Assembly (NCBI GenBank): GCA_049599475.1
Contig: JBMYOQ010000025.1
Coordinates: forward strand, 1 to 47,790
Reading direction: 5' to 3'
DNA length: 47,790 nt
Source of the DNA: Opitutales bacterium
GTDB taxonomy: Bacteria > Verrucomicrobiota > Verrucomicrobiia > Opitutales > JABSRG01
In this document: positions 1 to 47,790 of the stretch, in pieces
Layout of the letters: the number at the start of each line of letters is the position of its first letter
Position numbering within the stretch: the stretch's first letter is position 1
Program-made: the position numbers and the translations under genes
The notes under the pieces: generated by a model
Database searches by the model: none
What the model was told of the DNA's origin: nothing
The model's input: the letters and a program-made list of their open reading frames with translations, nothing else

Positions 1-55
1 CAGTAAACGCTTCTTAGACAACCTTAAGGCTCTTTAATTTTTAGAATCGGTATTA

Positions 56-184
56 AACCCGGATTATGCATTAGATCATGGCACCGAGCGTAAAGATGAT
101 CCCTTTCGTCTCAACATCTTTGCGCTCAGCACTCATTGCTACGCCATCTCCGGCAAGCCTCCGTCCGGGCACATAATCCGGGTT
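56..184. repeat. MITE-like element with 13-bp perfect terminal inverted repeats
   Basis: aacccggattatg (56-68) / cataatccgggtt (172-184); inner 12/13 inverted repeat 86-98 / 115-127; no ORF. Confidence 0.55.
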
Positions 185-220
185 AAATTCGTTTCCAATT
201 CGACTTCGCTCTCAAGGTAC

Positions 221-248
221 AAAAAAAGCGGCCCCGCACTGGGGCCGC
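221..248 (-). terminator. Intrinsic terminator of amtB-glnK
   Basis: 8-bp GC stem gcggcccc/ggggccgc with an A7 run on + (U-tract on -) just downstream of the glnK stop. Confidence 0.85.
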
Positions 249-281
249 CTCTGATATTTAAGAACTCTACAAGGATCTTGA

Positions 282-635
<354 letters not shown>

Positions 636-659
636 CTAAATACGATTTCGTTTATTAGA

Positions 660-2036
660 TTAGTGAGAGCGTGGAGAGAAGTCTGGGTAGGCTTCTTGGC
701 CGTGTTCGCCAATGTCGAGACCTTCGACTTCTTCTTCTTCAGATACGCGCACTCCGATGGTCACCTTGAGGATGAAGAACAGAGCGAATGAGAAGACAAA
801 CGCCGCTGCACTGTATGCCAGTGAACCGATGAGCTGTGTAACGAAAGAGAAATCTGGGTTGAAGATACCAACCGCAACTGTTCCCCAGATACCGCAAATA
901 CCGTGAACGGAGATAGCGCCAACTGGATCGTCGATTTTGATCTTGTCGAAGAAAAGGATCGCGAAAACTACGATCACACCAGCGATCACACCGATGATCA
1001 TTGCTTCGTAAGGATCTACAGAGTCAGCACCCGCAGTGATACCAACGAGACCTGCGAGGATACCGTTGAGAGCCATTGTGAGATCAGGCTTGCGGAGAAC
1101 TACCCATGATGTGCCGATAGCTGCAAGAGCACCCGCTGCTGCTGCTACGCCAGTAGTTGTGAATACGAGAGAGACAAGTGCTGGGTCAGCGCTGAGGACA
1201 GAACCACCGTTGAATCCGAACCATCCGAGGAAAAGAAGGAATACACCGATAGTCGCGAGAGGCATACTGTGGCCAGGAATTGGCTTGATCTTGCCACCTT
1301 CAAGGAACTTGCCGCGGCGTGGTCCGAGAACGAGCACACACGCAAGAGCTGCGAAACCACCAAAAGCGTGAACGATAGAAGAACCCGCGAAGTCGTAGAA
1401 GCCCATAGCGTCGAGCCAGCCTCCGCCCCACTTCCAAGAACCGCAGATTGGGTATGCAAGGCCTACGAGGATAGTGGCGAAAACCATGAATGCTGGGAGC
1501 TTAACACGCTCAGCAACAGCACCGGATACGATCGTAGCCGCAGTAGCAGCAAACATCGCTTGGAAGATAAAGTCTGCCCAGTAAGTGTAGTCCGCATACG
1601 CAGCGGTCAAACTGGCGACGGCGTCTGCCCCTTCGAAACCGGCTGAGATAGGTCCGAGAATCGCGACATAACCGTTGAAGTCACCGGGATACATTGTGTT
1701 GAAGCCAGTGAACGCGTAGGTGAGAATACCGATCGAAATGATGAACACGTTCTTGAAGAGAACGTTGGTGGTGTTCTTGGCTTGAGACATTCCGGACTCG
1801 AGAGTCGCGAAACCAAGGTGCATGAGGAATACCAGAGCCGCAGCCACTAGAATCCACAAGTTGTTTACTGTAAAGAGCGCAAAACCACCTCCGGCAGCGA
1901 AGTCTTCATAGGTCGCAAACTCCGCATCTTGGCCCATTACCGAAGTAAGAGCACCCAGCCCGAGTAGCGCAACTAGAGACGACAGCGAACGGAAGCGCTG
2001 GCTCAGGTTTAACACTTTAGATTTCATAGTTGTCAT
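660..2036 (-). CDS. amtB: Ammonium transporter
   Basis: FQAMFAATAATIVSGAVAER, DFAGSSIVH, GWFGFNGGS, DDPVGAISVHG, EGLDIGEHG. Confidence 0.97.
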   Translation of the reverse strand: MTTMKSKVLNLSQRFRSLSSLVALLGLGALTSVMGQDAEFATYEDFAAGGGFALFTVNNLWILVAAALVFLMHLGFATLESGMSQAKNTTNVLFKNVFIISIGILTYAFTGFNTMYPGDFNGYVAILGPISAGFEGADAVASLTAAYADYTYWADFIFQAMFAATAATIVSGAVAERVKLPAFMVFATILVGLAYPICGSWKWGGGWLDAMGFYDFAGSSIVHAFGGFAALACVLVLGPRRGKFLEGGKIKPIPGHSMPLATIGVFLLFLGWFGFNGGSVLSADPALVSLVFTTTGVAAAAGALAAIGTSWVVLRKPDLTMALNGILAGLVGITAGADSVDPYEAMIIGVIAGVIVVFAILFFDKIKIDDPVGAISVHGICGIWGTVAVGIFNPDFSFVTQLIGSLAYSAAAFVFSFALFFILKVTIGVRVSEEEEVEGLDIGEHGQEAYPDFSPRSH

Positions 2037-2134
2037 AATAGTATGGTTAGATTGCTCGGCGCGGCCTTGGAGATTGTAGGATAGACTCGCACAGATCCAC
2101 GGCGAGCGAGAGGCTCTACCGCGGGAACGAATTT

Positions 2135-2152
2135 AAGCACCGCTCATGCCAA
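2135..2152 (-). promoter_or_regulatory. Sigma-54 (-24/-12) promoter of amtB-glnK
   Basis: Minus strand TTGGCATGAGCGGTGCTT: TGGCA...TGC with exact GG-N10-GC spacing about 100 bp upstream of amtB. Confidence 0.75.
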
Positions 2153-2360
2153 TTCCGGGAAGACGATCTCCACCCTATTCAGCAGAGATTGTGTCAATCA
2201 TGTTTCAACCCACTCATGCTGCGGGACGACGGATTTTCAAAAAGTTGTAAAAACTATTGTACACCTCTGTGTGTCCAGAGATGAACATTCGGCATGATTT
2301 CTAGGTTTTCCCGGCGTCGTGACGATTTTTAACCATGGCAAACATCACTCCTGGAGCCGT

Positions 2361-3005
2361 TTAGAAGACTCCCTCTACGAATCCTTGGACCCACTTGATG
2401 ACAAATACGCCCAGATTACTCACTGCGTGCGCCAAGAAACATGGAATCAGCGATTTTTGAGGGTTCGCGGGCATCACCCTCAAAAAGTAGAACCATATGC
2501 TATTCAAAAACACCATCGCTGTGCTGAAAAAGCCTTTAGTATCTAGATGGAGACTGAATGTGCCTTCCCAAATTTTCCAGCCATCAACATCTTCCGGCAT
2601 GTCCAAGCTCCACAGAAAATCGTGCAACAGAGCGAAGAGGAGCGAAAAACCAAAAATACTCGCCAGCATCGCAGCCTTTCCTCGATCCGTAACGATTAGG
2701 AAGCCCCGAAATATGAGCTCCTCAGTAATCGCCGCCCCGAGCATAGGCAAAAGGAACAGATAAGTGATCACTTTTTGCTCATCGGAGACTCCCAGGGCAA
2801 TCTCGCCTCCAGTTTCGAGCGCTAGAATGGCGAGGGCTCCCAAGACTCCGATCAGGATGGCCTTCGCACCGGTGGGCGTCGCGCCAGGGATTGGTTTTGC
2901 CGGTGCATTCTCGCTCTCGCGAGCGCGAAAATCGTCGAGCCACATCTTAAAAAAGAAGCCTGCAACCAGGACGGGTATTAAATATTCGAATAGCTTATCA
3001 GCCAT
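2361..3005 (-). CDS. CPBP (Abi/CAAX) family intramembrane glutamic endopeptidase
   Basis: EELIFRG, FALLH and HAVSN motifs; multiple hydrophobic segments. Confidence 0.85.
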   Translation of the reverse strand: MADKLFEYLIPVLVAGFFFKMWLDDFRARESENAPAKPIPGATPTGAKAILIGVLGALAILALETGGEIALGVSDEQKVITYLFLLPMLGAAITEELIFRGFLIVTDRGKAAMLASIFGFSLLFALLHDFLWSLDMPEDVDGWKIWEGTFSLHLDTKGFFSTAMVFLNSIWFYFLRVMPANPQKSLIPCFLAHAVSNLGVFVIKWVQGFVEGVF

Positions 3006-3168
3006 AGGAGTTCTTCTGATTATAACGGGGTATGCCTTTTGTTAACGGCGCTGCAGATGGAATCTACTATCTACGCGACTTACAATTGCCAATCCTAAGA
3101 GCAAACCCGCTGCAACGCTTTTGCGCATCACCCTTGCAATTAGTGAGAGGAGACCTACCTTTCCCGTG

Positions 3169-4200
3169 ATGACTTCGACTGTATCAGCCTTGAAAGAGGC
3201 TCCCAAGGCTCAGCCTGTCCAATTTGAGCAGCTCTACGCGCTGGTCAAGCCGGGCCTGGATGCCTTGACGGAGTTGATGCATAGCCAAGTCGAAGATTTC
3301 GAGCCAGAGATCCGCGAACTCGTCGCTTACACGCTTGAGAATAGCGGCAAACGCCTACGTCCGATGTTGATGTTTTTCTCCGGACGAGACACTTCAGGAT
3401 CCATCAACCCAGAACTCGTGAAGGCCGCTGCCGTGGTCGAAATGGTCCACATAGCGACTCTCGTGCACGACGATATCTTGGATGAAGCTGCGCTCCGCCA
3501 CCGCAAAGAAACGGTCGCTCAGAAGTATGGAACCGCGGTAGCAGTGTTACTCGGCGATGCTTTGTTTGCACACGCCTTGAAGCTAGCTTCAGATTTTGAC
3601 ACCGTCCGCGTCTGCCAGGTGGTAGCATCTGCGACTCAGCGCGTTTGCTCAGGGGAAATCAGCCAGACGCTCCGCCGGGGCAATCCAGACCTCACCCACG
3701 AGAGCTACTTCCGCATCATCGAGATGAAAACCGCCGAGCTGTTCCAGGCCTCTTGCACTTTGGGTGCAGAATTGAACGGTAACGACCAGGCTTTCGCAAA
3801 AGCCGCAGGGCAATTTGGCAAACACTTGGGCATCGCCTATCAGATTTTCGACGATATCACCGACCTCTACGGAGAGGAAGAAACAACCGGCAAGACGCTC
3901 GGCACAGATCTCGCCAGCGGCAAAATCACGCTCCCGATGCTCGCTATGAAGGAGGACATTGGAGAAGAAGCCTTCAACAATCTCTTTATGAGTGCAAAAG
4001 GCCGGGACGCTGAAGCGCTCGCAGCATTTCATGCCGGCCTCAGGACAGACAAGGTAAAGGCCGCCGTGATCGAAGGGTTCAACGCCGAAATAGAATCAGC
4101 GCGCGCCGCTATCCGCGATTTTTCAGCCCTGGATGCCCATGCGCCCCTGTCCATGCTTTGCGATTTCGTCTGTCAGCAGTTGAAAAGCCTGACCTCCTGA
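3169..4200 (+). CDS. Polyprenyl diphosphate synthase (IspB/HepT-like)
   Basis: GKRLRP, LVHDDILD, AVLLGD, KTAELF, YQIFDD; ATG at 3169 preferred over TTG at 3121. Confidence 0.92.
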   Translation: MTSTVSALKEAPKAQPVQFEQLYALVKPGLDALTELMHSQVEDFEPEIRELVAYTLENSGKRLRPMLMFFSGRDTSGSINPELVKAAAVVEMVHIATLVHDDILDEAALRHRKETVAQKYGTAVAVLLGDALFAHALKLASDFDTVRVCQVVASATQRVCSGEISQTLRRGNPDLTHESYFRIIEMKTAELFQASCTLGAELNGNDQAFAKAAGQFGKHLGIAYQIFDDITDLYGEEETTGKTLGTDLASGKITLPMLAMKEDIGEEAFNNLFMSAKGRDAEALAAFHAGLRTDKVKAAVIEGFNAEIESARAAIRDFSALDAHAPLSMLCDFVCQQLKSLTS

Positions 4201-4300
4201 GACCGAACGCACCCCACAGCCGCCGGCTAAGAGCTTTTTTCCTTCCCCTACCAGGGCGGTGCCTATTGATTCATCCCCTTCCAAATTTTAGCTCTTAGTA

Positions 4301-5578
4301 ATGTCTCTAAATATTGCCGTAATCGGATCAGGTGGCCGCGAACATGCACTGGTCGACGCCTGCCTCAAAAGCCCTAAAGTAAATTCTGTTGTCGCAATCC
4401 CAGGCAACGGGGGAATGCAGCAAATCGTTCCCTGCGAAGATCTGTCTGTTACCGACATCGATGGCATCGTTGCATTTTCAAAAGAAAAAAATCTAGATTT
4501 GGTAATCTGCGGACCCGAGGTGCCGCTAAGTGCCGGGCTGGCGGATGCCCTAAATGCAGCAGGCATTCCGTGCTACGGCCCTGAAAAAGCCGGCGCTGAG
4601 CTCGAAGCGAGCAAGGCCTTCTGTAAAGCGTTTCTCCAGAAACACGCAGTCCCGACAGCAGCCTACGGGACTTTCACCGACGTGCCGTCTGCACTGGAAT
4701 TTCTCCAGGCACAATCCTTCCCTATCGTTATCAAAGCAAGCGGACTCGCGGCAGGTAAAGGTGTCATCATCGCAGCGACCAAGGAAGAGGCCGAAAATAC
4801 AGTCAAAGAAATGCTCGAAGGAGGTCAGTTTGGCGCAAGCGGCGAGACCATCGTGATCGAGGAATTTATGGAAGGTGAAGAAGCCTCCCTCCATTTGATT
4901 GTCTCGAATCAAGATTACCTAGTTCTCCCGATGAGCCAAGACCACAAGCGTATCGGAGAAGGCGATACAGGCCTCAATACAGGAGGCATGGGCGCCTATG
5001 CTCCCACCGGAGCTGTAAACGAGGAGATCATGGATCAAATTCGCACGCAGATCATCGAGCCCACGCTAGCAGGACTAAAAGCAGACGGTATCGATTACCG
5101 TGGTACACTTTATATTGGTCTCATGCTCACATCAAGTGGGCCTAAGGTCGTCGAATTCAATGTTCGCTTCGGCGACCCTGAGACTCAGGTACTTCTCCCT
5201 CTCCTCGAAGACGATATTGTCCCGATCCTTCTGTCTGCGGCAAAAGGCGAATCTTTGCCAACGTCCTTGAAAACCCACGACGGATTCAGTCTAGTAGTCG
5301 TCTTGGCTGCCAAAGGATATCCTGGAAGCTATCCCAAGGGTGATGTGATATCGCTCCCTGCCTCCACTCCGGAGAACGCGTCGATCTATCACGCTGGAAC
5401 TACCGCAGATGCTGATGGAAATATTCTTACAGCTGGCGGGCGTGTATTGGGTGTAACTGGCTTTGGAGGCACCATTGAAAGTGCTCGCGAAGCAGCATAC
5501 AACTTGTGCGATCAAGTAGACTGGGACGGCAAAACTTTGCGCAGAGACATCGCGCACCGTGAACTTACACGGAAGTAA
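4301..5578 (+). CDS. purD: Phosphoribosylamine--glycine ligase
   Basis: GSGGREHAL, GLAAGKGV, QDHKR..GLNTGGMGAY, EFNVRFGDPE, GGRVL. Confidence 0.98.
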   Translation: MSLNIAVIGSGGREHALVDACLKSPKVNSVVAIPGNGGMQQIVPCEDLSVTDIDGIVAFSKEKNLDLVICGPEVPLSAGLADALNAAGIPCYGPEKAGAELEASKAFCKAFLQKHAVPTAAYGTFTDVPSALEFLQAQSFPIVIKASGLAAGKGVIIAATKEEAENTVKEMLEGGQFGASGETIVIEEFMEGEEASLHLIVSNQDYLVLPMSQDHKRIGEGDTGLNTGGMGAYAPTGAVNEEIMDQIRTQIIEPTLAGLKADGIDYRGTLYIGLMLTSSGPKVVEFNVRFGDPETQVLLPLLEDDIVPILLSAAKGESLPTSLKTHDGFSLVVVLAAKGYPGSYPKGDVISLPASTPENASIYHAGTTADADGNILTAGGRVLGVTGFGGTIESAREAAYNLCDQVDWDGKTLRRDIAHRELTRK

Positions 5579-5752
5579 TGGGTGCGGCTTGTCCCCGCTC
5601 ATTGAAAACAATGTGAAATCCACGTGAACCTGCACAGTTCGTTTGCAGAATTCGGGAAGCTATACTGAGTTGGTGACTCTTATTAACCCACGGGAATTCT
5701 TGTCGGCACTCGGTCGGCACGTCGTCCCTTTCTAATTATAACTGTACTCACC

Positions 5753-6916
5753 ATGTCTGATTTCAGCAAATACGACTTCCCGCCATTCTCCATTCAGCGC
5801 CTCATGCGCACTTGTTTCGAGGAAGGCGAAGGCGAAAAGCTCTGCATCCTTATTGACCTCCCCAACGCCGAGGACATTAAGGATTTTAAGTTCCTGGATG
5901 ACCCATCCCTCTCTATTCAAAACTACGGCTATGAAGTCTTCTACAAGGGCTTCAAGGAAGGAGCTTTGAAAGATCTGAATTACACCGGTGGTGACATATT
6001 CGCGTATAAAGAAGTCGGTGGTTCAAACCTCGACTACGAAGACGAGTGCTTCGACCCAACAGGCAAGCAGCTCAGCCTCGAAAAAGATATTTTCCCAAAC
6101 TACGGCATCATCCTTGCGATCACAACTTGGTCCGCGACGGCGCCACTGACGGCCGATGCCAAGAAATTCGGTTTCCGCGGAGCCACGATGCATGGACTCA
6201 ACCAAATCATCGTCGATTCAGGCCTTTCCGTTGACTACAACCAAATCAGCGAAGAAGCCGAGTTACAGCGCGCAGCCCTCACTCAAGCAGATGCCTTCGA
6301 AATCGACTTCGAAGTAGAAGGGCAAAAGACCACTCTTCGCCTAGAATGCGGGCGCCAGGAGGCCCAAAAGAGCCATGGCCTGTGCCCACGTGGAAAGCCC
6401 GATGTCGCCAACCTTCCAGCCGGTGAAGTCTACTTCGTGCCGACAGGTGCTGATGGCAAATTCCCCTTTAAATATTCGGAAGAGACTTTGGGACTCCTCA
6501 CAGTCGAGAACGGCTACATTAAGAGCTCACGCCTTCTCTACGGCGATTACGAGCTGATCAAGGAGCACAACGAGAAACTCTCGGAAGACCCCATGACTGG
6601 CGCCATCGGCGAACTCGGATTCGGCACCCAAGTCCTGCCTTTCTCAGGTCGCGACATTCAAGACGAGAAAATCCGAGGCACGATCCACGTCGCTACCGGC
6701 CGCAGTGATCACTTAGGTGGACACCTCACTCCAGACCTCTTCAAGAGCAAGCTCAACGCCTCCCACGACGACGTCCTCTACGCACCGCACAAGACCCCCG
6801 AGGTCCGTATTCCGCAAGTGCGTATGTATCGTGACGATACCGAAACAGTCATCATGGAAAACTACGAGCAAGCCGACTACCTCAAAGAAAAACTCGGCCT
6901 ACTCACAACTGCGTAA
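5753..6916 (+). CDS. M29-family aminopeptidase-like metalloprotein
   Basis: NLPAGEVY, GELGFG, DEK..GTIHVATG and SHDD motifs resemble the thermophilic aminopeptidase (M29) C-terminal domain. Confidence 0.65.
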   Translation: MSDFSKYDFPPFSIQRLMRTCFEEGEGEKLCILIDLPNAEDIKDFKFLDDPSLSIQNYGYEVFYKGFKEGALKDLNYTGGDIFAYKEVGGSNLDYEDECFDPTGKQLSLEKDIFPNYGIILAITTWSATAPLTADAKKFGFRGATMHGLNQIIVDSGLSVDYNQISEEAELQRAALTQADAFEIDFEVEGQKTTLRLECGRQEAQKSHGLCPRGKPDVANLPAGEVYFVPTGADGKFPFKYSEETLGLLTVENGYIKSSRLLYGDYELIKEHNEKLSEDPMTGAIGELGFGTQVLPFSGRDIQDEKIRGTIHVATGRSDHLGGHLTPDLFKSKLNASHDDVLYAPHKTPEVRIPQVRMYRDDTETVIMENYEQADYLKEKLGLLTTA

Positions 6917-6939
6917 AACCATAAGCCTTTAAGATCCAG

Positions 6940-6970
6940 GGCGTTAGGGAACACCTCTAACGCCTTTTTT
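6940..6970 (+). terminator. Intrinsic terminator
   Basis: ggcgttag / ctaacgcc stem followed by T6. Confidence 0.8.
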
Positions 6971-6974
6971 GTTT

Positions 6975-7076
6975 GTCCACGAACCACACGAAAAACACCA
7001 ATACTTGCTACATAGCCCGGGAGCTCGAAAGTAGACCTTCCATCATTATTTCGTGCTTTTCGTGTATTTCGTGGAC
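6975..7076. repeat. Intergenic palindromic element with 9-bp periodic arms (cacgaa-type)
   Basis: gtccacgaaccacacgaaaaacacc ... tttcgtgcttttcgtgtatttcgtggac; related copy at 11375-11439. Confidence 0.75.
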
Positions 7077-7118
7077 CCATCATGCAGATCCCAAACACAT
7101 TTATTTCCCATTTTCCTG

Positions 7119-7871
7119 ATGTCAGAAAACCCATACGAATCCCAAGAGCTGCTGGCTCAATACCTCCTTTTTCACTACGGCACTGCGCGTGAAGTCCTTC
7201 CTTGGCCGATGGGCCCTAGCGACGCTCTCGACTACGCCGTCCGCGCCGTTTCAGAACCGCTAGCCGATTATGCAGTCCCTGCCAACGCGCGCGCTCTGGA
7301 TATAGGTTGCGCGGTGGGCCGCTCCAGCTTCGAGCTGTCTAAGAGCTGCGCTGAGGTCATCGGCATCGATTTCGCCCAAAGCTTTATCGACGCCGCCGAA
7401 CGCATTCGCACAACCGGCGAGCACCCCTACGCCTACACCGTAGAAGGCAAAATCACCGCGGAAGCCAACGCGAAAACGCCCGAAGGCACACACTCCGAAC
7501 GCATCAAGTTCCAACAAGGCGATGCCATGGATCTCCCAGACGATCTCGGGGATTTCGATATCGTTCTCGCAGCCAATCTCATCTGCCGACTACCCGACCC
7601 GATGAAGTTTCTGGAGCGACTCCCCAGCCTCATCAAGCCCGGTGGCCTACTCATCCTCAACACCCCTCTCACCTGGCTCGAAGAATTCACCCCAGAAATT
7701 AACTGGATCGGCGGCACTCCGGAATCCGGCGAGACGCTCCCAGGCCTTAAAAAAATTCTCGATACAGATTTTGAACTGAAAAAATCAGTCAACATGCCCT
7801 TCTTCATCAGGGAACACGCCCGGAAATACCAATGGAGCGTAGCCCAATCCTCACGCTGGATTCGAAAGTAG
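7119..7871 (+). CDS. Class I SAM methyltransferase, OvoA C-terminal-like (putative mercaptohistidine N-methyltransferase)
   Basis: YES..LLAQYLLFHYG, ALDIGCAVGRSSFEL, QGDA, ANLICRL..P, TWLEEFTP..NWIGG, REHARKYQ; ATG at 7119 preferred. Confidence 0.8.
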   Translation: MSENPYESQELLAQYLLFHYGTAREVLPWPMGPSDALDYAVRAVSEPLADYAVPANARALDIGCAVGRSSFELSKSCAEVIGIDFAQSFIDAAERIRTTGEHPYAYTVEGKITAEANAKTPEGTHSERIKFQQGDAMDLPDDLGDFDIVLAANLICRLPDPMKFLERLPSLIKPGGLLILNTPLTWLEEFTPEINWIGGTPESGETLPGLKKILDTDFELKKSVNMPFFIREHARKYQWSVAQSSRWIRK

Positions 7872-7909
7872 GAAAAGAAAATTTCAAGCCATTCGCGGTC
7901 AGTTAGCGC

Positions 7910-9235
7910 CTAAACCCTCGGCAATTCATAGCCTGGGCGACGCTCTCGCGACTGCATGGCTTGAGCTTCGAGATCTCCTTTTATTTGTTCACCGACCGGA
8001 TCCCATTCGATCGAGCGCCCCGTTTGCTCCGCAATGGCAGCAAGACTGCATATTGTTCCAGAACGGTGTCCTACCGTCGCCGGGCAGATGGGCTTCTTAC
8101 GTGTTTTCACACAGTCGATGAAATTTTTGCGATGATTCGAGGAGTTGTAAACCTGTATATCTGAGTCCGTAAAGCGATAGCGACGAAGCTCATCTGGAGA
8201 CGTGTGAATCATGCCGCGACTCACACGCACTTCCCCTTCGCTTCCAACAAAACGAATCATAACGTCCTTTGGTTCTTTCCCTGATGAGGAAGGGTGCTTA
8301 GCGGAACCCTTGTCGCGCCAAACCGTTTTGCCATCTGCATATTGAAAATGGTGGTGGGTCGCGCCCTCAAACCCTTTGGGAACGAAACGAACGGGTCCTG
8401 TATCATCGCGACCTAAAGCCCATTGGACAATGTCGAAATGATGGGCACCCCAATCGCCAAATTTGCGATTTCCATAGTCCCAATAGCAACGCCAACCTCC
8501 CCCGTATTTTTGCTGCACACGGTTCTTTGAAAAAGCATGATATGGAGCAGGTCCCAGCCAACGATCATAGTCAAAACCATCAGGCACAGGAACAATCTCG
8601 GGGTTTTTGGGAGGCTGCGGGAAGTTACCCAAGCGACAGTAAATCTCATTGACCTCACCGATCACACCATTGCGGACAAGGTTAGCAGCTATGCGAAAGT
8701 GAGGGCTTGAGCGTTGCTGAGATCCCACCTGCACGATTCGACCGTATTTCTTCTCAGCGGCCACGACAGCTTTGCCCTCTTCGATTGTAAGAGCCATTGG
8801 CTTTTCCACGTAAACATCCTTGCCCGCTTTCATCGCCTCGATCGCCAAGGCAGCATGCCAGTGATCCGGTGTCATGATGACCACAACATCGATACTGGGA
8901 TCCTCCATTATCTCTTCGTAACGCGGCGTAGATTTAAGATCCGTAAAGCCCTTTTTCTTGAGCCCCTTGATTGCCTTTCTGCGCATGGAATCGCGCACGT
9001 CACAGACAGCAACAGGTTGCACATCAGCGATACCGGGAAAAGATGCCAAGTGGCCTTTCGAAATGAGACCGGTGCCAATGAAGCCCATACCTATTCGCGA
9101 ATTCGCGGCAGCTTTGTCTGCGTCCCCGAGGGTTTGAGAGCGAAGGATCATCGGAAATCCCAAAAATGCTCCCGAGGCAAGAGAGGCGTTTTTAATGAAA
9201 TTGCGACGGCTAGGGGGAGTGAATGTCTTACGCAT
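7910..9235 (-). CDS. Tat-exported Gfo/Idh/MocA oxidoreductase
   Basis: SRRNFIK twin-arginine motif; GFIGTG, TPDHWHA, VYVEKP, QVGSQQRS, DWGAHHFD. Confidence 0.92.
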   Translation of the reverse strand: MRKTFTPPSRRNFIKNASLASGAFLGFPMILRSQTLGDADKAAANSRIGMGFIGTGLISKGHLASFPGIADVQPVAVCDVRDSMRRKAIKGLKKKGFTDLKSTPRYEEIMEDPSIDVVVIMTPDHWHAALAIEAMKAGKDVYVEKPMALTIEEGKAVVAAEKKYGRIVQVGSQQRSSPHFRIAANLVRNGVIGEVNEIYCRLGNFPQPPKNPEIVPVPDGFDYDRWLGPAPYHAFSKNRVQQKYGGGWRCYWDYGNRKFGDWGAHHFDIVQWALGRDDTGPVRFVPKGFEGATHHHFQYADGKTVWRDKGSAKHPSSSGKEPKDVMIRFVGSEGEVRVSRGMIHTSPDELRRYRFTDSDIQVYNSSNHRKNFIDCVKTRKKPICPATVGHRSGTICSLAAIAEQTGRSIEWDPVGEQIKGDLEAQAMQSRERRPGYELPRV

Positions 9236-9464
9236 AATTCGGTTGGATAGCTTACTTTAACACCGCCCAGGCCGGCAACGTGACACCTGAATAGTAAAAC
9301 GATTAAACATTCAATAGGACGAATAATTTTAGTCTATTCAGATACAGATTAGACAAATCGGAGAAGCCTCGATTAACTTCTGTTTTTCCACAATCAGGTG
9401 CTTTAATAATCCCAAGACTCACCCGATACTTCATCTTTCATAGCTCAACCTCGATTCCCAATAC

Positions 9465-11327
9465 ATGTCCGACTCGCAGTATACCGAAGACAATATTCGC
9501 TCTCTTAAATGGAATGAACACATCCAGATGCGACCAGGGATGTACATCGGTAAACTCGGAAATGGGTCGCAGCCCGACGATGGTGTCTATGTCCTGCTGA
9601 AGGAAATCATCGATAACTGTATCGACGAATACACCATGGGCTTCGGTAAGCGCGTGGATATCGATATCGACAATGAAGGCCAAGTAACCGTCCGAGACTA
9701 CGGTCGTGGCATTCCTTTGGGTAAGGTCACTGCCGTGGTGAGCCAGATCAACACAGGGGGTAAGTATGACTCTCGTGCCTTCAAAAAATCTGTCGGGATG
9801 AACGGAGTCGGCACTAAGGCAGTGAACGCTCTTTCGACCTGGTTCAAAGTAGAATCCTTCCGCGATGGCAAGACACGCTCGGCCGAATTCTCTGGTGGCG
9901 AAACCCTCAAAGAAGATAAGCGCGACAAAGCCACAGACGAAAAGAACGGCACGCGTATCATCTACCGAGCCAACGACGAGATTTTCAAAAATTACCGCTA
10001 CGAGACTGAATATATCGCCGAGCGCTTACGCCACTACGCGTGCCTCAATACCGGCCTGAAACTCTACCTCAACGGCAAAGAGTTTTCCTCGAAGAATGGC
10101 CTACTCGATTTGCTCAACGAGAAACTGGGATCCGACGAACCACCGCTCTACCCGCCGATCCACCTCAAAGGCGACGACATCGAGGTCGCGATCACTCACG
10201 GTAATCACTATGGCGAAGACTACTACTCCTTCGTAAACGGCCAGCACACCACCCAGGGCGGCACTCATGAAGCCGCCTTCAAAACAGCCTTCGTCAAAAC
10301 GATCCGCGAACACTTTAAGAAAGATTTCGAAGCCAAAGACATCCGCACGTCGATCACTGCAGCGGTAGCGATCAAGGTCTCAGAACCCGTTTTTGAATCC
10401 CAGACCAAGACCAAGCTCGGTAGCACCGAAATGGAGCCTGTAGGCCAGAGCCTAAGCGGGTTTATCAACAACTTCCTAGCAACCGAGCTCGACAACTTTC
10501 TCCATCGCAACCCGAAGGTTGCCGAGGAAATGCAGAAGAAGATTCTGCAAAACGAGAAGGAGCGGACGGCTCTCAAGGGCATTCAAAAGCTCGCCCGCGA
10601 CCGTGCGAAAAAAGCCAAGGTAAACAACCGGAAGCTGCGCGATTGCACCGTCCACTACACGACGACCAAAGATCCACGCTCGGAAGAAACTACGCTGTTT
10701 ATCACCGAGGGCGATTCCGCCAGCGGCTCCATCACTTCAGCGCGCGACGTCGATACCCAAGCCGTCTTCGGCCTAAAAGGTAAGCCCCTCAATGCATTTG
10801 GACTGACCAAGAAAGTCGTCTACGAAAATGAGGAATTCAACCTCCTGCAGCATGCGCTAGATATCGAAGATTCCTTGGAGAACCTTCGTTACAACCGCGT
10901 CGTCATAGCGACCGACGCCGACGTCGACGGCTTCCACATTCGCATGCTGTTGATCACTTTCTTCCTTCAGTTCTTCCCAGATTTGGTCCGCAAAGGTCAC
11001 CTCTACATTTTACAGACTCCGCTCTTCCGCGTCCGCAACAAGAAGGAGACGATCTACTGCTACAATGATGAAGAGCGTATCGCTGCGATCGCGAAGCTCG
11101 GCAAAAACCCGGAAATCACCCGCTTCAAAGGACTCGGGGAAATCGATCCGAGTGAGTTCAAAAACTTCATCGGCTGGGACATGCGCCTAGACCTCGTGCA
11201 CATCGGCCCCAATTCGAAGCTCAAGGACACCCTCAGCTTCTTCATGGGCAAAAACACCGAGGACCGCAAACGCTACACCATCGACAATCTCCGCATCGAA
11301 ACCAACGATGTCGAAGTCGCGGTGTAA
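9465..11327 (+). CDS. parE: DNA topoisomerase IV subunit B
   Basis: [56 protein letters not shown]; short ParE-type C-terminus. Confidence 0.88.
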
Positions 11328-11374
11328 GTCAGCTTTACGAAATTATTCTCCATCATTCAGGGAGAATTTGAAGG

Positions 11375-11439
11375 GTCCACGAAATACACCTAAGATACGA
11401 AACCTGAAAGCTTTCGCGTGTTCAGTATGTTTTGTGGAC
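11375..11439. repeat. Second copy of cacgaa-type palindromic element
   Basis: gtccacgaaatacacctaagatacgaaa / tttcgcgtgttcagtatgttttgtggac. Confidence 0.7.
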
Positions 11440-11575
11440 TCCTCACTCTCAGCTTTCCATGCAAAATGAAAATGCCTTACCGAGCTTAAGCGGCATCAAT
11501 ACTCAGGATTAATTCAGAACTTTAGTCCTCAGTCAGTTTGTATCTGAACGGCCTTTGATTTGCTTCTAAAGCAAT

Positions 11576-12637
11576 ATGAAGGCCTCGATTTTTTTGATAC
11601 TCACCTGCGTTTTCACTCTTTCGCTCCCCGCTCAGACACAGCTGACCGGCACCATCGAAGGCGCTAAATATTCCATTGCTATGCCGGAAGAGCCGATTGG
11701 AAAGGTGCTCCTGTTAGCCCATGGCTACCGTCCCGAGAATTTAGGCCTCAAGGCAGATGCAGGTGCGAGCCACAATCTTTACACTGATTTGGTTGAAGAA
11801 GGCTGGATTGTCGCATCTTCAAGCTACCGGCACAATGGCTGGATCATGGAGGACGCTGCCCAGGATATGATCAACCTGCACGAACTCGTCACGGCTGCCA
11901 CCCACGGGGACCCAGGGGACGTCTACTTGATGGGCAATTCGATGGGCGGCGGCGTATCCACCTTGCTCGCCGAAATTGCTGGAGATCGCTTCAAGGGCGC
12001 ATTGGCGACTGGAGCGTATCTCTTTGAACCCATTCAAAGCGAGACCCACCGCTCCACGACGATCGGGTCTCATTTTTCCCTGCAGCCCCAAATTCCCGTT
12101 CTCTACCTTACGAACACTTCAGAACTCGAAGGGCCCGAGACCTACATCTCAAAAACAGCCTCGGCTCCTATCCAACCCGTGTTGTGGAAGGTGCACCGCG
12201 ACGGCCATGTAAATTTAAACGAGGCCGAGCTACGAGCTGGCCTGATGGCCGTCATCGAATGGGCAGAAACTGGTAAGATTGAAAAAGACAAAGACGCCAC
12301 CATCATCCTCAACCCACCCTCGACCGCAAAATTTTCTGGAGACTCCGCCGAGGGCACCCCAGTTCACCTCGTCGAAGTGTATGGCAATGCGATCAGCAGC
12401 TTCGTCCGCGCAGACATGGAGAAACTCGGGATTCAACTAGGTGACACCTTCCAGCTAACCGCCGAAGGTCAGACCGTGAATGTCCTTTTAGGGTCCAACT
12501 ACAACGACGTCCCGGTTGGTGAATGGGTGAGCTTCTGGGATGCGGATGGCTACCTACTGATCTGCCGGAATTATCGAAATGCGGTAGACTCCCTAGGGCT
12601 CAATAAGGATTCGAAGATCACTATCTCAAAGAAGTAA
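11576..12637 (+). CDS. Secreted alpha/beta hydrolase fused to SAM hydrolase/halogenase C-terminal-like domain
   Basis: Signal peptide; AHGY, GNSMGG, GH motifs; C-terminal YGNAISS..SNYNDVPVGEWVSFWDADGYLLICRNYRNAVDSLGL. Confidence 0.7.
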   Translation: MKASIFLILTCVFTLSLPAQTQLTGTIEGAKYSIAMPEEPIGKVLLLAHGYRPENLGLKADAGASHNLYTDLVEEGWIVASSSYRHNGWIMEDAAQDMINLHELVTAATHGDPGDVYLMGNSMGGGVSTLLAEIAGDRFKGALATGAYLFEPIQSETHRSTTIGSHFSLQPQIPVLYLTNTSELEGPETYISKTASAPIQPVLWKVHRDGHVNLNEAELRAGLMAVIEWAETGKIEKDKDATIILNPPSTAKFSGDSAEGTPVHLVEVYGNAISSFVRADMEKLGIQLGDTFQLTAEGQTVNVLLGSNYNDVPVGEWVSFWDADGYLLICRNYRNAVDSLGLNKDSKITISKK

Positions 12638-12655
12638 TAACAGCCCCTCGGGCCA

Positions 12656-13225
12656 CTATTTTTGCACCGCCATCAGTTGCGAACGCACTTCTAGCAACTT
12701 GCGCTCTAAGAATTCGATTTCTCTGTCTATATTTCTGATCTGCGCCCCTGTTTTGACGCCGGAGCTTGCCTCGTAATGCAGATCGCGCAGGTCCGCGATG
12801 ATCTTCTCAGCCTCTTCTTTCTTGTTCTTAGCAAAAGCCACTTCGCTTGGGCTCATATTTGGCAGTTGCTCTACAAAGGTCCGATCACTCGTTGAAAGCG
12901 TATCGAAATAGATTACGTGCTCCATATCAGAGTCCGATCGCTTCACATAGATCCGATCTTCCGCACGGCCATGAATGATAAACTGGACTGAGCGCCCCTC
13001 AACATCAGTCAAAGTCCTCGTCAGCGGAAAGGTGCTAGGGCCCGCCCAGTGGGCAGGATTCCCATACTTATCTTGGCTCATGCTTGCTGAAGCCCCCGGA
13101 GCAGGTTCAGAGAGCTGAGCATCCTGGAAGGATTTCAAAACTGGAAGGCCATATACATAGATGACGTAGCCCCTTGCCCCAATGACAGCGAGAAACACAG
13201 TGAGTCCAATTAATCGAGAGAACAT
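12656..13225 (-). CDS. Membrane-anchored protein with SHD1-like domain and C-terminal coiled coil
   Basis: N-terminal hydrophobic segment; RTLTDVEGR...VKRSD...LSTSDRTFV pattern; start at 13225 inferred. Confidence 0.55.
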   Translation of the reverse strand: MFSRLIGLTVFLAVIGARGYVIYVYGLPVLKSFQDAQLSEPAPGASASMSQDKYGNPAHWAGPSTFPLTRTLTDVEGRSVQFIIHGRAEDRIYVKRSDSDMEHVIYFDTLSTSDRTFVEQLPNMSPSEVAFAKNKKEEAEKIIADLRDLHYEASSGVKTGAQIRNIDREIEFLERKLLEVRSQLMAVQK

Positions 13226-13360
13226 TTTGACAACCTCAGAAAGGGGAAAAGAGATGTTTGTTAAGGCAAAAATGCCCGACACTTTTCCCTTATTCAGCAA
13301 TTCGAATGCCTCTGGCAACACCGAATTCCCCAAGAATCCCTTGAGATTTCCTTATCAAAA

Positions 13361-14527
13361 TCAAAACGGTGGACGCGTGCGTAGGTCCGGCACACAGCGA
13401 TCAATCGGAATATTCACCCAGAAAAGTGACCCTGCTCCGAGCTTACTCTTCACACCCATGGTCGCTCCAATTTTCTTCCCAAGTTTGCCTACTATCGCGA
13501 GGCCAAGACCGTTGGCTTTTTCGCCACCCGTTGGCTCAGTATCCAGGCGCGCGTAGCCGACAAACAGCTTCTTTTGATCCTCTTCAGAAATACCAGGGCC
13601 CGAGTCTTTCACCGCAAATTGAATACTAGAATCGATCACGCGGACCTGGACGAGAATATCTCCGCCTAGCGGCGAATATTTTATACCGTTGGATAAAAGG
13701 TTCGCGAAGAGCTGAAGCAGTACATTTGCGTCCGACTGCACAACCGGAAGCCCTGCCTCGATTCGCACTTCAAGCTTCTGCTCTTTCTTGATTGAGGACT
13801 CTTCGTTGAGACGGATCACGTTTTCCGCCACTGCCGCGACATCAGTCTCGGCAATCTTTATATCAAAGGCCTCCTGCTCGATCTTAGAGATATCCAGAAA
13901 ATTGTTCAGGAGGGTCGTCATATACTGACTGGTCTCGAGAATATACTTCAGGTACTTCTCTCGTTTCTCCCCATCGAGCTTTGTGTTCAGGAGCATCAAT
14001 TCGGCAAAACCGTTGATACCGCTCAAAGGATTGCGTAAATCATGAGCAGCGATTCCCAGGAATTCATCCTTTTTCTTGTTCAAGGATTCCAACTTGGCAT
14101 TCGCCTGGGTGAGCGACTGTCGGGCTCTCCGCAACTCGATATGGTTGCGGATACGATATCCCAACTCAATAAAATCGAAAGGTTTGGTGATGAAATCGAC
14201 GGCTCCCGCATCCAGAGCACTCACCAGCTCATCGCGCGTGGCTCCACCCGATATGATGATTATGGGAATATTCGCCGTAGCTTCGGTCGCTTGGACCTGC
14301 CTGCAAAACTCTAAGCCATCATCCACCGCCATTTGGAAATCATAGAGAATCAAATCTGGCTGCGATTCGACCGCGGTAATCAAGGCCTGCTGAGTGTCCA
14401 CCTCAGCCATTACCCGGCAATTGTGTGGCTCCAGCGCCTGGGCTAGTATGCGATTACCCAAGGCGGAATCATCCACCACTAGAATTAGGGCTTCCTTTAA
14501 ATCGACCTCTGGGATTTGCGGTAACAT
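13361..14527 (-). CDS. Hybrid response regulator/sensor histidine kinase (REC-HisKA-HATPase)
   Basis: ILVVDD, DFITKP, AHDLRNPL, NLLSNGIKYS, DSGPGI, GLGLAIV; start at 14527 inferred. Confidence 0.9.
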   Translation of the reverse strand: MLPQIPEVDLKEALILVVDDSALGNRILAQALEPHNCRVMAEVDTQQALITAVESQPDLILYDFQMAVDDGLEFCRQVQATEATANIPIIIISGGATRDELVSALDAGAVDFITKPFDFIELGYRIRNHIELRRARQSLTQANAKLESLNKKKDEFLGIAAHDLRNPLSGINGFAELMLLNTKLDGEKREKYLKYILETSQYMTTLLNNFLDISKIEQEAFDIKIAETDVAAVAENVIRLNEESSIKKEQKLEVRIEAGLPVVQSDANVLLQLFANLLSNGIKYSPLGGDILVQVRVIDSSIQFAVKDSGPGISEEDQKKLFVGYARLDTEPTGGEKANGLGLAIVGKLGKKIGATMGVKSKLGAGSLFWVNIPIDRCVPDLRTRPPF

Positions 14528-14742
14528 ATGAGCTTTGCGGCAACGATTCCTTAATTCGTCGGCTCTACAGCCAACCTGAGCACTCTCGAGCAATCTATTT
14601 GGATTAATTTTTCTAATACAACGCCGATTTCCTTTAATACTCGGAAGCATACCATCCAGATGCATGGTATTTCCTTCCCACCTGGAGTATAGTTAATTAG
14701 GAGCGATAATGAGCTTCGGAGAATCTCACCGCGCGTCGTCTT

Positions 14743-15498
14743 ATGAAAATTCCGTCTCTGATAAAAAAATACCTTATGGCTCTCACTGGACTAGCCCTCG
14801 TGGGCTTTGTTGTCGGGCATATGCTTGGCAATCTCCAGATCTATCTAGAGCCCTACTACATTAACGCTTACGCCCTTAAACTTAAGGACCTCGGCCCATT
14901 CCTTTGGCTCATACGCTTTGCCTTACTCGCAATCGTCGGTGTGCATATTTGGATGGCGATTGCCCTCACCTTGGAGAACAAGAAGGCACGTCCCGAGACC
15001 TACAAGGCGGATGCAACTGTCCAGGCTACCTATGCCTCACGCACCATGCCGATCTCCGGCATGATCCTGCTGGCATTTATCCTGTTCCACATTGCTCACT
15101 TCACCGTGCGCAACGTTCCTGGGCACGATTACGATACTGCGATCCAAATGGCGGACGGCACCGTATACGAAGCCCATGTGCCTCTCGTGCACTCGGGCGA
15201 AGAAGCTGTCGAGGGCACCAAGATCGTCCACGACGTCCACACGATGATGGTCGCAGGGTTCTCCTACTGGTGGATCTCTATTTTCTACATCATCGGCATG
15301 GCCCTGCTATGCATGCACCTATCTCACGGCATCAGCAGCATGTTCCAATCGCTTGGTTTGCGCAACCGAACCTGGCGAGCTCGCCTAGACCCTTTGGCGA
15401 AGGCCGTTGGGATCATTCTTTTCATCGGATTTGCGTCCATCCCAGTTGCTGTTTTGGCAGGCGTGGTTACCGTTCAAGGAATACCAGTCGCAGGCTAA
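14743..15498 (+). CDS. sdhC: Succinate dehydrogenase cytochrome b subunit
   Basis: KKYLMALTG, HMLGNL, HI, FHIAHF, HLSHG..FQSLG; precedes sdhA. Confidence 0.93.
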   Translation: MKIPSLIKKYLMALTGLALVGFVVGHMLGNLQIYLEPYYINAYALKLKDLGPFLWLIRFALLAIVGVHIWMAIALTLENKKARPETYKADATVQATYASRTMPISGMILLAFILFHIAHFTVRNVPGHDYDTAIQMADGTVYEAHVPLVHSGEEAVEGTKIVHDVHTMMVAGFSYWWISIFYIIGMALLCMHLSHGISSMFQSLGLRNRTWRARLDPLAKAVGIILFIGFASIPVAVLAGVVTVQGIPVAG

Positions 15499-15534
15499 GA
15501 TCCTGAATAACAACGTGTTCAACACCATAGAGCC

Positions 15535-17472
15535 ATGAATTTAGATTCCAAAACACCCGACGGCCCAATCGAAGAACGCTGGGCAAACCACAAGTTCAAC
15601 CTCAAGCTGGTCAACCCTGCTAACAAGCGCAAATACAGCGTTATCGTTGTAGGCTCTGGACTCGCAGGAGCCGCCGCAGCCGCATCTCTTGGAGAACTCG
15701 GCTACAACGTGAAGTGCTTCTGTTATCAGGACAGCCCGCGACGCGCTCACTCGATCGCAGCCCAGGGAGGAATCAATGCAGCCAAGAATTACAAGAACGA
15801 TGGCGATAGCGTCTACCGCCTTTTCTACGACACTGTAAAAGGCGGCGACTTCCGCGCTCGCGAATCTGATGTGCACCGCCTGGCCGAAGTCTCGGTAAAC
15901 ATCATTGACCAATGTGTCGGCCAAGGCGTCCCATTTGCCCGTGAATATGGAGGCCTGCTCGACAACCGCTCATTCGGCGGAGCGCAGGTTTCACGCACAT
16001 TCTACGCACGTGGTCAGACAGGTCAGCAGCTCCTACTCGGTGCCTACAGCGCCCTGAGCCGCCAGATTTCAACAGGCCAGGTGAAGATGTATAACCGTCA
16101 TGAAATGCTCGAGCTCGTCACCCGCGACGGCAAGGCAGTGGGCATCGTCACCCGCAATATGGTAACCGGTGAAATCGAATCCTGGGCAGCGGACGCCGTT
16201 CTCCTGTGCACAGGCGGTTACTCGAACGTTTACTACCTTTCCACCAACGCGATTGGCTGTAACGTAACAGCCGCTTACCGTGCCTACAAAAAGGGAGCCG
16301 GATTCGCGAATCCTTGCTACACGCAGATCCACCCGACCTGTATTCCAGTCCACGGTGACCAGCAGTCCAAGCTCACACTCATGTCCGAGTCCCTGCGTAA
16401 CGACGGCCGTGTTTGGGTGCCGAAGAAGGCCGAGGATTGTGAAAAGAATCCTGAGGACATTCCAGAGGAAGATCGCGACTACTATCTCGAGCGCAAATAC
16501 CCAAGCTTTGGTAATTTGGCTCCGCGCGACATCTCCAGCCGGGCCGCCAAGGAAGCCTGTGACGAGGGTCGCGGCGTAGGTCCAAAGGTCGGCGGCGAAC
16601 GTCGCGGTGTCTATCTCGACTTCTCAGATGCCATCAAGCGCCTCGGCGAAGACAAGATCCGCGAGCGCTACGGCAACCTCTTTGATATGTATGAGTGCAT
16701 CACTGGGGAAAACGCTTACAAGCGCCCGATGCGCATCTACCCTGCCCTTCACTACACTATGGGCGGCCTCTGGGTAGACTACAATTTGCAGACGACCATC
16801 CCAGGTTGCTTCTCGCTCGGAGAGGCAAACTTCTCGACCCACGGCGCGAACCGTCTCGGTGCCTCTGCGCTCATGCAAGGTCTTGCAGATGGATACTTCG
16901 TCATCCCTTACACGGTCGGTGACTACCTGGCTCGGATACCACTCGGCGAAGCGGGCCAAAACAGCCCTGATGCTCCAGAATTTAAGGAAGCCGAAGCCGC
17001 TGTTAAAGCGCGCATCGATAAGCTCCTGAACATCAAAGGCAAAAAGAGCGCACGTGCCTTCCAGAAGGATCTCGGAATCATCATGTGGGAGTATGCCGGA
17101 ATGGCTCGCACCAAGGAAGGTCTCGAGGAAGCGATTGAAAAAATCCAGGCCCTTCGCAAGGATTTCTGGGAGAATGTCGGAGTCCCAGGCACGAGCGAGC
17201 AACTCAACATTGAGCTCGAGCGCGCCGGACGCGTAGCTGACTTCATGGAATTTGGTGAGCTTCTCTGCCGCGATGCCCTCGACCGGGAAGAGTCCTGCGG
17301 AGGCCACTTCCGCGTGGAACACCAATCTGAAGAAGGTGAGGCTGTTCGCGACGACGAAAACTTCGCACACGCATCTGTATGGGAATACAAGGGCGATGAT
17401 GTCCCACCTGCAAAACACAAGGAAGAGCTCGATTTCGAATACGTGAAATTGGCCGTCCGCTCCTACAAGTAA
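15535..17472 (+). CDS. sdhA: Succinate dehydrogenase/fumarate reductase flavoprotein
   Basis: [45 protein letters not shown]. Confidence 0.96.
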
Positions 17473-17493
17473 TTTTTAAGAGAAGGCCCTATC

Positions 17494-18255
17494 ATGAAAC
17501 TTACACTCAAAGTATGGCGCCAGGCCAATCCGAAATCTGACGGTAAGCTCGTCGACTACACGATCGACAATATCACCGAAGATTCTTCCTTCCTCGAGAT
17601 GCTAGACATTCTCAACGAGGAAATTTTGGCCCAAGGCGGTGAGCCCATCGCATTCGATCACGATTGCCGCGAAGGTATCTGCGGCATGTGCTCATTGACG
17701 ATTAACGGCATCCCACACGGCCCTCGCCGCGCTACGACGGCTTGCCAGCTACACATGCGCGAGTTCAAAGATGGCGAGACTATCACGATCGAGCCATGGC
17801 GAGCACGTCCGTTCCCTGTCCTGCGCGACCTCGTCGTAGATCGTTCAGCTTTCGACAAAATCATCCAAGCCGGCGGCTATATCTCGGTGAATACCGGAGC
17901 CGTTGTAGATGCGAACGCGCTTCCCATCTCTAAGGAGACCGCTGACTGGGCGATGGATGCTGCCGCGTGTATCGGATGTGGCGCCTGCGTAGCCGCATGT
18001 AAAAATGCTTCAGCGATGCTCTTCACTTCTGCGAAAGTGTCTCAACTCAATTCCCTACCTCAAGGTAAGGCAGAGAAGGATAAGCGCACGCTTGCGATGG
18101 TCGGAGCCATGGACGACGCAGGGTTCGGCAACTGCACCAATTACGGCGAATGTGAAGCTGTGTGCCCGAAAGAAATCTCTCTGGATATGATTTCTCAGAT
18201 GAATCGGGACTACGCCGTAGCGTCCACCCGCACTTTTTTGAAAAAAGCCCTCTAA
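17494..18255 (+). CDS. sdhB: Succinate dehydrogenase iron-sulfur subunit
   Basis: [32 protein letters not shown]. Confidence 0.96.
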
Positions 18256-18369
18256 ACCGGTGCTATAGGGTCCAATTCCCTTGTAATTACCCTAGATAAG
18301 TATTGATTATTATCTATCGTCGAGAGACCTGAGACTTTTGGCGAACTTCATAGATATTCAATCCTGTTG

Positions 18370-18400
18370 AAAGCGCGATTCGAGAGAATCGCGCTTTTTT
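18370..18400 (+). terminator. Intrinsic terminator after sdhCAB
   Basis: aaagcgcgattc-gaga-gaatcgcgcttt followed by a T-run. Confidence 0.8.
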
Positions 18401-18478
18401 CGCGCCCTGTGCACAAGAGCCCAAGGCGAATGCGCTTTTAGAATGATCCGGCTCTCCTCCCCCAGCGGAGTGATCAGC

Positions 18479-18517
18479 ATATGGAAAGTTTTCAAAATGA
18501 TTAAAAGCTTTCCATAT
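18479..18517. promoter_or_regulatory. Operator-like inverted repeat
   Basis: atatggaaagtttt-N11-aaagctttccatat (13/14), about 55 bp upstream of the 18573 ATG. Confidence 0.45.
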
Positions 18518-18572
18518 ACGCCGAATCATCCCTTAACAGACGAATAACTCTCAATAACCCCGTTCTCCTATT

Positions 18573-20411
18573 ATGTTACGTGTATCCCTGTTGAAAACCG
18601 TGTTCGCGGCTTTCGTTCTCGCTCTTGTGATTCCAGAAGAGATCGCATTTGCCAAAAAATCATCGAGCTCGAAGAGTTCTAGCAGCCGAAGCAGCAGCTC
18701 CAAGAAATCGAGCTATAAATCAGTCTCTTCAAGCTGGAAGAAACCGAGCTCGTCGAGCAGCAAAAAACCGGCGGCGAAACCCAAAGCAAAGCCCAAGGCC
18801 AGCTCATCCGATTTCTTTAGCCGAAGCACGAGCACAACGGCGAAGCCGAAACCTAAACCGACGGCGAAAACGCCTTCGATGAAACCGTCCACCAAGGCGA
18901 GCCCGGCCTCCTCCAAGCCGACAGTAAAACCCGCCGTAAAACCCAAAGCGACACCAACCGAGAAGAAAACGAGTTCGGGCTTTGGAAAACCGACGACGGC
19001 TTCCTCCTCGTCCTCGAAACCAGGAGCTGCCGCAAAACCCCAACCCACAAAATTTGATCAAGCCCAGTCAAAGAAGTCAGCGAAGGCCTCCCGCGATCAA
19101 TATCTGAAAGAGAAAAATCGCTACGCATCGAGTGCAGAGACAGCTTCCACACCGACCCGCACTGAAGTCGTTCGGGTCTACGAAAGCCACCCTGTATACA
19201 GCCGCTACAGAAGCCGAGGCGTCTACATTGGATACGACGATTACTATCGCGGGCGCACGCGCTATTACAGTCGCTACAATTGGGAGCCACCCTATTACGC
19301 CTACCAATCTCAATCGCGTTTCGGTGTCTGGGATGCCTGGACCTGGTGGTACGTTCTGGAAAATTTAGAAAATCCCCGCTACCTCGCTATGGCCTATCAC
19401 CATCGCTATGATCCCGGCTATCTGGAGTGGCGTCGAGAAGCACGCCGTTTATCATTCGGCAACCCTCCATTGAGGAATCGTCTGCGCGATCTCGACCGCG
19501 CCATCGAGCGCATGGAAGGGACTCCTATGATCCCGGGATATCTCCCCGAGGGCATGGAGCCAGAAGTAGCTATGGCGGCAGATATTGCTGGTGCTCCCGA
19601 GGAGCTAGAAGGCGTAGTCCGCATGGCAACTGCGCAACCCGGCGGCAATTACTTTGTCTACGGTCAAGTGCTTCGCAGCCTGGCCCCAGAATCAATGGAC
19701 GTGGAGATTCTCCAATCAGCCGGCTCGCAAGAGAATCTTCAAAAGCTCGACAATGGCGAAGTGGATATTGCCCTGGCTCAATCAGATATTCTAGGTATCC
19801 GCACCCTCGAATCCGACACGTCCTACCCCATCCAAGCACCCCTTTGGGATGAGTTCATTCACATCATTGCAAACCAAGAGAGTGGCATTCAAAAAATACA
19901 GGACTTAGATCCTGAAAAGCACACGATATGTATCGGCGAGCCCGGATCGGGCAGTGTCGAAACTTGGCGTGGATTCGTGATGGCAGACAAAGAGGCCTAC
20001 GGAGCTATCGAAACACAGAACCTCAACATTTATGAGGCCCGCAATGCCGTATTAGAAGATCCCAACACGGTTATGCTCTACGTAGCCGGACTCGGGGCGG
20101 ACTTCATGGAGGAGACAGACCAAATTTTCGGCGACCAGCTCAGGCTCGTTTTGGTGGATATTCCAGAATTCGAATCGTTCGTGGACAATGATGGCAACCA
20201 AGTCTACACGCGAAAGCCTCTGAAGATAGCCTATCCCAAGCTTCAAAAATCCTGGGGTAGCCTTTCGAAGCTCAACAACTTGTCCGTGACCGCTGTTCTC
20301 GCGGTATCCCCCGATGCCTTTGCGAAAATGGGCGAAACTGAAGCATCCGCCTTTACCTCAACGGCCAGTGAAGCCCGCGAGCTCTTGGCGGAATATCGCG
20401 GTTCGAATTAG
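18573..20411 (+). CDS. Secreted multidomain protein: S/K/P-rich region, Tyr/Trp-rich domain, C-terminal TAXI-type solute-binding domain
   Basis: Signal peptide ending AFA; low-complexity region; FGVWDAWTWWYVL...DPGYLEWRREA; TAXI motifs ATAQPGGNYF, SAGSQENL, DIALAQSD, IGEPGSGS. Confidence 0.75.
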   Translation: MLRVSLLKTVFAAFVLALVIPEEIAFAKKSSSSKSSSSRSSSSKKSSYKSVSSSWKKPSSSSSKKPAAKPKAKPKASSSDFFSRSTSTTAKPKPKPTAKTPSMKPSTKASPASSKPTVKPAVKPKATPTEKKTSSGFGKPTTASSSSSKPGAAAKPQPTKFDQAQSKKSAKASRDQYLKEKNRYASSAETASTPTRTEVVRVYESHPVYSRYRSRGVYIGYDDYYRGRTRYYSRYNWEPPYYAYQSQSRFGVWDAWTWWYVLENLENPRYLAMAYHHRYDPGYLEWRREARRLSFGNPPLRNRLRDLDRAIERMEGTPMIPGYLPEGMEPEVAMAADIAGAPEELEGVVRMATAQPGGNYFVYGQVLRSLAPESMDVEILQSAGSQENLQKLDNGEVDIALAQSDILGIRTLESDTSYPIQAPLWDEFIHIIANQESGIQKIQDLDPEKHTICIGEPGSGSVETWRGFVMADKEAYGAIETQNLNIYEARNAVLEDPNTVMLYVAGLGADFMEETDQIFGDQLRLVLVDIPEFESFVDNDGNQVYTRKPLKIAYPKLQKSWGSLSKLNNLSVTAVLAVSPDAFAKMGETEASAFTSTASEARELLAEYRGSN

Positions 20412-20422
20412 GAAACACCGCA

Positions 20423-21064
20423 ATGATTTCGTTTTTCAAAAAGAAAGAGGAGGAACCCGTATTGCCTCTCGGCCTACGGGTGGGCGCTCCAGTAGAAATC
20501 AGCGAATTCGCCTTTATGGAAGTCGCTGTGGAGTTTGCTAAAGAGGCCTCGAGCCTGGAGTGCGTCGTCGAGCGCCTGGAGTCCTTCGACCTGGGAGAGG
20601 ACGGCGTGATGCTCTGGGCCTATCTGTCCAACTCTGAAGGAATTCTCCATGTATATGCCGATACCGAAGGCCAGATCGAGGAGCTAAGACTCTACCGAAC
20701 TGTCCACGTAGAAACGCCCTCGACTCAAGAAGAGTGGGCCTTTTGGGAAGAGGAATTGATAGGATTTATCCGTTTTCAGATGAGCGACCAAATCATGCCC
20801 GAAGCACCGATTTACGACAGGATGTGGCAAGCCGAAGGGGCCGAGCAGATTGCTGCAATGACTCTGGAAGCCCGTACGCATCCCCTCGAAAAGGATGCTC
20901 CCTTGGTCGAACACCGTGCCATGCGCTACGCCCGCCTCATCTGTGAAGAACCGGTGGAAAAAACAGAATGGCTCGACATCGTAATCTCCGAAGATGAAGA
21001 CGAGGCCTGGATCGACATTCGTATTGGCTACGATCTCAAGCAGGGAGATATCACTGTCTTGTAA
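20423..21064 (+). CDS. YjfK/DUF2491-like acidic protein
   Basis: LPLGLRVGA, P...EEW..W...IG...F, YDRMW, EHRAMRYAR, EWL...EE, IGYDL pattern recalled for DUF2491; 11 bp after the previous gene. Confidence 0.6.
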   Translation: MISFFKKKEEEPVLPLGLRVGAPVEISEFAFMEVAVEFAKEASSLECVVERLESFDLGEDGVMLWAYLSNSEGILHVYADTEGQIEELRLYRTVHVETPSTQEEWAFWEEELIGFIRFQMSDQIMPEAPIYDRMWQAEGAEQIAAMTLEARTHPLEKDAPLVEHRAMRYARLICEEPVEKTEWLDIVISEDEDEAWIDIRIGYDLKQGDITVL

Positions 21065-21120
21065 GCAAGCTCGAGGGCTACTTTGGCCGAGCTACTGAAC
21101 CCGCTTGGAAATGCGTACAT

Positions 21121-21146
21121 AAAAAAAGGCAGCCAACTGCTGCCTT
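21121..21146 (-). terminator. Intrinsic terminator after Fur-family gene (possibly bidirectional)
   Basis: aaggcagc-caact-gctgcctt with an A-run on +. Confidence 0.75.
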
Positions 21147-21170
21147 GAAATCCGTGTGTGCTATCGGAAC

Positions 21171-21581
21171 TTAGCTGACCCTTAGCGCGAAGGGTGCCGT
21201 GGTGTGGGAAAAGCTACCCTCTTCGCGATATTCTCCGTAAAGCACTACCGCATGTCCACTGACTGTGAAATTCTGAGGTAGATTTGTCACATCGAATTCA
21301 ATCGCGTCGCGTTCAATGAAAAACGCTCGGTCTGATTTTTCGCAGAGGAACAAGTATTCCTTCCGGTGCTTGGGTAGTGAGTATCGGGAAGGCTGTCCGG
21401 GAAGTTCGACTGTGATCAATTCTCCTTGGTCCACCATAGTTTTGATATTTCGATAGACCGTTGCGATTCCCAGATTGGGCACTTCGCGGCTAGCCTCGAT
21501 CAAAACTTCTTTGGGACCCAGTGGGCGATCGATGTTGTCAAACACCGTGCGGATGGCCTGTCTTTGGCGTGTATCTCTCAT
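21171..21581 (-). CDS. Fur-family transcriptional regulator (atypical)
   Basis: TRQRQAI, LGIATVYRNI winged helix; dimerisation domain lacks HHH and CxxC. Confidence 0.8.
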   Translation of the reverse strand: MRDTRQRQAIRTVFDNIDRPLGPKEVLIEASREVPNLGIATVYRNIKTMVDQGELITVELPGQPSRYSLPKHRKEYLFLCEKSDRAFFIERDAIEFDVTNLPQNFTVSGHAVVLYGEYREEGSFSHTTAPFALRVS

Positions 21582-21779
21582 GGGACGCGTTGTTTGTCCT
21601 AGTATTAGGATGTTGGCTTCATCGTGCGCAGACCGATTTATTATGGTGGGTTAGTGTGGTTGGTTCTGGACCATAAGTCGGCGACACATCCCGTTCTTGA
21701 GCGATTTTTGATAATCACTCTCTTTCGAGGGAAAAGCGCACTTTAATTAACGCTTTTAAAACTAGGTTTTTGTGCCTCT

Positions 21780-22250
21780 TTAATTATCGATTCCGTAGAT
21801 CCGATATGACCCAGGCCTGCCAGTTTTACCCTCTGGAGCGAGCGCAATCACAGTCCCGGTAGGCACTGCAAAGCGAACGCGATCTCTTTGCCCGGAAGTC
21901 AGATAAGAGGCCAGCCCGGGCACGAAAGGAAAATGCGAGACCACCAGCCAAGCCGCATCTTGGGACTCCAATTTGCGCGCGAACTGCACCACATTGCCCT
22001 CTGGAACGACTAGATCTTCGGTCTGAATCTTCAGCTTTTTCCCCAACACGTCGTTCCATATCTGAGCGGTCTGTTGCGCGCGAAGTAAGGGACTGGCCAC
22101 AATCTTTAGCGAACCAATCTCATACCGCTCTCGAAAACGTTCTGCTACCAGCCTGACATGAGATTGACCGTGCTCCGTGAGTGGGCGCTCCTCATCTGTC
22201 GCGGCCATACCGGCTTCACCATGGCGTGCTATGAAAAGAGGTAGGCTCAT
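21780..22250 (-). CDS. sixA: Phosphohistidine phosphatase SixA-like
   Basis: RHGEA, DEERPLT, SPLLRAQQTA, VSHFP. Confidence 0.85.
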   Translation of the reverse strand: MSLPLFIARHGEAGMAATDEERPLTEHGQSHVRLVAERFRERYEIGSLKIVASPLLRAQQTAQIWNDVLGKKLKIQTEDLVVPEGNVVQFARKLESQDAAWLVVSHFPFVPGLASYLTSGQRDRVRFAVPTGTVIALAPEGKTGRPGSYRIYGIDN

Positions 22251-22252
22251 AT

Positions 22253-25120
22253 TTATTCTGCAATAGGCGGCGTATAAATCTGCTCACCCAGATCTCCGGG
22301 CGGCACTCTTTCTTCAATCGGAACAACTGGCACTTCCTCAAGTATCTCTGGCGACGATTCCACCGGAGCTGGTGGTTCTATCGCGGGGGAGGCTTCCGAC
22401 ACTTCAGTTTCTTTTTCTGTGGTGAAAATATCTAGGGCCCAATTGGGATCGCTAATAGGTCCCCAAACTCGGATCGGAAAGGCGGAGGCGACCGGTCTAA
22501 GGATCGCAGTAAACAGGCTATACACGGGCGTCTCTTCCATATTCCCAGGAATCACATTCATCTTAAAATTCATGTGATCGTGCTTCATTTCATAGCTCCC
22601 GTCTCCACGTAATCGCACCCCGCGGCCGCTACCTTTGATGTTTTTAAACTCCAATAGGCTTCCTCGAATGTTCACTGGAGATTCGATTTCGTTCAGAGAG
22701 AGTGACCCTACCGGGAATGCCGTATTTGTCAGCGTCTCAGACAATCCGCCGAAGACATTCATTTCGTTGAGATTTCCTCCGGTCATGCGCGCTCTTCCAC
22801 TGCCTTGGAAGGAGAATCGGTCCAGCGGATCGCCCACTGCCTGAAAATTCAGATTTATACGTGTATTACCTCCGTCATCTTCCGTCTCGCTGGGAGCATT
22901 ATCCGTTTTCAGCATCGGGAAAACCGCGAAAATTCGATCGCGCCTTAGGCCTTCCATCTCAACGTCTACAGACAGTTCAGGAGCGATCTGCCCGCCCTCT
23001 TTCTCCACATAGCTCACCCTGAGCGCCCCGCTCCCAACGCCTCCACCAGCCAGGAATTCCAAACTCGGAATATCCACACCGTTGGTTCCATATTCCACTT
23101 CGATATCTAGGCTATCTACGCAAATATTGTACACTCCAATGGGGTTGTCTGCCCTCGCAGAAACACGCCCACCCTCTGCCCGAATCTTCTCCTCCGGCTT
23201 TGCACCGCTTCCATAAGTATGCCCCTCTACCCTTAGATCGATCGGACCTTCGGGATCAAAATTCGCTGTAATCTCCTGGACAACACTCGGAAATATTTTC
23301 TCCCCATTGCGCAGATCCACGCGCCCATCCAATGCGTACTCGGTGACCATCAAACCGTAGCGATCAGGAAAAAAGGTCCAGGTGAGCGATCCACGCGCAT
23401 CCCCCTCCGGACGACTAAGCTGTAGATCGAAGACTTCGGTAAATCGCGGTTTTCCCCACACCCGAGCAGATCCTTGATCGAAGCAGGCTCCTTTATAGGC
23501 CGTCTTCGAACCAAGAACTTGCCCAAAATAATGCGTCGAGCGGGGCTTCCCTATAGTGGTGCTCACATAAAAGTCCGCATGGGGGCGATGATCCTGCAAA
23601 AATGTAAACGGCTCCCACAAGTTCACCCACCAGGGCTCCATCCAGCTATTGATCGCTGGCGGTAAAATTTGGGACGAGATGTAGAGCTCCAAATCCTTGG
23701 ACCACCAATTGAAATCGAGGGATCCAGCAGCATCTCCAAGCGGGCCAGTAATCGCAAAATCATGTATCTCCGCACGATCTTTAAATAGGCTGAGCTCAGC
23801 CCAAGCATTGTCTAGCCAGACCCCTTTATAAGCTATGGGGCCTGTATCGCCTCGCAACTTGAGAGACTCCCACTCCACCGTTTCATCATAGCGAACTGCA
23901 GTATCGATGTAGAAGTTCGAGTCCTCGAGCCCCCAAACCAAATTCGCGAGCCCCGTTTGGCTGAACATCTCAACTGTTTCTAACTGGCGAATTCCCAGCC
24001 CTCGCGAACGCGCAGAGATTCGAGCTTCCTGAGAGAGAAAAGAGGCGTTCACCTGTGCACTCACCAACGCCCCATCCCAGAACACAGATACATCCACGGG
24101 CAGCTGAGTAAAATCGCCCAAGGAAGGACGCACGCTGAGCAAATCAACGGGATCCCTCAGGCCAGGCCCTTGCAAGCCCATGGCCACCCACTCCAAGCCG
24201 TCGACCATCTCATTTAGAATAATCTCACCTTCGAGTTCCTGATAAAAATCTAGATGACTCAAGGTCCAGTCGTCTTTCCAGGCCAATCCGCCGGCTCGCG
24301 CCTCCAGTGACACACGCTCGATTTGCATTTGGCTCAAGTTTACATCTGCGAAGACCTCGAAGAGCTCCACTTCGACAGCGTAGGGATTCCCTGCCTGTAT
24401 GCTTCCGGAGACATAGATATCCACCGAGTTTTCCCCCACTTGCTCACTCTTAAAACGTGCTTTCAAAAGAGGGCTAGAGACGAGGGACATGCGTTCTCGG
24501 AAGTCATAAAGGCCTCGGAGCTGTTCCTCTAAATCTCGTTTTTCAAAACTCTTTACTTCGCCGTCTCCTCGTTTCTGGCGAGGCACAGAGAATTCTCCCG
24601 CCCCCCAAATCGCGGCCGACCCAAACCTCAACAGAGCCTGTTGGATATTGTAGCTACGCCCCTCATCGCGCAGATCTAAGCGAGCCACTTCTAACAATTC
24701 TTCAGTCACTCCCGTTGGAGAATAGAGTGCAGGTAAAAACAGTTTTCCCTCGCTGAGTTTGAACTGATCCAACTCGATGCGGCCCAACATCAACAGACCG
24801 ACATCTAAATCTAGGACAATGTCCCCTAGCTCTATGACTGGGCTGCTCACACCCTTAATACCGGCCGAGAGAGACTTTACCGAAACCACTCCCCCGAAAT
24901 TCAAAAACACGCCTTCATGGGCCAACCAAAGCTCCGGATCAATCTGCGAAACGACCTCCTCGACGACTCGATTTGGTATACGCACGGTACCATCCCGGTA
25001 GAGGGAAAAAGCGATGTATCCTTGAACTATAAGAAAGAGACCTAGGGCTCCAATTAAAGCCCAACTAAGAATGCCATATACCACGCGAGCGCAGAACCCT
25101 ATGGACTTACGGAAACTCAC
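22253..25120 (-). CDS. AsmA-like (TamB/YhdP-type) protein
   Basis: Single N-terminal TM, long beta-rich body, AsmA_2-like C-terminus (GVRLRGDGSY...PIRVWGPISDPNW). Confidence 0.7.
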   Translation of the reverse strand: MSFRKSIGFCARVVYGILSWALIGALGLFLIVQGYIAFSLYRDGTVRIPNRVVEEVVSQIDPELWLAHEGVFLNFGGVVSVKSLSAGIKGVSSPVIELGDIVLDLDVGLLMLGRIELDQFKLSEGKLFLPALYSPTGVTEELLEVARLDLRDEGRSYNIQQALLRFGSAAIWGAGEFSVPRQKRGDGEVKSFEKRDLEEQLRGLYDFRERMSLVSSPLLKARFKSEQVGENSVDIYVSGSIQAGNPYAVEVELFEVFADVNLSQMQIERVSLEARAGGLAWKDDWTLSHLDFYQELEGEIILNEMVDGLEWVAMGLQGPGLRDPVDLLSVRPSLGDFTQLPVDVSVFWDGALVSAQVNASFLSQEARISARSRGLGIRQLETVEMFSQTGLANLVWGLEDSNFYIDTAVRYDETVEWESLKLRGDTGPIAYKGVWLDNAWAELSLFKDRAEIHDFAITGPLGDAAGSLDFNWWSKDLELYISSQILPPAINSWMEPWWVNLWEPFTFLQDHRPHADFYVSTTIGKPRSTHYFGQVLGSKTAYKGACFDQGSARVWGKPRFTEVFDLQLSRPEGDARGSLTWTFFPDRYGLMVTEYALDGRVDLRNGEKIFPSVVQEITANFDPEGPIDLRVEGHTYGSGAKPEEKIRAEGGRVSARADNPIGVYNICVDSLDIEVEYGTNGVDIPSLEFLAGGGVGSGALRVSYVEKEGGQIAPELSVDVEMEGLRRDRIFAVFPMLKTDNAPSETEDDGGNTRINLNFQAVGDPLDRFSFQGSGRARMTGGNLNEMNVFGGLSETLTNTAFPVGSLSLNEIESPVNIRGSLLEFKNIKGSGRGVRLRGDGSYEMKHDHMNFKMNVIPGNMEETPVYSLFTAILRPVASAFPIRVWGPISDPNWALDIFTTEKETEVSEASPAIEPPAPVESSPEILEEVPVVPIEERVPPGDLGEQIYTPPIAE

Positions 25121-27123
25121 GGCGTCGGAGTGGTTTCTCCATCCTCAAGGTTTTCATCCGAAGTAGCCGTGCTTGTGTCTGGCTCGGCCGCCGGCTCTTC
25201 GACTCCGGCTTCCTCAGGGGCAGCTTCCACATCGAATTCGACTGAAGTCGGTCGCTCCAAGAAGAGAGTGTATAGATTTTCGATCATCGCCGGCTCAACT
25301 TGGAACATCGAACCGAAGTCAGGGCTGCCTCCAGCCTGGAATGAGCCGCTCACGCGGTCCGTGAAATAAAAAGTCTGCACCAAGGTTTTGAAAGAATCTC
25401 CGTCACCCGGTAGAGCCAAAGACAAACTCACTTTGAGAGTCCACGGATAGCTTTCGGCCAGCGATTGATACCCGTCTGCCGAAAAAGAATTTTCAAGGAA
25501 CGCCGCCACTTCGAAATCCCGGAATTGACCAATCAAATCCCAAAATGGCCCCTGTTCCTCTACTAGCCAAGATTCCAGATAGGTGCCCCAGGTTTCCGTG
25601 GCTAGGTCGATCGATTCATCTCGCAAAGTCTCTACGCCGTCTCCGATTTTTTCCACCAAGACACGCTCAATCCGCACCGCCTTACCGAGACTTTGCAGCG
25701 TGCGATCCCTGTAATAAAGCGGATCCAGTATCCACAAGCGGGCCACATCGCTCGGCACCGCATATACGAAACGCTCGTCCTCAAGTTTTACGAAGAAGGC
25801 CTGACGCCCAGCGGGTAAACGGGTACGCGCCCCGACTAAGAGCGTGCGATCCGGACCCTCAGCATTTTGAAATTTGAGAGTCCAGCTCGGTTCAGTAAGC
25901 CCGTAAGTTTCTAAGTCTGACTGCGTTGGCACGTCTCTCACAAACTCCAAGGCCTCGATCCTGTCCAAGTTTTTGAGAAGTCGATCAACGACCTCGACAT
26001 CCGCCGCAATGGATACAAGCGATGCGTCTTCTCCACGATCCACGACTTGCCAAGAACCCGTTTCCAAACGCTTAAGTACCAGCCCTTCTTCTACGCTGCT
26101 TCTCGCGATTTCCAACCCGGTGAGTTTCTCCGGGTTAAACTTGAGAAAATCGCGCTCCCGAAGCTCGCTCTGCGCTTCGAGCAATTGGTCAAAAGGTGCA
26201 GCAGGAACGGTAACGACCACCGAGCGGTCTTCACGCTCGGCATAATAGGTCCGCTCGCCATTCGCGATCGGGGCTTCTCCGCCAATGATCAATGTCTCAC
26301 GGCGATCATTGCCTTCCAGGGTGATACGAATCCGCGGCTCCGCAATGGTAGACAAACGATCCTCGGGAGCCAGGGTATCTGGAAAATGCTGCGCCTCCAG
26401 GCGAGTGAGTTGTTGGAGGGTCGTGCGCACCAGCTCCATGTCGGCCTCCACCTCGATCGGGGCTTCAAAACGCCAGCCTTCCGCCTCCTTTTTGAGTCTC
26501 ACGGTGATGTCACCCGTCTCCGTAAAGCGAGTCACCAACTCGCGCACCTCAAAATCAGGGATATCAAAGATGCGACGATCACGGATGGAATTTAGATCAA
26601 CCGCCAAGGCTTTCAGCAAATCGGACGAAGTCACCAGGATCTCGCTCCCATCCGGTGAGAGCACATATAGACGATTCCCCACCTCTGTGGGTGCACCGAT
26701 TTTTAGCTCGATATCCTCCTGGTCGGGCATGCCAAAGGAGAGTTCGATGCGCGCCGGATCGAGCCCATAATCGGCAAGGGATTTACCGGCAGCTTCAATT
26801 TCAGATACCGAAAAACGAATTTCCGGCTCTAAGAATATGAGGCTAGAAAACATCCGGCTAATGCCATTGGGATTGGCCGGCCAACGAAAGGGAGTCTCGA
26901 GATACCACCGTTGGTCTTCGTAGACGAAGCTCCGCTTCAGCTCTTCTTGGCCATCCAAAAGCCGGCCGGCGATGGTCAACGAAGTGGCCGTTTCAATCTC
27001 CGGGCCAATGATGCCTGGAAGGCTCTTTTCCGGGAGCTGCGATCGCGTAGAATCGAGATAGAAGATCAATCCAAACACCGCTATGTTTGCGAAAAAGAGG
27101 AACAATGTGAGCTTGATGCGCAT
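25117..27123 (-). CDS. DUF4340 domain protein
   Basis: N-terminal TM; repeated W...P....A / LADYGLDP / YGLTEP units; start at 27123 inferred; follows GldG-like gene. Confidence 0.75.
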   Translation of the reverse strand: MRIKLTLFLFFANIAVFGLIFYLDSTRSQLPEKSLPGIIGPEIETATSLTIAGRLLDGQEELKRSFVYEDQRWYLETPFRWPANPNGISRMFSSLIFLEPEIRFSVSEIEAAGKSLADYGLDPARIELSFGMPDQEDIELKIGAPTEVGNRLYVLSPDGSEILVTSSDLLKALAVDLNSIRDRRIFDIPDFEVRELVTRFTETGDITVRLKKEAEGWRFEAPIEVEADMELVRTTLQQLTRLEAQHFPDTLAPEDRLSTIAEPRIRITLEGNDRRETLIIGGEAPIANGERTYYAEREDRSVVVTVPAAPFDQLLEAQSELRERDFLKFNPEKLTGLEIARSSVEEGLVLKRLETGSWQVVDRGEDASLVSIAADVEVVDRLLKNLDRIEALEFVRDVPTQSDLETYGLTEPSWTLKFQNAEGPDRTLLVGARTRLPAGRQAFFVKLEDERFVYAVPSDVARLWILDPLYYRDRTLQSLGKAVRIERVLVEKIGDGVETLRDESIDLATETWGTYLESWLVEEQGPFWDLIGQFRDFEVAAFLENSFSADGYQSLAESYPWTLKVSLSLALPGDGDSFKTLVQTFYFTDRVSGSFQAGGSPDFGSMFQVEPAMIENLYTLFLERPTSVEFDVEAAPEEAGVEEPAAEPDTSTATSDENLEDGETTPTP

Positions 27124-27149
27124 GTTGTGGAAGAGAATCAGGAAAAGAC

Positions 27150-28616
27150 TTAAATACGGCGTAGGAGGAGAATCGTAGCTCCGAGCAAGGCAACCGCCAG
27201 AGGCACGACCATGAGCCAAAGGAGGAGTTTCATGAGTTCGGCCTGACTCAAGGCGAGTTGAAATTCTTGAACGGGACGTGGCGGAATGGAGAGCATCTCT
27301 GCCTGGCCTATAGACCAGTTCAGAAGGTTATTAGCCATGATCTGATTGCCGTAGAATGAGAATCGGCCATTCGCCAACATGTCGGAATTGCCAAAGACCG
27401 CCAACTTACCCCCCTGCAGCGAGAGCCCGAGTTCCGAACCCACATCTCGCTCCGATACTGTGGCGATCGGGACAGGCCCTGGGATATCTATACCTGGGGA
27501 ATATTGAGGTGGGTCTTCTACCCGGTAGCTACGCTCAGCCCAGCTCTGTCCAGAAGAGCCCATAATCTGCGTGATGGTCAGACTGTCGTCCTCGGGTCTC
27601 CCGGGATTCACCCTTACGGGTCGCGACTGCCCTGCCAGCACCGAGAGCTGATTATCTATCAGAAAGGCTGTGATGGGGTGTTCTCCATCAAATTGGCGAA
27701 TGAGGGTATCTCCCCCAAAAATTTTCTGGTCCTGGCTTTGATCGATCACGATACGGTCGTCCGCCAAAATGCCCCACTCATAAAAGAGGTCATCCAGGCC
27801 ATGCGGAATGTATGCCTCCAGGAAGACGACGAGCTTACCTTGGTTGTCCAAAAAATTCCGCAGACGCTCTACCTCGATCGGACGGAAGGGTGCCTGAGGC
27901 CCGACGACCATTACCAAATCGGCATCTTCGGGCAATGCCTCTACCGTAGTCACATCGAGCCCGCGGATATCATAATTGCGCTCCAAGAGAAACTGCTTGA
28001 GCCGCGAGAGGCCGCGATTGGGGTCGATCTCGTCCACATTCATCTCCCCATGCCCCGCGAGGAAATAGACGACCGGCCGCTTATTCTGAGATACCTCCAT
28101 GACTGCCGATGTGAAGACCTGTTCGCCATTAAACCCGATGATTTCGCCATCGTCGTTTTGAGCGTAGAGATTGGTCCAATTCACCAGCTTTTTGCGGTCT
28201 TCACTGACCACCAAAATCGCGTTTTCCGTATCGAGACCATAGTTGCTTTTTAGCTCCTGAGCCCGGCTCCGCTGCTGAAACAGATCCACATACTCTACAA
28301 TGATCATTGGCTGGTCACCGCGAGAAGCGTAGTAGCTATACTCTTTCAACAGACCCTCCAAATCCTTGAAAATCATCTCATCGGCTTTCTCGGTGATCGT
28401 GACAATAATTGCCACCGGATTCTCCATGGCCCCCAGGAATGCTCGCGTCTCTGGTGCAAGCGTATAACGAGCATTCTCTGTGAGATCTCGACGTATGTAA
28501 TGAGTCGATGCCAAGAAATTCAGCCCAATGATCAGGGTAATTCCCATGATCGCGAGGAGAAAGGTATTGGCCGCTTTGATGCGCCTGACCCAGGAAAAAT
28601 TGTTAAAATTTGCCAT
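27150..28616 (-). CDS. GldG-family ABC transporter auxiliary component
   Basis: RRDLTENARYTL, GEQVFTSA, VYFLAGHGE, GP..PF, NNLLNW, terminal TM helices. Confidence 0.85.
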   Translation of the reverse strand: MANFNNFSWVRRIKAANTFLLAIMGITLIIGLNFLASTHYIRRDLTENARYTLAPETRAFLGAMENPVAIIVTITEKADEMIFKDLEGLLKEYSYYASRGDQPMIIVEYVDLFQQRSRAQELKSNYGLDTENAILVVSEDRKKLVNWTNLYAQNDDGEIIGFNGEQVFTSAVMEVSQNKRPVVYFLAGHGEMNVDEIDPNRGLSRLKQFLLERNYDIRGLDVTTVEALPEDADLVMVVGPQAPFRPIEVERLRNFLDNQGKLVVFLEAYIPHGLDDLFYEWGILADDRIVIDQSQDQKIFGGDTLIRQFDGEHPITAFLIDNQLSVLAGQSRPVRVNPGRPEDDSLTITQIMGSSGQSWAERSYRVEDPPQYSPGIDIPGPVPIATVSERDVGSELGLSLQGGKLAVFGNSDMLANGRFSFYGNQIMANNLLNWSIGQAEMLSIPPRPVQEFQLALSQAELMKLLLWLMVVPLAVALLGATILLLRRI

Positions 28617-28619
28617 CGT

Positions 28620-29390
28620 CTAGGAACGCGACTCCACGTTGATCACAGCTAAAGAGAGCAGCAATGCGCACATACTGCTATAATAGAAAATGGGACGGCT
28701 ATCGACCAAGCCCACGGAAAAGTCTTCGAGGTGCTGAGTCGCCTTGAAGTATAAAAGGGGCTCTTGAAGTAGCCCAAACATGGGACTGTCCTCCAGAGAA
28801 AGAGGCATCATTTTCATGAGATTCGCGAATGCGATCACGAGGAACAGAAGCGTAAACGTAAGCATGCCGGCCACGAGCTGAGAGCGTGTCAAACTGCTCG
28901 AGAAGATCCCCACCGCAATAAAGAGGAGCCCACTCAATGCTACGAAGGACAAACCTCCAATGATCGGGGCCCATTCGACTAAGCGCCCATCGAAGGTCGC
29001 ATAAGGTAAAAGTCGAGCAAAGATAAACGGGTAGGTAATCGTAAGTGCCCAAAGACCGCAGTAGAAGACATAGACTGCTAAAAACTTCCCAAGCACCAAG
29101 GACAGGGGCGAAGCAGGGGTCGTCAACAGAGTCGAAAGCGTTCCTAGTCGACGCTCCTCCGCTACACTGCGCATCGTGAGCAAGGGCACGACGAAGAGAG
29201 ACGGTAACCAGAATGCTCTAAAGTAGGAGGTAATCGGAAGCGTCTCAGAGGCAACGACAGTAAGGTCTCGAATCACCGTCCAAAAGATCAAAGCCATAAT
29301 CGCCAGAAACAACACACTCGCTACGTAGGACGAGGGCGTGAGCAATAGCATCCGGATCTCATGCTTAAAGATTAGCCAAGTATAACGCAT
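28620..29390 (-). CDS. ABC-2 type permease (GldF-like)
   Basis: PLLTMRSVAEERRLGTL..LLT.P, VLGKFLA, SSLTRSQLVA. Confidence 0.88.
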   Translation of the reverse strand: MRYTWLIFKHEIRMLLLTPSSYVASVLFLAIMALIFWTVIRDLTVVASETLPITSYFRAFWLPSLFVVPLLTMRSVAEERRLGTLSTLLTTPASPLSLVLGKFLAVYVFYCGLWALTITYPFIFARLLPYATFDGRLVEWAPIIGGLSFVALSGLLFIAVGIFSSSLTRSQLVAGMLTFTLLFLVIAFANLMKMMPLSLEDSPMFGLLQEPLLYFKATQHLEDFSVGLVDSRPIFYYSSMCALLLSLAVINVESRS

Positions 29391-29402
29391 ATTCAGACAA
29401 AA

Positions 29403-30482
29403 TTAGTTCTCAGAAGAATGGGCCGGCTCGACCCCCTCTTCAGTCGGTGCCAGAGGGTCGGACACCTCGTCCCAGCTGCGGCGTGTTGCCGCCATAAAGA
29501 CATCTTCCAGTGTAGGTTCCACAGGCGCTAACGAACGGACTTTCGCCGAATCCACCCCATTCAATACCTGGAGGAAATCTTCTCCATCGGGACCATTCAT
29601 TTCCACTTCAATTTCAAAGGCATGGAATTCAGAACCCGCAGATCGCTCAAGCGGCTCTACACGGGTTACTTTTGCAACGCCTTCCAAGGCCTTTTGAATT
29701 GCCTGTTTGTTTCCCGCCACTTCCATCTTGAATCTGCGAGCAGGCAAAAACTCTCGATGCAAAGATGCCGTGTCCCCCGCGGCGACGACTTCACCTTGGT
29801 TAATGATGATCACCCGGTCGCAACATGCCTCAATCTCCGGAAGGATGTGAGAGGAAAGAATCACCGTCATCTTTCCACGTAGCCCTGATATCAAGGAGCG
29901 CATAGCTTGGATCTGGTGAGGATCGAGTCCGATCGTTGGCTCGTCCATGATGACGACGTCGGGCTCTGCGAGTAGCGCATCGGCGATTCCCACACGTTGA
30001 CGGAATCCCTTCGAGAGCGCGCCGATTAACTTGCGACGCGCTTTACGCTGTAGGTCACACTGCTCCAATACGGTATTGATGCGCTCATTGCGCTTTCGCA
30101 TTGGAATACCTTTGAGCTGTGCTCGATAGCGCAAGTACTCGACCACACGCATATCCTCAGGGAGCGGATTATTCTCAGGCATATAGCCTATTCGCAATTT
30201 GGCGCGCTCGGGGTGGAGGGCAACACTGTCTCCACACAAGTAGGCTTCGCCACTGTCGGCCATCATCAGGCCTGAAAGTATCCGCATGGTCGTGCTCTTT
30301 CCCGCTCCATTTGGACCGAGAAAACCGATGATTTCGCCCGGTTGAACAGTGAAACTGATATCGCGTACAGCCACAACTGAACCATAGCGCTTGGTCAGGC
30401 TTTTCACTTCGATGCTGGGGATTGGGGAATTTTGTGAATCCACGATGTCGGGTGAGTCTCCGAGACTGGAAATAATTTTCAA
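29403..30482 (-). CDS. ABC transporter ATP-binding protein (GldA-like)
   Basis: GPNGAGKSTT, LSKGFRQRVG, MDEPTIGLDP, SSHIL; exact start uncertain. Confidence 0.93.
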   Translation of the reverse strand: MKIISSLGDSPDIVDSQNSPIPSIEVKSLTKRYGSVVAVRDISFTVQPGEIIGFLGPNGAGKSTTMRILSGLMMADSGEAYLCGDSVALHPERAKLRIGYMPENNPLPEDMRVVEYLRYRAQLKGIPMRKRNERINTVLEQCDLQRKARRKLIGALSKGFRQRVGIADALLAEPDVVIMDEPTIGLDPHQIQAMRSLISGLRGKMTVILSSHILPEIEACCDRVIIINQGEVVAAGDTASLHREFLPARRFKMEVAGNKQAIQKALEGVAKVTRVEPLERSAGSEFHAFEIEVEMNGPDGEDFLQVLNGVDSAKVRSLAPVEPTLEDVFMAATRRSWDEVSDPLAPTEEGVEPAHSSEN

Positions 30483-30576
30483 CCCCTATGTAGTTTAGTT
30501 TCACAAGAGTTTAGTTCCAAGAAACATCCCATGCTTGAAGCTCGACTTGTCGACCGAGAATAACTTGCCTCCCCTT

Positions 30577-31494
30577 ATGGCTGAAAAGCGCATAGCAATC
30601 ACATGTGGGGACCCGGCAGGCGTAGGTCCCGAAGTGATCGCATCTTGGATCAAGAATCATCCCGAATATCACTCGGAAATTTGCATCCTAGGGCCCCATC
30701 ATTGGACGCGCCAACATCGGGGCACCAACAGCGTCGATGTCCTCCCACAGGGAGATCCCGAATTTATCATCGATCCCGGCAATCCATGCAAAGAAGGCGC
30801 CAAAATCGCACGCGACGCCCTGTTCGCCGCCGCAAGCGGAGCGCTCTCTGGGAAATTTAAAGCGGTTGTCACCGGCCCGACCAGTAAGCATTGGATGCAA
30901 AAAGTCGGGTTTCATTTTCCGGGCCAGACCGAATTTTTCGCAGATCGCTGGGGCGGCGAACCCACGATGGCTTTCACGGGAAAAATGCTGCGCATCGCCC
31001 TGGTCACATGGCATTGCCCCTTGCGCGATGTATCGGGACTCTTGACGATGAAACGGCTCGAACGCGCAGTTTCGAATCTACACACACTGCTGAAAGTAGA
31101 AGGCATCGATAAGCCGCGGATAGCCGTTTGTGGCCTGAATCCTCACGCGGGCGAAGGGGGGCTACTAGGAACCGAAGAGTATGATTTGCTCGACCCGTGG
31201 CTCAATGATCTGAGACCGAGCTACCCTGGACTCTCGGAGTGCCTGCCGGGAGATACCGTTTTCTGGCGCCACTTGAACGGCGATTTCGACGGAGTCGTCG
31301 CGATGTATCACGATCAAGCTCTCGCTCCGTTAAAGACTGTTGATTTCGACTGTGCAGTAAATGTTACCCTAGGCCTACCCCACGTCCGCACGAGCCCGGA
31401 CCATGGCACAGGATTTAGTATAGCCGGTAAGGGCATAGCCAGTGAAACGAGTTTTTCCAACGCTTTCGAACTCGCTCGCCTACTGTCAAAATAG
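30577..31494 (+). CDS. pdxA: 4-hydroxythreonine-4-phosphate dehydrogenase
   Basis: GDPAGVGPE, GLNPHAGE, AMYHDQ, RTSPDHGTGF. Confidence 0.93.
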   Translation: MAEKRIAITCGDPAGVGPEVIASWIKNHPEYHSEICILGPHHWTRQHRGTNSVDVLPQGDPEFIIDPGNPCKEGAKIARDALFAAASGALSGKFKAVVTGPTSKHWMQKVGFHFPGQTEFFADRWGGEPTMAFTGKMLRIALVTWHCPLRDVSGLLTMKRLERAVSNLHTLLKVEGIDKPRIAVCGLNPHAGEGGLLGTEEYDLLDPWLNDLRPSYPGLSECLPGDTVFWRHLNGDFDGVVAMYHDQALAPLKTVDFDCAVNVTLGLPHVRTSPDHGTGFSIAGKGIASETSFSNAFELARLLSK

Positions 31495-33008
31495 TGATGG
31501 AACAACACTCTTCTACACAGCCTATGCGGCGTCGATCGCCTCGCAAAGAGCCCCTGGGTGGCCAGGAGCGAGCAGTCGTAATCGCTACGAGCGTGCTCAT
31601 CACCTTTGCCTTTTGGAGCTATAGCGGACGCACCACATGGGCCCTGATCGCTTTTTGTTGGGTGGCATGCTGCGTCCCCCTGGCTGCGATGATTCCCCCC
31701 TGGGGGAAACCGGTAACGTTCATCAAAGACCTCGCCAAAAGCTCCGTTTTCTGGGCTGGGGTGCTATCTTTAACCTACCCGCTTATTCAGGCGCTTAACC
31801 CCGCATTCATCGCAGACTACGAACCCGGCACCATTCCGGAGATCGAACCCATCCCCCACATTGGCTGGCTTCCGACGAGCGTACAAGCCTCTTTAGAGAT
31901 TGGGACGCCATGGCGACACATTTTGATGTTTGGGGGAATATTTGCTGTTTTCGCAACGCTCCGCGTCACCCTGACACGTCGAAAGAGCTGGATCGCCCTC
32001 TTATGGGTGACCGTGATCAACTGTACCCTGGTCGCATTCGTAGGCACCTTAGTAAAGCTCAGCGGAACCAAAAAGATGTTATGGGTCATGGACCCAATCG
32101 CTCCCAATCTATTTTTTGGAACGTTCACGTACAAGAATAACGCTTCAGGGGTCATGTATATGACAATCGCACTCGCGGGATCCCTATATTTCTACCATGC
32201 GCGGCAAGCCCTAATGCGCGGACTCCGCTCAGGACCCCATATGCTGTGCCTCCTATTGATCGCGTTTGTCGCCCTTCCAGTATATATCACAAACTCTAAG
32301 TCTGGAATGATCATTACCGCGGCGATGTGCCTCATTATCGCAATACTTTGGCTCATAGCTAAAATGAATGAACTGCGACAGAACGGACAGTTTCGCACCT
32401 TTGGCTTAATCCTGCTATCCAGCCTAGTAGTGTTCGGGCTCGTAGTGGGAACTGTCGGCCGCCAAATCGTCGATCTTGACCAGGTAGAGGAACTCTTGAC
32501 TGGGCTTACGGATGACCTGGAAGCAATCAGCGAAGATCAAGTTGAAGAGTCATCTTCCTCCAATAAGCACAGATATATCGCGCTTATCGCGTTTTCGGAG
32601 ATGTTGAAAGAGGCCCCGCCTCTCGGGGTCGGAGCCGGATGCTTTGAGTATTTTTCGAGGAACTATTCCATCCGGTATCCAGACATCCATTACTCTAGAT
32701 ACTCCAGAGACGAAAAGGCGTGGCTTACTTGGCACTGGCGTGATGCGCATTCGGACTGGCTTGAATTTCCCATCGAATACGGATGGCTCGGCTTCGGGCT
32801 TCTTCTGGGCAGCTTAATTATTTGGTTACCCGGCTCCTTTCATTTTTTGAAACATCCTAGAATATATTTGGTCCTACCTTGGATCGGAGCGAGCGCCCTA
32901 CTGGGGCATGCTATCTTCGAGTTTCAATTTCAGACACCTACTGTTGTTTTAGTCTTTATGGTAGCATGGACCAGCCCTTGGTTCCTGCAGAATCTCAAGC
33001 GTGTTTAG
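31494..33008 (+). CDS. O-antigen ligase family membrane protein
   Basis: Many TMs; GTFTYKN, SKSG, GVGAGCF, AHSDWLE..IEYG, HAIFEF. Confidence 0.8.
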   Translation: MMEQHSSTQPMRRRSPRKEPLGGQERAVVIATSVLITFAFWSYSGRTTWALIAFCWVACCVPLAAMIPPWGKPVTFIKDLAKSSVFWAGVLSLTYPLIQALNPAFIADYEPGTIPEIEPIPHIGWLPTSVQASLEIGTPWRHILMFGGIFAVFATLRVTLTRRKSWIALLWVTVINCTLVAFVGTLVKLSGTKKMLWVMDPIAPNLFFGTFTYKNNASGVMYMTIALAGSLYFYHARQALMRGLRSGPHMLCLLLIAFVALPVYITNSKSGMIITAAMCLIIAILWLIAKMNELRQNGQFRTFGLILLSSLVVFGLVVGTVGRQIVDLDQVEELLTGLTDDLEAISEDQVEESSSSNKHRYIALIAFSEMLKEAPPLGVGAGCFEYFSRNYSIRYPDIHYSRYSRDEKAWLTWHWRDAHSDWLEFPIEYGWLGFGLLLGSLIIWLPGSFHFLKHPRIYLVLPWIGASALLGHAIFEFQFQTPTVVLVFMVAWTSPWFLQNLKRV

Positions 33009-33151
33009 ACCACGGCTTGGGCCTGCTGGCTCTTGCAACTGCTAAATCAATTCTACTAAGCACAGACCCGCTCTAAATATGAATTGATAAACAATTCCCA
33101 CCCTAAAGATGGTGAGGGAATCAGCGAATTTATAGTTAACCCAAAAATTCG

Positions 33152-34147
33152 ATGAACTCACTTCGCAAAATCGTCATATATGGATCCGGACTCCGCGGTC
33201 GCGAGATCCTGAATTACCTGCCCCCTCAGGACCAGGTGCTATTCTTCGTAGACAGTGAAAGTGAGATGCACGGACAAAGCACTCAGGGCTACACAATTTA
33301 TCCCCCAGAGGTGCTGACGCGAGCAAACTTCGACAAAGTCGTGCTCGCGACGCGGGAAAATCAAAACGCTTATTGCCAACTCATTGAAATGGGAATTGAT
33401 CCGGAAAACATCATTTCCCCGCTCATGAGCCCTGAGAACTTACACGGACTATCGTCCCTGAGAAACCAGCATAAAGCGGAGTCCCTTTTCGTTATAGGCA
33501 ATGGCAACAGCCTCAATGCCAGCGACCTCGAAGCCATCGCTGCCACAGGCCAGCCAAGCATAGCGTTCAACGACATTTTCAACTGGTATGGATCCACATC
33601 CTTCCGGCCTACTTACTATATTGTAGAAGATCCCATTTTCGCACGTAAACACCTCGACGCGATTTTAGGGATGCGGGATATTATCAAACTGTTCCCTGAG
33701 CAGTTGATGGGCGTATTCCCGCCATCAAAAAATATCCTCTACTATGGCCTAAACGAAGAGATCAGCCCCAGCAGCTCCACATACTTTTCAGAGACTCCCC
33801 TAAACTTCGGCTATGGAGCCACAGTCACTTATCCCGCATTACAGCTCGGGATTTATATGGGAGTCCGTAAAATCTATTTGGTCGGCGTCGATTTCGCATC
33901 TCGCGAACTGGAGGCCCTTCCAAGAGAAATCCGAGCCATGGTCGCTCAAAACGGTGAGGACACTCAGGCATACAATACCTGCTTGAATGATGTCCATTGG
34001 ATCGAGGCGCATCAGCAGTATGCCATTAAGGCCTTTAGGACAGCCCAGAGATTCGCCGCATATCGCGGAATCTCGATCATGAACGCGTCTCGAGGCGGGC
34101 AACTTGAAGTATATCCCCGAGTCCGCATCGACTCCTTGTTGGGTTAA
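33152..34147 (+). CDS. DUF115/MptE-like (Maf-type glycosyltransferase-like) protein with N-terminal Rossmann domain
   Basis: IVIYGSG..FFVDS N-terminus; FVIGNGNSL, IYLVGVDF, NASRGGQLEVYPRV. Confidence 0.7.
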   Translation: MNSLRKIVIYGSGLRGREILNYLPPQDQVLFFVDSESEMHGQSTQGYTIYPPEVLTRANFDKVVLATRENQNAYCQLIEMGIDPENIISPLMSPENLHGLSSLRNQHKAESLFVIGNGNSLNASDLEAIAATGQPSIAFNDIFNWYGSTSFRPTYYIVEDPIFARKHLDAILGMRDIIKLFPEQLMGVFPPSKNILYYGLNEEISPSSSTYFSETPLNFGYGATVTYPALQLGIYMGVRKIYLVGVDFASRELEALPREIRAMVAQNGEDTQAYNTCLNDVHWIEAHQQYAIKAFRTAQRFAAYRGISIMNASRGGQLEVYPRVRIDSLLG

Positions 34148-34295
34148 TCTTCATTCGATAGCCCAAAGCCCGAACCTAGGTTAAATATTTTGAAGCATAT
34201 TCCGTAGTTAGAAGACGGAGTGTTTTCGACACATACACGAGGCCTACAAATGGCTCTGAGTGTCGCGAAGAATATAAAAATTTTGCCCTGGTCGC

Positions 34296-36608
34296 ATGGA
34301 ATCGAAGAAAGTCCTTTTGGTCGAAGATGATACAATGTCTTCCCAGTATTATAAAAAGATGCTGAGCGGTCGGGGCTACACGGTATACCCACCTGCGCGC
34401 AGCGGCCAAGAAGCTATCGAAGTCGCCAAAGAGGTCTCTCCCGACTTGATCATCATGGATATTAACATCCAGGGAGAATTCGATGGTGTAGAGACTGCCA
34501 AACGTATTCTAGCAGACAGGAAAATACCGATCATTTATGCCTCCGGCTCCTCCGAAAGCGAGACAATCGAACGCGCAAAATCAACTGCGACAGCGTATCT
34601 GCTCAAACCCTTCACCAAGCGAGACCTCTTCATCACCATCGATGTCGCGTTTGCAAAATCGGAAATGGAGCAAAAGCTTCGCAAGAACGAAGCACGCCTA
34701 GCAACCATCCTCGGGAGCATTGCCAATGGAGTCATCGCCACCAACTCCAAGGAGAAAGTGGAATACATCAATGACACTGCTGAGTTTATTACCGGAATCC
34801 TCTCAGAAAATGCCAAGGGGCAAACCCTGAAAGAGCTCCTAGACTTGAGAGACCCTCAAAGCGGATCTCCCATAAAGTATTTCTACGATCGTATTGATAC
34901 CCTGAACAAGGTTCTAACAATTCAAGATGCCAGCCTGATGAATTCCAGCGGAGAAAGTCGGCGCGTATCCTTACATATTTCTCCGATTCGAACCAGCGCC
35001 CAAAGCATCAATGGACACGTGTGTGTAATCTTCGACATCACCGATCAAGTCGAAATTGACACACAGCTGAACACCCTGGGGCATGCCCTCGAATCGATCA
35101 CCGACGGCGTAATCATCCTGGGCAAGGAGCACGCAGATGATCAAGGGCCCAGCAAGATCGTCTACGCCAATGATGGATTTCTTCGAAGCTTCAAAACCCA
35201 GCTCGACTCCGTTCTAAACGAGCCCATCGATTGCCTATTCGGAGAAGATACCGCCTCTTCTTTCAAAAAGAATATTCATTTGGCCCTCGAGGAAAACCGT
35301 TCATTTTCCGCAGAAGTAATTCTTTACGATTCTGAACGCGCGCCCGTCACCATAGACTTCCAAATATCTCCCGTCCGAGACCCGCAGAACCATGTTTCAC
35401 AACAGGTAGCCATTTTGCGAGACATCACGCATATTCGCCAGCTCGAGGATAATATGCGGCAGAGCCAGAAAATTGAAGCAGTCGGCCGCCTAGCCTCCGG
35501 CATTGCTCACGATTTTAACAATCTACTGTCTGTAATAAATTCTTACTCCGACTTGTTGATGACTCGGTTCGACGATACCGACCCTATCTACAATCAACTC
35601 CATCAAATTTTCAGCGCAGGACGGAAGGGGTCAGATCTCGTCGCTAAACTCATGGCATTTAGTCGCAAAGAGGATAGCAAAATTCAAGGCATGGACCTCA
35701 ATGTAGTTCTGAGCGAAATTGAAGGCATCCTCGCCCGGGTCGTCCGAGAAGACATCGAACTTACCATCGAAAAGCGGATAGACTCAGCCCCCACTCGAGC
35801 CGACCGAACGAGTGTCGAACAAGCACTTATCAACCTAGTGGTAAACGCCCGAGATGCCATCGCGGGAGTCGGCTCCATCAGGATCACCTTGGATGAGCTC
35901 ACCGCCTCAAGCACATCCTCTCGTGTAATTGAAAAACCCGGACATTATTTCAGAATATCGATTTCAGATACAGGTAGCGGTATCGATGAAGATAACCTCT
36001 CGCAAATTTTCGACCCCTTTTTCACGACTAAGGATATCGGAAAAGGCACCGGCCTCGGGCTATCGCTCGTTTACGGTCTAATGCAACGCTCAGAGGGAGC
36101 CGTCGACGTAGAATCCACACTCGGAAAGGGCACCACATTCCATTTGTATTTCCCCGAAGTTCCAATTGACCCCAATGAAACGGATCATGACGAACTGAAC
36201 GGCCGCATGACAGACGATGAGCTCCCGATCGCGGATGGCCAGAAGATCCTCATTGTAGAGGACGACCCCGTCTTCGCAGATTGTATTTCCAGTTTGCTAC
36301 GTATTCATGGCTTCGATGTAATTTCAGCGTCCAACGGACAAGAGGTCATCGACGAATACTCAGATGTATTGCCAGAAGTAAGACTACTTTTCTCGGACGT
36401 CGTTATGCCCAAGATGTCAGGCGTCGACCTTGCATGGGAAGTCCGCAAAGCAAACCCAGAGGTACAAATCCTCTTCATGACTGGCTACGACGAAGAGGTC
36501 GAAGAAAAGTATACACTTCCTCAAGGGGCAAATGTATTACAAAAACCAGTACCTCTCAAAACAGTAATTGAGCGCGTTCATGAAGCGCTCGAAGAGCAAG
36601 CTCGCTAG
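34296..36608 (+). CDS. Hybrid sensor kinase REC-PAS-PAS-HisKA-HATPase-REC
   Basis: LLVEDD, IMDI, two PAS regions, [28 protein letters not shown]-terminal REC. Confidence 0.93.
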
Positions 36609-38146
36609 AAAACGGTCCCAGATCCAGATCGACTAGAGCTCACAAATGACGAGGATTCCATAATCTCCGAAACCACGTCTCTTAGCTTTCGCAGCTCAGC
36701 CAATTTTTCGCCTTCCAGGCTCATAAAATACCCACTCCAAGAGACTCCTAAGATTACCGCTTGGCAGTCTTCATCCCAGGAAACAGGTAAAATATACAAA
36801 GCCTTGATAGGCCGAAAACTGCGAAGCCACGCAGGCATATAGCCTTGCACCTTTTTGTCGGTTGCTGAACCAAATAACACGTCTTGTTTTCTAGAGATAG
36901 ATAGGCCAAACAGATCTTTGTTGGACTGCTTTACTATTACCTGCTTTCGCGTGCCGTAAAACAATTTACCCACACCCATTGCCTGGAAGAAGCTTTCAGT
37001 GCCTGGTTTACGGCGAAACAAAATACAATCATCCAGACTCTGGTCTTCCACCAACGCCTCCAAAGCAATCATGAATGCACGAGGAGAGTCGATCGGCGGA
37101 TCAGCAATCATGGACCTGAGTTTCTCGACGGCTACCACCATCGAGCTCTTTTTCACCTCCTCTTTCTTTTTTAACATCGCGGCCCGGTTTACACGCTTAG
37201 CCGGCGTTTTCTTATTCGCTCGATCCAACATTCGACTCGAAATCGATTCGGGAACGATATTTATCTCATACTCAGAACAAAAGTCATTTACCCGATCATT
37301 TACCCGCTTCAACAGGTCGAAGATCGAATCGGGCGGCAGGTCAATATGCTTGCTGTAAGTGTTGAGAAGGCTTTTCGAATCTCGATCAAATGCGTCACTC
37401 GACAGCTCACTAAACATCGCCATCTCACAGAGCTTCATCGAGAAATCGGCTACCACACTCACCTTCTCAATTTCGTTTCGAGCCACCCGGCGAATCACAT
37501 GAGACGGCACGTGCTTTAAACAAGCAGTGATCTCTTCCGGCATGCGAGAACTCTCCAGAAGGTAGAAACTCAATTCCAGCGGTGTCAGCCCAAAGACTTT
37601 AGTAAATGCCTCATCCTCACTGGATTCGGTGGCAAACAATTGGGCTTCTCGGAAGTCCTCGATCATGAATGTCGACATCAGCAACTTACCGTAATTGCGC
37701 AAGGTCGTGCAAATGAATGACTGCTCGGCCAGCTCGTCATCTTCCAACTCAACCACAGCTTGCGACATCAACCCTGAACACAAAGCAAAGGCCGACACCT
37801 CTCTCTGTTCCGAAAGGTTCATACTGTTTTCAGAATTCTCAACAAGCAGGAGCGACATTGCCAAATTGCGCACCTTAGCAAACCCAATGAGACCAATTGC
37901 TTGAGACACCGTGGTGACCACGGTACCTGCTTGGTTAAACGCGAGCTTATTGGCGGTCTCTATGACTTTTTTTGTCACGGTTGCATCACTCGCGATCAAT
38001 TCTGCCAGCTCACCGGTGCTGATAATAAATGCTTTCTCCGCAAGTTCGTGAATCAACGTAATGACTCGAGATACCGTCGCAGCCTCTTTCTTTTTCAAGG
38101 CATTCTGGATCTTCTCGATGGTTACGTTGGCGACTTCTTTATTCAA
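36605..38146 (-). CDS. HDOD domain protein with C-terminal GAF-like region
   Basis: LAELIASD..VTKKVIETAN, TVSQAIGLIGF..VRNLA, LRNYGKLLM. Confidence 0.75.
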   Translation of the reverse strand: MNKEVANVTIEKIQNALKKKEAATVSRVITLIHELAEKAFIISTGELAELIASDATVTKKVIETANKLAFNQAGTVVTTVSQAIGLIGFAKVRNLAMSLLLVENSENSMNLSEQREVSAFALCSGLMSQAVVELEDDELAEQSFICTTLRNYGKLLMSTFMIEDFREAQLFATESSEDEAFTKVFGLTPLELSFYLLESSRMPEEITACLKHVPSHVIRRVARNEIEKVSVVADFSMKLCEMAMFSELSSDAFDRDSKSLLNTYSKHIDLPPDSIFDLLKRVNDRVNDFCSEYEINIVPESISSRMLDRANKKTPAKRVNRAAMLKKKEEVKKSSMVVAVEKLRSMIADPPIDSPRAFMIALEALVEDQSLDDCILFRRKPGTESFFQAMGVGKLFYGTRKQVIVKQSNKDLFGLSISRKQDVLFGSATDKKVQGYMPAWLRSFRPIKALYILPVSWDEDCQAVILGVSWSGYFMSLEGEKLAELRKLRDVVSEIMESSSFVSSSRSGSGTVF

Positions 38147-38282
38147 TGGAACGGTGGCGGATAGTTTAGGCTCGCAGCTGAACTATATAATTCGTCCAAA
38201 CTAGCCCCCACCTTGAACCTCATGAGGCCTATAACGTTGTTTATCTTAATTTGACCCAAACCTTGAGTCAAAAAAACCCATC

Positions 38283-39311
38283 TTACTGAATATCAACTAT
38301 TTGCTCGATCAGGGAAGCTAGCTTTTCGGAGCTCTCCAATTTACTCTTCCAGCCCTCAGGGATATAGTTTTCCCCATGGTAAGCTCCTAGAAAAGCTCCC
38401 ACCAGCATGCCTCTTCCCGCCGATTCACCACCAGCTCGGACCACGCTCAATATTGCGTCTTCGTAACTCCCATCCATCAACTTTAGAAAACTGTAAAGCG
38501 ATGCCGGAAAACTACCTTGCAATGGGCAGCTATAGCCCAACTCAAACGTACTCTGGATGAAATCGTCATTCGCCAACTCGCTCTTTGCATCCCGAATACG
38601 CGCGCGAATTGCCTCCTTCATCATCCGATCCAAGGGTGCCGATTGAAGAGCCTGCTCAATAGCATCCTCAGGTGCCAGTCCACTCAATAGAGCCTGGAGT
38701 ATTCCTGCCTGGAACTGACAATAGGCAATCGCCTCTCCGTTGTTTTGCCGTATCCTCACAAAGGCAGCAACCTGATCATAAAATTGGTCTGATTCACCGT
38801 AAAGAATGACGATTGGCATCAATGAGGTCGCACCCGCCATCTGGTTATCATCCGACCCCTGCTGGAAATCGAAAGGAGTATCAGGGTGCTCCTTCAAATG
38901 AGCCTGATAGATTTCAAAACTTTCCCGAGTCGCATGATCCACATAGCCATCATAGTAGCCCGGAGTCATCGTATTCATGAAAAGCTTCCCAAACGCCTCT
39001 GGAGAATACCCGCCCTCACCTGCAGCGACCTGGAGCAAAAGCTTCAAGGCATCTCCATACATTGTGAACTGTCCAGAGTTCTTGGTCTTATGGTAATGAT
39101 CTTCGGCGGGTTGCTCAAAGCCTTCGATGCCATCTGGAAACTGGGCCAACAGTTTCTCCTGATCATAATACCAATGTGCTCCCAAGGCAGCCGCATCCGC
39201 AACCAATGCCCCCCACAGCATACCTTTCATGCGAGAGGCTTTATCAGGTACATCGGCCAGTAAGACCGTAAATAAGGGCAGACAGAGTAAGACAGCAATT
39301 TTATTGGGCAT
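38283..39311 (-). CDS. ADP-ribosylglycohydrolase family protein
   Basis: GALVADAAALGAHWYY, GQFTMYGD, LGYSCPL, AGGESAGRG..VGA..GA..G..YIPEGW. Confidence 0.8.
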   Translation of the reverse strand: MPNKIAVLLCLPLFTVLLADVPDKASRMKGMLWGALVADAAALGAHWYYDQEKLLAQFPDGIEGFEQPAEDHYHKTKNSGQFTMYGDALKLLLQVAAGEGGYSPEAFGKLFMNTMTPGYYDGYVDHATRESFEIYQAHLKEHPDTPFDFQQGSDDNQMAGATSLMPIVILYGESDQFYDQVAAFVRIRQNNGEAIAYCQFQAGILQALLSGLAPEDAIEQALQSAPLDRMMKEAIRARIRDAKSELANDDFIQSTFELGYSCPLQGSFPASLYSFLKLMDGSYEDAILSVVRAGGESAGRGMLVGAFLGAYHGENYIPEGWKSKLESSEKLASLIEQIVDIQ

Positions 39312-39363
39312 AGCCCAGTCCCAGCAAATTCACAGCCACTCCTGCCGAACCTGAGCTGGAATT

Positions 39364-39969
39364 TCAAGCCAGGTTAACAGCTATGAGCGACTGATACTCA
39401 GGCAGTAGGTCCTGAAAATAACTACTGTTTTCATGAGGCCAATTATCTTCGAGCTCGATTCGTTTCCAGAGCTCATGCTCTTCCACCAGCTCCTCAGTCC
39501 ATGCGAAATAGTCCTCGTGATCAGTCCGGTAGCAAAACCATCCGCCAGACACAACCAAGCTGGATAATCGACTTAAAAAAACCGACTGCACCATCCGCTT
39601 TTTATGATGCCGTTTCTTGGGCCAAGGATCTGGAAAGAGCATAAAACACCGCCCGATATTCAATCCTTCGACAGCCTCAACTGCGTCCAAAAACTCATTA
39701 CACTCTGCTTTGAGAAATCGCAAATTCTGCAATGAGCGCTTCTCCTGCTTTTGAGTCCCCATTTCGATCCGCTTGGTAATCAAATCAATTCCCACACACA
39801 ACTCATCTGGGTGGTTTTCCGCATAAGAACTCAACCAGCGCCCATGGCCACATCCGATCTCAAGAGTGAATACGCGCGCTTCACCGAGAAATTCCAGCAA
39901 AGCTTCTTGAATAGCAGCGACTCTTTTAGATCGCTCTGCTTCTATCCACGCTCGTTTTGATTCATCCAT
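39364..39969 (-). CDS. trmB: tRNA (guanine-N7)-methyltransferase
   Basis: LEIGCGHG, FPDPWPKKRHHKKR, RTD..DYF. Confidence 0.92.
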   Translation of the reverse strand: MDESKRAWIEAERSKRVAAIQEALLEFLGEARVFTLEIGCGHGRWLSSYAENHPDELCVGIDLITKRIEMGTQKQEKRSLQNLRFLKAECNEFLDAVEAVEGLNIGRCFMLFPDPWPKKRHHKKRMVQSVFLSRLSSLVVSGGWFCYRTDHEDYFAWTEELVEEHELWKRIELEDNWPHENSSYFQDLLPEYQSLIAVNLA

Positions 39970-40009
39970 AACGAGCAAGACCTAGCTCCTGAAAAAAAAA
40001 TCTCAACGA

Positions 40010-40170
40010 TGAATGCACGCAGCTCCCGCACGAGGGCGAATTCAATTACCGGCAAAGGGAACAGCCTTTAGGAAGGTCGGTGTACTAAGCCCATTCACCT
40101 TGATACAGGATCCCTTTGCATTCCCTAGCGTGCCCACCTCGCCACTCCGGGAACACTGACCGCTGATTCA
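40010..40170 (+). ncRNA. ssrS: Probable 6S RNA
   Basis: Rod-like fold (tcccg/cggga, ggcga/tcgcc, gcaaaggga/tccctttgc, aaggt/acctt) around a central bubble; gtgcccacct motif; G-U pairs favour + strand; ends approximate. Confidence 0.55.
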
Positions 40171-40962
40171 GTTTTCAAAAAACACATACCGCTCGCGATC
40201 GAAGTAGACCCCTAAGCGATTCTCGAAATCGAGCAGCTCAACTTCATCAGCTTCCACCTCATACCCCAGCTCAAGGGCGCGTTGCTGAGTATAAATCGCG
40301 TTATCATAATCTCCCTTAGCAGCATAGGCCGCCGCCAGGGTATCCAGTTCATAATAGCGCTCCCTCATCGAAATGACTCGCAGCATGAGATTGATCGCGA
40401 GTTCTGGCTTCAACAGCTCTTCGTCCTCAACCGTGGAAAAAAACCATGCAGCATTGTTCGCGATAAACGGATCAAAAGGTCCCAGGACCGAGCGCGAATA
40501 CCACACGGATGCTTCTTTCAAATCTCTTGGTCCTCCTTCACCGACAGCAAAAAGTTCTCCCAAATTCGACATCGCTGGATGGTGCCCAGCCTCCGCAGCG
40601 CGCATAAACCATTGCTTCGCACGATCTGAATTTTGGTCTACACCCGTCCCATCTCTATACAAGCGAGCTAAGTTCGACATCGCCCAGGGATTCCCCAGCT
40701 CCGCCGATTTATTAAACCAATAATAGGCAGTCTCCGCATTCGGATCGAGACCCCTTTCGCCATTTAAGTAGTTGATAGCCAAGAGGTTTTGCGCATTCGA
40801 ATCTCCAGAATTAGCTTTTTCAATTGTCTGCTGAAGCTCACCAGAAATGTCCGTGGATACATCTATCGGCTCCGGCCCCAGGCTCGACTCCTCCACAGTC
40901 GCACAACCGACCCATAACAAAACCAACGAACTGATTAAAAATGCTCTCATAAACAGGCTCAA
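40168..40962 (-). CDS. Sel1/TPR repeat lipoprotein
   Basis: Lipobox WVGC; three Sel1 repeats (A..NL...Y..G.G.....A..W...A..G); LDTLAAAYA TPR. Confidence 0.85.
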   Translation of the reverse strand: MSLFMRAFLISSLVLLWVGCATVEESSLGPEPIDVSTDISGELQQTIEKANSGDSNAQNLLAINYLNGERGLDPNAETAYYWFNKSAELGNPWAMSNLARLYRDGTGVDQNSDRAKQWFMRAAEAGHHPAMSNLGELFAVGEGGPRDLKEASVWYSRSVLGPFDPFIANNAAWFFSTVEDEELLKPELAINLMLRVISMRERYYELDTLAAAYAAKGDYDNAIYTQQRALELGYEVEADEVELLDFENRLGVYFDRERYVFFEN

Positions 40963-41003
40963 AGCTAATCCAAGGCCATACGTCGGCCCCGTGTGAACAG
41001 TCT

Positions 41004-42293
41004 TTATACCGATTGAATGGGCAATGAGAAGGAAAACTCTGCGCCCTGGCCCAGGGCACTCTCTACCGAGACGTGTCCTCCGTGGAGCTGAACGATGTGC
41101 TTCACGATACTAAGCCCTAAACCTGTTCCTCCCCTATCCCGGCTGCGGCCCTTATCCACCCGATAAAAGCGCTCAAACAAATGCGGAAGGTCATGGCCCG
41201 GAATACCGACGCCGTCGTCACTCACCGAGCAAATGATGACAGGGTGTTCGGGATCACGGCGCACTCGGATTTGAATGGTCGTGAAATCTCCCGCATAGCG
41301 GAAAGCATTTTCGACAAGATTCTCAAATACTTGGGAAATCTTTACCCCATCAATGGCCAATAGAGGGATGTCATCATCGACAGTGACTTCAATCGTCTTG
41401 GATTCTTCGGAAATTCGACGCTGGAAGGTTTCACGGATCTCCTCGGCAATTTCACCAATGTTCACTTTCGATCTCCTCAACTGTTCTGGATTACTCTCGA
41501 GCCTTGAAAGGGTCAGGAGGTCCTCGATCAACACACGCAAGCGCTCGACACTCTTCTGAATCTTATCGAGAAATCGACCCCGTGCCTCAGCGTCCAGTTG
41601 ATCGTGATCATCCACCAAGGTATCACTGTATCCCTTGATGACGGTGAGCGGCGTACGCAATTCGTGAGACACATTTGCGACAAACTCTTTTCGCATCTTC
41701 TCGAGCTGCCTCAAACGCGTAATGTCGTGAAGGACAAACAACGAAATCTGCTCTCCCTCACCCTCGCTGCTAATCACCGTGCCCGAGACTTCGAACCAAA
41801 ACTGGCTATTATCGCGAATCACCTCCACTTCTTGGCGCTCCAACTTTTGCCCAGCCTTCATCCGGTTCACATAATCCAAAAAGCTAGCACTGCGTAAGAC
41901 TCGCTCTACTCGCCGACCATTCACATTCGCGCCCCCAGCGAGAAGATTACGCGCCGCCTGATTCGCAAGAACGATATAATTCGAGGAATTTAAAATAAGC
42001 ACCGCCTCCTGAATATTGCCAAAGGTTGTTTCAATCTGAGTTAGGTGGTCCGATTGAGTCTTCTTTAGCTTCGAGTTCTCCTCTACCAACCTCAGGGCAG
42101 CATTAAATAATCGCTGGATTGATGGATTTACACGCTTCGACAACAGCACACTTCGCCGCGCATCCATCGCATCGCTCAAATCATCGATCGAGCGAATCAG
42201 ATTCATATACCGCAGCCACAGCACAAGCGTGACTACAGCAAGAACGATTACTATGAACGTAGACATGTAAGGCAACAGACCATTATCGATCAA
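41004..42293 (-). CDS. phoR: Sensor histidine kinase, PhoR-like
   Basis: TM + PAS; EFVANVSHELRTPLTVI, FERFYRVDKGRSR, GGTGLGLSIVKH; start may be 42266. Confidence 0.8.
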   Translation of the reverse strand: MIDNGLLPYMSTFIVIVLAVVTLVLWLRYMNLIRSIDDLSDAMDARRSVLLSKRVNPSIQRLFNAALRLVEENSKLKKTQSDHLTQIETTFGNIQEAVLILNSSNYIVLANQAARNLLAGGANVNGRRVERVLRSASFLDYVNRMKAGQKLERQEVEVIRDNSQFWFEVSGTVISSEGEGEQISLFVLHDITRLRQLEKMRKEFVANVSHELRTPLTVIKGYSDTLVDDHDQLDAEARGRFLDKIQKSVERLRVLIEDLLTLSRLESNPEQLRRSKVNIGEIAEEIRETFQRRISEESKTIEVTVDDDIPLLAIDGVKISQVFENLVENAFRYAGDFTTIQIRVRRDPEHPVIICSVSDDGVGIPGHDLPHLFERFYRVDKGRSRDRGGTGLGLSIVKHIVQLHGGHVSVESALGQGAEFSFSLPIQSV

Positions 42294-42987
42294 TTACCCG
42301 ATAGCCCACACCACGAACCGTCTCAATGATATTCACTTCTTCACCGAGTTTTTCGCGCAAGCGACGCACATGAGTATCCACAGTTCGCGTCTCAATGTCC
42401 GAATCATAATTCCATACATTGATAAGCAAATTCTCTCGAGTTTGAACACGACCACGACGCTCCATGAGAAGCTTCAAGAGTCTAAATTCTGTAGCCGTCA
42501 GCTCTACTTCTTCGCCATTTACAGTAAGCACATGCAGCTCTTCATCTATAACGACTGGACCTATCTGAATGCGCCCCGTGGGCTTTGTATCTGGATTATT
42601 GATACGCTTAAAAATAGACTGTATCCGAAGGCTAAGCTCTTTCACATTAAAAGGCTTACTAATATAATCATCAGCGCCTGTCTCCAGTCCTTTGATACGA
42701 TCTTCTGCATCCCCTCTCGCTGTAAGGAAAATTATCGGAGTATTCTTCAGCGTTGTATCAGCCCGAATCATACGGCAAACCTGCAGTCCATTCAACTCAG
42801 GCATCATGATATCCAAGATAAATAAATCCGGATGAAAATCGCGAGCCTTGCCCATAATCATCAAAGGGTCATTTAGGATTTCAACCGTGTAGCCATCTTG
42901 CTTCAGACGATATCCTATCAATTCAGTCACATCAGGTTCATCATCAATAACCAAGATGTGTTTTCCAGCGTAAGGGTTGGTAGCCAT
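42283..42987 (-). CDS. phoB: OmpR/PhoB-family response regulator
   Basis: DIMMP, GADDYISKPF, LTATEFRLL, RTVDTHVRRLREKL, ETVRGVGY; paired with PhoR-like kinase. Confidence 0.75.
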   Translation of the reverse strand: MATNPYAGKHILVIDDEPDVTELIGYRLKQDGYTVEILNDPLMIMGKARDFHPDLFILDIMMPELNGLQVCRMIRADTTLKNTPIIFLTARGDAEDRIKGLETGADDYISKPFNVKELSLRIQSIFKRINNPDTKPTGRIQIGPVVIDEELHVLTVNGEEVELTATEFRLLKLLMERRGRVQTRENLLINVWNYDSDIETRTVDTHVRRLREKLGEEVNIIETVRGVGYRVIDR

Positions 42988-43249
42988 GGGATCAATTCAA
43001 GTAAATCCTAGGTAAAGATCATATAAGAAGCTGTGGCAACTTGAAACATAAACCCCTCACAAAGAGTAGCTTATGCACTTAAGTCCCCTGATTATCAGCT
43101 TGTTACAAAATATACCCAGCCGCATACACAAGATTGCCATACCCTTTTCACAACATTGAAACAATTAAGCTGCAGCCTAACTCCTTCAATCTCAATTGAG
43201 TTCATAAGAAAGGCTACCGTAGATCATGGGGCCATGTCTCTTTAAGCGA

Positions 43250-45148
43250 TCAAGCCTTGCCTCTCCGCGCCTCGAGCATCACCAAAAGAATACTGATATC
43301 GGCCGGATTAATCCCACTAATCCGACTCGCCTGCCCTAAACTCTGAGGGCGAATCGACTCGAGCTTCTGAATACTCTCCGCTCGCATTCCTTTGATCGAT
43401 TTAAAATCAAAATCTGCCGGGATCTTGACATGTTCCACATTTTTGAGCTTCTCGATATTGCGGAGTTCACGTTCCAGATATCCTTGATACTTAACGCGAT
43501 ACAAAACTTCGTCGCGAACTCCTTGAGACAGACCCAAGAACTCCTGAGGCAAAGCATCGACAGGGTCATTTCGCCTCAAATGGTCTCCCCAAGTGCCGCC
43601 TTTGGCCTTCTCTGAATTCAATTTCTGCACCCAGAGCTCTACGGCTTGCTTCTTCTCTTTCATTCGCGCCAGCCTCTCATCAGGCACTAATCCACAGTGC
43701 TCAACATGATCTAACAATCGCAACTCGGCACTATGATGATTGAGCAATAGTCGATATTCTGCTCGAGAAGTAAACATGCGATAAGGCTCCTGAGTTCCTT
43801 TGGTCACCAGATCATCCACCAGCACACCAATATACGCTTCGTGTCGGCCCAGGATTACTGGAGATTCCCCGCGCGTGCGCAACACCGCATTGATCCCCGC
43901 AAGTAAGCCCTGTCCCCCAGCCTCTTCATAGCCGGAGGTCCCATTGATTTGCCCCGCAAAAAACAAATTCTCGACCTTTTTAGACTCTAGACTCGGGAAC
44001 AACTGGGTTGGCGGTGCAAAGTCATATTCCACCGCATAAGCCGGTCTCATCAAAGATACATTTTCCAAGCCCTCTACAGACCGCAACATATCCACTTGGA
44101 CCGAAAAAGGTAGAGATGTCGAAATACCATTAATATACCACTCGTCAGTGTGGCGACCTTCTGGCTCTAGAAACAACTGGTGCCGATCCTTGTCGGCAAA
44201 ACGCACCACTTTATCCTCTATACTCGGGCAATAGCGTGGACCTACCCCAACAATCTCTCCACCATACATCGCCGACAGGTGGAGATTATTCTGAATAATA
44301 CTCGCTGTCCGATCGTTGGTATAAGTGATCCAGCAAGACACTTGCTCAGTTCCCGGCTTCCAGCCTTGATACGATTGACCCGGACGTTCCACGTGGAACA
44401 TTTCCTCTTCACGTGTTCCACGGGTATCATGATAAGCAAAAAGCGTCGGCGATTCATCACCGTGTTGCTCTTCAAGTTTTGCGAAATCAATGGAGGAGCC
44501 CAGGATACGCGGCGGGGTCCCTGTCTTCAAGCGCTCAAGCTCTATTCCTGCCTCCTCAAAGCTGCTCGATAGCGTCTTCGCGTTGAAGTCACCCATGCGC
44601 CCGCCTTCATTCTTGTTCTTTCCAACATGCATTAGGGCTCGCAGGAAAGTCCCAGTAGTCACAACAACTGTCTTACTATAGAAGGATAGATCCAGATTCG
44701 TCTCAACCCCGATAACGCGACCCTTTTCAAAGATCAGGCCAGTGACCATCGCCTGAAAGAGGAAGAGCCCAGGCTGGAGCTCAATCGCATGTTTCATCCG
44801 GAATTGATAAGCCTTTTTATCACATTGAGCTCGTGGAGCCTGCACAGCGGGCCCCTTCGAGGCATTCAGCAAACGGAACTGAATCCCCGTCATATCCGTA
44901 TTGATGCCCATCTCTCCACCGAGCGCATCAATCTCCCGAACAATGTGTCCCTTGGCCTGACCGCCTATCGCTGGATTGCAGCTCATCTGAGCCACAGTAT
45001 CGATATTGCCACTCAACAAGAGCACGCGAGCTCCCATTCGCGCCGCAGCTAACGCGGATTCGCAGCCTGCGTGACCAGCCCCGCAAACGATGACGTCGTA
45101 TGGCTGGCTTTTATTATTATAGGAGAAAGTGTGCGCGGATGAATTCAT
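43250..45148 (-). CDS. mnmG: tRNA uridine-5-carboxymethylaminomethyl modification enzyme
   Basis: GAGHAGCE, MSCNPAIGG, KTGTPPR, GPRYCPSIEDK, GQINGTSGYEEA, EPYRMFTSRAEYRL. Confidence 0.98.
   Translation of the reverse strand: MNSSAHTFSYNNKSQPYDVIVCGAGHAGCESALAAARMGARVLLLSGNIDTVAQMSCNPAIGGQAKGHIVREIDALGGEMGINTDMTGIQFRLLNASKGPAVQAPRAQCDKKAYQFRMKHAIELQPGLFLFQAMVTGLIFEKGRVIGVETNLDLSFYSKTVVVTTGTFLRALMHVGKNKNEGGRMGDFNAKTLSSSFEEAGIELERLKTGTPPRILGSSIDFAKLEEQHGDESPTLFAYHDTRGTREEEMFHVERPGQSYQGWKPGTEQVSCWITYTNDRTASIIQNNLHLSAMYGGEIVGVGPRYCPSIEDKVVRFADKDRHQLFLEPEGRHTDEWYINGISTSLPFSVQVDMLRSVEGLENVSLMRPAYAVEYDFAPPTQLFPSLESKKVENLFFAGQINGTSGYEEAGGQGLLAGINAVLRTRGESPVILGRHEAYIGVLVDDLVTKGTQEPYRMFTSRAEYRLLLNHHSAELRLLDHVEHCGLVPDERLARMKEKKQAVELWVQKLNSEKAKGGTWGDHLRRNDPVDALPQEFLGLSQGVRDEVLYRVKYQGYLERELRNIEKLKNVEHVKIPADFDFKSIKGMRAESIQKLESIRPQSLGQASRISGINPADISILLVMLEARRGKA
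44385..44400. promoter_or_regulatory. parS site within mnmG
   Basis: cgttccacgtggaaca, 15/16 identical to the palindrome TGTTCCACGTGGAACA. Confidence 0.85.
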
Positions 45149-46500
45149 TTACCGATACAGAAGTGATTAAACAACTGATCCAGCATACGCTCGTTGTCGA
45201 TCTTGCCAACGATTTTACCCAAAGCCTCCATAGCCTCACGAATATCACTCACAGCAAGTTCAACAGGCGCATCATCCAGCAACTTTTGCTTCGCGGCATC
45301 CAAACAGTGAATAGATTCCCGAAGCGCGGCCTCGTGACGTGCACTCACAATCACGGACTCTGAACCATAGTCTGGCAATCGGGCCTCCAAATCAGCCAGC
45401 CACTTCGATTGAAACTCTGAAATGCCATCACCAGATTTTGCTGAGACAATGAAGCTCGGGTAGGGCAGTTCATCGGACTCCACAGGTTTCAAATATTCGC
45501 TATCCCCTTTATTGACAAGGACATACGTAAACGCATCGCCCATCTTCCGCTTCACCTCATCGGGGATCTGCAAAGACGGACTCTCCCCATCGACAACCCA
45601 TAGAATGCAATCCGCACGCTCAACTTGCTCGATAGTGCGTTCGATACCCATTTGCTCAATCTTGTCCTGGGCGCCGTCCCGAAGCCCCGCAGTATCCAAA
45701 ATCTGTATGCCAAAGGGACCCAGATTAAACTGCTCACGGATATAATCCCGAGTAGTTCCTGCCACTTCACTCACTAGAGCCCGATTCTCTCCAATAAAAG
45801 CATTGAGCAAACTGCTCTTACCAGCATTGGGAGCGCCTACAAACACAGTCTTAATCCCTTCCGTGAAGAGAGCGCGATACTTACTGGTATCCGCCAAGGC
45901 CTCAAGCTTATCACTCAAGCGTCCAAGCATCTGCAATGGCCCACTCGAATCTTCGTCCGGTAGATCTTCCTCGGGAAAGTCGATATAGGCTTCTAATTGC
46001 GCTAGAGCTAAGAGCAGGGAATCCGTGAGCTCACTGACAGTCCGCGAAACCAGACCCCCAACCTGACTCAGAGCTATCTTTCGAGCCGATTCACTCTGAG
46101 CATGAATAAGCTCAATCACCGCTTCCGCCTGACTGAGATCCATCTTGCCATTCCGAAAGGATCGCTGAGTAAACTCTCCCGGTTCAGCCGATCGGCACCC
46201 CCGCGCCAAACAATCGTCAATGATTCGACGCGTAACAAATGGACTTCCATGGCAAGAAATCTCCAAAAGGTCCTGCCCAGTATAGGAAGCTGGCCCCTTA
46301 AAATATGTGGCGACCACATCATCGACAGCTTCTCCGCCTAAATCACGATAGCTAGTATAGGTAGCTTTACGCGCCTGCAGAGTCTTGCAAAAAGCACTTT
46401 CAGCCAATTCAGACACTAAAGGACCCGACAAGCGAATGACCGCTAAAGCGGATTCACCGTAGGGGGTCGCCACAGCAACAATCGTGTCTTCAAAATCCAT
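45145..46500 (-). CDS. mnmE: tRNA modification GTPase
   Basis: DTIVAVATP, AEPGEFT, GAPNAGKSSL, GTTRD, DTAGLR, FCIGK. Confidence 0.98.
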   Translation of the reverse strand: MDFEDTIVAVATPYGESALAVIRLSGPLVSELAESAFCKTLQARKATYTSYRDLGGEAVDDVVATYFKGPASYTGQDLLEISCHGSPFVTRRIIDDCLARGCRSAEPGEFTQRSFRNGKMDLSQAEAVIELIHAQSESARKIALSQVGGLVSRTVSELTDSLLLALAQLEAYIDFPEEDLPDEDSSGPLQMLGRLSDKLEALADTSKYRALFTEGIKTVFVGAPNAGKSSLLNAFIGENRALVSEVAGTTRDYIREQFNLGPFGIQILDTAGLRDGAQDKIEQMGIERTIEQVERADCILWVVDGESPSLQIPDEVKRKMGDAFTYVLVNKGDSEYLKPVESDELPYPSFIVSAKSGDGISEFQSKWLADLEARLPDYGSESVIVSARHEAALRESIHCLDAAKQKLLDDAPVELAVSDIREAMEALGKIVGKIDNERMLDQLFNHFCIGK

Positions 46501-46560
46501 CCGCTACAGCATAATCGAAAGATCAAAGAGGCAAGGGCGATCTGTAGAACGCATTTCACA

Positions 46561-46576
46561 TGTTCCACGTGGAACA
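46561..46576. promoter_or_regulatory. parS site
   Basis: Perfect palindrome tgttccacgtggaaca upstream of mnmE. Confidence 0.9.
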
Positions 46577-46612
46577 AATCCGCGAAATCTTGAAATACTC
46601 AGACTTAGTGAA

Positions 46613-47060
46613 AATCACTGAGGGCACAGAGAATAGATCACAGATTTTGAGAGCTCGTCTCTAATAGTCATTCAGCAACGCCCGGCCGAATTAGATTGCC
46701 GCAGAGCGAATGACAATCACGAAGAATACGACCCTTTGAAGGTGATTCTGGGAACCAATTCCGCCGACACAGCATTACTCCGCAAAATTCATATCATTCC
46801 GTAAGCGGAAAAATGAATAGCAACTACCCATTTTCCCTCTACGCCTCAGCGTGAGATCAAATCTTGAGATAACGGCAACAAACATAAGACACCATCGAGA
46901 ATATCCTGTAAGATTTCAAATTTGAATTATTACCCACGTCGAGTCACTGAGGCCACTGAGCTACTAAATGACACCACCTCAGTGACCTATCATTGTGGCA
47001 GCAGTCGAACTCGCACGCAACTCGACACCTTCCTCAGTGATCTCCGTGTCCTCAGTGGTT
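46613..47060. repeat. Cluster of nested cactgag/ctcagtg-type periodic palindromes
   Basis: aatcactgagggcacagag (46613) vs ctcagtgatctccgtgtcctcagtggtt (47033-47060); inner perfect IR gtcactgagg/cctcagtgac (46943-46986). Confidence 0.6.
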
Positions 47061-47347
47061 CAATCCTGGCGAACCTTCGAGGCCTAACACGAGAGCATCT
47101 AAAAATGGCGTATTTTGATGTCCCCATATTACATCATTGGTTGGGCTCTATCGATTCGAAGTATGGGTGTGCTGCGAACATTGGGTAGGGTCTAGCCGGT
47201 AAGAATAATCAAAACTATAGCTCAAAATTATAAACACATTGATAACCAATTCCCACCCTAAAGGTGATCGAGAGCTCAGCGAATTATAAGTTAACCAACA
47301 AGAATGATTTATCATCCGAGTTGGCTAAAATCTCATCTCCTGAAAAA

Positions 47348-47464
47348 ATGCAAGACAATGACACACGGCGCGAAACACGCGTCGAAAAAATAATCATCAT
47401 CGTGGCCGCATCGCTTATAGCTTGGGCCATTATCCAGCTTCTCGAGCTGGCTCTCAATTCGTAA
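47348..47464 (+). CDS. Possible 38-aa single-pass membrane protein
   Basis: MQDNDTRRETRVEK followed by the hydrophobic run IIIIVAASLIAWAIIQLL. Confidence 0.3.
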   Translation: MQDNDTRRETRVEKIIIIVAASLIAWAIIQLLELALNS

Positions 47465-47739
47465 ACAACACCAACCCGGATTTGGTTGCCCGGCCCAGTA
47501 AGGTTTGCTGACATCTTATCATGTCACCGGCTGGCCGGGCATTCCAAAAGCCCTGCCAACACAAGGGTATAGTCCCTCAAGAGCAGGAGTTACCAGGCTT
47601 TTAATAGTAGAAGATAATTTTCAAAATCCATAGTCCATTTCCCCTGTTTTTAAGAAACAGGTCTAACGCGTTTATGGCCAGCGAGGGCGCGGGCCTCTAC
47701 CTGAGCATTGATCTCGCCCGTGCCCGAACTCTGCATGAT

Positions 47740-47790
47740 TGTCATTTTGCGGGTTAAAGTGCACCACTCGTTTGCGGGTCAAAGTGCACC
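47740..47790. mobile_element. Probable IS21-family terminus, truncated by window end
   Basis: Begins TGTCA; two 20-bp direct repeats tttgcgggt(t/c)aaagtgcacc at 47746 and 47771. Confidence 0.6.

What the first reader, a model, noticed from the sequence alone, without database searches (positions are those of the whole stretch)
18573..21064. Candidate undescribed envelope module: TAXI-domain fusion protein plus YjfK/DUF2491-like partner
Seen: a 612-aa exported protein with a long basic S/K/P-rich disordered region, a Tyr/Arg-rich stretch, a Trp-rich helical domain (FGVWDAWTWWYVL...DPGYLEWRREA...LRDLD) and a TAXI-type binding domain. It is 11 bp from a very acidic DUF2491-like gene, and no TRAP DctM/Q permease is nearby. 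Known: E. coli yjfK sits in the yjfIJKLMC cluster with a PspA homologue. Inference: the binding domain is repurposed as a sensor in a Psp-like membrane-stress or phage-response system rather than for uptake.
Basis: partly seen in the sequence, partly recalled or inferred. Interest (0 to 1): 0.72.

Follow-up and report, generated by a model that had tools for sequence, protein, structure and literature searches.

The report
PspA-cassette sensor pair, PspA missing
Two real genes, for a likely exported protein with a predicted glutamate-type binding pocket and its DUF2491 partner, are two of the three genes of a cassette found in several bacterial phyla and some phages whose third gene is a likely distant PspA membrane-repair protein; no such third gene was found in this genome, so the pair would have to signal to another PspA or work alone.

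Summary
Observation confirmed: a 612-aa protein (signal-like N-terminus, basic disordered region, an unnamed Tyr/Trp-rich helical domain, TAXI domain) lies 11 bp before a DUF2491 gene. No TAXI-type permease or GltS was found in the 96.6%-complete genome, and no TAXI permease in 156 related loci.

In homologues the pair belongs to a trio: DUF2491 in 78 and a ~255-aa coiled-coil gene in 70 of 82 loci, with gene order shuffled elsewhere. That protein misses the Pfam PspA model but best resembles PspA/Vipp1 by structure and holds the YjfJ slot in yjf-type operons. In 21 of 153 top homologues the Tyr/Trp domain is fused through one membrane helix to DUF2491. The TAXI domain keeps four glutamate-contact residues of VcGluP.

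Here the pair is an intact, host-adapted indel against a same-genus genome; the PspA-like gene was not found.

Verdict: undescribed variant of yjfIJKLMC-type PspA operons, in truncated form. Sensing is inferred, not shown. This scan noted the full cassette before on other DNA (five findings).

The parts
18479..18517 (.). Perfect 10-bp inverted repeat with a 19-bp spacer, 55 bp upstream of gene A; possible operator (inferred)
   Evidence: 0 of 300 shuffles of 18402-18572 reach a 10-bp arm; no second copy in the genome at up to 3 mismatches. No + strand sigma-70 consensus was called.
18573..20411 (+). Gene A, 612 aa: predicted exported protein, YW domain plus TAXI domain
18573..18653 (+). Predicted Sec signal peptide (aa 1-27); an uncleaved anchor is not excluded
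   Evidence: KD19 2.2 and A-x-A motif; 54 of 56 near-full-length TAXI-type homologues have a hydrophobic N-terminus, 1 of 56 a lipobox-like motif
18654..19052 (+). Basic S/K/P low-complexity region (aa 28-160), likely disordered
   Evidence: net +30; homologues are also basic and Ser-rich, median +8 to +15 per 100 aa
19053..19607 (+). Unnamed Tyr/Trp-rich helical 'YW' domain (aa ~161-345), the family-defining part
   Evidence: 421 representatives at E<=1e-3; no Pfam family; AlphaFold2 model pLDDT 91.6, pTM 0.86
19608..20408 (+). Divergent TAXI-type binding domain (aa 346-612) with a glutamate-type pocket: Y360, S385, Q403, E427
   Evidence: residue roles from passages of PMC11574862
20423..21064 (+). 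Gene B, 213 aa: acidic DUF2491/YjfK-family protein, no membrane helix, likely cytoplasmic
   Evidence: PF10679 E 1.6e-17; max KD19 1.1; the only DUF2491 match in the genome
21126..21146 (-). Terminator-like hairpin between gene B and the converging fur-like gene; no room for a third gene
18402..21171 (.). Stretch without counterpart in same-genus genome G001, where sdhB and fur lie 300 bp apart

Best explanation
The two genes are the likely outer-face input and the likely cytoplasmic adaptor of a three-gene, yjf-type PspA membrane-maintenance cassette, present here without its PspA-like third gene. Shown: the trio (YW protein, DUF2491, ~255-aa coiled coil) is conserved across phyla, and YW and DUF2491 are often one protein with a membrane helix between them. 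Inferred: protein A is exported, held near the inner membrane by its basic tail and aromatic domain, and binds an amino acid, most likely glutamate or glutamine, in its TAXI pocket as a cue of leakage or osmotic state rather than for uptake. Inferred: DUF2491 on the inner face positions or triggers the PspA-like polymer. How TAXI forms, which lack the membrane helix, pass a signal inward is unknown; an uncleaved N-terminal anchor, DUF350 or a K+ channel are candidates. In this genome the pair most likely feeds the resident YjfJ-type PspA/DUF350 operon on contig C16 in trans (inferred, untested).
For: Neighbourhood: of 82 loci (best 80 of 184 GTDB matches plus 2 viral), 62 are YW+TAXI, 13 YW+membrane helix, 6 YW+helix+DUF2491, 1 cut; DUF2491 in 78, the coiled-coil gene in 70. 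Second set: 34 of 74 metagenome loci have >=2.2 kb downstream; DUF2491 in 33, coiled coil in 27; the order is permuted in 13 of the 74. Fusion: 21 of 153 top homologues are YW-helix-DUF2491, 21 of 21 Pfam-confirmed, more K/R after the helix than before in 19 of 21. Co-occurrence: in 401 genomes of G410's class the coiled coil is in 15 and all 9 strong YW hits fall among them; where unlinked it is elsewhere in 8 of 9 genomes. PspA likeness: Atlas clusters auto-named PspA/IM30 at 0.98, a PF04012 cluster at 0.91; Foldseek top 10 rows all Vipp1/PspA, E 4e-3 to 5.5e-2; top VIA row E. coli PspA 4whe, Z 11.6, rmsd 3.2, 131 aligned; two DUF350-coiled coil-DUF1190-glutathionylspermidine synthase operons. 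Pocket: Y360 64/64, S385 49 S+13 T, Q403 61/64, E427 61/64, against 78% and 54% for the Y and Q positions in general TAXIs (PMC11574862). No TAXI permease in 82 or 74 loci, while 13 of 14 genuine permeases have their own binding protein next door. Both window genes are intact with host-typical codon use, percentiles 68 and 77.
Against: The third gene was not found in this genome by profile or tblastn, six frames included. Its PspA identity is not proven: Pfam PF04012 missed 12 of 12 tested, NCBIfam gave only generic coiled-coil families, a PDB profile search gave no PspA, hhalign probability was 6%, and the VIA top row is tied within 1 Z with unrelated coiled coils. TAXI forms have no membrane helix after the YW domain, so no path across the membrane is shown. 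Protein B is the most divergent of 52 aligned DUF2491s (about 21 of 34 conserved columns, median 0.97 in a set rich in close kin). The loci are biased to the query and include many near relatives. No function of any member has been measured; the trans link to the C16 operon has no direct evidence.
Confidence: 0.6

Rival explanations
1. The pair is a relic: after loss of the PspA-like gene it no longer works as a system and is drifting.
For: Third gene not found; protein B is the most divergent DUF2491 in alignment A5; long branch to the clade of protein A; not found in 400 other genomes of the order with this query.
Against: Both frames are intact and host-adapted; protein A keeps 38 of 41 family-conserved columns; sister proteins at 71-73% (A) and 60% (B) exist, and A- and B-type records share contig lengths (2776 and 8923 bases), which suggests the pair persists in a sister lineage.
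Confidence: 0.12
2. Protein A is a scavenging binding protein that hands glutamate to an unlinked transporter (TRAP, GltS or other); the PspA link is incidental.
For: Intact glutamate-type pocket; TAXI proteins with extra domains can serve non-TRAP carriers such as GltS (PMC12344293, passages); 18 of 50 host genomes hold a TAXI permease over cut-off.
Against: 32 of those 50 assemblies, and this genome, show none over cut-off; no GltS found here; 13 of 14 permeases examined have their own binding protein; the 12 canonical TAXIs in my tree form a separate branch, SH-aLRT 100; many family members carry a membrane helix instead of TAXI yet keep the same neighbours.
Confidence: 0.1
3. The module is an ion-homeostasis unit: the TAXI protein is a detached ligand-binding head that gates a K+ channel, with PspA as support.
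For: An ion channel follows the trio in Gemmatimonadota/Latescibacterota loci (22 loci with a pore motif, mostly near kin); both phage loci have a K+ or GluR0-like channel upstream; published yjf operons also include a K+ channel (PMC11237479).
Against: Most loci, and this one, have no adjacent channel.
Confidence: 0.1
4. It is a phage-conflict system (host defence, or phage-borne protection of the infected cell).
For: Patchy, mobile distribution; the complete trio on two phage contigs; related orphan TAXI genes in cultured phages; a 2026 preprint reports pspA in huge phages (passages).
Against: No PADLOC match for A, B or YW proteins; flanks here are housekeeping genes, not a defence island; no effector domain was recognised.
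Confidence: 0.08

Closest known systems
yjfIJKLMC-type PspA operons (E. coli YjfI-YjfJ-YjfK-YjfL-YjfM-YjfC; 'third group' of Ravi et al. 2024, PMC11237479; section 19, passages and part of the supplement read)
   Same: DUF2491 next to a PspA-like gene; optional DUF350 and K+ channel; an extracytoplasmic partner; the same PspA-like clade also occurs in DUF350-DUF1190-GSP synthase operons. yjfIJKL is up-regulated in heat-evolved E. coli (PMC12492005, passages).
   Different: No YjfI/CesT, DUF1190 or GSP synthase recurs beside the YW cassette; an unnamed YW domain with a swappable tail (TAXI, membrane helix, or helix plus DUF2491) takes the outer position; the PspA-like protein escapes PF04012; at this locus it is missing.
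TAXI-TRAP binding proteins (VcGluP 8S4J, TtGluBP 1US4; PMC11574862, passages read)
   Same: Best sequence matches among solved structures; four glutamate-contact positions conserved.
   Different: Under the TIGR02122 cut-off; C-terminal part of a 612-aa protein; no fused DctQM permease beside it; separate branch from the canonical TAXIs sampled.
TAXI-GltS system, Bordetella BP0403 (PMC12344293, passages read)
   Same: An elongated glutamate-binding TAXI protein with extra domains and no TRAP permease.
   Different: BP0403 is coupled to gltS; no GltS was found in this genome and no transporter gene recurs next to the cassette in the gene maps.
PspA/Snf7 operons with periplasmic binding (PBPB) proteins (Ravi et al. 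2024)
   Same: A solute-binding protein encoded with PspA-family genes.
   Different: Those contexts hold Snf7 and in longer forms ABC ATPase, permease and OmpA domains; no DUF2491 or TAXI is listed with them in the text and the one supplement file searched.

Membership tests
TAXI-TRAP transporter | TAXI-type binding-protein domain | tested here: met
   PF16868 over cut-off; TAXI structures are the only PDB matches; TIGR02122 64 bits, under 84, so divergent
TAXI-TRAP transporter | Cognate fused DctQM permease in the operon | tested here: not met
   None over cut-off in this genome; none in 82 and 74 loci; two loci show a classic DctM fragment about 8 kb away
TAXI-TRAP transporter | Ligand binding and transport | not testable with these tools
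   Pocket residues conserved; binding not measured
TAXI-GltS | Adjacent or fused gltS | tested here: not met
   PF03616 not found in the 96.6%-complete genome, control rang in 2 of 14
yjfIJKLMC-type PspA operon | DUF2491 (YjfK) | tested here: met
yjfIJKLMC-type PspA operon | PspA-family gene in the operon | tested here: not met
   At this locus none; two unlinked PF04012 genes lie on C2 and C16
yjfIJKLMC-type PspA operon | CesT/YjfI, DUF350, DUF1190 and GSP synthase in the operon | tested here: not met
   None at this locus; DUF350 occurs in the fusion variant of homologues
PspA/Vipp1/ESCRT-III (for the third gene of homologous loci) | Sequence match to PF04012 | tested here: not met
   0 of 12 proteins; hhalign E 0.006, probability 6%, N-terminal helix and DP motif in register
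PspA/Vipp1/ESCRT-III (for the third gene of homologous loci) | ESCRT-III-type long helical hairpin plus short terminal helices | tested here: inconclusive
   Model pLDDT 75.9 with that helix layout; top Foldseek and VIA rows are PspA/Vipp1 but weak or tied; Atlas agrees
PspA/Vipp1/ESCRT-III (for the third gene of homologous loci) | Polymer formation and membrane binding | not testable with these tools
   Needs purified protein and electron microscopy
Catalogued anti-phage defence system | Match to PADLOC models | tested here: not met
   No hit for A, B or YW proteins; only weak coiled-coil hits for the third gene

The most novel reading that the evidence does not exclude
A ligand-gated input to a bacterial ESCRT-III: a periplasmic receptor with a new fold senses glutamate outside the inner membrane and, through DUF2491, switches on a separate PspA clade invisible to Pfam; phages carry it, and in this genome the sensor arm has been re-wired to the host's own YjfJ-type PspA.
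Probability: 0.22. Interest if true: 0.82.

Novelty: new variant of a known kind. Interest (0 to 1): 0.52.

Why it matters
How PspA homologues that lack PspBC/PspF partners are triggered is open. This cassette supplies testable parts: a binding pocket with named residues and a candidate ligand, natural fusions that fix the topology of DUF2491 (YjfK, uncharacterised even in E. coli), a confidently modelled domain without a structural match, and cultured hosts (Azospirillum, Bosea) that carry the fusion form. It also flags a PspA-like clade that Pfam-based surveys would miss. This window is a truncated example, so it is less suited as the model locus but is a natural test of whether the pair can act without its own PspA.

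Tried and rejected
Complex prediction of the PspA-like hairpin (aa 14-180) with DUF2491, both from L019: score 0.29, mark 0.32, verdict 'no answer'; not used as evidence. YW-domain fold searches: no Foldseek match at E<=1e-3, best VIA Z 4.6; a missing match does not prove a new fold. The Atlas gave no result for the YW domain. DUF2491 versus DUF4178 homology: no signal, E 0.46, like the reversed control, on a DUF4178 alignment of only 2 rows. My script label 'PspA' for the third gene was an assumption, then tested. The YW tree has only 117 columns: TAXI and membrane-helix tails interleave (17 and 20 changes) but well-supported branches force only 2, so repeated swapping is not shown. Exact-peptide scans with the window protein found nothing in viral and metagenome contigs. 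No RNA holder listed. The weak TAXI-profile hit on C99 reads as a PstS-like gene in a phosphate operon. The third gene had no match in cultured phages. It was also not found in 401 genomes of the window's order, a search without an internal positive; the same alignment rang. G717 (YW hit E 3.4e-4, no third gene) was left out of the 9 strong hits and not examined.

Full report
OBSERVATION. The window holds ORFs 18573-20411 (612 aa) and 20423-21064 (213 aa) on the + strand, 11 bp apart, between sdhB and a converging fur-like gene. Protein A has a hydrophobic N-terminus with an A-x-A motif, a basic S/K/P region (aa 28-160, net +30), a Tyr/Arg stretch, a Trp-rich helical part and an acidic C-terminal domain. 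That domain matches PF16868 over cut-off and TIGR02122 under cut-off. Protein B is DUF2491. Genome-wide there is one TAXI-like match (this gene), one DUF2491, one sub-cut-off TRAP permease in a classic DctPQM-like operon on C60 and no GltS match; the assembly is 96.6% complete. One contig of a run that may be the source spans the region unchanged.

THE FAMILY-DEFINING DOMAIN. Searching aa 155-351 against 50%-identity representatives gave 421 proteins at E<=1e-3. I sorted the best 150 plus three close sequences: 68 carry TAXI, 21 carry a membrane helix plus a long tail, 42 a membrane helix with a short tail, 22 are short or other. All 21 long tails are DUF2491, and 19 of 21 have more K/R after the helix than before, which predicts the Tyr/Trp ('YW') domain outside and DUF2491 inside. 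So the window's two genes are elsewhere one protein. The YW domain has no Pfam family and models confidently (pLDDT 91.6, pTM 0.86).

NEIGHBOURHOODS. A GTDB scan gave 184 matches, of which the best 80 were kept (Desulfobacterota-type deltaproteobacteria, Alphaproteobacteria, Nitrospirota, Gemmatimonadota/Latescibacterota and others, many close kin), plus two viral contigs. Of these 82 loci, 78 have DUF2491 and 70 a ~255-aa coiled-coil gene; four of the 12 without it end at a contig edge. In 8 of 9 genomes tested where it was not adjacent it lies elsewhere. In 74 metagenome loci the order is permuted in 13, and among the 34 with >=2.2 kb downstream 33 have DUF2491 and 27 the coiled coil. In 401 genomes of G410's class (Alphaproteobacteria by the record title) the coiled coil occurs in 15 and all 9 strong YW hits are among them, 7 adjacent; a tenth weak hit was set aside, and the two queries differ in sensitivity. 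Fusion loci add DUF350; some lineages and both phages add an ion channel. A profile of 14 genuine TAXI permeases found none in the 82 or the 74 loci; two loci have a classic DctM fragment about 8 kb off; 13 of the 14 permeases have their own binding protein beside them. 18 of 50 host genomes (50 of the 60 GTDB TAXI loci) hold a TAXI permease over cut-off somewhere.

IS THE THIRD GENE PspA? Against: PF04012 missed 12 of 12, NCBIfam and PDB profile searches gave only generic coiled coils, hhalign gave probability 6%. For: the Atlas groups it with clusters auto-named PspA/IM30 at 0.98 and a PF04012 cluster at 0.91; its model retrieves Vipp1/PspA in all top 10 Foldseek rows, though at E 4e-3 or weaker, and E. 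coli PspA as top VIA row, Z 11.6, rmsd 3.2, 131 aligned, tied with other coiled coils; and in two genomes it sits in DUF350-X-DUF1190-glutathionylspermidine synthase operons, the kind of operon that holds YjfJ in the published third group. I judge it a likely divergent PspA, not a proven one.

THE POCKET. Solved TAXI proteins are the only PDB matches. Passages of PMC11574862 name Y45, S75, Q93, E125, Y200 and M201 as glutamate contacts of VcGluP (8S4J), with Y45 and Q93 critical and present in 78% and 54% of TAXIs. The aligned positions here are Y360, S385, Q403 and E427, kept in 64, 62 (S/T), 61 and 61 of 64 representatives; the Y200 position is variable. The domain is therefore under selection to bind an amino-acid-like ligand, likely glutamate or glutamine (inference). 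In a quick tree the 12 canonical TAXIs form one branch apart from the 64 fused and 3 phage ones.

THIS LOCUS. The third gene was not found in the genome. The YW domain was not found in 400 other genomes of the order. In same-genus G001, sdhB and fur are 300 bp apart and homology breaks at window 18401 and resumes by 21172: the pair is an insertion here or a clean deletion there, and its rarity in the order favours insertion. GC and codon use are host-typical, and a unique 10-bp inverted repeat lies upstream. Sister proteins at 71-73% and 60% identity share contig lengths; their DNA could not be fetched, so whether they also lack the third gene is open. Protein A keeps 38 of 41 conserved columns; protein B is the most divergent of 52. 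The genome has two unlinked PspAs: a classic one beside a PspF-like and a PspC-like gene on C2 (read from ORFs) and a YjfJ-type one with DUF4178, DUF350, spermidine synthase, a CesT-like gene and SAM decarboxylase on C16.

MECHANISM. Best reading (0.6): outer-face ligand-binding input plus cytoplasmic adaptor for a PspA-like membrane-maintenance polymer, here without its own polymer and likely feeding the C16 system. The conservation, fusion and pocket are shown; export, ligand, signalling route and the trans link are inferred. Rivals: relic (0.12), uptake through an unlinked carrier as in TAXI-GltS (0.10; PMC12344293), channel gating (0.10), phage conflict (0.08; no PADLOC hit).

LITERATURE. 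Six searches listed no paper whose title or abstract describes this cassette. DUF2491 appeared only in Ravi et al. 2024; I read its section 19, passages, and part 2 of 3 of its supplement, where TAXI and NMT1 do not occur; its web tables were not seen. I read passages of PMC12492005 (yjfIJKL up in heat-evolved E. coli) and of bioRxiv 10.64898/2026.10.24.761521 (phage pspA; no TAXI or DUF2491 in the main text; its supplementary neighbour tables were not seen and may bear on novelty). Subscription journals are mostly outside the library. This scan noted the full trio before on other genomes, after my reading was set; these are unchecked notes, not support.

VERDICT. A real, undescribed variant of yjf-type PspA operons, seen here in a two-gene form. 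Not a TRAP transporter, and not a member of the canonical yjf operon by gene content. Interest 0.52.

Noticed in passing
G000:C16:38947-48207 (L108): NfeD-NfeD-FloA genes run into a DUF4178-DUF350-unknown-spermidine synthase-CesT-like-PspA-SAM decarboxylase operon (Ravi et al. second group); a possible trans partner of the pair.
   Followed up: partly
L116:3998-4900, L117:3923-4804, L118:3917-4807: Cultured or annotated phages (EBPR siphovirus 2, Bradyrhizobium phage BDU-MI-1, Rhizobium phage RHph_I1_18; weaker hits in Klebsiella/Serratia jumbo phages) carry stand-alone TAXI-like genes close to this clade (phrog_6856 matches protein A at E 2e-33) with no permease annotated nearby.
   Followed up: partly
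L007:6469-10616 and L006:1567-7898: Two phage contigs carry the full trio; L007 has a GluR0-like ligand-gated channel directly upstream, L006 a K+ channel with a TrkA-type domain about 2 kb upstream.
   Followed up: partly
L143:4778-7655, L148:4712-8219; L144, L146, L147: The Pfam-invisible PspA-like clade also occurs in DUF350-DUF1190-GSP synthase operons and as a stand-alone gene in Alphaproteobacteria.
   Followed up: partly
L021, L030, L058, L069: In Rhodospirillales TAXI forms the PspA-like gene is unlinked and a PAS histidine kinase follows DUF2491; may be simple synteny among kin.
   Followed up: partly
window 11576-12637: Alpha/beta-hydrolase-like protein with a C-terminal SAM hydroxide adenosyltransferase C domain (PF20257 over cut-off), an unusual pairing.
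   Followed up: no
window 22253-30482 (- strand): Gliding-motility-type ABC set by ORF reading (ATPase, permease, GldG-like, DUF4340) followed by a 955-aa protein with a weak YhdP match.
   Followed up: no
L023:10334-11272: A transposase-like ORF (by reading, untested) interrupts the cassette between the TAXI gene and DUF2491 in one Desulfovibrionaceae genome.
   Followed up: no
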